From a virus (Duplodnaviria > Caudoviricetes), in the IMG/VR virus record IMGVR_UViG_3300038674_000481, positions 1-30,408 of that record: a stretch of 30,408 bases of DNA. The stretch is one strand, 5' to 3'. The notes beneath the pieces are model-generated. The model did not search any database and was not told where the DNA came from. It was given only the letters and a program-made list of their open reading frames with translations. Both the position numbers and the translations under genes were made by a program. Positions 1 to 30,408 of the stretch are shown one piece after another (position 1 is the stretch's first letter; the number at the start of each line of letters is the position of its first letter).

Positions 1-157
1 CTACTCTTTCCGTATTGTCATCGATCTTACTGAGGACAGCCCTCTTGCATTTCTCCAGCTGTACTATGGAGCATGTCTTCCAGTTATCTATCTGGATCTC
101 TTTCATTATCCTGTCCATGTCAATGCAGACAGTTGTTGTTGTTTCACCATCTTTCAT
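1..157 (-). CDS. hypothetical protein, runs off the left edge (MKDGETTTTVCIDMDRIMKE...)
   Basis: AAGGTGA RBS upstream of ATG at 157; frame open to position 1; hand-translated. Confidence 0.55.
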   Translation of the reverse strand, partial: MKDGETTTTVCIDMDRIMKEIQIDNWKTCSIVQLEKCKRAVLSKIDDNTERV

Positions 158-182
158 GATTTCTTCACCTTCTTTTGTTAGA

Positions 183-235
183 TGATCCGCGTGGGGGGGT
201 GGTATGTGGGGAGTTAGAAAAGCCCACGCGGATCA
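183..235. repeat. 13-bp perfect inverted repeat directly 3' of the tRNA
   Basis: TGATCCGCGTGGG (183-195) / CCCACGCGGATCA (223-235). Confidence 0.85.
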
Positions 236-307
236 AGCCGTTGAAGGGAATCGAACCCTCGACCGTCTGGTTACAGGCCAGTTATTCTTCCACTGAACTA
301 CAACGGC
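236..307 (-). tRNA. tRNA-Thr(UGU), atypical (C33, A27:A43 mismatch), no encoded CCA
   Basis: Cloverleaf: acceptor GCCGTTG/CAACGGC, D arm GTTC-AGTGGAA-GAAT, anticodon arm ACTGG-CCTGTAA-CCAGA, T arm GAGGG-TTCGATT-CCCTT, discriminator U. Confidence 0.85.
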
Positions 308-346
308 AATGTGTTTTAGGGGGTAGGAGGATACCCCCGACGGGAT

Positions 347-697
347 TTAGACTGTTTTGATCATTGCAACTTTTCGGGATACGTTTTCTTTCCAGTATTT
401 CTGTACCATGTACTCAGATTCAAAGCAAACCATCACCAAGTCTCGAATGGTGTAGTCTGGATTCAACGAATGGACATCTCGAATCTTCTGCATCCTTTTG
501 TCCGATTCTGAACTTGTCACGTTTCCCACAAACAAATCAGAATCAGTTTGAACATCCTTCAACTGCCTAAACGTCTGCTTACATGTCCTGCATCTGTGAA
601 CATTGGGCGTGCATCGCCTGTATGTTCGTGCACTATGACAATATGGGCATACTTTCATATCGACAACCTCATCGTATCTGATTTTCAACGAGGTCAC
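347..697 (-). CDS. zinc-ribbon protein with possible C-terminal HTH (start may be the internal MKVCPYC)
   Basis: CPYC...CRTC motifs; helical C-terminus NPDYTIRDLVMVCFESEYMVQKYW. Confidence 0.6.
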   Translation of the reverse strand: MTSLKIRYDEVVDMKVCPYCHSARTYRRCTPNVHRCRTCKQTFRQLKDVQTDSDLFVGNVTSSESDKRMQKIRDVHSLNPDYTIRDLVMVCFESEYMVQKYWKENVSRKVAMIKTV

Positions 698-709
698 CGA
701 GGACGTATC

Positions 710-871
710 TCATGGCTCTGCCTCCTCGTCAATATAAGAAGCATCAAAATTGAAACCGGAAACCGGCCTTTCACCCAATGCGCCCTTAATCCTCATCATG
801 AGTTCAGCAGCTTCGGGCATCTCCAGTTTGTCATCGTACAGGATAGTAAGCTCAATCTTAGTGGAGGTCAT
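710..871 (-). CDS. hypothetical 53-aa protein (MTSTKIELTILYDDKLEMPE...)
   Basis: GGAGG RBS; TAATG coupling with the upstream ORF; hand-translated. Confidence 0.55.
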   Translation of the reverse strand: MTSTKIELTILYDDKLEMPEAAELMMRIKGALGERPVSGFNFDASYIDEEAEP

Positions 872-987
872 TAGTAATTCCTCCAGTCCGTCAATCCTCT
901 TTCATACGCATCCCTCATCTGTTCCTCTTCCCGGCGCATGATGGTGCGGCATTCGTCACACTCTCCGCAGGTGCATGGTCTTGCCAT
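871..987 (-). CDS. 38-aa Cys-rich peptide (MARPCTCGECDECRT...)
   Basis: Fills the gap exactly between the RHH gene and the next ORF; CxCxxCxxC. Confidence 0.5.
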   Translation of the reverse strand: MARPCTCGECDECRTIMRREEEQMRDAYERGLTDWRNY

Positions 988-988
988 G

Positions 989-1165
989 TTATCCGAGTTT
1001 CTTATGATCTTGCCTTTGTACATCATCCAGTTTCACCTTCTTAAGCTGTCTTTCCAACAATACCCTTATAGTGTCCGACCTTGACATTCCGATTTTATCG
1101 GCATACCTATCTAACTTTTCTATTGTCTCGATTGGACACCACGATGATATTGTTTTTCCTGTCAT
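989..1165 (-). CDS. ribbon-helix-helix (CopG-like) transcriptional regulator
   Basis: KTISSWCPIETIEKLDRYADKIGMSRSDTIRVLLE fits the RHH pattern; TATA-like TATATATA upstream. Confidence 0.75.
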   Translation of the reverse strand: MTGKTISSWCPIETIEKLDRYADKIGMSRSDTIRVLLERQLKKVKLDDVQRQDHKKLG

Positions 1166-1328
1166 GCTGTACATCCTACTATGTAAGACACTGTATATAT
1201 AGGTTATGCTATAACTTATCGTATGGCATAGAACGACATTCCTATAGGTTTATAAAAAGCAGCGTGAAACCCCTGAGCTAAAGACTCAGGGGATATAAGC
1301 GTACACTCATCCCTGATTCCGAATGTGA

Positions 1329-1401
1329 TACCGTAAACTATTTATATAATCGGTGCGTATTGAATATTGTCGAAAGACAAAAGGTGACTAAGATGACAAC
1401 A
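1329..1401 (+). promoter_or_regulatory. 73-bp promoter/RBS/start module, copy 1
   Basis: BRE-like CCGTAAAC, TTTATATA box, TTGTC-GAAA-GACAA inverted repeat, AGGTGA RBS, ATGACAACA; 66/73 identical to 1975-2047. Confidence 0.85.
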
Positions 1402-1617
1402 ATCCAGCAAGTAAGAGAAATGACCGATGAACAGATTATGGCCGAAATGAGAAAGATCGCAGCAGCTACAATCGGAATGCCTACTGTAGAACAGACGGTT
1501 GAGCAATCCATGTATTACACTGTAATGGCTCAGAGAAAGAACATTGATCCAAAGCCAAAGATTCAGGCCGCAGGATATGGTGTCTACGAGAAGGCAGTTT
1601 CAGAGGGGTGGTTCTGA
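1393..1617 (+). CDS. 74-aa hypothetical protein (cargo gene 1)
   Basis: ATG after AGGTGA RBS and TATA promoter. Confidence 0.75.
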   Translation: MTTIQQVREMTDEQIMAEMRKIAAATIGMPTVEQTVEQSMYYTVMAQRKNIDPKPKIQAAGYGVYEKAVSEGWF

Positions 1618-1785
1618 GTGATCCTACTTAACTCCCTTCCTTCTGATCTGCGTGATTTTGTGATACTGTCTGACAACTATACAGTAGATGATGACGGGAA
1701 CGTGTATGATCCATATTACGAGGAGTATCCATCTGAAGAACAGATCAGGGAACAGATGGAATACCAGAGAGAACGGGTGGACTAA
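1618..1785 (+). CDS. 55-aa highly acidic protein (cargo gene 2; MILLNSLPSDLRDFVILSDNYTVDDDGNVYDPYYEEYPSEEQIREQMEYQRERVD)
   Basis: GTG abuts the previous stop; GAGGGGTG RBS; TAATG overlap with the next gene; not in the supplied ORF track. Confidence 0.7.
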   Translation: MILLNSLPSDLRDFVILSDNYTVDDDGNVYDPYYEEYPSEEQIREQMEYQRERVD

Positions 1786-1982
1786 TGCCCCGCCCCTCCC
1801 TAATTCTTCCCCTTGTAACAATAATGGGAATCCCTGAGCTCGTCAAAATGGGTTACGATCAACAGCAGATAGCAGATTATTACAACACACATGAGTATTT
1901 CCAAAGAGCTGGAATCAAAGTATCGCAGCAGAGGATATCCGATTATATGCGAAAATACGATATTAAGAAGAGTGTACCGTAA
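1785..1982 (+). CDS. small HTH-like DNA-binding protein (cargo gene 3)
   Basis: GYDQQQIADYY...VSQQRISDYMRKYDI resembles a helix-turn-helix. Confidence 0.65.
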   Translation: MPRPSLILPLVTIMGIPELVKMGYDQQQIADYYNTHEYFQRAGIKVSQQRISDYMRKYDIKKSVP

Positions 1983-2047
1983 ACTATATATATAATCGGT
2001 ACATAGTATGTATTGTCGAAAGACAAAAGGTGACTAAGATGACAACA
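1975..2047 (+). promoter_or_regulatory. 73-bp promoter/RBS/start module, copy 2
   Basis: Direct repeat of 1329-1401; last 37 nt identical. Confidence 0.85.
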
Positions 2048-2302
2048 GGTACAACATATACATACGAATGCTATGATGGATGCACATGTCGGAGATTCAC
2101 GGAAAAACAAATGGAAAAAGAAACCAGAATCCGCAATGCCAGGGGGTATTCTTGGTTTGAAAATTATGAAATTCCTGTCGATGTCGCGCGGGAAGAAGGA
2201 CTTGGAAAATATCCCTCAATCCAAGAAGTAAAAAAAGTATACAATGGTCAAAAAATGAAACGGTTGAGGGATTTGCAGAGTGGCTATGAGGATGAGGAAT
2301 AA
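2039..2302 (+). CDS. 87-aa hypothetical protein (cargo gene 4)
   Basis: ATG after the duplicated promoter/RBS; 8-bp hairpin GATGAGGA/TCCTCATC at its 3' end. Confidence 0.75.
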   Translation: MTTGTTYTYECYDGCTCRRFTEKQMEKETRIRNARGYSWFENYEIPVDVAREEGLGKYPSIQEVKKVYNGQKMKRLRDLQSGYEDEE

Positions 2303-2328
2303 TCCTCATCAGTATTTCCGAGGTCAAT

Positions 2329-2421
2329 ATGTCAGGCTACAATCTCGACAAATCACGCCATGCGGTATTCACGCTGCACTATCATCTAATCTCTGAACAG
2401 TGGGCTAATGACAAAAATTGA
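2329..2421 (+). pseudogene. tnpA: truncated IS200-family Y1 transposase
   Basis: MSGYNLDKSRHAVFTLHYHLI matches the TnpA N-terminal HxVxxLxYHLI motif; stops after 30 codons, so no HUH motif or catalytic Tyr. Confidence 0.75.
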
Positions 2422-2537
2422 GAGCCAGCCCGACAAAATAGAAAAATCTGAAGGAGATGAAGCATAGTTTGAGGAATACCCGTCATTCATGGTGGGGAGG
2501 GTTCAACGGTTGTTATCCCAATGTTGGATACATAACT

Positions 2538-3338
2538 TCATACCGTAATCAGCCCGCTTGCACGGACAATGGATATAATATCTATGTTGATGGCGTTTGT
2601 TGCTGCGGTTGCCTTTGTGGCAGCTATATTGACCACATGGTTGAGACTAGTAGATGGAATGGTTACTGCTAAACCATACCATTTATAATTGCCTGTGGTT
2701 ACTGTTACATTTCCTGTTCCCAGTGACCCACTTGTCGTATCTGTAACGGATATAGTTAGATCGTTTGTGGTGCCTGCTGATGATTTTGCTCTCACCCATA
2801 CGATGTAATCAGCAGGTTCCAGGAATACCTCGTCTACGGCTATAGCTGCCATATAGCGACTATTGCCTGAGCTTACAAGGGTCGTAACTGGATTACTTGC
2901 TGCACCTGCATCCACGGTAGAAGATGTTACTCCTGCCATGCCTGCATTATCGGATAACATGCTTACCCCCTCAACGCCATAGCAATATGCATTGACAGAG
3001 TATACCTGCGTTGTTCCGATGGACTCTACATAGTTTATATCGCTTATCGTAAACTCTGTCGCCTTGTACATCGTAGGCAGTATGAGAAGCATAGCCCGAC
3101 CTGAAGAACGGAGGTAATCTATTGTCCTTTCTATCCGTGCAGTATCCGGGGAATAAATATGCATACGGAACTCAACTTCTGTTACCCCTGACGAAGACAG
3201 CCACGATACCAGCTTATTGTCTATAGATCTAATATAGTCTATAACATTGTTATCATGCCCTGTAGTCGTTCCGTATGGTCTAGCAAAGGTCAGTTCAATT
3301 CCTGAACTTCTATCGTATATAATATTAGCACTTACCAT
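2538..3338 (-). CDS. tail-tip protein with C-terminal beta-sandwich (CBM-like) domain; paralog of the N-terminal part of 3346-4752
   Basis: Last gene of the tail module; shared VRAxSSAGxTND and IxIDxI motifs; start placed at MVSANIIYD after GAGGT. Confidence 0.6.
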   Translation of the reverse strand: MVSANIIYDRSSGIELTFARPYGTTTGHDNNVIDYIRSIDNKLVSWLSSSGVTEVEFRMHIYSPDTARIERTIDYLRSSGRAMLLILPTMYKATEFTISDINYVESIGTTQVYSVNAYCYGVEGVSMLSDNAGMAGVTSSTVDAGAASNPVTTLVSSGNSRYMAAIAVDEVFLEPADYIVWVRAKSSAGTTNDLTISVTDTTSGSLGTGNVTVTTGNYKWYGLAVTIPSTSLNHVVNIAATKATAATNAINIDIISIVRASGLITV

Positions 3339-3345
3339 GATAACC

Positions 3346-4752
3346 TCATGCTGGTACTGTGTAATGAATAACCAACCGTGGGTGATAATTACTTGCATCC
3401 TGTGAATAGAATGCTATATAATTTTCACTTTCCGCTGATGCTTTCATAAGTATTCCGGTGTCTGTATAGGTGCCGTTGACGTAAGCCTGTATCAGTGTTG
3501 TGATATCCCAGTCATGGTATGCATTATCGGGCACTGTTGAACCTGCAAAGGTGACTGATGCAAATGGTGACGTTCCCTGAGCAGTGTCTGTTGAATCCCT
3601 CCAATCTCCACCTGCATTTGACCAAGCTGTACCAGATGCCCTATTACTCCAGCACACATAAGACGGATCCCATGCTGAAGCTGGCCTGTATACTTGCACT
3701 ATAGTATCATTAGTACGGGTTGTTCCAGATGGATGATACCAATATAATTGGAGTATCGCGCTTGTAACCGTTGCATTTGATGGAATGCCGGATAGATCAA
3801 ATTTCAGTAAAGGTCTGACCGATGTAGAACCGGAGTTTCCAAGATCGTTAAAGGTGTCGGTTGCATATACTGTCGTTGCAGTAGCGGAACGCATTCTATT
3901 ATCGGCTGTGGGGTTCAGAGTTACATCGTATTCAGTTGGATCAGGTGTAGTTTCCTCAACATCAATAACCTGTGATGCCTGCATGTAGGCTATAAGGTCA
4001 ATATAAATATTATTGGTAGTGCTTGTTACTTTCTTTGCTCTAATTTCTATAGTATGCCCCATGCTTGAAGATGGTACTGACCCCTGTAATATGTAATATT
4101 TATAAGAAGATGCGGTCACTGTTGTAGTACGTGTTAACAGTTCAGTGGAAGATGTAACATCATATACTTGCAGGTTAAAATCATTGGTAACGCCTGCACT
4201 GGAATACGCCCGTACTAAAAAAGTATAGGCACCATTCGCCATATAGATTACACCTGCCGACACTGATAGCTTTCTAGTATCGTTGATAGCGGATAGCCTT
4301 GCGCATGATCCGCTTAATGCATTGCTGTCAGTGATTACAGTTGCACCCGTACAATCGGGATCGGCTGCTACTCTTACCTGACCAACGTCACCATAACATG
4401 AGAAGGAGACATCTATAATGTCAACGGATGCTGATACTTCCGTATGTTTGTATGATTTAATAAGCACTTCAGATGAAAAGTCGTAAGTGCCTAATGCAAG
4501 TATAAGGTACCTTTTCTTCCTACTAAAATAATCAAGTAGCCTTCTTACATAAGAAGGGTTTGATGCCCTGATTGTAAACGATACCACCCTAGAACCTGGG
4601 GAATCTAGATAGGTTTCATAGGTTCCATCAGATGTTCTTTTGAAGTTCGTTGCTTCGTTTGAAAAGGTTTTTTCAATGCCATCCTCCACTGATTCAAATA
4701 TGAGTTCCTTTGTACTAACTGGATCGTAGATAAGCAATGGTTCTAACGTCAT
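3346..4752 (-). CDS. tail-tip/adhesin protein with C-terminal DNRLRE-type (disaggregatase-associated) domain
   Basis: ADNRMRS..., RPLLKFDLSGIP..ATVTSAILQLYW, WSNAGGDW, WDITTLIQAY, PRLVI motifs. Confidence 0.7.
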   Translation of the reverse strand: MTLEPLLIYDPVSTKELIFESVEDGIEKTFSNEATNFKRTSDGTYETYLDSPGSRVVSFTIRASNPSYVRRLLDYFSRKKRYLILALGTYDFSSEVLIKSYKHTEVSASVDIIDVSFSCYGDVGQVRVAADPDCTGATVITDSNALSGSCARLSAINDTRKLSVSAGVIYMANGAYTFLVRAYSSAGVTNDFNLQVYDVTSSTELLTRTTTVTASSYKYYILQGSVPSSSMGHTIEIRAKKVTSTTNNIYIDLIAYMQASQVIDVEETTPDPTEYDVTLNPTADNRMRSATATTVYATDTFNDLGNSGSTSVRPLLKFDLSGIPSNATVTSAILQLYWYHPSGTTRTNDTIVQVYRPASAWDPSYVCWSNRASGTAWSNAGGDWRDSTDTAQGTSPFASVTFAGSTVPDNAYHDWDITTLIQAYVNGTYTDTGILMKASAESENYIAFYSQDASNYHPRLVIHYTVPA

Positions 4753-5342
4753 TCTTCCTCCAACAGTGGGACAGATAGTTTCAAATCTTCAGCACTTTTA
4801 TCACATAGTACACCTATCATCAATCCAGTAGCGGACGTGGATTTGAACCCGTAACACTGTACTAGTAAGCCAAGCCGTTCCCCTGAGTGAATTACATCAT
4901 CAATGTCTTTAGAGAAGGTAAATCCTATATTGCGGGATGTTGTGCTGCCCGTTCCTGCTCCATACAGTGTTTCAGAACCTGACCAGATGGATTCCAAAGG
5001 TATTATATCAGTATGATTCCACGAATCGTCATATTTCCTCAAGGAATATTGTACATCCGTCAGCCTAACATATGCACTTGTTGCGACTCGTGAAGCGTAT
5101 AACTGCAATATGAACGCCCCCTCTACAGTGCCTGTCAATTTTGTATCTGAACTGAACTTAGTTGGATATGTGACCAGCCATTGCACAGCTATCCCCGGAG
5201 TAGATACCGGTACGGTATATAGTATAGGGGATGAAGCAAATGTAAAATTTGAACTAAGTGGGGTATCAGAATCGTATAAATATGACCTTAGTTGGATCAA
5301 GTCGGCTGCGACTAATGTTTTTTTTGTTATACTACTTGCCAT
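4749..5342 (-). CDS. putative minor tail protein; paralog of 5342-5950
   Basis: Beta-rich; downstream of the tape measure; translationally coupled. Confidence 0.55.
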   Translation of the reverse strand: MASSITKKTLVAADLIQLRSYLYDSDTPLSSNFTFASSPILYTVPVSTPGIAVQWLVTYPTKFSSDTKLTGTVEGAFILQLYASRVATSAYVRLTDVQYSLRKYDDSWNHTDIIPLESIWSGSETLYGAGTGSTTSRNIGFTFSKDIDDVIHSGERLGLLVQCYGFKSTSATGLMIGVLCDKSAEDLKLSVPLLEEE

Positions 5343-5950
5343 TATAACCCCACATATGGAATTGATATCAGCACGTCTCCGGCTGGATACGCATGTTCTA
5401 AATAATGCCTGAGTGCTGTAGACGAGGATGATGTTCTATAACCATTTGATTTAATTCGTAATGCGATCCTAGCATTTGGTTCCAGCACGGCATCTATATT
5501 ATTCGTAAAATACATCGACCAAGTGCGTTTAGTTGCTGTTGTAACGTTTATACTAATCGATGGACCATTTGGGTACACCTGATATTCAGGCATTATGACC
5601 GATACATTGCCATTTATATCCACTGCGTACAAGGTTATCGTGAGTTTCGTCATATGCACGGAATATGAAGCAGAATCAGACTCCATTGCAACTAGAATAT
5701 TACCTTCAACTGGACCGTCTAGCCTAGCTCTTTTATCGAAAGGAGATCGACATATAAAAGTTTTATCTAAACATGGACCAGATGTATTGTAGGGAGGTAC
5801 AGCATACGATTCCGTATCGAGTGGGAAATTTGAACCCAATGTGAAACTGTCATCCATTAAAAAATATGTATAGGTGTTTGAACCTATCGAAAGGGGAGAA
5901 CGGGGAAGGTAAACCCCTTTATACTGCTTATACATCCTATATGAAACCAT
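5342..5950 (-). CDS. putative minor tail protein
   Basis: Immediately after the tape measure; TAATG coupling. Confidence 0.55.
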   Translation of the reverse strand: MVSYRMYKQYKGVYLPRSPLSIGSNTYTYFLMDDSFTLGSNFPLDTESYAVPPYNTSGPCLDKTFICRSPFDKRARLDGPVEGNILVAMESDSASYSVHMTKLTITLYAVDINGNVSVIMPEYQVYPNGPSISINVTTATKRTWSMYFTNNIDAVLEPNARIALRIKSNGYRTSSSSTALRHYLEHAYPAGDVLISIPYVGL

Positions 5951-8649
5951 TATACCGCCCTAGCTTTTACCGATACCTTTGCTGCCTTTGCTACCGTTTT
6001 CGTAACTGTGGTCATGTCTGCTGCTTTGTTGTTGATTGTGACTATTACTTTTTTCACAGGATCTGCATTGGACACCGGAGCAACAGACTGCTTTGAACTC
6101 AATGCTCGTACTATAGGAGAGATTACAGCCGCATTCCAATTGTACTGCTTGGGGATAGCAACTTCTCCTTTTTCCATCCAGTGGTAACCAGTATATCCTG
6201 CTACTCCGCCCGTGGCATGGGCTTCCACTATACGGACACCACTTTCTCCCGTGCCATTGCTGCCTTGTCTTTTGATCCCGCTTGATGAACTGCTAGATGA
6301 ACTAGATGTAGATCTAAGTTGTCCGGTGAGTATATTGTACTGGCTCACCGCCTGTCTAATCTCAGAGGCTGTATACTGTACCCGAGATAGTTGAGATTGT
6401 AAAGCCGATACTGCGGCTGCTCCGGCGCTAGTAGCGGCTGCGGCCAAAGATGGCCCTGAACTGCGTATTGAACTGGCCACGCTACCCATTATGGTAGATA
6501 CATTTGAAGGTATAGGACGGAATCCACTTAGCAACGAATTTGAGGATCCTATCCCTATTTTCAAAGCTGCAGCTGCTGCCGGGGATATCGTAGCATTGAT
6601 GGGAGCAGTGACTGCTGCAGGGAACCTTCCCATGCTTTGCGTGGTTTTACCTGGTATTGTACTGATTGGAACTGTGATCCTGTCTACTACATTAATAGCG
6701 GCTGCGTTTCCTTGTGTCCCGGCCATCCGTACGGGATTGGATACTACTGTGGGGAATGCACCCAGAGATGAACCCACCAATTGAGGTATTCCTCCGAACG
6801 GAGTAGATATATGAGTAGTAGATTCTTTTGCGGCGGCTGTTCCTTTTGCGTCCACGATTTTTACAACATGCTCAACAGCTGCAGGAAGTGGGTCTAGGTT
6901 CCGTGAAGCTTGCCCGGGCAATGTCTCGTATGGCTGACTTACGTGAAGTACAGAATCCTTGGCTGCTTGAGTGGCTTTTGTATCGGCTTCTTTCACGGCT
7001 GAAAATACCGTTCCGGGGAGATTATCCAGGCCAGCATCTACTAGCATCGGAAGTTTGGTGTACTCTCCGGCTATGCCAGCTACCGAAGATTTTGCAGCTG
7101 CTATACCATCATTGCCAGACTCAGTAATAGTTCCTGATAATATGCCCGGAAAACCATCCAACTCCGATGATACACTTCCTGGGAAATCTCCGTATACACT
7201 AGCTATATCTGAAACTGACTTCTTGGCGGCACTCACAGCCTCAGTGTTAGCAGTGTCTATTTGGCCAGACACTGCACCGGGGAAACCGGCCATTGCATCT
7301 TCTGCTTCGGCTGGCACTCTTGCTAGTTCAGCACGGATCCCATCCGCCATATCAGATGCACCCGGGACAACAAGCCCGAGAGTATCAAGGACATCTGCCA
7401 TAGTAGACAGCATCGATCTCCTGAATGAGTCAAGAGCCTGTATAGCCCATGCAATTCCGTCTATAAATCCGAGTAATCCAGTGACTACAAACCCTACAGC
7501 AGCGCCTAGTCCTTTGTATACTCCGATGTCTGATAGCAATCGATGGAAATCAGTGAATCCATTAATGAGAGTTGTCACCGCGTTTTCTACTCTATCTAAT
7601 CCCCCGCGACCCACAAATTCTTGAATCGCATCATACGCTGATCCCCATACGTCTATAAAACCTTGCATTGTTTCGTCAGCAAAATCTTCGATGGCTTTGA
7701 AGCCACCACTATCGCCCAAATCTTCGAACACGTCGATTGCATCAAAGACAAGGTCTGTAACCCATGCCACTGCATCAGCCAATTCCTGGAAGATCCAGAC
7801 TAGCCGTTCGCTACCACCGTTACTCATCATGTCAGTTACGCGCTTAAGGACACCTGCCATCTTTTCCATTGCGCCCTTTCCGGCTTCTGCCATCATGTCC
7901 TTGATCTGGCCAGATAATTTCTTAAGCTGTGACTGATATGAGTCTGCTTCTCTGGCAGCCTGCCCCTGTGCATCAGCAGTGCCTTTCATCAGGATGTTGA
8001 GTCTTGCCTGTACCTTCTGGGCTTCGGTTGCGTTCTTGGCTCCTTCTTCTCCAAGAGTGTTAATGAGCTCTTGTTTGATAGCATTCTCAGAAGCCACTAC
8101 ACCCCATTCTCTCCAGTTCTCGGTGTTGCCTACTAGACCAGAGGTGATCTTTTCCATTACATCCGAGTCTGCCTGGTCATAGAATGCTCCAAGATCTACT
8201 CCGGTTTGAACGAGCTGCTGACTCATCTTTGCAGCTTCTTCCCGGGAATACCCCATAGGGACAAGCGTGTCCTGAATAGAAGAAGCCCAGGCCATTACGT
8301 CAATGCGTGACCTACCAGCGGCAGCACTGTATTGATCGGCCCATTGCTGAGTGCCAGCAGCATACTCTTTGAAAACGGTGTTGAATTTCTGTGTCGTGGC
8401 ATCTGCATCAGCAGCAACTCCTATTATTTTTAGCCCAGCTGCACCTATTGCAAGAGCTGCAGCTCCGGCGGCTGCACCAATCGCCTGCCATGAAGGGATG
8501 AGATTCTTGAGGTGACTGTTGCTCTTCTGCCCCATGTTTCCGGTCTCATCACCTACTCCCTTTACAGCAGCCTGTGCTTCTGCCATCTGTGCCTTAAGGT
8601 TCCCCATCTCTACCTTGATCTGAACAACCAGCTCTTCGAGTGTTGCCAT
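5950..8649 (-). CDS. tail tape measure protein
   Basis: 899 aa, Ala/Gly-rich and helical; TMP-like N-terminal domain; regular repeats; C-terminal HATGG..EKGEVAIP motif. Confidence 0.9.
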   Translation of the reverse strand: MATLEELVVQIKVEMGNLKAQMAEAQAAVKGVGDETGNMGQKSNSHLKNLIPSWQAIGAAAGAAALAIGAAGLKIIGVAADADATTQKFNTVFKEYAAGTQQWADQYSAAAGRSRIDVMAWASSIQDTLVPMGYSREEAAKMSQQLVQTGVDLGAFYDQADSDVMEKITSGLVGNTENWREWGVVASENAIKQELINTLGEEGAKNATEAQKVQARLNILMKGTADAQGQAAREADSYQSQLKKLSGQIKDMMAEAGKGAMEKMAGVLKRVTDMMSNGGSERLVWIFQELADAVAWVTDLVFDAIDVFEDLGDSGGFKAIEDFADETMQGFIDVWGSAYDAIQEFVGRGGLDRVENAVTTLINGFTDFHRLLSDIGVYKGLGAAVGFVVTGLLGFIDGIAWAIQALDSFRRSMLSTMADVLDTLGLVVPGASDMADGIRAELARVPAEAEDAMAGFPGAVSGQIDTANTEAVSAAKKSVSDIASVYGDFPGSVSSELDGFPGILSGTITESGNDGIAAAKSSVAGIAGEYTKLPMLVDAGLDNLPGTVFSAVKEADTKATQAAKDSVLHVSQPYETLPGQASRNLDPLPAAVEHVVKIVDAKGTAAAKESTTHISTPFGGIPQLVGSSLGAFPTVVSNPVRMAGTQGNAAAINVVDRITVPISTIPGKTTQSMGRFPAAVTAPINATISPAAAAALKIGIGSSNSLLSGFRPIPSNVSTIMGSVASSIRSSGPSLAAAATSAGAAAVSALQSQLSRVQYTASEIRQAVSQYNILTGQLRSTSSSSSSSSSGIKRQGSNGTGESGVRIVEAHATGGVAGYTGYHWMEKGEVAIPKQYNWNAAVISPIVRALSSKQSVAPVSNADPVKKVIVTINNKAADMTTVTKTVAKAAKVSVKARAV
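6571..7230 (-). repeat. five tandem 44-aa (4x11) repeats in the tape measure protein
   Basis: AAKKSV.., AAKSSV.., AAKDSV.., AAKEST.., AAINVV.. spaced exactly 132 nt apart, with conserved Pro positions. Confidence 0.8.
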
Positions 8650-8834
8650 TATATATCCCCCCAGAGAGTGATCATTTTCAGTGGATGGTCCGGGTTTCTA
8701 TCGCCATAAAATAAGGTGTACCTGGAATTACCCAACATTGAGATCTTCGTGATAGCTACGCTGAAGAATCTATTCTTGTGTTTGAGCAGGATCTTGCACG
8801 AAACCGGAATTTCAAGCGAGCTGATAGTTGCCAT
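8649..8834 (-). CDS. 61-aa hypothetical protein
   Basis: Coupled by TAATG overlaps on both sides; GAGGT RBS. Confidence 0.5.
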   Translation of the reverse strand: MATISSLEIPVSCKILLKHKNRFFSVAITKISMLGNSRYTLFYGDRNPDHPLKMITLWGDI

Positions 8835-9931
8835 TACCTCATCACCACACTTCTTCTCAAATTTGAAATCATCAAAACATCCTTGGCTTGCTGTGCTTGC
8901 GTGCCTGCATCGTCGTGATATATCCAGTGATGGCCCGAACTGATCACATTCGACGCAATCGAAAAAGAGACATTGCCAGCCACATACAGACTTGTACCTA
9001 GCGTGAGGTAGTTTGTACCAGTAGAAGTGCTCTGGTTGGCTGGAGTAAGGCTCGTGCAGGCCATGTTGGAAGGAGAATATACATATGGCACTCTTCCCCT
9101 TTCAACTTCAACCATAAGGCCGGAGTTAGTTTTTGCGGAGATCCTGTCCGGGGTGCAGCATGTGAGCCACCATCTTGAAAATGTACCGCATGTGAACTCA
9201 TCAATTTTCACATAAGCAGATCCGTTCCAGTAGTAGATAGATAGAGTATTGGCTGAAAGAACTATTTTGTACAGCCCGTTAGATATCGCAAGATTACCGC
9301 TAAAATAATGAGAGCCAAGATACACTTGTGTAGTTCCATCATAGCACCGCACTTCTCCATTAGCAGAATCATTTCCGGCAAGATCGAATGATACATTAGT
9401 ACTGTTGCACCTAACTAATGTGATAGTTCCATCCTCTGTAGAAACATCAGATGATACTCCATCGCCTCCGGAATATACTGCACTCTTCGGTACAGCAACC
9501 CATAGATTGCCGGATGCAATGCTTAGGGTGTTGGCCATCTGTACAGGCCTACAGTTGAATTTGAGAGTGTACCGGGCAGCATCATACCAGGCACCTTCTC
9601 CGGAGTATGGCCAGAGTTGACCATTGTTAGGAGAGGGAGACACAGAGGATATTGAAAGAAATCCTTTCTTGCCTCTGACTGAATTAATGTAGTTGTAGCC
9701 TACATTCCTTTCAGCCATTGCACTAAGATCCTCTGCACGATACAGCAAGGATCTTGTGCTTCCATATGTTTGTAATAACTTACCACCAAAGGTCACGCTG
9801 GGGATATCCGGCGTAAATTCAGCAGGCTTGAATCCAGAGTCGCCTAATCCTGCTAGATGTTTTGTGTTCTTCCTGGTATTGTTGAATTCAAATGAGTTCA
9901 TTGCTGGCAGAACTATGTCCCCTATTTGCAT
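8834..9931 (-). CDS. putative tail structural protein
   Basis: 365 aa, beta-rich, within the tail operon. Confidence 0.55.
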   Translation of the reverse strand: MQIGDIVLPAMNSFEFNNTRKNTKHLAGLGDSGFKPAEFTPDIPSVTFGGKLLQTYGSTRSLLYRAEDLSAMAERNVGYNYINSVRGKKGFLSISSVSPSPNNGQLWPYSGEGAWYDAARYTLKFNCRPVQMANTLSIASGNLWVAVPKSAVYSGGDGVSSDVSTEDGTITLVRCNSTNVSFDLAGNDSANGEVRCYDGTTQVYLGSHYFSGNLAISNGLYKIVLSANTLSIYYWNGSAYVKIDEFTCGTFSRWWLTCCTPDRISAKTNSGLMVEVERGRVPYVYSPSNMACTSLTPANQSTSTGTNYLTLGTSLYVAGNVSFSIASNVISSGHHWIYHDDAGTQAQQAKDVLMISNLRRSVVMR

Positions 9932-10215
9932 GCCTGGTCTATCCTTTGGTAATGATCTATTCTCCTTTTGATTGCCATGTGTTGGATTACGAGTTCGAAT
10001 GGCTCATTTAGAAGCTCTTGATAGGTGCATCCCATTGCCTCCTTCATGCAGTAGATAGAGATGGGAGCAAAGTTTAATTCCTTGCCCTGGCACCAGCCAT
10101 TTACTTCTTTGAAGAACTTCCTGTAATTCCAGAACACATCTCTTACTCTACGCTTGTTTCCTGCTTTTCCTCGTCTGGAGGGGTGGATGTATCTATCTTC
10201 AATCGTTCTAAAAAA
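9922..10215 (-). CDS. -1 frameshift extension of the tail assembly chaperone (lambda gpGT-like)
   Basis: Overlapping -1 frame ORF, entered at the in-phase heptamer T TTT TTA (10215-10209). Confidence 0.6.
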   Translation of the reverse strand, partial: FFRTIEDRYIHPSRRGKAGNKRRVRDVFWNYRKFFKEVNGWCQGKELNFAPISIYCMKEAMGCTYQELLNEPFELVIQHMAIKRRIDHYQRIDQACK

Positions 10216-10559
10216 TCGTCTACACTCTCGGCTTTTATGATTGCTTTGCACTCCTGCTTCAGCTTCTCATAATCCTCATATGCCAGCTTGTCCTGGAGCC
10301 TGACAACTTCTCTATAAGAAAGATTGGTACAGAGCATTACAAGCCGCACACCTTCCATGCGCTTCTTGAAAATGGTAAACTTGGCCAAGAGTTCCGGATG
10401 TTCTCCAAGGAACTCCTCCATAGCCACATCGTACTCTTTGCTCTTGTCCAGCTTTCCTATCGGAATGTTTGAGAGATACCATTCATCAGAGAGGTCTTCT
10501 ACTCTCTGCACAGCTCCACAGGTGGGTCTTTCAAAAAGCTCTACGCCTTTGAATTTCAT
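10143..10559 (-). CDS. tail assembly chaperone
   Basis: Acidic helical 138 aa directly after the tail tube; AGGTGA RBS. Confidence 0.65.
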   Translation of the reverse strand: MKFKGVELFERPTCGAVQRVEDLSDEWYLSNIPIGKLDKSKEYDVAMEEFLGEHPELLAKFTIFKKRMEGVRLVMLCTNLSYREVVRLQDKLAYEDYEKLKQECKAIIKAESVDDFLERLKIDTSTPPDEEKQETSVE

Positions 10560-10569
10560 TCAATCACCT

Positions 10570-11493
10570 TCACGCAATTGCTAGCCTTGCAGCTCCACCA
10601 GCAGCCTGCAGTGTGGTCCCGATTACATCTTCAGGATTGAGAGTAATGTCTCCACTGTTCGCCCATTTGATACCGGACCATGTCCATGTTTTGCCATCGA
10701 GAGTATATGCCATGGTGTGATTTGCAGCTGCAAGTATATCGTCCTGCAGACCCATGTCGTCCAGGAACGTTGCATCCAATTCAAGGATATATTCACGAGG
10801 ACCGAATGACCAGTTTCCTATTTTTGAGTTGCGAGAGCTGGAAGCATCGATCACGGGTTCCACTTTGTTTTTCACCCCAAACTTGAGTGATGGAGCCATT
10901 ATGTCGGAAGCAGACAATGCTACAGAGTCATAAGTGAATGCTGATAGGCTTGCCATGGTAAGAACATCAGCTGAACTTACTGCTGCACCATGGGAACCAG
11001 TTCCCTTATAGTCCGCACCCCATGCAGATTTTGATACAGCCATTCCAGATACTGATAGCTCAGCGGCCTTCTCATTATCAGGAATGTCAAGTACCCATTC
11101 AGTAATTACATTTCCCAGAAGAGTACAGAACTGGCTACCTGCCATCAGACCAATCGAAAATGGAAGCATTGTATTTCCGGGCGTAAATGTCGATGTGGTA
11201 GCTGCAAGAAGTGCCTGTGGCAGCATGCCATATGCATCTGTGCATTTCACTTTGAAATCCCATTCTATCTTCTCTGTGGTCTTCGTGGCCACTCCACAAC
11301 TGAGTGGATCTGTATCTGTTGCTCCTTTGAGGCAATTATATTCATCGAGTACTGGAGAGGATTTCAGATTGAACTCCAATAGTACTCCTGGTAATGCCTG
11401 CATTGCTGGGTTTGTTGGTAGTGTTCCAAAAGTCGTTTCGGGTATCCATTCTGCCCACTTAATTTTTCTTGAATCCATTGGGTCGTCTGCCAT
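10570..11493 (-). CDS. major tail tube protein
   Basis: N-terminal ETTFGTLP motif; size and position typical of siphovirus tube proteins. Confidence 0.75.
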   Translation of the reverse strand: MADDPMDSRKIKWAEWIPETTFGTLPTNPAMQALPGVLLEFNLKSSPVLDEYNCLKGATDTDPLSCGVATKTTEKIEWDFKVKCTDAYGMLPQALLAATTSTFTPGNTMLPFSIGLMAGSQFCTLLGNVITEWVLDIPDNEKAAELSVSGMAVSKSAWGADYKGTGSHGAAVSSADVLTMASLSAFTYDSVALSASDIMAPSLKFGVKNKVEPVIDASSSRNSKIGNWSFGPREYILELDATFLDDMGLQDDILAAANHTMAYTLDGKTWTWSGIKWANSGDITLNPEDVIGTTLQAAGGAARLAIA

Positions 11494-11505
11494 AGTGTAG
11501 TCTCC

Positions 11506-11946
11506 TTATGAGTGGTATAGTGTCACGGTCAATACGTAATCGAATACTTCTGCATCGTATCCGAGGAATCCCACGCTACCAATATCTGAACGTGGGTCAA
11601 AAATGCGAACATCTCCGGTTAGCGGCGTAGTCCATCCGGAAATAGTTGTGTGAATAGCCTGTGCAAAAGCTTCTGCAATTCTAGCCCCTGAATCCTTGCC
11701 TGTCTGTTGAGCAACAAGGATATGGATAGTGAGAGTACAGGAATAGTAGAGTATCCCATCCGTGAGATCTTCTATATCGGGATGATATCCATCGTTAGAA
11801 ATGTTGCATGTTATTGTGGGATATGAAGATATTTTTTGATTAGACCAGAGTTTAGATGCCGAGTATGTGTTGCTCCCTATTGTAACTGAACTTGGGATAG
11901 TTACCTTGATTAATTGTTTCTGAGCATCACTTATTACCTTGGACAT
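11506..11946 (-). CDS. putative tail terminator protein
   Basis: YPTIT..., LTIHIL..., position just before the tail tube; start placed at MSKVISD. Confidence 0.6.
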   Translation of the reverse strand: MSKVISDAQKQLIKVTIPSSVTIGSNTYSASKLWSNQKISSYPTITCNISNDGYHPDIEDLTDGILYYSCTLTIHILVAQQTGKDSGARIAEAFAQAIHTTISGWTTPLTGDVRIFDPRSDIGSVGFLGYDAEVFDYVLTVTLYHS

Positions 11947-12006
11947 CTGGGTACTCCACGATGAAAGAGACGCGGGGCTTCCGCTTAAGTGGAGATTTGA
12001 AAGAGA

Positions 12007-12025
12007 GTATATAAGGAAAAGTTGA
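12007..12025 (-). promoter_or_regulatory. putative late promoter TCAACTTT-TCC-TTATATAC
   Basis: Shared motif with fixed spacing; upstream of the tail operon. Confidence 0.6.
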
Positions 12026-12164
12026 ACCAACCATTGCTAAATTATACTATGAAAGCATAGTTAAGTCGTTGAAGAAGTAGATGTAGCGTGTCGGTGATAT
12101 AACCGCTATCGCTCTTAGAGCTTCGGGGATCTGGAACATCCCCGGTGGCTCTCAATGATTGTGA

Positions 12165-12569
12165 TTATGATTTTTTTCCAGTCAGTATTTTGATTACGCC
12201 AGCCTCATTCTCCTTGAGTGCTGGTCTTTCAAATGATCTTGCCGGGATGTTCTTTGAAGGAGCTCCTAGTTCGTGGACTGCGGCTATTTCTGCCCTGGAT
12301 CCGAATACACCTATTTTTACTGTGTCCTTGCCTTCCATCTTGTGAGTTACCTGGCTAATGAGTTCACCGGTGTCAATAAGCGGGGTACTGCTTCCTTTTG
12401 CAGCAATTGTTGCAGGTTTCAGTCCCGGACTCAGACCAGAGGTTATTTTGTCAACCATCTTCCCTGCTATATATTCCCCTGCCTGCTCGAGCTTGAGTAC
12501 AATATCCTCCTCAATCTTAGTTCCAAACTTGCCAATGTTCCTGGCAACATCGTCAGCATTTGATGGCAT
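12165..12569 (-). CDS. tail completion/neck protein (virion morphogenesis family)
   Basis: LKPATIAAKGSSTPLIDTGEL and AAVHELG..IPARSF motifs; start placed at MPSNADD. Confidence 0.8.
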   Translation of the reverse strand: MPSNADDVARNIGKFGTKIEEDIVLKLEQAGEYIAGKMVDKITSGLSPGLKPATIAAKGSSTPLIDTGELISQVTHKMEGKDTVKIGVFGSRAEIAAVHELGAPSKNIPARSFERPALKENEAGVIKILTGKKS

Positions 12570-13419
12570 GTTTTGACATCTCCGATTGATGTATATTTCT
12601 GCATGCATTGGAGCAATATAACAAAGACACATGGCCATATTTCTCAGGGAATACACCAATACATTCCTTGTACTGTGTCTTTGTGACTCTGATTTCTTTA
12701 TTACACCTTGGATTGGAACACGGGATTTGGATTGTATCGAGATTCAGATGGATAGATCTGTCTTCTTCTATCGGTACATCTTCTTCCCATACCCTATCAA
12801 TAGCATGCTTGCCCTTCATACCCTTGCGAATATTAGACACTGCTGCCTGTTGTTCGTTCCGTGGAAGGGTTGCCAGCCTCAGTACATCGGACTTGGTGAT
12901 CTGGACATCACCCGACAAGATCTTATCTCTAATGTCCTTCCCACAGTTAGTAGCTATAGAATCGACTGCGATAGCAAACTGTTCTGCACGCTGTACCGTT
13001 TTACCATTGACACGGAATTGTTCGCCTATTTGTTCGCTTTTGCTCGATTGGACATTTTGTCCTTTCGATGACGCATCACGATTTATGTTTTTAACACGGT
13101 CTGATTTTTGTTCATGGTACATCTTCCCCATCAAATAATCTCGCTGTTCAGAAGTGACATTTCTCCGGGCCAATTGGTTTCTGATCATGAAGTTTTTTGC
13201 TTCTTCCCGGGTGGAGAAATCCATTTCGTGGACTTCAAAGGAGATACCTAATTCTTTGCAGATCTTGTACCGATTGTGACCATCCACGATGATACCACGC
13301 CAGATATCAAGAGGCTGAGTACATCCATACTGCCGGATGTTTTCTTTTAGACCTGCATACTCGTCCTCTCGTAGAGGCATTATCCAGCTCTTGAATTCCG
13401 GATCAATCAACAATTCCAT
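12553..13419 (-). CDS. ParB/Srx-like N-terminal domain protein with C-terminal Cys cluster
   Basis: IDPEF..PL...EY..LKENI...G...P...IVDGHNRYKIC; NQLARRN; CSNPRC...CSNAC. Confidence 0.8.
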   Translation of the reverse strand: MELLIDPEFKSWIMPLREDEYAGLKENIRQYGCTQPLDIWRGIIVDGHNRYKICKELGISFEVHEMDFSTREEAKNFMIRNQLARRNVTSEQRDYLMGKMYHEQKSDRVKNINRDASSKGQNVQSSKSEQIGEQFRVNGKTVQRAEQFAIAVDSIATNCGKDIRDKILSGDVQITKSDVLRLATLPRNEQQAAVSNIRKGMKGKHAIDRVWEEDVPIEEDRSIHLNLDTIQIPCSNPRCNKEIRVTKTQYKECIGVFPEKYGHVSLLYCSNACRNIHQSEMSKHAIKC

Positions 13420-13600
13420 TCAGATATGCCTCCGGTTTAATATTAGCTATTGTGAAATTTAGTAGCTTATCGTCTTTTGAAACTTTGCAAAAAGAAACTA
13501 TGTTGGCATGGAAGAAAAGAGGCTCACGATGCACATCACATGTGTTTCTAGTGGGGCAGACTGCAGTACACGGAGCCTCCGTTTCAGGGCACAAATACAT
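13403..13600 (-). CDS. 65-aa Cys-rich hypothetical protein
   Basis: TATA-like CTATATAAT about 22 nt upstream; overlaps the start of the ParB-like gene. Confidence 0.45.
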   Translation of the reverse strand: MYLCPETEAPCTAVCPTRNTCDVHREPLFFHANIVSFCKVSKDDKLLNFTIANIKPEAYLNGIVD

Positions 13601-13636
13601 AATAATGTGTATGTGTCCAATATTATATAGTAGTTA

Positions 13637-14014
13637 CTATACATTTTTTGTAAGACTAATATAAAAGAAACGTCGATGACTACCCATACGCTTCATCAGG
13701 TTTGTGGATCCTAACTCTTTGCCCACATACCACATTGTAGTGGATCCGCTTGAATCAGTTACTTTGATCTTATCTCCGTTCTTGATTGCTACCGATGCTT
13801 CTACAGCTAGTTTCATTCCCCCGGTTTCTTTCACTGAATCTGGCAAAAACTGCAGCTCTTTTTCAGTAAGAACTCCTATGTGTCCATTGAAAGTAGCTGA
13901 TGCATCAGAAGGAGGTACCCATACTCCGGATGAGTTGTGATAGCCCTCGGTAACTACGTATTTTGTGAGAGTATATGGATGATCAAATATGCTGAATGCA
14001 CTCATAAAAATCAT
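13637..14014 (-). CDS. putative head closure (head-tail joining) protein
   Basis: Size, beta-rich pattern (GYHNSSGVWVP; IKNGDKIKV) and position. Confidence 0.6.
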   Translation of the reverse strand: MIFMSAFSIFDHPYTLTKYVVTEGYHNSSGVWVPPSDASATFNGHIGVLTEKELQFLPDSVKETGGMKLAVEASVAIKNGDKIKVTDSSGSTTMWYVGKELGSTNLMKRMGSHRRFFYISLTKNV

Positions 14015-14301
14015 CTCCGAAAAAAATATGATAGGACTGCAAGAGATAGAGACACTACTGCAGAAACTCCTCCGGCCAACCAGATGGCTATTCTGCGCTC
14101 CTTGGTAAGATCATTTGCGAACTGTGTGAGAGCGTCAATTTTCTGATCCCTTTCTATGTTCTCTCGTTCGATACACTCTATCCTTATATTTTGATTACGA
14201 GTATCAGAACGCATACCTCCTATCTCGGTAAGGATTGTTCCGACCTTATCATTAATTTGGAGAAGCAGGTCATGTTCTGGCATTTCGTCCTCACATTTCA
14301 C
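14011..14301 (-). CDS. coiled-coil protein with C-terminal transmembrane helix (XhlA/holin-like)
   Basis: IAIWLAGGVSAVVSLSLAVLSYFF hydrophobic tail. Confidence 0.55.
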   Translation of the reverse strand: MKCEDEMPEHDLLLQINDKVGTILTEIGGMRSDTRNQNIRIECIERENIERDQKIDALTQFANDLTKERRIAIWLAGGVSAVVSLSLAVLSYFFRR

Positions 14302-14536
14302 TGTTCCACTTTTTCTTCACATAGTCTGTGATCAGGATCATGGTGACCGCCGTATACTCTTGAGGTATGGCCTTCTGTTCCCATGCCATTACGATATATC
14401 CAAGCACCACAAGGATTACCACAATCTCATCTACGATAGAATTGATGAGACTTCCCAGGCCACTCATGAAACCCGTGTCTTGCTTCAGTACAATTGGTTC
14501 TAATTCACCTGCCATCATTTGCCCTCTTAGACTCAT
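14291..14536 (-). CDS. small two-TM membrane protein, holin candidate
   Basis: Two hydrophobic segments and a basic C-terminus. Confidence 0.5.
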   Translation of the reverse strand: MSLRGQMMAGELEPIVLKQDTGFMSGLGSLINSIVDEIVVILVVLGYIVMAWEQKAIPQEYTAVTMILITDYVKKKWNSEM

Positions 14537-14967
14537 TCTGATATTTTTTGATCAATAGCTAGACTAACCTCTATTGTGCTCTGTTTCCCGGCAGTATCAG
14601 AAACTTCTACGGCCTCTTTGATTACAACTGCTTCTGCAGACTTAGCACGGGCCTCGTACATTGCGGCCACATGGACGGCTGCGTCTTTGATTACAATTTT
14701 TGTACCCTTTGCAAAGTTCAGGATCTCTTCGGTGTTACTTGCAATATATGCATCAATACTTTCAATGGTGTCAAGGACAGTCTCGCCGCTTAAATATGGG
14801 ATTGTCCACCACAATGCAGCTTCTTCATACTGCCAGATTATTTGTTCTCCGGACTCATCTACCCGGGTGATTTGTTTGATATCCCAACGACACAAGAGCC
14901 GAACTCGGCCCCCTCCTACTTTGTCAATACTGATTTCTATAGGCTGTACTGTAGATTCAACTACCAT
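14533..14967 (-). CDS. hypothetical protein, possible fibre-associated chaperone
   Basis: Directly downstream of the Mtd-like gene; GAGGTGA RBS. Confidence 0.5.
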   Translation of the reverse strand: MVVESTVQPIEISIDKVGGGRVRLLCRWDIKQITRVDESGEQIIWQYEEAALWWTIPYLSGETVLDTIESIDAYIASNTEEILNFAKGTKIVIKDAAVHVAAMYEARAKSAEAVVIKEAVEVSDTAGKQSTIEVSLAIDQKISE

Positions 14968-14971
14968 GTGA

Positions 14972-16624
14972 TCACCTCTTCAAAAACTCAAGGCGAGCGC
15001 CGTAAGCCCGACCGGAAGTCGTAGCACCGTAATACGAAGACAGACAGCCGACACCCGCACTCGGCCCATAAAACCAAAGGCCGCCGAAAAGCAAACAAGT
15101 TGGGGTAGCACTGGCTGTTCGGATATAGTAATAGTCGCACAAGTATGTACTACTACTACCAGTGGTGGTTGCACCCATCATCATATATTTGAGGTAACTA
15201 TCTGTGAAAACGGCATTGATGTATCCGTTAGCTGCTATGCCTGCATTCGGTGGTACAGACACAGAATCTACGTATTTACCAGCGGTGGTGACCTCTGAGG
15301 GGAATGATGTGCCTGCTGCGGGGATGGTTCTGTGTACAGTGTCGTAGAATCTAATGCCTCCTATCCACTTGTAGACATTGCCCCAGAGGTTTTCAATGCC
15401 TCTATACACGATCGGCCTTTGTCCTGCTGTTCCTGTGCCAGTTCCTGTACCATTTGTTCCTATGTTGGTATCTGCTGAAAGAGCTCCAGTGAGAAGCCCA
15501 GCAAAATCTGTTCCTGAAGCTAGATCCACAATGCCTTTTTCAAGGACTGTCTGAGAATCAAGCGATGCGTATTCGGTGTAGAACAATAGCCTCAATGCGC
15601 TGAGAGTCCAGATATTAGTAATACCCCATGCCGTAGATGCAATGTTGTTGGCATAGGTCTCTGCGTCTGTAATATAGAGCCTGCCTGAATTTGGCAAATC
15701 TGGGTATGCAACTGCTCCTGTAATGGGCCGTTTGTTTGTTGCGGATCTCAGTTTGAAAGTAGATCCATCCAAATAACCACTTGCTTCATAGGCTGAAACG
15801 AATAGTTCTGCCTCTGTACCACCTCTTTGTAAGAAGGCTGGGTGCAGTTCGAAACCTGCATATTGAATAGGACTGATCCACCACTTATGTACGGTTCCAT
15901 CTGTGGAGAATTTGACATAGAATTTGGGTATCTTGACCATTACGTTTCCAGATGCACCGGTTAGGTCTATGCCATCACCACGAGCATTTGTACCGTATGT
16001 CACCACGCCCGTGCTGGGATTAATGACACACCTCTTCATGTTGCCCCAGATAATATGGTTGTTGAAATATGAGGATGTTAATCCGGTAACCGTATTTCCG
16101 TCAATATCAATCCGTGTTAGGGATGGACTGGATGAAGCAGTATTCCAGGATATTCCAACTACATCAGATTTTGATGTACCTGCCACAATGGCAGGCAAAG
16201 AATTCCATACAGTTGCTCCATCTCCAATCTTGAGCCAACTATTTGTAGTATCAAAACAGGGTTCCCCAGCTGCAAGAATAGGGTTTGCTGTGGCAAGATT
16301 GGATGCACTATCGTGTCTGAACTGAATCATATCCTGGAGATTAGCTGTGCCGCCAATTACACCAGGTCTGGAATTGTCCACCATTATACGCAGTTTGTCC
16401 GTATTTTTCACATTGCGCCCATATTCATATGAGATGACCAATCCAGAAACTGTTATTTTTGTGTACCTCGACCTAGGAGCATTTGCATCATACAGCACTT
16501 CTCCAGATGTGATGTCCACAATGTGGGAGATCTGCTCGGCAGCGATGCCTGTATATAATGAGGTTAGGGTTATGGTTTTTGCTGTTGAATCGATAGTATA
16601 TTGTCCATCAGGAATTGCGTACAT
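14972..16624 (-). CDS. Mtd-like fibre/receptor-binding protein (anchor domain + Mtd_N-like domain + C-type-lectin-fold C-terminus)
   Basis: IQFRHD..NPILAAGEPCFDT...LKIGDG..WNSLP; YRGIENLWGNVYKWIGG; terminal GGxW..G..AG....L.........GARL. Confidence 0.85.
   Translation of the reverse strand: MYAIPDGQYTIDSTAKTITLTSLYTGIAAEQISHIVDITSGEVLYDANAPRSRYTKITVSGLVISYEYGRNVKNTDKLRIMVDNSRPGVIGGTANLQDMIQFRHDSASNLATANPILAAGEPCFDTTNSWLKIGDGATVWNSLPAIVAGTSKSDVVGISWNTASSSPSLTRIDIDGNTVTGLTSSYFNNHIIWGNMKRCVINPSTGVVTYGTNARGDGIDLTGASGNVMVKIPKFYVKFSTDGTVHKWWISPIQYAGFELHPAFLQRGGTEAELFVSAYEASGYLDGSTFKLRSATNKRPITGAVAYPDLPNSGRLYITDAETYANNIASTAWGITNIWTLSALRLLFYTEYASLDSQTVLEKGIVDLASGTDFAGLLTGALSADTNIGTNGTGTGTGTAGQRPIVYRGIENLWGNVYKWIGGIRFYDTVHRTIPAAGTSFPSEVTTAGKYVDSVSVPPNAGIAANGYINAVFTDSYLKYMMMGATTTGSSSTYLCDYYYIRTASATPTCLLFGGLWFYGPSAGVGCLSSYYGATTSGRAYGARLEFLKR
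14987..15097 (-). other. DGR-type variable region (VR) candidate
   Basis: Only 8 A in 111 coding nt, none at third codon positions; variable codons are NNT/NNC; lies at the extreme 3' end of a CLec-fold gene. Confidence 0.75.
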
Positions 16625-16634
16625 CTATACCTCC

Positions 16635-16913
16635 TCACGTAACTGTAGCCGCCGGGTATGTAGACTCGAGTACAATTCTCAGTACATCGGTATTTTTCAC
16701 ATTGAGCCCGTACTGATATGTGATTACTCCGCCCGATACAGTTATGGGGACTTGTCTTGCACGGGTCTCATTAGCATCATACAGTACTTCTCCGGAGGTC
16801 ATGTCCACAATTCTTGAAACCTGTCCGGCTATAATATTGGAATATGTTGAACTTAATGTAATTGTTTTAGCTGTTGCATTAATTGTATATTCAGTCGATG
16901 GAACAACGTACAT
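16635..16913 (-). CDS. stand-alone paralog of the fibre N-terminal domain
   Basis: About 53/83 aa identical (hand count, ungapped) to the N-terminus of 14972-16624. Confidence 0.8.
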   Translation of the reverse strand: MYVVPSTEYTINATAKTITLSSTYSNIIAGQVSRIVDMTSGEVLYDANETRARQVPITVSGGVITYQYGLNVKNTDVLRIVLESTYPAATVT

Positions 16914-16923
16914 ATATCAGACC

Positions 16924-17304
16924 TCAGAAGAATGTTTCATCGTTAGTAGTAGCTTCGGATGTTGCAGATATTGGGCTTAGAGACAAGCGTTTTATTGCTT
17001 CTTTGTACTCTGTTTTGTATCCATCTCCTGTCCGATAAGATATTGAATCTCCGAATTCGGACATGCTGGAAATATTGGAATGGAGCATAGATGGAGTGCT
17101 GGCCCCTATCCTCATGCATATAGCCAACAGAACTGCGCGTTTGTAGATTGTTGCACTTGAACCAGTGAAAGTATCTCTCGATGTAGCCAACTTCACTAAA
17201 TCTTCGGCTTCATCAGAGTAATCTCCGATAACATCTTCAGTATATGCAGCCGGAAGAGTTTCCTGGAGTTCCAGCTCAATAGCGCTCTTAGATATAAGGG
17301 CCAT
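16924..17304 (-). CDS. head-tail adaptor/connector protein
   Basis: Directly after the capsid gene; ISSMSEFGDSISY motif typical of adaptors. Confidence 0.7.
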   Translation of the reverse strand: MALISKSAIELELQETLPAAYTEDVIGDYSDEAEDLVKLATSRDTFTGSSATIYKRAVLLAICMRIGASTPSMLHSNISSMSEFGDSISYRTGDGYKTEYKEAIKRLSLSPISATSEATTNDETFF

Positions 17305-17325
17305 GTTGACCTCAAAAAAGAAAGG

Positions 17326-18237
17326 TTATGGGATGTTAGCGTATCCCAATCTCCAGTCTCCTAGCCCCATGTTAAACCTGCATTTAACACCATACTGCCA
17401 GGTATCGCGTGTGAATCCAGTGTCAGAATTGCCTTCTAGTGAACTAAACTCGGTGTTCTTTCTGTTCTGGAATATTACTGGCTTAGTGACTTTGTTTCCA
17501 CACAATAGGTACCATGAGTCAGTGTCTGTAATTCTCTCCGTAACAATGACATCGTACCTTCCTTTGTGGATGTTCAGCGTTGGTTTTTTGTCCACTCCGC
17601 TGGCTACATAACGCTGGATGGTTTCCGCTCCCACAATCTCAAGAGCAGTTGCTTCCAGCTCAGGAGGCACCATGAGAATATTTCCATTGATACCCATGGA
17701 ATTGCCCTTGTCATCCTTGAACCTCATCATAGCAGCCCTTGCTGCACTGAGGCTTTCAGATGTGAGAGCACTTGATCCAAGATTAGACTGAGTGCCACTA
17801 TCGTTTTCACGGTGGTCTGTATCAAAGAAATACTGGCCATCATAACACGGAGTAGAGGCTCCAGCCACCACAGTATCAAATGCTTTGGTTCTGTAGAAAT
17901 CCCGCGCGGTTTCTCCAAGCTGTTTGACTCTTAGGACAATCTGCCCATACTGATCGTCTTCTATTGCATCAGCATCAACCGCAATAGTGGATTCCCACTT
18001 TTTGTTTGTGATCTGGAAACTGTGCTCAGCAAGAGCAGAGGGCATCCTTTCATCCACCCATTCCCTCATGCTTGGAGTGGCTCCCAACCACGCGTATTGT
18101 TCGCTTGCCTTGTTGGAAGGGATCTCCATTGCGATGCTTTTCCAGTCCTCGTTTGGCTGCTTATTATATTCTTCAAAGAAGACAGTTTTGAGGCCAGCGA
18201 GAAGATGTTTTGGAATATCCTGAGTTGTAAGTGGCAT
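17326..18237 (-). CDS. major capsid protein, Mu gpT-like (HK97 fold)
   Basis: YAWLGATPSMREWVDER, ITNKKWESTIAV..DAIEDDQYG, CYDGQYFFDTDH, LMVPPELE motifs. Confidence 0.92.
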   Translation of the reverse strand: MPLTTQDIPKHLLAGLKTVFFEEYNKQPNEDWKSIAMEIPSNKASEQYAWLGATPSMREWVDERMPSALAEHSFQITNKKWESTIAVDADAIEDDQYGQIVLRVKQLGETARDFYRTKAFDTVVAGASTPCYDGQYFFDTDHRENDSGTQSNLGSSALTSESLSAARAAMMRFKDDKGNSMGINGNILMVPPELEATALEIVGAETIQRYVASGVDKKPTLNIHKGRYDVIVTERITDTDSWYLLCGNKVTKPVIFQNRKNTEFSSLEGNSDTGFTRDTWQYGVKCRFNMGLGDWRLGYANIP

Positions 18238-18644
18238 TAACAGTAGCCTCCGATATCAATCCATGCTTTGTTTGCGTTTGTCACATTCACAATCTTTCCT
18301 ACCTTGGTTGCATCAGTACTGGTCTTGGTCACTGTTACATTGTCCAGGGCATATACCTCAGTACCAATGTCAGTGACTGCTGCATTTGCAAGAGTGAATT
18401 CAAATATTCCCCTGCGGTATACCCTGCCTTTGATAGCACCGTTGGTTGCTACAGCGGAATTATCTGCTTCCTCGTAAGATACTCCAGAGAAGACCAGGCT
18501 TGCTGCCTTTGTCATGTTGGTAAGATATCCGGATGCAAGCTGAGTAAGTACACCCTTTGGAACTTTTGTAGAAGCGGCTACTCCCAGAGCAACTACGTCG
18601 CCTGGTTTCCGAGGGGTTTCAACAGATACTGTAGTAGCTGTCAT
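18237..18644 (-). CDS. capsid cement/decoration protein
   Basis: DIGTEVYALDNVTV..VGKIV motif; lies between protease and capsid genes. Confidence 0.7.
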   Translation of the reverse strand: MTATTVSVETPRKPGDVVALGVAASTKVPKGVLTQLASGYLTNMTKAASLVFSGVSYEEADNSAVATNGAIKGRVYRRGIFEFTLANAAVTDIGTEVYALDNVTVTKTSTDATKVGKIVNVTNANKAWIDIGGYC

Positions 18645-18646
18645 GT

Positions 18647-19885
18647 TTAGTCCACCTCATTGTATTTTGCAAGTTTGTCCGGGGTCACACCCAACTTATC
18701 ATAGATGTCTTTGCCAGCGCTATAGAGTGCATTTGTGGTTTGTACAGGTGTTTCAGTCCCAGCACCTACTGGATTTGAGCTTCTCATGGCCTTTGTCACC
18801 GCTCTTATTGAATCAGTGTCCGGATTCTTCGCCATGAACTCTTCAAATACCAGTTTGTTTGGCATACATGAATGTAGTTCGGCTACAGCTGCGGCATGTT
18901 CTGCTTTCTTTGCTTCTTCTATTATATGCGATTCGATGCCTGCCTGGATACCGGTCTGAATAATTTCCGGAACCTTTGCAGCCTGTGCTTTGAGGTCCGC
19001 ATTTTCGGCCTCATATGCAGCTATTTTAGCCTTTAATTCTTCGATAGTTGGTTCTTTAGAGTCGCCCATGTTGGGACCTCCTTGAGGTTCTATTTGATTT
19101 TCTGTAGAATCACTATTTAAAACGGGGTTGAGTGGATCATTTGAGACCAGCATATTCACTACATGTAGGGGTTCAACATCTGGAATTTCGTCTCCTACCT
19201 GCAGGTTGGTGTTCCTGGGATACACATAGAATACTCCCATCTGTCCCCACGAGGCTTCCGAAGCAATGCGCTCTTTCAGTTTATCCGGATCGTTAGCATC
19301 CACTTCGTCCATCCATACGTGGAATTCACGGACTTTGATTTTGCGTCCTACATTGTTGATTCTGCCAACATCATACTCATATGTAGAATCAGCAGTGCTC
19401 ATGCCCGGAACTTCTGAGGATGTGATAGGAATGCCACAGCCTACATCTAGGGGACAGGCTGGGGTTTCAGGATACACTATGAGAGAGATACCAGTGCCCT
19501 TCACGCGGTCCACGTTTTTGATAGAATGCCCTCTATAATATTCGGTCTTCCCGAACTCCACCGGAATGGATTCCTGCGAAACGCCCCTATATGCAGCTGA
19601 CTTCATTACCTCCTTTGCTTCCGGAGATAATCCACTAATTTTCATCCAGACCCCCGCATCATACCAGGTATCTGCAATGCTTCCGCTCTCTAGCACCTTA
19701 TGATTGACCCGGATGATGCCTCCTTTCCATGTTTGGAAATCTGATTGAAGTGCCTTTTCAGTCAGTCTGTATACATTGCCTTCGCTGTCCTGGGCCAATG
19801 TTCCTGGAACCGCAGCAAGAAAAGAGATAGTGTCGTCTTCGTCTTCACGTATGGGGTCGTTAAGGGGCTTCGTTGAAAAGATCAT
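18647..19885 (-). CDS. prohead protease/scaffold fusion
   Basis: N-terminal LTEKAL..WKG..IRVNH..RGVSQE..GISLI; C-terminal coiled coil; internal in-frame RBS+ATG at 19069. Confidence 0.7.
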   Translation of the reverse strand: MIFSTKPLNDPIREDEDDTISFLAAVPGTLAQDSEGNVYRLTEKALQSDFQTWKGGIIRVNHKVLESGSIADTWYDAGVWMKISGLSPEAKEVMKSAAYRGVSQESIPVEFGKTEYYRGHSIKNVDRVKGTGISLIVYPETPACPLDVGCGIPITSSEVPGMSTADSTYEYDVGRINNVGRKIKVREFHVWMDEVDANDPDKLKERIASEASWGQMGVFYVYPRNTNLQVGDEIPDVEPLHVVNMLVSNDPLNPVLNSDSTENQIEPQGGPNMGDSKEPTIEELKAKIAAYEAENADLKAQAAKVPEIIQTGIQAGIESHIIEEAKKAEHAAAVAELHSCMPNKLVFEEFMAKNPDTDSIRAVTKAMRSSNPVGAGTETPVQTTNALYSAGKDIYDKLGVTPDKLAKYNEVD

Positions 19886-19906
19886 ATAGATTTTTCAGAA
19901 AAAAAG

Positions 19907-19925
19907 ATATAAAAAGAAGGGTTGA
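19907..19925 (-). promoter_or_regulatory. putative late promoter TCAACCCT-TCT-TTTTATAT
   Basis: 21 nt upstream of the protease ATG (likely leaderless). Confidence 0.65.
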
Positions 19926-19927
19926 GA

Positions 19928-21631
19928 TCAGAAAAGATTCTTCTGCAGCTCGCCATTGATAGGCAGATGCAGCTGATCCCCCGTGTCTACGTCTCTAAGT
20001 CGAATATATCCAGAGATCTTTTTTGAATTTCCACGTGCTACTACATTTGTAACCTTTGCAGTTGCTGTGGTTTCGTAGTGCCTGCCATCTTCAGTAGATG
20101 CATTGATCGTTACTTTGAAATCTCCCATGGTTGTTACCTCGTTGATAGGTTGTTTTAATGTAATGTTCAGAGGGCCTTCTCCATACCTGCCATCTGCAGT
20201 CTTGAGTTTGATCACGCTGGTTCCTATGCCCTGTACAGTAGGCAAAACAAAAGCGTGCTGTGTAATCTGGGTACCTCTTACAATATCGAGTGTTACAAGT
20301 AGATCAGTTCCGGTTGCGCCTTTCGCTTCGGCAGTAGAGGAGCCCATAGCAATCTCTATATTCTTGCTTCCATACCTTCCATTAGAATTGAGTTTGAAAG
20401 TTACCAGGGTTGTGTTGACGTACCGAGGGCTTACTGCTGATGTGACCAGGTCAAGTGTCTGTGAGCCAGTTGATCCGGATGAGTCTGAAACTGTTACAAC
20501 AACTTTGATCTTCTCTGCTGTATCGGTGGTATTTTCCACGGGATCGGGTTCCGGTGTTGGAGTACTTCCTCCTGCTGTTACGTCGATGTTGTCAGTTACC
20601 CCTACTTTGAGGGTGCCCACATTGGTGAATGTGTTTCCTCCACCTGAAATAGAACCCCTGGCATTGGATACTCTAAACCCATTTTTACAGTTCTTAAGAG
20701 TATTGTTTCTGAAGGTCCACTTGTAGGATCCTGATATGGCGTGTTTCGCTTCTGCCATCAGAATAGCATAGCCGACATTGATGTTCTCAAAGAGGTTGTC
20801 TTCTATGATCATGCCAGACATTCCGGCTCCGGCTATGCCGGCGTTGCTGTATCCGTTGTACTTGCCCGACCCGTTCAGGAAGTTGCCTACATTACTGAAG
20901 GTGTTGTCATGGATGCGTACATTAGAACAACCTGCTACATCTGCACTAAACCAAATACCTGAACCGTTCAAGTTTTTGATAGTGTTGTCATGAATATCAA
21001 TGTCCTTGAACGCACCCTTGTCTAGTTCCATGCCTGGGCCTGTGGACCATGAAGCTATTTCAGAATACACATTGTTTCCATATATCTCGAAATCCTCTGC
21101 TCCATATGACAACCTGCAGAAAGAATTCGTTCTGGTCTTACATTTGTTATTTCGGACTACTCCTTTTTCACAGCCGTACATTGCATACAACCCTTCATGT
21201 CCTAGGTCAGCGATAACATTGTTTTCAAAGAGGATATCGTCACATGCTGTAAGTTTCAGGCCATCTATAGCAGAATTGCGCATAATACAGTCCTGCATTT
21301 TGATATCTTCCCCGTTCCTAAGCCAACATAGTACCTGACTGGAAGATCCTCTCACTTGCCCGGGTTGGTTTGAAAAGTTCCCGTCTAAACACACCCTGTC
21401 AAAGTGAATCCCATCAAGGTTATATCCCTGCAGCATCGGTGCGCTGGGGTGTTTTGGAGCCATGTAGATATACGGAATTTCAGTGTCGCTTGCACTGACA
21501 AGCTCAGTGTCTGATTTGCCTATGGTCAGGTTCTTCAGCGTATAGTTCCCGGGCTTGATCTCAATTGTAGACCCTCCCTTTTTAATCGCGCGTGTCAGCT
21601 CAGCCGATGTCTCAACAGATATGGTTGCCAT
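19928..21631 (-). CDS. right-handed parallel beta-helix protein (pectate-lyase/disaggregatase-like) with repetitive beta-rich C-terminus
   Basis: Repeated I.I..N strands; PTPEPDP linker; recurring GRYG/GRHY units. Confidence 0.75.
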   Translation of the reverse strand: MATISVETSAELTRAIKKGGSTIEIKPGNYTLKNLTIGKSDTELVSASDTEIPYIYMAPKHPSAPMLQGYNLDGIHFDRVCLDGNFSNQPGQVRGSSSQVLCWLRNGEDIKMQDCIMRNSAIDGLKLTACDDILFENNVIADLGHEGLYAMYGCEKGVVRNNKCKTRTNSFCRLSYGAEDFEIYGNNVYSEIASWSTGPGMELDKGAFKDIDIHDNTIKNLNGSGIWFSADVAGCSNVRIHDNTFSNVGNFLNGSGKYNGYSNAGIAGAGMSGMIIEDNLFENINVGYAILMAEAKHAISGSYKWTFRNNTLKNCKNGFRVSNARGSISGGGNTFTNVGTLKVGVTDNIDVTAGGSTPTPEPDPVENTTDTAEKIKVVVTVSDSSGSTGSQTLDLVTSAVSPRYVNTTLVTFKLNSNGRYGSKNIEIAMGSSTAEAKGATGTDLLVTLDIVRGTQITQHAFVLPTVQGIGTSVIKLKTADGRYGEGPLNITLKQPINEVTTMGDFKVTINASTEDGRHYETTATAKVTNVVARGNSKKISGYIRLRDVDTGDQLHLPINGELQKNLF

Positions 21632-21670
21632 GTACAATCCTCAGTTATAGAAAAGGGGTTTCATAGGACA

Positions 21671-21689
21671 CTATATAAACAAGGGTTGA
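21671..21689 (-). promoter_or_regulatory. putative late promoter TCAACCCT-TGT-TTATATAG
   Basis: Shared motif upstream of the beta-helix gene. Confidence 0.65.
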
Positions 21690-21776
21690 ACTAGTACAAT
21701 TTATTTATAACAATCCAATTAAATAAGTAAAGTTTAATATCGTAAAAGCTAAGTACACACATTGTAAACTACTATT

Positions 21777-21956
21777 GTGAAAAGATATCAGGGAATATTA
21801 TATCATCTCTTTATGGCATTGGTGATCATGGTTGTTGCGTGTCACGGGGTAGGCATGATATGCCAGATTCAAACCCATCCCATAGAGTTTATTGGCACTG
21901 CTGCTGTAGTACTGGCAATCTCATGGGTTGGAACTGAGGACCTCAAATGGAAGTGA
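21777..21956 (+). CDS. 59-aa two-TM membrane protein (MKRYQGILYHLFMALVIMVVAC...)
   Basis: Hand-translated; two hydrophobic stretches; AT-rich promoter-like AAAGTTTAATA upstream. Confidence 0.5.
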   Translation: MKRYQGILYHLFMALVIMVVACHGVGMICQIQTHPIEFIGTAAVVLAISWVGTEDLKWK

Positions 21957-21961
21957 TAAGA

Positions 21962-22135
21962 ATGGAAGCCAATTATATAATGTGTAGCGAATGTGGTCAC
22001 AATTGGAAGTTGCCTGATATTGTAGAAATGCCACACTGCAGAGTCTGTGGAAATGAGGGAAAGTTTCTATTAACTGAGTCTGACCCAAGTACATGGGGTA
22101 AAGAAGAGTTAAAATTGTTGGATGTGAGAATATGA
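21962..22135 (+). CDS. small zinc-ribbon protein
   Basis: CSECGH...CRVCG. Confidence 0.65.
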   Translation: MEANYIMCSECGHNWKLPDIVEMPHCRVCGNEGKFLLTESDPSTWGKEELKLLDVRI

Positions 22136-22195
22136 GTCGCATTAATGTGAGGTATTACAAATGAGATGGACTCACAGCAATACGATTGAAGAGTG

Positions 22196-23002
22196 CTAAT
22201 TCTCCTTGAAAGCCCATTCTTCTTTTTCTTCATTCCAGTATAATCCTGCCTTTTCTTTTTGCTTATCATATACTTCTTGTGGAGTATCAAGATCCGGATC
22301 ATCAAAGAATGCTATCGCTCTGTGCCTGCAGTGAGGCTCTCCTAACAATTGTAGTGCATAGTCTGACTGAGGGGTACCATACTCATAGACATTCCCGATT
22401 ATAGCCACATGCCAGGGACGAGCACGTTCATCACTCGGTCCGACAAAGCGCCACTTCTCGAACTTCATTCGCTGGAACTCGCTTGCTCTCCCCTGCTCAA
22501 ATGCTTTGTGGGTTGCAGTTCTGGAGAGCATATCAGCATAAGCATCGGCGTTAGTGACGTACTCCCTCTCTATGGTCTTCTCAACTTCATAGAGCTTGCC
22601 TTCCTTGTCTACCTTGAGGATGGTCCGCTTCTTCCCCACATGATTGATTGTGATCTTTTCTTTCCCTTCGAACACATCAGCCACATAGGTTTTAATTTCC
22701 TGCTTAATGTCCTTGTACCCTCCTTCGTTTCGGAGGATCTCCCTGGCTTTCTCCTTTATGGCCTCTCCTACTGCCTTATCAAACTCTGCCATATATCCGA
22801 AGTGTTCAGCTGTCAGCTTGTTGATAGCAGCTTCCTGAAGGGGGGAGAGTTTCTTGTACTTCTTACCTTGCTCTTGCCTGGAATCGTCAGAACCTGCCCG
22901 GTAATATGCAGCAACCGCAGCGGTAATAGAACTGGCATGAGCCAAAGCCATTACAGAGATAGCTTCTTCTATTTGCTTAAGGATCTCTTCTTCGCTTGCC
23001 AT
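22196..23002 (-). CDS. head morphogenesis/minor capsid protein (Mu gpF / SPP1 gp7-like); start could be 23098
   Basis: After the portal gene; SRTATHKAF.QGR, DERARPWH, EPHCRH motifs. Confidence 0.7.
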   Translation of the reverse strand: MASEEEILKQIEEAISVMALAHASSITAAVAAYYRAGSDDSRQEQGKKYKKLSPLQEAAINKLTAEHFGYMAEFDKAVGEAIKEKAREILRNEGGYKDIKQEIKTYVADVFEGKEKITINHVGKKRTILKVDKEGKLYEVEKTIEREYVTNADAYADMLSRTATHKAFEQGRASEFQRMKFEKWRFVGPSDERARPWHVAIIGNVYEYGTPQSDYALQLLGEPHCRHRAIAFFDDPDLDTPQEVYDKQKEKAGLYWNEEKEEWAFKEN

Positions 23003-23102
23003 TAATCGACCTCTTTCGTAGTGTCGTTCCAATACCAACGGCAAGAGCAAGGCCGGGGTTTGCGCTTCTTTGGAACGATCCTTGTAAGGAGTTTCCATGG
23101 TT

Positions 23103-24728
23103 TTATGATTCCACCTCCTGATCAATTACTTTGAATAATGATGCCATTGCTTTTTTGTAATCTTTCTTGAGTAGTGTACTGAGGTCCTCTCCGGTTTCAT
23201 CAGCCGGATCGAAATCGTCTGGGGCCGAACTCTGCATTTGAGGATACTGTCCTGGCAGTTGTGCATCATAGTTTGAGAGCTCAAGATTCTTGATATGCAT
23301 CAGTTCATCTGCTACTGCTTGTGCATCCTTCCGCGACATACCAAACTGCTTGAGCTTGTTCAGTGTGTCGGCATCAGTGTTCTTGGTCTGTGCTTCGGCC
23401 AATACGTCCTTAAGATCCGGAGTATTCAATACATATTTCAGTTGCATTTCATCAAGAGGCATTTCATCTTTGAACAAATCCCTGAGGATCCATTCCACTT
23501 TCTTTTCATATTGCCTCCTAACTCCGGCAAGATTCTTTTGCAGGATAGATTCCAGGACCCTGCTTGTTGCCAGTTCAGAGCCTGTTGCAGTGAGCAAAGC
23601 TACGGGGAAACCTATCCCTTTGCCTATCTCTTCATCAAGCATATCGATAAGTGCTTTCATGAAAGAATGTGTCAGGTTCCGTCCTGATTCCACTACATTG
23701 ATCTCATCGACTGGCCCACTGCCATACACTCCACCATTTTTGAGAATGCTGATAATGGTGTCTGTGTCTTTTTTTAGCGCGGTATTATAAGAAGAATATT
23801 CTGAACTCATCTGAGCGTATAATTCAGGATTGATGGTAGCCAGTTCTGCCGCTGGCTGTTGTGGTACAGTTGTTAGTATCCGTTCTGTGCCCTGGTCAGT
23901 TGTTTCTTTGTATACTAACCCGCGCTTCAGGTGAATGATGGGGGATAGCACCCTAAATATAATATTTGGACTCTGGACTAATATCAGCCTCTTCAGCCAA
24001 ATGGCAAGGATTATACCATCGATTGGTGCAGCATCGTCATCTTCTGAGAAGCGATGCATGGCCATGATATCCTCAGCAGAACCTATCCTCAGATTAGTGA
24101 TATCAGTTATTCCACGGTTCGTCCTTAATACATCGAAAGCTGCCTTAACTCCCACTGGATCCTCGGTGTCTACTCCTTCTACCCATTCCTTCCCTGGATC
24201 TATATTTGGGATCCACCAACAATTATACTCTATTGGGATATCTATCGTATTCCATCCATTCCGTACCAGAATCGACTGATGGTATGCCTTCACCCTTGAA
24301 TCCCATGGATCTTTGTAAGGGGTGATCTTGCCTTTCAGCCGTGCTAGATTAACTATTTTGCCTTTGATATCGCGGTCCAGTCTGCGGTACACATGACCCC
24401 TTTTAATGAAAAAGTCTTCGAAGTCTTCACGGAATACTCCAATTGGATCTAGCTGCTCGAGGCGTGCTTCCATTGTCTTGATTTCATCTTCATACTTCTT
24501 GTTGTCCACCGTGACAATGCGGCCCCCTGCGAGGATATAGTTCTTCAAAAACTCAGTAATAGATCCACGCAACAGAGGATCCACCTTGAAGGACTTGTCC
24601 CGCATCTCCTGCGAAACATTTGGTATTTTGGATTCTGTTTCTATGATCCATTTCAGAGTGTTGACGTACATATCATATGGATCTGTACCTGTAGATGCCC
24701 CTACGGAAGATTTGGGAGTCTTTGGCAT
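23103..24728 (-). CDS. portal protein
   Basis: 541 aa directly after the terminase; EEIGKGIGFPVALL..GSELATS motif. Confidence 0.75.
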   Translation of the reverse strand: MPKTPKSSVGASTGTDPYDMYVNTLKWIIETESKIPNVSQEMRDKSFKVDPLLRGSITEFLKNYILAGGRIVTVDNKKYEDEIKTMEARLEQLDPIGVFREDFEDFFIKRGHVYRRLDRDIKGKIVNLARLKGKITPYKDPWDSRVKAYHQSILVRNGWNTIDIPIEYNCWWIPNIDPGKEWVEGVDTEDPVGVKAAFDVLRTNRGITDITNLRIGSAEDIMAMHRFSEDDDAAPIDGIILAIWLKRLILVQSPNIIFRVLSPIIHLKRGLVYKETTDQGTERILTTVPQQPAAELATINPELYAQMSSEYSSYNTALKKDTDTIISILKNGGVYGSGPVDEINVVESGRNLTHSFMKALIDMLDEEIGKGIGFPVALLTATGSELATSRVLESILQKNLAGVRRQYEKKVEWILRDLFKDEMPLDEMQLKYVLNTPDLKDVLAEAQTKNTDADTLNKLKQFGMSRKDAQAVADELMHIKNLELSNYDAQLPGQYPQMQSSAPDDFDPADETGEDLSTLLKKDYKKAMASLFKVIDQEVES

Positions 24729-24750
24729 GAAGATGTTTTTTAGAAGAAGA

Positions 24751-24769
24751 GTATAAAAGGGAGGGTTGG
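24751..24769 (-). promoter_or_regulatory. putative late promoter CCAACCCT-CCC-TTTTATAC
   Basis: 22 nt upstream of the portal ATG (likely leaderless). Confidence 0.65.
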
Positions 24770-24780
24770 ATTCGGGTCAA

Positions 24781-26208
24781 CTAGATTCTTGTCCCTCCTA
24801 CTACACCTATACCTCCTCCGAAACGAGGAGTTGAGGTAACCATTGGTTTGACAGATAACTGGACTGCATATGATAATGTGTCTACTTGGTCATCATGGGC
24901 TCCTTTTGGAAACGACAGTAATTCATCCACAAAGTCATTAATACCAGGTGCTCCTCTGAGAAGATATACATATCCCGCTTCCATGCGAGCTGCTGCAGGC
25001 AATGCTCTGGTCACTTTATCGGCCTCAGCTTTGAGCTCTCTGATAGGCAAACCCTCTCGCAATAACATTTGATACAGTGTCTTCCCTACGCCTACTGCTT
25101 CAACAGCCTGGAATGCAGGCTTCCACCTGGAGAATGCCTGTTTGAATAAGTTGATCTGATCAGGTCCTTCTAACCTCGTCCGGATACCATCTAGCCTAAT
25201 GAGATCACTTGCCTTGGATAGAGCCCACGTACTTAGTACAAAATAGTCTGCACTTGCCTTCGTAGATACAGCAGGGTCACATGTTTGAAAGACCATGCAT
25301 TCTTTGTAGGCTACCTTCTTACTGGATCCGTCCGGAAGTTCCAGGACAAATAAGTCTCCATCTAATGTACAATATCTAATATGCTGATTTTTGAATATAG
25401 TTCCTTCCAGTGCAGAGGGTCTCTGTTGATAGAGAGCATTCCACCAGTATATCCCAAGAGTGTCTTTAGTTTTTGAAAGTGCTTCAATAGAATATCTGCG
25501 AGGAGACAATGCTTCTCCTGGAAGCCTGCCTAATGAATCATCATCCTCGGCCAGTGCAGGAAAGCGGATAACTGTCCATTTGTCCGGCTCTTCCTTAAGC
25601 AACCTGCCTGATAGGTCGTCTTCGTGCCACCTGGTCTGAATGATGATGACTGCACCGCCTGGCTCGAGCCGAGTATATGCTGTGGACTTGTACCATTCAG
25701 CAGCTTTGTCCCTATAGGTCTTTGACTGTGCTTCTTCTGAGTTCTTCACTGGATCATCGATGATAAGAAGATCCGCACCCTTTCCAGTAATCGGGCCTCC
25801 TACTCCAGCTGTGCTCATTCCTCCGGTATGGCCTGCTATATCCCACCTATCCCTTGCTGAGGAGTTCCCGGATACAGACTGGCCGAACAGCTTAGGCCCA
25901 TACTCTGACATAATGTTCCTTGCCTTGTATCCCCACTGTGCTGCAAAATCTGCTTCATATGAAGTAAGAATTATCCTCTTATCCGGATTGTGTCCCAGGA
26001 ACCACGCGGGAAAATACTTAGATGTGAGCTCGCTCTTGCCATGCCTGGGAGGCATGAATATCATTAGGTGCTTGATCTCTCCAGATGCCACTTTCATTAG
26101 TGCATTGGATAGTTCGAGGAGATAATCAAATGCCAGCCATTTAAATCTGCTACAGTATTGTGCGAACAAAGCAGGTGTTGCGGTATACAGCTGCTCATTC
26201 ATTTGCAA
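24781..26208 (-). CDS. terL: terminase large subunit
   Basis: Walker A MPPRHGKS, Walker B LLIIDDP, QTRWHEDD, nuclease CDPA..ADY..HDDQVD. Confidence 0.95.
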   Translation of the reverse strand: MQMNEQLYTATPALFAQYCSRFKWLAFDYLLELSNALMKVASGEIKHLMIFMPPRHGKSELTSKYFPAWFLGHNPDKRIILTSYEADFAAQWGYKARNIMSEYGPKLFGQSVSGNSSARDRWDIAGHTGGMSTAGVGGPITGKGADLLIIDDPVKNSEEAQSKTYRDKAAEWYKSTAYTRLEPGGAVIIIQTRWHEDDLSGRLLKEEPDKWTVIRFPALAEDDDSLGRLPGEALSPRRYSIEALSKTKDTLGIYWWNALYQQRPSALEGTIFKNQHIRYCTLDGDLFVLELPDGSSKKVAYKECMVFQTCDPAVSTKASADYFVLSTWALSKASDLIRLDGIRTRLEGPDQINLFKQAFSRWKPAFQAVEAVGVGKTLYQMLLREGLPIRELKAEADKVTRALPAAARMEAGYVYLLRGAPGINDFVDELLSFPKGAHDDQVDTLSYAVQLSVKPMVTSTPRFGGGIGVVGGTRI

Positions 26209-26704
26209 GATCCTCCATATCGATGGTTTTTTGGGTCAGCCTCTTGGACAGTTCGTTAGCTGCTGAGATCACATCTGGAGAATATATCAGGCCAATTGCA
26301 TTGATCACCGAAGGGGATTGGGTATTCTGATATTTCCCTAAGACCTTGTTGATGATGTCCAAGCCCGTGTACACTTTGTCAACGGCCATGACTGCTGTTC
26401 TGTTGTCGCCTTCGTCCTTGGCCGCCTTGCAGATGCTTCTCAGCTCGCGGATACATGCCATGGCTTCTTCTATAGTATTAATCTCTGCTTCTGCGATCTT
26501 GGCTTTGAGCTGGTCTGATTTCTCAACGGCTTCTATTTTGGCCTGATCTCTAGACGCGAAGAACCTCTGAACGGATGAATATGTAATTGTCTCCTTTGAT
26601 TCCTGGGATAAGATCTCTGATATTTGCGTGAATGATTTGTCGTGACCACGGAGATCTACAGCCCGTGTTTCTAGGTTCAACTTTGTAATTTTATTTATTG
26701 CCAT
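26195..26704 (-). CDS. terS: terminase small subunit (putative)
   Basis: N-terminal HTH-like region, helical core; overlaps the terL start. Confidence 0.7.
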   Translation of the reverse strand: MAINKITKLNLETRAVDLRGHDKSFTQISEILSQESKETITYSSVQRFFASRDQAKIEAVEKSDQLKAKIAEAEINTIEEAMACIRELRSICKAAKDEGDNRTAVMAVDKVYTGLDIINKVLGKYQNTQSPSVINAIGLIYSPDVISAANELSKRLTQKTIDMEDLANE

Positions 26705-26723
26705 AATCGATTCACATCATTCG

Positions 26724-26743
26724 GATTCAATTCGAATTGAATC
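26724..26743. repeat. perfect 20-bp palindrome GATTCAATTCGAATTGAATC
   Basis: Self-reverse-complementary; about 20 nt upstream of the terS start. Confidence 0.85.
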
Positions 26744-26914
26744 ATATCTTCTCCAGCTTCACGCCATGGCTCAAAGTATGCAACACTCTGAAACATGTAT
26801 TACAAAAAGAACATGTGATCCTATCCTGCGTAGAAGATACAGCCAGGCCTTTCTCACATTCAGGACAGCGCTTTGAAAAGAAGGTAACAGGGGGGGTATT
26901 TTTTTAAGGCTCAC
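26742..26914 (-). pseudogene. zinc-ribbon gene frameshifted at A7/C7 homopolymer tracts
   Basis: GTGA-coupled start at 26914; the frame containing CPEC...CSFC lacks its own start; one extra base in either tract gives a 57-aa ORF. Confidence 0.5.
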
Positions 26915-27366
26915 AATATCCCTCTCTTCATTACCTCTTGCCTTACGAATGACTCCATTTCCTTTGCTGTGCCAAACCCATACTTCATATATACTCTATC
27001 CCATGCAGGGTTCTGGTGCCTCTTGAGTTGCCGAAGGATTGAGCCTGGAGTATCATCTGAAAAAATAGTCTCCCGGATACCTGTGAATGATTGGGAAGCT
27101 TCCACCTTCTTGTCCAGTTTCTTCATGGTCTCTTCCTCGATGCGTTTGGCGTAACTCAGAGAAGCTTCTAGATCCATTAGTCTAGTTCTTGTTTCTTCGA
27201 TCTGATTCTCAAGGATAGCAACAGGAAGGACGTTCTTTAGAGTAAGAAGCAGTCCATCCTCCAAAGCATCGGACAAGCTTTTATTATGTAGCGTTTTTGT
27301 GTTTTCGAATAAATCCTTTAGTTGGGGATTTATTCTAAGAGACGTTACTGCAGATTTGTTATACAT
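26911..27366 (-). CDS. DNA-binding protein with RHH-like N-terminus and coiled coil
   Basis: VTSLRINPQLKDLFE....KSLSDALEDGL. Confidence 0.65.
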   Translation of the reverse strand: MYNKSAVTSLRINPQLKDLFENTKTLHNKSLSDALEDGLLLTLKNVLPVAILENQIEETRTRLMDLEASLSYAKRIEEETMKKLDKKVEASQSFTGIRETIFSDDTPGSILRQLKRHQNPAWDRVYMKYGFGTAKEMESFVRQEVMKRGIL

Positions 27367-27421
27367 CTTACCCTCGTTTCGTTTGGAGATTTACGGGAAT
27401 TTAACATGGAATTTCTCGGCG

Positions 27422-27561
27422 GGGGTGTAGTACTACGTAGTACTACATTGCTTGATAGCAATATAGTATCCACTCCGTACTACACCCCTACAATGTCAAC
27501 CGATGTAGTTTTTCTTTGCCGACTTTCTAAACTGTGTAATACTACACATGTAGTACTACAT
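27422..27561. repeat. array of (T)GTAGTACTAC(A) palindromic sites
   Basis: 22-bp palindrome 27426-27447; GGGGTGTAGTAC/GTACTACACCCC inverted repeat (27422-27433/27477-27488); TGTGTAATACTACACA 27533-27548; ATGTAGTACTACAT 27548-27561. Confidence 0.85.
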
Positions 27562-28023
27562 TTCTGTACTGAACACGTCCATAGAGGAGTTTTCAGATTT
27601 TGAGTCGAAGTAAGGGACATATTGCCTGAGCTTGTCTTCAAACTCGGACCTTATGCTCCTAAACTTCACCCAGAGTATACTGAAGAGCTCTCTTGCGAAC
27701 TCCTCGATCATTGTGATACGCTTCCTGTCCTCAGCTATTTCTGATAAGAATGAAAGCTTGAATGATTCAAATTCGTCTCTTGTGATGTATTCGGAAGTGA
27801 TTGTTTCGCCATTTGTATACACCACTTCTTTAGGGAGAGGACAGTTAGGTGCAATTCGATTGCCATAATAGATGTTGTCTGGAATGATTCTATCTTCATT
27901 AGACGCCATCCTGCCACAGTAATGATACTGTATAGTTCCATCACTGGCTGTTTGTGGCCACATACATGCTAGACACGAATTGACCTGGATGAATCCGATA
28001 TCTTTAGGAATTGAATCGGTCAT
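27556..28023 (-). CDS. hypothetical protein, Cys-containing N-terminus (SCLAC..C..CPL)
   Basis: AGGTGA RBS before MTDSIP; ATGA coupling. Confidence 0.6.
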   Translation of the reverse strand: MTDSIPKDIGFIQVNSCLACMWPQTASDGTIQYHYCGRMASNEDRIIPDNIYYGNRIAPNCPLPKEVVYTNGETITSEYITRDEFESFKLSFLSEIAEDRKRITMIEEFARELFSILWVKFRSIRSEFEDKLRQYVPYFDSKSENSSMDVFSTEM

Positions 28024-28178
28024 TGTGTCACCTGTGCAACTACAAGCCTGTCGGACAACGCACTCTGGATAAGCCACAGCTTCGCTCCACATTGGGAGTA
28101 AGTATAGGTCTTAAGGGCATTAACTTTTACGGTGTCTGACTCGACACCAGCACCACATTCAGGACATGGCCGGATCAT
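28020..28178 (-). CDS. small zinc-ribbon-like protein (MIRPCPECG...)
   Basis: ATGA-coupled on both sides. Confidence 0.5.
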   Translation of the reverse strand: MIRPCPECGAGVESDTVKVNALKTYTYSQCGAKLWLIQSALSDRLVVAQVTQ

Positions 28179-28390
28179 ATCCTGATCCCCCGTCTCTTGC
28201 AGATCTGCCGTACTGTGTTCTGTCCACATTTCATTTCTCTCACCGTTTCCATTACGCATCTGGTTCGAAGTATGCTTTCCACGATGGCATTTTCCCTCTC
28301 CGGTGAGCACTTTGGCCCAGCATTTCTGGTATACTTCAGAGCAGCCAGGCAAGCTGCTTCTGTGGGAGTACATTGTAGCGGCACGGTCAT
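28175..28390 (-). CDS. hypothetical protein, possible C-terminal HTH
   Basis: TVREMKCGQNTVRQIC; in operon order. Confidence 0.5.
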   Translation of the reverse strand: MTVPLQCTPTEAACLAALKYTRNAGPKCSPERENAIVESILRTRCVMETVREMKCGQNTVRQICKRRGIRI

Positions 28391-28392
28391 AC

Positions 28393-28572
28393 CTACTCTT
28401 CCTCCTTCGGACACCTGTACATGTTCCCAGGAACCTTGTCTTTGATACCACAGTAGTAGCAGGTCTTCCAGTTCATTGAACCTGTCTGGATCTTCTTAGC
28501 TACCAGGTCCTTGCAGCCAGCCTTCCTGCAAAGCGCAGAAGATGGCTTAGCTCCGTTCAGTGGCCCGGTCAT
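28393..28572 (-). CDS. small Cys-rich protein
   Basis: Five Cys; GAGGCGG RBS. Confidence 0.5.
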   Translation of the reverse strand: MTGPLNGAKPSSALCRKAGCKDLVAKKIQTGSMNWKTCYYCGIKDKVPGNMYRCPKEEE

Positions 28573-28645
28573 TGTACCGCCTCGTCCTGCTGTCTGCCGG
28601 CATTGACATACCATTTGTGAATCATGCTTTCCATCGATTCAATGC

Positions 28646-28816
28646 TCATGTCCTCGCCTCCTCGTTCACAATCGGTCCTGCTCTTGGTGCGTATTCCATC
28701 CAGTAGATATAGGCACCGTCTTCTCGTTGAGCGATGTTGATCTCACCTATTCGGCTATCAGGGATGTTGACACCATCGCCATTAGTGACCTTGACTTCAC
28801 GATAGACTATGTTCAT
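28646..28816 (-). CDS. 56-aa hypothetical protein (MNIVYREVKV...)
   Basis: GGAGGTGG RBS; TGATG coupling with the recombinase; hand-translated. Confidence 0.55.
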   Translation of the reverse strand: MNIVYREVKVTNGDGVNIPDSRIGEINIAQREDGAYIYWMEYAPRAGPIVNEEART

Positions 28817-29733
28817 CAGACCACCTCCACGCCGATCTCTTCCTGAGTGACCAGGCCAGATATGCCGAACTGTCTCTTGAGGGCAAACACTTCAGCTACC
28901 TTGCAGCACATTGCGGATTTGTAGGTTGCCCAGATATCATTATTTTTTTTGTACTCATCATACGATGCATAGGATATCACTGGCCTGCGTCCTGTGTGCC
29001 TGCATATAGCCCATGCTCCGATTACTTTCCCTCTGCTACCTTTCCCGAATGAATGCATCACTGTGCCTTTCTCAGCATCAATAGAGAACTCGTCGTTTTC
29101 ACATACGGCCATTGATTGAATGCCGTCAAAGGATGGATCTCTCTGAGCAGCTTTGAGATAGCCATCACGAGAGGTGATTATGGTGTGCATCTTGTCACTG
29201 TAGAATATCTCCTTTAGGAACGGATCCAAGCCATACTTGTTGGCTACATAGAGAAACATCTGAAGCTCACTATCCGTAGACCCTTTTGCTACGGTGTTTT
29301 TGATTGTCTCAATTTGCTCAGGTGTATACCCGTGCACAACTACAGTTGAGTTAGCAGTTTGTCTTCTTGCAGGGGGAGTAGATCTTTGTACAGGCTTAGG
29401 TGTTTCGACAGGCTTATCTTGCTTCGGTTCAGATGGTACATTGGCGGGGGTCTCTTGATTCTCTTGGTTGGTAGCCTTGTTTTCAGTTGGTTCCTGCCTC
29501 TCTGCTGATTCTACTGAAGCATATTCAATTGCTTCTTTCAATGCCTTGAATGGATCGTCCTGGAACTCTGTGTATCGTTCCGATCCAATGAATACAAAGG
29601 GTTCTTCTTTTTTGAAGTCCACTCCGTATACCTTCCCATTAATTGTTTGCTTCCAAATGTGCTCATTCCTGGGATCCTGCTCATATCCCATCATGCCTAC
29701 CATAGTTTGAATATGCTGTCTATTCCATGCCAT
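28816..29733 (-). CDS. bet: Bet/RecT-family single-strand annealing recombinase with N-terminal extension
   Basis: ELQMFLYVANKYGLDPFLKEI, TSRDGY, W....AMCCKVAEVFALKRQFGISGL..QEE. Confidence 0.88.
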   Translation of the reverse strand: MAWNRQHIQTMVGMMGYEQDPRNEHIWKQTINGKVYGVDFKKEEPFVFIGSERYTEFQDDPFKALKEAIEYASVESAERQEPTENKATNQENQETPANVPSEPKQDKPVETPKPVQRSTPPARRQTANSTVVVHGYTPEQIETIKNTVAKGSTDSELQMFLYVANKYGLDPFLKEIFYSDKMHTIITSRDGYLKAAQRDPSFDGIQSMAVCENDEFSIDAEKGTVMHSFGKGSRGKVIGAWAICRHTGRRPVISYASYDEYKKNNDIWATYKSAMCCKVAEVFALKRQFGISGLVTQEEIGVEVV

Positions 29734-29735
29734 CT

Positions 29736-29936
29736 TTACGCCTCCATCAAAACATCAATTGCACTGAACATCTTCAGGTCTCGCTCATAATCATCTAATG
29801 ATATCCCGCCCGTGCTGACAAGTTGTGCCACATGCGCTTTCAATTCCCCAAAATCCTCAGCATCAATGCAGGATTTCAACAGGTCCACGCCTCGGCGCAC
29901 ATTCCCGGCAATGACTACTGCCCTATCCAGATCCAT
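29736..29936 (-). CDS. hypothetical protein (MDLDRAVV...)
   Basis: TAATG coupling. Confidence 0.5.
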   Translation of the reverse strand: MDLDRAVVIAGNVRRGVDLLKSCIDAEDFGELKAHVAQLVSTGGISLDDYERDLKMFSAIDVLMEA

Positions 29937-30331
29937 TACTGAACCCCTACCTGTGCATCTGGTCTCATCCATGAGCAGACATTGAATTCACTGGAGACGT
30001 CCATGTCTCCGGTCCCTGCCAGGCAATATACAAACCACCTCTTGAACTTCCTCTGCTCAAACTGTTCGTCTATCTGAAGCAGGGCAATTGTGTCACGCTT
30101 TGCATTCAGATCCCTTAGCAGCCTGCAATATGTCTCATCGGTATCGAGTCTGGCATCCAGGGCGATCTTGCGCTTAGTCTCATTTGTCAGACCGAGCTCC
30201 TTAGCGTTTGCATCAATGTCAATTATGTGATTCACTTTGAGATCCTTCAGGACTTCTTCCAGCTCTTCCGCTTCTACTCGGTGGTAGTGGATCCTCAGTT
30301 GCAGATCTCTGATAACGGCAGTATCGCTCAT
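29936..30331 (-). CDS. coiled-coil hypothetical protein (MSDTAVIRDL...)
   Basis: GGAGATGA RBS; helical. Confidence 0.6.
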   Translation of the reverse strand: MSDTAVIRDLQLRIHYHRVEAEELEEVLKDLKVNHIIDIDANAKELGLTNETKRKIALDARLDTDETYCRLLRDLNAKRDTIALLQIDEQFEQRKFKRWFVYCLAGTGDMDVSSEFNVCSWMRPDAQVGVQ

Positions 30332-30408
30332 ACCATCATCTCCGGGCATTTCTGGCTGTAGTCAAAGATCGTATACCTGGGCTTGTTGTATGGTCCATAC
30401 TCGAACGC
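30328..30408 (-). CDS. 3' end of a gene entering from the right edge (...AFEYGPYNKPRYTIFDYSQKCPEMMV)
   Basis: Open frame ending in an ATGA overlap with the next gene. Confidence 0.4.
   Translation of the reverse strand, partial: AFEYGPYNKPRYTIFDYSQKCPEMMV

What the first reader, a model, noticed from the sequence alone, without database searches (positions are those of the whole stretch)
1249..2506. Decayed IS200/IS605 element apparently carrying a four-gene cassette into the virus
Seen: TTTAT followed by a bulged hairpin CCCCTGAG-CTAAAGA-CTCAGGGG; about 1 kb of plus-strand genes, opposite to the viral genes; a 30-codon tnpA stub with its RBS; then a second imperfect hairpin followed by TTCAA. 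Known: IS200/IS605 elements insert 3' of a short T-rich target, have subterminal hairpins and end in TCAA-type sequences. The cargo sits between the left end and tnpA and is bracketed by an imperfect direct repeat CTCATC-N5-TTCCGA (1306-1322 and 2305-2321). No tnpB is present. Inference: a non-autonomous peel-and-paste element with passenger genes, mobilisable by host TnpA, which could shuttle anti-defence genes between viruses.
Basis: partly seen in the sequence, partly recalled or inferred. Interest (0 to 1): 0.8.

Follow-up and report, generated by a model that had tools for sequence, protein, structure and literature searches.

The report
Relic of gene-carrying viral IS200 transposon
The two hairpin ends come from two different transposon families and three of the four genes between them occur in related viruses without those ends, so this stretch is likely a dead patchwork; but its broken transposase belongs to a group of transposons, in viruses likely of methanogens, that hold varied passenger genes between their ends and likely move them from site to site.

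Summary
Both ends are real IS200/IS605 ends, but not partners. The left one (1254-1330) is the left end plus the last seven codons of a minus-strand tnpA from a host IS605 (72/79 identical to a Methanomethylovorans plasmid copy); it sits at a TTTAT in a viral TATA-like box and its hairpin loop is inverted against 25 of 25 relatives. The right one (2317-2506) is a twice-deleted tnpA with right end from another clade. ORF1-3 are a virus-native promoter cassette found without IS ends in relatives; near-identical viruses continue after TTTAT with other DNA, not the predicted empty site. So 1254-2506 is not shown to be one mobile unit, and nothing supports anti-defence. No real empty site was found for them. 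ORF4 is likely this copy's former passenger. The scan noted passenger-carrying IS200s before on other DNA (e1-10473347, e1-6002614). New variant of a known kind; interest 0.45.

The parts
989..1174 (-). Ribbon-helix-helix repressor-like viral gene, divergent from the cassette (context)
   Evidence: PF01402 E 2e-4 above cut-off; PHROG repressors
1249..1253 (+). TTTAT target of the family A insertion; part of a TATA-like box of the virus (not part of the element)
   Evidence: 20 of 25 family A left ends have TTTAT at this distance; relatives in X2, X4, X8 match to 1254 and go on with other DNA
1254..1306 (+). Left end of a host IS605 with divergent tnpA/tnpB (family A)
   Evidence: 72/79 identity to NC_019972.1 (L136), which has tnpA and tnpB
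1270..1292 (+). Subterminal hairpin of family A with its 7-nt centre inverted
   Evidence: 25 of 25 distinct family A left-end contexts have the opposite orientation
1307..1330 (-). Last seven codons and stop of the family A tnpA; ends at a junction with the viral promoter unit
   Evidence: YHIRNQG* against YYIRNQG* in L078, L086, L136
1329..1401 (+). Viral promoter/RBS/start unit, copy 1 (archaeal TATA-type, by inspection)
   Evidence: 90% repeat of 1975-2047; heads other genes in runs X2, X4, X5; similar stretch in L149
1393..1617 (+). ORF1, 74 aa, small helical viral protein, no known family
   Evidence: 10 homologue clusters; in L144-L159 without IS ends; model pLDDT 90, no clear fold match
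1618..1785 (+). ORF2, 55 aa, acidic, no known family
   Evidence: 81% identical partner follows ORF1 in L149
1785..1982 (+). ORF3, 65 aa, likely helix-turn-helix regulator
   Evidence: weak HTH_21 hit below cut-off; positional partner in L149 has weak HTH hits; joined to the tail gene in X2
1975..2047 (+). Viral promoter/RBS/start unit, copy 2
2039..2302 (+). ORF4, 87 aa, real small-protein family of unknown function; likely former passenger of the clade B element
   Evidence: five clear homologues at 41-48%; position directly before tnpA as in clade B
2317..2467 (+). Clade B tnpA remnant with RBS region: first 20 codons, 78-nt in-frame deletion, 10 codons, 245-nt deletion with frameshift, C-terminal piece
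   Evidence: 163/193 identity to L147 and 148/172 to L148, both intact PF01797
2468..2506 (+). Clade B right end: GAAT guide-like tetramer 2474-2477, weakened hairpin 2478-2497, TCAA 2503-2506
   Evidence: 35/39 to L148; stem -1.9 kcal/mol against -9.0 in L147
2538..3398 (-). Viral structural-region gene converging on the right end (context)
   Evidence: about 98% conserved in X2 and X3 from 2551 on

Best explanation
The stretch 1254-2506 is a patchwork of a host IS605 left end, a virus-native promoter cassette and a twice-deleted tnpA with right end from a second transposon clade, likely produced by two independent insertions followed by deletions and likely no longer mobile. Shown: the two ends belong to different families; ORF1-3 occur in related viruses without IS ends; the right part derives from a tnpB-less clade whose intact members read target, left end, promoter, one to three passenger genes, tnpA, right end. 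Inferred order: (1) a clade B element, likely carrying the promoter-ORF4 unit as passenger, came to lie between ORF3 and the tail gene; it lost its own left end and took two deletions in tnpA and two changes in its right hairpin. (2) A host IS605 (family A) inserted 3' of TTTAT in the rightward TATA-like box next to the RHH gene; a deletion with 2-nt overlap then joined its tnpA tail to the next viral promoter unit, removing tnpA, tnpB, its right end and the DNA that relatives have there; its hairpin centre inverted. Intact clade B members are inferred to work by the IS608 route: TnpA peels the top strand between the two hairpins as a circle, passengers included, and pastes it 3' of a TTTAT/TTTAA; tnpA is the last gene of the passenger operon.
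For: Left end 72/79 to a divergent tnpA-tnpB element whose right end has the same hairpin type and ends TTCAC, not TTCAA. Right part 84-86% to intact tnpA elements in G198 and G176 whose left end is of another type, absent from the whole window. Hairpin centre inverted against 25 of 25. X8 (0 differences over 1155-1254), X4 (1 over 936-1254) and X2 continue after TTTATA with DNA found nowhere in the window. X2 joins 1943 to 2551 through 38 other letters, X3 shows the same letters before 2551. L149 has promoter-ORF1-2-3 between two head-region genes; 0 of 10 ORF1 loci tested had any of three hairpin motifs. Clade B: 13 of the 79 viral tnpA loci are 60% or more identical and none has tnpB within 1.6 kb (2 at contig edges), whereas 65 of the other 66 do; 8 of 15 have both ends around passengers; in four pairs homology starts at the target and stops at the right end with unrelated flanks.
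Against: No relative was found with ORF4 next to a clade B left end, so ORF4 as passenger rests on position alone; its promoter is the virus's unit, not the one in L147/L148. ORF1-2 and ORF3 are on separate short contigs in X2, not one. No real empty site was found for any clade B element among 281 loci or in 41 relatives of G176; removal in silico gives a plausible open frame in L148 and L202, none in L210 and L214. The distance 1254-2329 (1075 nt) falls within the clade B left-end-to-tnpA range (588-1261), which fits a four-gene passenger as well. TnpA reads hairpin structure rather than sequence (PMC3201880, passages), so non-cognate ends are not proven unusable. The inverted loop was not checked in reads.
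Confidence: 0.6

Rival explanations
1. The clade B element carried all four ORFs (both promoter units); a family A element later inserted upstream and one deletion removed most of A together with the B left end, so the four genes did arrive as cargo but the left end seen today is not theirs.
For: Size fits clade B; both families use TTTAT; promoter-ORF1-2-3 does occupy different loci in related viruses (L149 against the window); nesting of IS605-type elements is reported in Haloquadratum (PMC3119063, passages).
Against: ORF3 already abuts the tail gene at this locus without any IS part in X2/X3; one X2 contig has the promoter unit directly after a motif that in the window lies upstream of the RHH gene; 0 of 10 ORF1 loci had IS hairpins.
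Confidence: 0.17
2. ORF4 is also an ordinary viral cassette gene; only a tnpA-right end piece of clade B landed or was left behind it, and no gene in the window was ever IS cargo.
For: ORF4 has the virus's own 73-nt unit, which heads other genes in relatives; clade B tnpA genes without one or both ends occur in 7 of 15 loci.
Against: All 10 clade B loci with a detectable left end have passengers between it and tnpA; ORF4 is absent from the X2/X3 form of this locus along with the stub.
Confidence: 0.15
3. One reading: 1254-2506 is one non-autonomous element with four passengers, mobilised by a TnpA in trans.
For: Target, left hairpin, cargo, tnpA, right end are in the order of intact clade B elements and of the same size; the left boundary is exact against relatives; TnpA recognises hairpin structure (PMC3201880, passages).
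Against: Ends from two families; left hairpin centre inverted, and only the top-strand form is active in IS608/ISDra2 (PMC3333891, passages); right stem weakened; predicted empty site not found in three runs that reach 1254; no second copy in 281 loci.
Confidence: 0.07

Closest known systems
IS608 / ISDra2 (IS200/IS605 family, Y1 HUH TnpA, peel-and-paste; PMC3201880 and PMC3333891, passages)
   Same: Short T-rich target outside the left end, subterminal hairpins, GAAT-type tetramer before the right hairpin, TCAA terminus 9 nt after it (10 in IS608), PF01797 transposase in the parents.
   Different: Window: non-cognate, damaged ends and broken tnpA. Clade B: no tnpB, and one to three variable passengers between left end and tnpA.
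Methanosarcinaceae IS605 with divergent tnpA and tnpB (e.g. NC_019972.1, L078, L086)
   Same: Source of 1254-1330: 72/79 identity, same target and tnpA tail.
   Different: Only 77 nt remain; hairpin centre inverted; no tnpB, no TTCAC right end.
Transporter IS (tIS; PMC9330008, passages) and the rare cargo-bearing TnpB elements of Altae-Tran 2023 (PMC10691335, passages)
   Same: An IS that holds passenger genes inside its ends.
   Different: [quoted passage not shown]
PATEs of Haloquadratum (PMC3119063, passages)
   Same: Deleted IS605 remnants that keep ends and C-terminal bits of divergent genes; nesting of elements.
   Different: PATEs keep two matching palindromes, carry no genes and can spread; the window's ends do not match and it is single.
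PeSL promoter cassettes of T4-type phages RB49/phi1 (PMC2839356, abstract and outline)
   Same: A repeated strong promoter unit heading different small genes in a variable region of a virus.
   Different: Archaeal TATA-type unit, no terminator stem-loop found in it, only two copies here, mini-circles untested.

Membership tests
IS200/IS605 family (window 1254-2506 as one element) | Y1/HUH TnpA | tested here: inconclusive
   Only remnants; intact parents hit PF01797 at E 1e-35; the HUH and tyrosine regions are deleted in the window
IS200/IS605 family (window 1254-2506 as one element) | Insertion 3' of a short target left outside the element | tested here: met
   TTTAT in 20 of 25 family A ends; relatives diverge at 1254
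IS200/IS605 family (window 1254-2506 as one element) | Subterminal hairpin and TCAA-type terminus at the right end | tested here: met
   35/39 to the right end of L148; stem weakened
IS200/IS605 family (window 1254-2506 as one element) | Left and right ends of the same element family | tested here: not met
   Family A right ends have the A hairpin and end TTCAC; clade B left ends are of another type, absent from the window
IS200/IS605 family (window 1254-2506 as one element) | Top-strand form of the left hairpin | tested here: not met
   Centre inverted against 25 of 25; activity itself untested
IS200/IS605 family (window 1254-2506 as one element) | Precise empty site (target joined to right flank) | tested here: not met
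   Three runs reach 1254 and continue otherwise; no joint 1253-2507; contigs show presence, not absence
IS200/IS605 family (window 1254-2506 as one element) | ssDNA circle excision by TnpA | not testable with these tools
   Needs biochemistry or raw reads from infected cells
IS605 group, divergent tnpA-tnpB (family A) | tnpA pointing to the left end, tnpB and TTCAC right end | tested here: not met
   Only left end and tnpA tail remain: a fragment of a member, not a member
Passenger-carrying tnpA-only clade B (defined here) | Clade B tnpA directly followed by right end, no tnpB | tested here: met
   84-86% DNA identity to L147/L148
Passenger-carrying tnpA-only clade B (defined here) | Clade B left end upstream of promoter and passengers | tested here: not met
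   No match in the window except to the right hairpin
Passenger-carrying tnpA-only clade B (defined here) | Intact members move with their passengers as a unit | tested here: inconclusive
   Exact shared boundaries and unrelated flanks in four pairs, same passenger at different sites in L202/L203/L209; no real empty site
PATE | Two similar near-terminal palindromes, no coding content | tested here: not met
   Hairpins differ; four ORFs inside
PeSL-like promoter cassette | Repeated promoter unit heading different genes in relatives | tested here: met
PeSL-like promoter cassette | Terminator stem-loop and mini-circle formation | tested here: inconclusive
   No plus-strand terminator by a bacterial-type scan; circles not tested

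The most novel reading that the evidence does not exclude
A clade of tnpB-less IS200 elements in methanogen viruses and integrated elements acts as a single-strand gene shuttle: left end plus strong promoter, a swappable slot of early genes (DNA methylase, small acidic proteins, a mini CRISPR-like array), then tnpA as the last gene of that operon; it pastes these expression-ready counter-defence units at TATA-like targets in other viruses, and ORF4 of this virus arrived that way.
Probability: 0.4. Interest if true: 0.7.

Novelty: new variant of a known kind. Interest (0 to 1): 0.45.

Why it matters
For the window: it removes a false single element and shows how IS debris and viral promoter cassettes mimic one. 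For the parent clade: IS200/IS605 elements were described as carrying no cargo save in rare cases (PMC10691335, passages). Eight 1.07-1.75 kb elements with both ends and unrelated passengers give a direct test of whether TnpA moves passenger genes between archaeal viruses, a route of gene exchange that would need no homology, and show tnpB being replaced by genes that may pay for the element's keep. They would also be natural proof that Y1 transposases carry about 1 kb payloads.

Tried and rejected
Phage collection: no match. Tail gene, RBS motif, clade B right-end motif and single tnpA in IMG/VR: nothing. Stub not in the 133 hairpin loci nor in five of their genomes. Rfam on 1-4000: only a tRNA, no omega-RNA-like match. 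ORF1-4: no Pfam above cut-off, no PHROG at E under 0.01, no PADLOC, no solved-structure hit; Atlas blank for ORF1 and unnamed clusters for ORF4; folds of ORF1 (best Z 6.3, rmsd 2.0, 51 aligned, helical hairpin) and ORF4 (best Z 4.1) are below meaning. ORF4 alignment in IMG/VR gave one weak locus, L281, not examined for ends beyond a blank blastn. The 13/17 direct repeat as a cargo boundary: rejected, near chance. Spacers of the L147 array hit only their own locus. Empty site for L148 not found in 41 relatives. The tnpA tree is the quick version, unfinished careful search, 134 columns; L136 and L078 fell out (no hit) and L200 (short); used only for grouping. The bacterial promoter scan is not apt for archaeal promoters. 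Of 20 runs listed six were laid; X1 is probably the source and counts for nothing; its listed pieces do not bridge 1174-1372. Earlier finding e1-5832735 was unrelated.

Full report
Setting. The window is a whole 30,408-nt record of a head-tail virus: terminase, portal, Mu-like capsid, RecT, a tRNA-Thr. The host is likely a Methanosarcinaceae methanogen, inferred from the IS pieces below. The finding lies between an RHH repressor-like gene (989-1174, minus) and a structural-region gene (2538-3398, minus).

Observation. Three were missed: a 73-nt unit (TATA-type box, RBS, start) at 1329-1401 and 1975-2047, 90% identical; a tnpA tail on the minus strand at 1307-1330; and the tnpA C-terminal piece at 2420-2467.

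Left end. Many Methanosarcinaceae loci match from 1249 onward. The best is a Methanomethylovorans hollandica plasmid element, 72/79 over 1249-1326, with a divergent tnpA (PF01797) and an annotated tnpB. In this family A, tnpA points to the left end and ends YYIRNQG; the window has YHIRNQG* at 1330-1307. In five family A elements the right end carries the A-type hairpin and ends TTCAC. Of 25 distinct family A left-end contexts holding the exact 23-mer, 20 have TTTAT at the window's distance and all 25 have the 7-nt centre in the orientation opposite to the window's; the search covered both strands, so it was not biased. [quoted passage not shown]

Right part. None of the 133 loci matched 1331-2600. 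A search of 284 genomes found 4 at E 0.001 or better, two of them real parents, G198 and G176. The window's 2317-2506 aligns at 163/193 and 148/172 with their intact 153- and 149-aa tnpA genes and right ends, with deletions of 78 and 245 nt at the same places against both. Two changes weaken the right stem from -9.0 to -1.9 kcal/mol. The parents' left end is a different type, common before tnpA-tnpB or tnpB in 18 of 284 genomes, and is absent from the window. So the two ends are not partners.

Relatives of the virus. Six runs of contigs were laid. X8 matches 1155-1254 with no difference, X4 936-1254 with one, X2 1139-1254 with 21; the X8 and X2 contigs go on as a TATA-like run and then DNA found nowhere in the window, and the remaining 214 nt of the X4 contig align nowhere in 200-4200. 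The insertion point is thus real, but what follows it in relatives is not the 2507 flank. An X2 contig joins 1943 (inside ORF3) through 38 other letters to 2551, and X3 shows the same letters before 2551: ORF3 meets the structural gene with no ORF4, stub or right end. Another X2 contig has the promoter unit from 1329 preceded by a 12-nt motif that in the window lies at 1183, upstream of the RHH gene. The unit heads a different gene in X2 and X4 and recurs about 430 nt after ORF1 in X5. In contig AMWB02018723.1 (L149), a virus with the same head genes, promoter-ORF1-ORF2-ORF3 (76% DNA identity over 1358-1795; ORF3 only 43% over 37 aa, E 0.04) lie between two other genes; 0 of 10 ORF1 loci tested (of 14 fetched; the rest were duplicates or fragments) had any of three IS hairpin motifs. 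ORF1-3 are therefore a virus-native cassette. Caveat: these contigs are short and ORF1-2 and ORF3 are not on one X2 contig.

The parent clade. In G198 and G176 the elements read TTTAT, left end, a shared promoter, unrelated small ORFs (in G198 also three CRISPR-like repeats), tnpA, right end; 1438 and 1171 nt; both lie near integrase genes, one beside ArdC. Eighteen protein clusters are 70% or more identical to this tnpA. An alignment scan of IMG/VR found 157 relatives and kept 79 loci. The 13 at 60% or more have no tnpB within 1.6 kb (11 with room, 2 at contig edges; L211 has one further off on the other strand); 65 of the other 66 have tnpB. Of these 13 plus the two genomic loci, 10 have a left end, always with one to three ORFs before tnpA; 8 have both ends (1065-1750 nt; the end of L212/L213 may lie 5 nt further); L204 and L209 show only the left, L211 only the right, L205-L208 neither (two are cut by contig edges). 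In four pairs, homology begins at the target pentamer and stops at the right end, with unrelated flanks; passengers are unrelated in three pairs and shared in L202/L203/L209. One passenger is a C5 DNA methylase, the other 11 viral passengers and a related ORF scanned have no Pfam or PHROG family. A quick tree puts these 15 tnpA in one group (SH-aLRT 99) with five chromosomal ones, four of them with tnpB, so the clade likely arose from tandem tnpA-tnpB elements by loss of tnpB. Against: no real empty site in 281 loci or 41 related genomes; removal in silico yields a hydrophobic open frame across the junction in L148 and L202, a short one in L147, none in L210 and L214.

Mechanism. Shown: family of each end, deletions, cassette without IS ends, clade architecture. 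Inferred: order of events; ORF4 as passenger (position only); immobility of the window copy; peel-and-paste movement of intact members by the IS608 route, target 5' of the left hairpin and TCAA 3' of the right one (PMC3201880, passages). That paper also says TnpA reads hairpin structure rather than sequence, which leaves the chimera a small chance. Function of ORF1-4 is open: no family, defence or fold match; ORF3 is likely an HTH regulator. A role as early host-interaction genes is a guess from size and promoter repeat.

Literature. Eight searches showed no paper on tnpA-only, passenger-carrying IS200 elements in archaeal viruses; the library lacks most subscription papers and ISfinder, and I read no supplements, where such elements could be listed (notably PMC10691335). 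Seen: passages of PMC3333891, PMC3201880, PMC10691335, PMC9330008, PMC3119063 and PMC13565253 (nothing relevant); abstract and outline of PMC2839356; others as listings only. Two earlier unchecked notes of this scan describe passenger-carrying IS200-type cassettes in other archaeal viruses; I did not test them or whether they are the same clade. The labels family A and clade B are mine; reading the repeat as an archaeal promoter and the L147 repeats as CRISPR-like is by inspection and recall.

Verdict. It points to a real, little-described variant of IS200. Interest 0.45; most novel reading 0.4 likely, 0.7 if true.

Noticed in passing
L147:9748-9875 (G198): Three CRISPR-like repeats (two spacers, the second short, last repeat degenerate) inside the clade B element, just before tnpA and next to an ArdC gene; spacers hit nothing else fetched.
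   Followed up: partly
L214:2539-3495: C5 cytosine methylase as passenger of a clade B element with both ends.
   Followed up: partly
window 1328, 1975, 2540: The first 8-9 nt of the promoter unit recur in the last codons of the structural gene, 35 nt right of the right end; relatives differ from the window left of 2551. A cassette integration point or chance.
   Followed up: no
runs X2, X4 at window 1400: The same promoter unit heads another ORF whose first codons include a VYHGT-like motif, recalled as typical of ADP-ribosyltransferase folds; only 30 letters seen.
   Followed up: no
L060, L026, L087, L073, L162, L180, L185: Miniature PATE-like elements in Methanosarcinaceae, some with left and right ends sharing a single hairpin.
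   Followed up: no
window 236-307 (-): tRNA-Thr(TGT) in the virus; possible attachment site or carried tRNA.
   Followed up: no
window 2291-2310: Perfect 8-bp hairpin over the ORF4 stop, just before the tnpA remnant.
   Followed up: no
L149:4968-5554 against window 19885-19928: The ORF1-3 cassette sits between the protease-like and beta-helix genes in L149, where the window has a 42-nt gap: the cassette changes place without IS ends.
   Followed up: partly
L144-L146, L152-L156: Other viruses carrying ORF1 also hold a large ATPase gene cluster next to terminase genes, resembling a conjugation-type cassette by inspection.
   Followed up: no
L205-L209: Clade B tnpA genes kept intact although one or both ends are not detectable, in related viruses; possible domestication or recent end loss.
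   Followed up: no
P0012: An ORF4 homologue with an extra 45-aa C-terminal domain, no Pfam hit.
   Followed up: no

Follow-up and report, generated by a model that had tools for sequence, protein, structure and literature searches.

A virus record of 30,408 nt (IMG/VR record IMGVR_UViG_3300038674_000481, our G000), analysed here in its entirety and called the window, contains a gene whose 3' end resembles the variable region (VR) of a DGR target with no template repeat (TR) or reverse transcriptase (RT) beside it, raising the question of whether this is a genuine VR and, if so, what became of its template. The record is linear and incomplete (CheckV 36%), and its products include a terminase, a Mu-like portal and capsid, tail proteins, a DNRLRE/disaggregatase protein and a RecT-like annealase. 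Our analysis showed the VR to be that of a real DGR target, a predicted adhesin, with the cassette missing at this site.

The only close homolog of the target with an organism name is Metho_1216 of Methanomethylovorans hollandica (P0017, 59% to the target). The target is also present in the G285 provirus, the sole carrier among 177 genomes of the methylamine-methyltransferase-bearing family, which has 13 of the 36 window ORFs in common with the window, the terminase at 70-73%. From P0017 and this provirus we infer that the host of the window virus likely belongs to the Methanosarcinaceae, and the hosts of related viruses are likely methane-making archaea. Bioreactors and digesters were the origin of the runs that cover most of the window stretch. 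A scan of genome contigs with the target protein as single query gave no match, and in a phylum sample 3 of 201 genomes matched, one of them with a real target.

Several side features were recorded in the window and the provirus. The terminase homolog of the provirus (L222) has an in-frame interruption of ~1.07 kb (661 aa ORF plus alignment gap), possibly an intein. Near the left end of the window lies a tRNA-Thr(TGT) gene (236-307, minus strand), either a viral tRNA or an attachment site. A 73-nt direct repeat (1329-1401 and 1975-2047, plus strand; copies 90% identical) has a TATA-like box in each copy and ends each time in the start codon of a small plus-strand ORF; the two copies are likely duplicated promoters. 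A ParB-like gene and a small Cys-rich ORF (12553-13600, minus strand) stand between the head-closure and neck genes.

Variable region and fold of the target protein

The features of the locus lie at the following positions of the window.

14533..14967, minus strand: gene X, 144 aa, a conserved gene that marks the cassette site, 54% identical to the gene after the RT of locus L003
14968..14986, minus strand: 3' tail of the VR, stop codon and empty cassette site, where relatives have a cassette of ~1.6 kb or a scar
14972..16624, minus strand: DGR target gene, 550 aa, with a duplicated N-terminal domain, Mtd_N and a C-lectin (CLec/FGE-type) domain
14975..16168, minus strand: C-terminal domain (aa 153-550), modelled with a DGR-type C-lectin fold (AlphaFold pLDDT 95.8)
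14987..15097, minus strand: variable region, codons 510-546 (C510-E546), followed by F-L-K-R-stop
16211..16327, minus strand: Mtd_N domain (aa 100-138; Pfam E 5.6e-14)
16635..16913, minus strand: 92-aa gene, paralog of the target N-terminus (direct repeats D1 and D4, 72-73% identity)
28816..29733, minus strand: RecT/Bet-like annealing protein (phrog_2780, E 1.3e-39)

The first-pass annotation had pointed to 37 adenine-poor codons before the stop, and recounting gave the same figures, 8 A in 111 nt with none at third positions, while the lowest 37-codon count in the other 30 long ORFs tested was 18. The run without third-position A extends over 42 codons, against at most 23 in other long ORFs; given the third-position A rate of the target gene (0.28), its p value is about 6e-4 with 550 starts scanned. 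Comparison with the closest sibling, L002, which encodes the same gene at 92%, showed 18 differences at codon positions 1-2 and none at third positions from codon 510, whereas 34 first- or second-position and 122 third-position differences were found outside the VR (Fisher p 3e-11). Expressed by site, 0 of 41 third positions differ from codon 510 on, as against 91 of 190 in codons 320-509. In 11 close homologs, 14 positions show at least five different residues, and 11 of these fall in codons 516-541; the homologous loci L003, L004, L006, L011, L016 and L025 have classic VR/TR pairs in which 92-97% of the mismatches lie at TR adenines. Gly/Ser/Ala-rich ends are indeed A-poor, but chance composition or protein constraint with no DGR history is refuted by the codon-position split and by the homologs' VR/TR pairs at the same place, and we give it next to no weight.

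When the window VR was compared with 27 TRs, the nearest still had 16 non-A mismatches. The TR that had been proposed by back-mutation of the window VR probably errs at the Gly/Ala/Arg scaffold codons, since A stands at these codons in the nearest real TR, that of L003 (AGC, AGG, ACT, CAC).

The best Foldseek match of the aa 153-550 model was TaqVP (5vf4; E 6.6e-13, TM about 0.5), followed by Mtd, and the sequence profile of the target also matched 5vf4 (E 1.7e-12). The modelled CLec fold thus carries the VR as in DGR variable proteins, and the earlier view of a DGR variable region on a CLec protein was borne out by the codon-position split, the fold model and the TaqVP profile match. A full-length model was set aside since its VR had pLDDT under 50 and it gave weak matches only. 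The target also matched phrog_5302, a tail family (E 1.7e-56), and is predicted to be a host-binding virion adhesin. Its description as a putative fibre draws on Mtd_N and phrog_5302; the gene stands among head and neck genes, outside the distal tail block.

The first ~90 residues of the target are a copy of the upstream 92-aa gene fused to an Mtd_N-CLec protein (duplicated stretches 16386-16602 in the target and 16675-16891 in the 92-aa gene). Most target homologs, of about 457 aa, have no such duplicate, and the counterpart of the 92-aa gene in the G285 provirus is a separate ORF. Gene X had no Pfam or PHROG match and is possibly an assembly partner of the adhesin.

The cassette site in the window and in related viruses

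That the record has no second VR copy, RT, avd or hairpin was confirmed by BLAST, an A-tolerant scan, HMMs and folding. Self-BLAST gave no VR/TR pair, the best other site for a TR in the A-tolerant scan had 31 non-A mismatches, and RT and accessory-gene HMMs found no match in six frames of the record (best E 2.7 and 4.9). Folding revealed no hairpin after the VR (-0.9 kcal/mol, z +1.7), whereas L002 has one with an 8-bp stem and a 5-nt loop (z -4.5). Thus none of the components of a complete DGR (TR, RT, accessory gene, hairpin) was found in the window, itself an incomplete record. According to the BPP-1 work (PMC3240598), phage DGR hairpins after the VR have a 7-10 bp stem with a GRNA loop, and homing in BPP-1 depends on the hairpin. 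At the intact L003 locus, too, no clear hairpin follows the VR, so a missing hairpin counts for little.

In intact relatives such as L003 and L004 the gene order is target, ~100-aa accessory gene, TR, RT and gene X, whereas in the window gene X begins 4 nt after the target stop. Among the 54 loci listed, with RT presence scored by tblastn and HMMs, gene X lies downstream of the target in 34, 11 with an RT between and 23, including the window, without (21 after three identical ones were merged); among the remaining 20, 7 have an RT. Several of the 23 loci in which target and gene X abut contain broken cassette remnants. Comparison of L024 with L003 and L004 revealed an exact 1.5-kb deletion with 100% identity on both sides, which places the final 19 codons of the RT directly after codon 19 of the accessory gene. 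The record of L024 (G363) is complete at 31.9 kb with 127-nt terminal repeats and has no RT or TR elsewhere in the genome; G368, 92% complete and with an accessory remnant, likewise has no RT.

Accessory-gene stumps of other kinds were found in L005, L179 and L008-L010. The accessory N-terminal motif K-F-S-E/D-F-A persists after the target in L002, L005, L024, L179 and L009, and across all loci, with the accessory genes counted, it was found 25 times in 5.5 million translated positions. In L002, the 75 nt between target and gene X contain the 8-bp hairpin and a truncated reading frame with KFSEFA. An insert of 75 nt is present at this junction in the runs X2, X3, X6 and X7, its ends in X5, and X7 has a second junction allele of 143 nt. 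A 28-row tree, from which 9 of the 37 intended rows were omitted, showed 7 changes in cassette presence, 6 of them forced by supported branches, a result indistinguishable from shuffled labels.

The accessory gene of L003 (L003:1263-1565) encodes 101 aa, is not recognisably Avd and has no PHROG or NCBIfam match; its Atlas look-alikes include a cluster with a 44% Phi29 SSB label and structural matches inside RT fusion proteins. The L003 TR (L003:1596-1710) has nine adenines outside AAY codons that appear as G in 69 of 72 VR cells (nine adenines in the VRs of L003, L004, L005, L024 and L174-L177). One of the nine is a synonymous third position, changed from GCA to GCG in 8 of 8 VRs. The pattern points to an A-to-G bias that depends on context, or to patchy incorporation of cDNA, in this DGR clade, and similar patterns were seen in L011, L016 and L025. 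In the DGR of locus L240 (G342), a single TR is accompanied by two VRs on the opposite strand.

Probable loss of the cassette and other possible sources of the variable tip

Two fates had been proposed for the window VR by the first-pass annotation, a variant frozen after loss of the cassette and diversification in trans by a host, helper or distant DGR; the analysis supports the former and not a host DGR, diversification by a helper virus being possible. We consider it probable that the cassette (accessory gene, TR and RT) was lost from this site and the VR tip frozen, as indicated by the relatives' cassette at the exact site, the deletion scars and an L002 VR unchanged five years apart. Because relatives carry the cassette and L002 retains a scar, an ancestor would have had target, accessory gene, TR and RT here, and the present tip would have arisen by mutagenic retrohoming. 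The cassette would then have been deleted, likely soon after it wrote the present tip, and in this lineage in at least three ways. The clean window junction could stem from deletion between similar ribosome-binding motifs at the target stop and before gene X. Since no parent with a cognate TR was found, the case for cassette loss in this lineage is drawn from the L002 scar and from relatives of ~60% identity.

Frozen tips are consistent with what was seen in the sequencing runs. The VRs of X2 (2023) and X5 (2018) differ from the window as L002 does, in count (19) and in letters where listed, and the JGI proteins P0001 and P0125 have the same VR as L002; in X1, X3 and X6 the VR is spanned by one contig each. 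Decayed cassette-less VRs occur in L014, L015, L162 and the G285 provirus. Deletion is plausibly favoured, since G stands in nearly all VRs at nine positions where the nearest TR has A, so that most new products of the DGR would be damaged. A cassette that moves between gene backgrounds by recombination may thus be deleted repeatedly once a working tip exists. Mosaic identity suggests that recombination between sister viruses, aided by an annealase, likely reshuffles VRs, cassettes and gene backgrounds, and the RecT/Bet-like protein is a candidate for the recombination that would move or remove the cassette.

A possible but clearly less favoured alternative is that the cassette was deleted and the VR is occasionally refreshed, through trans retrohoming or RecT-type recombination, by sister viruses that carry the cassette and share the cell. 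The abrupt end of third-position differences at codon 510 between the window and L002 fits such refreshment, as do 15 of 19 scored cassette-less VRs without third-position A (the scoring omitted 2 of 21 cassette-less loci and 1 of 16 intact ones). The VRs of L005, L024 and L174-L177 agree with the L003 TR at 72-73 of its 73 non-A positions despite 19-25% divergence in the 300 nt upstream, and in L174-L177 (0 of 73 mismatches) the identity is largely confined to the TR-homologous stretch. However, L024 and L005 are plainly cis deletions with the same pattern, showing that writing in cis followed by deletion also leaves a pristine VR behind a diverged upstream region, and the cassette evidently passes from one gene background to another before being lost.

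At least two quite different VRs accompany the 75-nt junction, the second and very different one being that of X3 (P0123); X6 departs from the L002 VR at codon 522, and in all X6 and P0122 show one or two changed variable sites relative to L002. This too favours refreshment, but the X3 VR has 11 differences to the window where the protein needs only 6-7, and it may stem from another TR. The hairpin is retained in L002, the window virus encodes an annealase, and avd, TR and brt function in trans from a plasmid according to PMC5758913. Against these points stand the same VR in 2018 and 2023 runs and the absence, from the six runs examined, of any contig leading from the target to a complete cassette, in contig data where rare variants are hidden and intact cassettes may be under-assembled owing to the repeat. 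It is doubtful that most viruses of this methanogen-virus group are non-autonomous DGR users, with targets rewritten through trans-retrohoming or recombination from a minority of cassette-bearing sisters; if true, one template would serve many genomes.

Related proteins of 774-792 aa (P0016, P0019, P0023 and P0128) have the same kind of VR internally, with ~190 residues beyond it. Short X2 and X3 contigs of the P0016 type match window 14985-15134 and co-occur with the window's relatives, and they could be the template donor's. L231/G365 was rejected as a donor with a P0016-type extended target, since its similarity is limited to an N-terminal piece and both VR and RT are absent from it.

An ordinary cis DGR whose cassette lies apart from the target, in the unassembled part of the genome, is improbable. 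The record is linear with a CheckV value of 36%, a related X3 contig of 34.7 kb is 4.3 kb longer and offers room for a 1.6-kb cassette, and PMC5758913 describes phage DGRs whose sole target is non-adjacent, at a distance of 20 kb. But CheckV underestimates this group (G363, with its terminal repeats, was rated 54%), and homologs of the window's end genes are 1.1 kb apart in the G285 provirus, so that little is likely missing. The gap in the record is likely about 0.7-4.3 kb, as judged from the G285 end-gene spacing and, with collinearity assumed, from the X3 contig. Moreover, no remote RT exists in G363 or G368, and the scars mark the original place of the cassette.

Rewriting of the viral VR by a DGR on the host chromosome is very unlikely. 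Of the 177 genomes from the likely host family, 4 contain a DGR-like RT with 35-40% identity to the L003 RT, but three of these have unrelated TRs and one has no pair, none matching the VR; the TR pattern with 3 mismatches occurs in 0 of the 177 genomes. In G285 itself the RTs are only distant (27-28%) and the VR is decayed. Searches elsewhere agreed in returning no cognate template. In IMG/VR the predicted TR had 0 matches and N-tolerant patterns returned the L002 VR only, in sequence sets that may omit records very near the window; JGI metagenomes gave 0 matches to the TR pattern, a weak result since no VR was returned either; and blastn against INPHARED and PLSDB found no match for a cognate TR or further VRs.

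Apparent cassette turnover and comparison with known DGR systems

The result for the window itself is modest, a known kind of target with its cassette gone. Its wider interest is that the cassette is absent from about two thirds of the syntenic loci (23/34) while the VRs are mostly still fresh, which implies that DGR-shaped adhesins of methanogen viruses are commoner than RT counts suggest. Surveys for DGRs take the RT as their starting point and overlook targets that have no RT nearby (PMC8144416). The cassette-less state is common among related viruses, and the mutator cassette seems to have been gained and lost repeatedly. A literature search covering the main texts of mostly open-access papers listed no report of recurrent DGR cassette deletion or cross-virus retrohoming. 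With near-identical L003/L004 to set against L024 and three junction alleles in one study, the question of frozen versus refreshed tips is testable.

The window target is a DGR target like Mtd, TaqVP and AdtA, but not a complete DGR. As in the BPP-1 DGR (mtd, avd, TR, brt), a 3'-terminal VR lies on a CLec-fold protein with Mtd_N, and in the window's intact relatives the differences to the TR are adenine-specific; unlike BPP-1, the window has no TR, RT, accessory gene or hairpin, and the 101-aa accessory protein of intact relatives is not recognisable as Avd. The VR segment aligns to the C-terminal GGxW...GAR segment of TaqVP from Thermus aquaticus (5vf4), although identity is 16-17% and the window target, on an archaeal-type virus, has extra N-terminal domains and no cassette. 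The archaeal virus ANMV-1 has an intact cassette with RT, Avd, 114-bp repeats and a hairpin, as reported by Paul et al. 2015 (PMC4372165). Its AdtA, as characterised there, resembles the window target by features, both being archaeal-virus DGR targets with a CLec domain and a proposed role in host attachment, but the window has no cassette. Finally, like the remote or non-adjacent DGR targets described by Wu et al. 2018 (PMC5758913), the window has a VR without an adjacent RT; those targets have their TR on the same genome, whereas in the window none was found and the site shows deletion.
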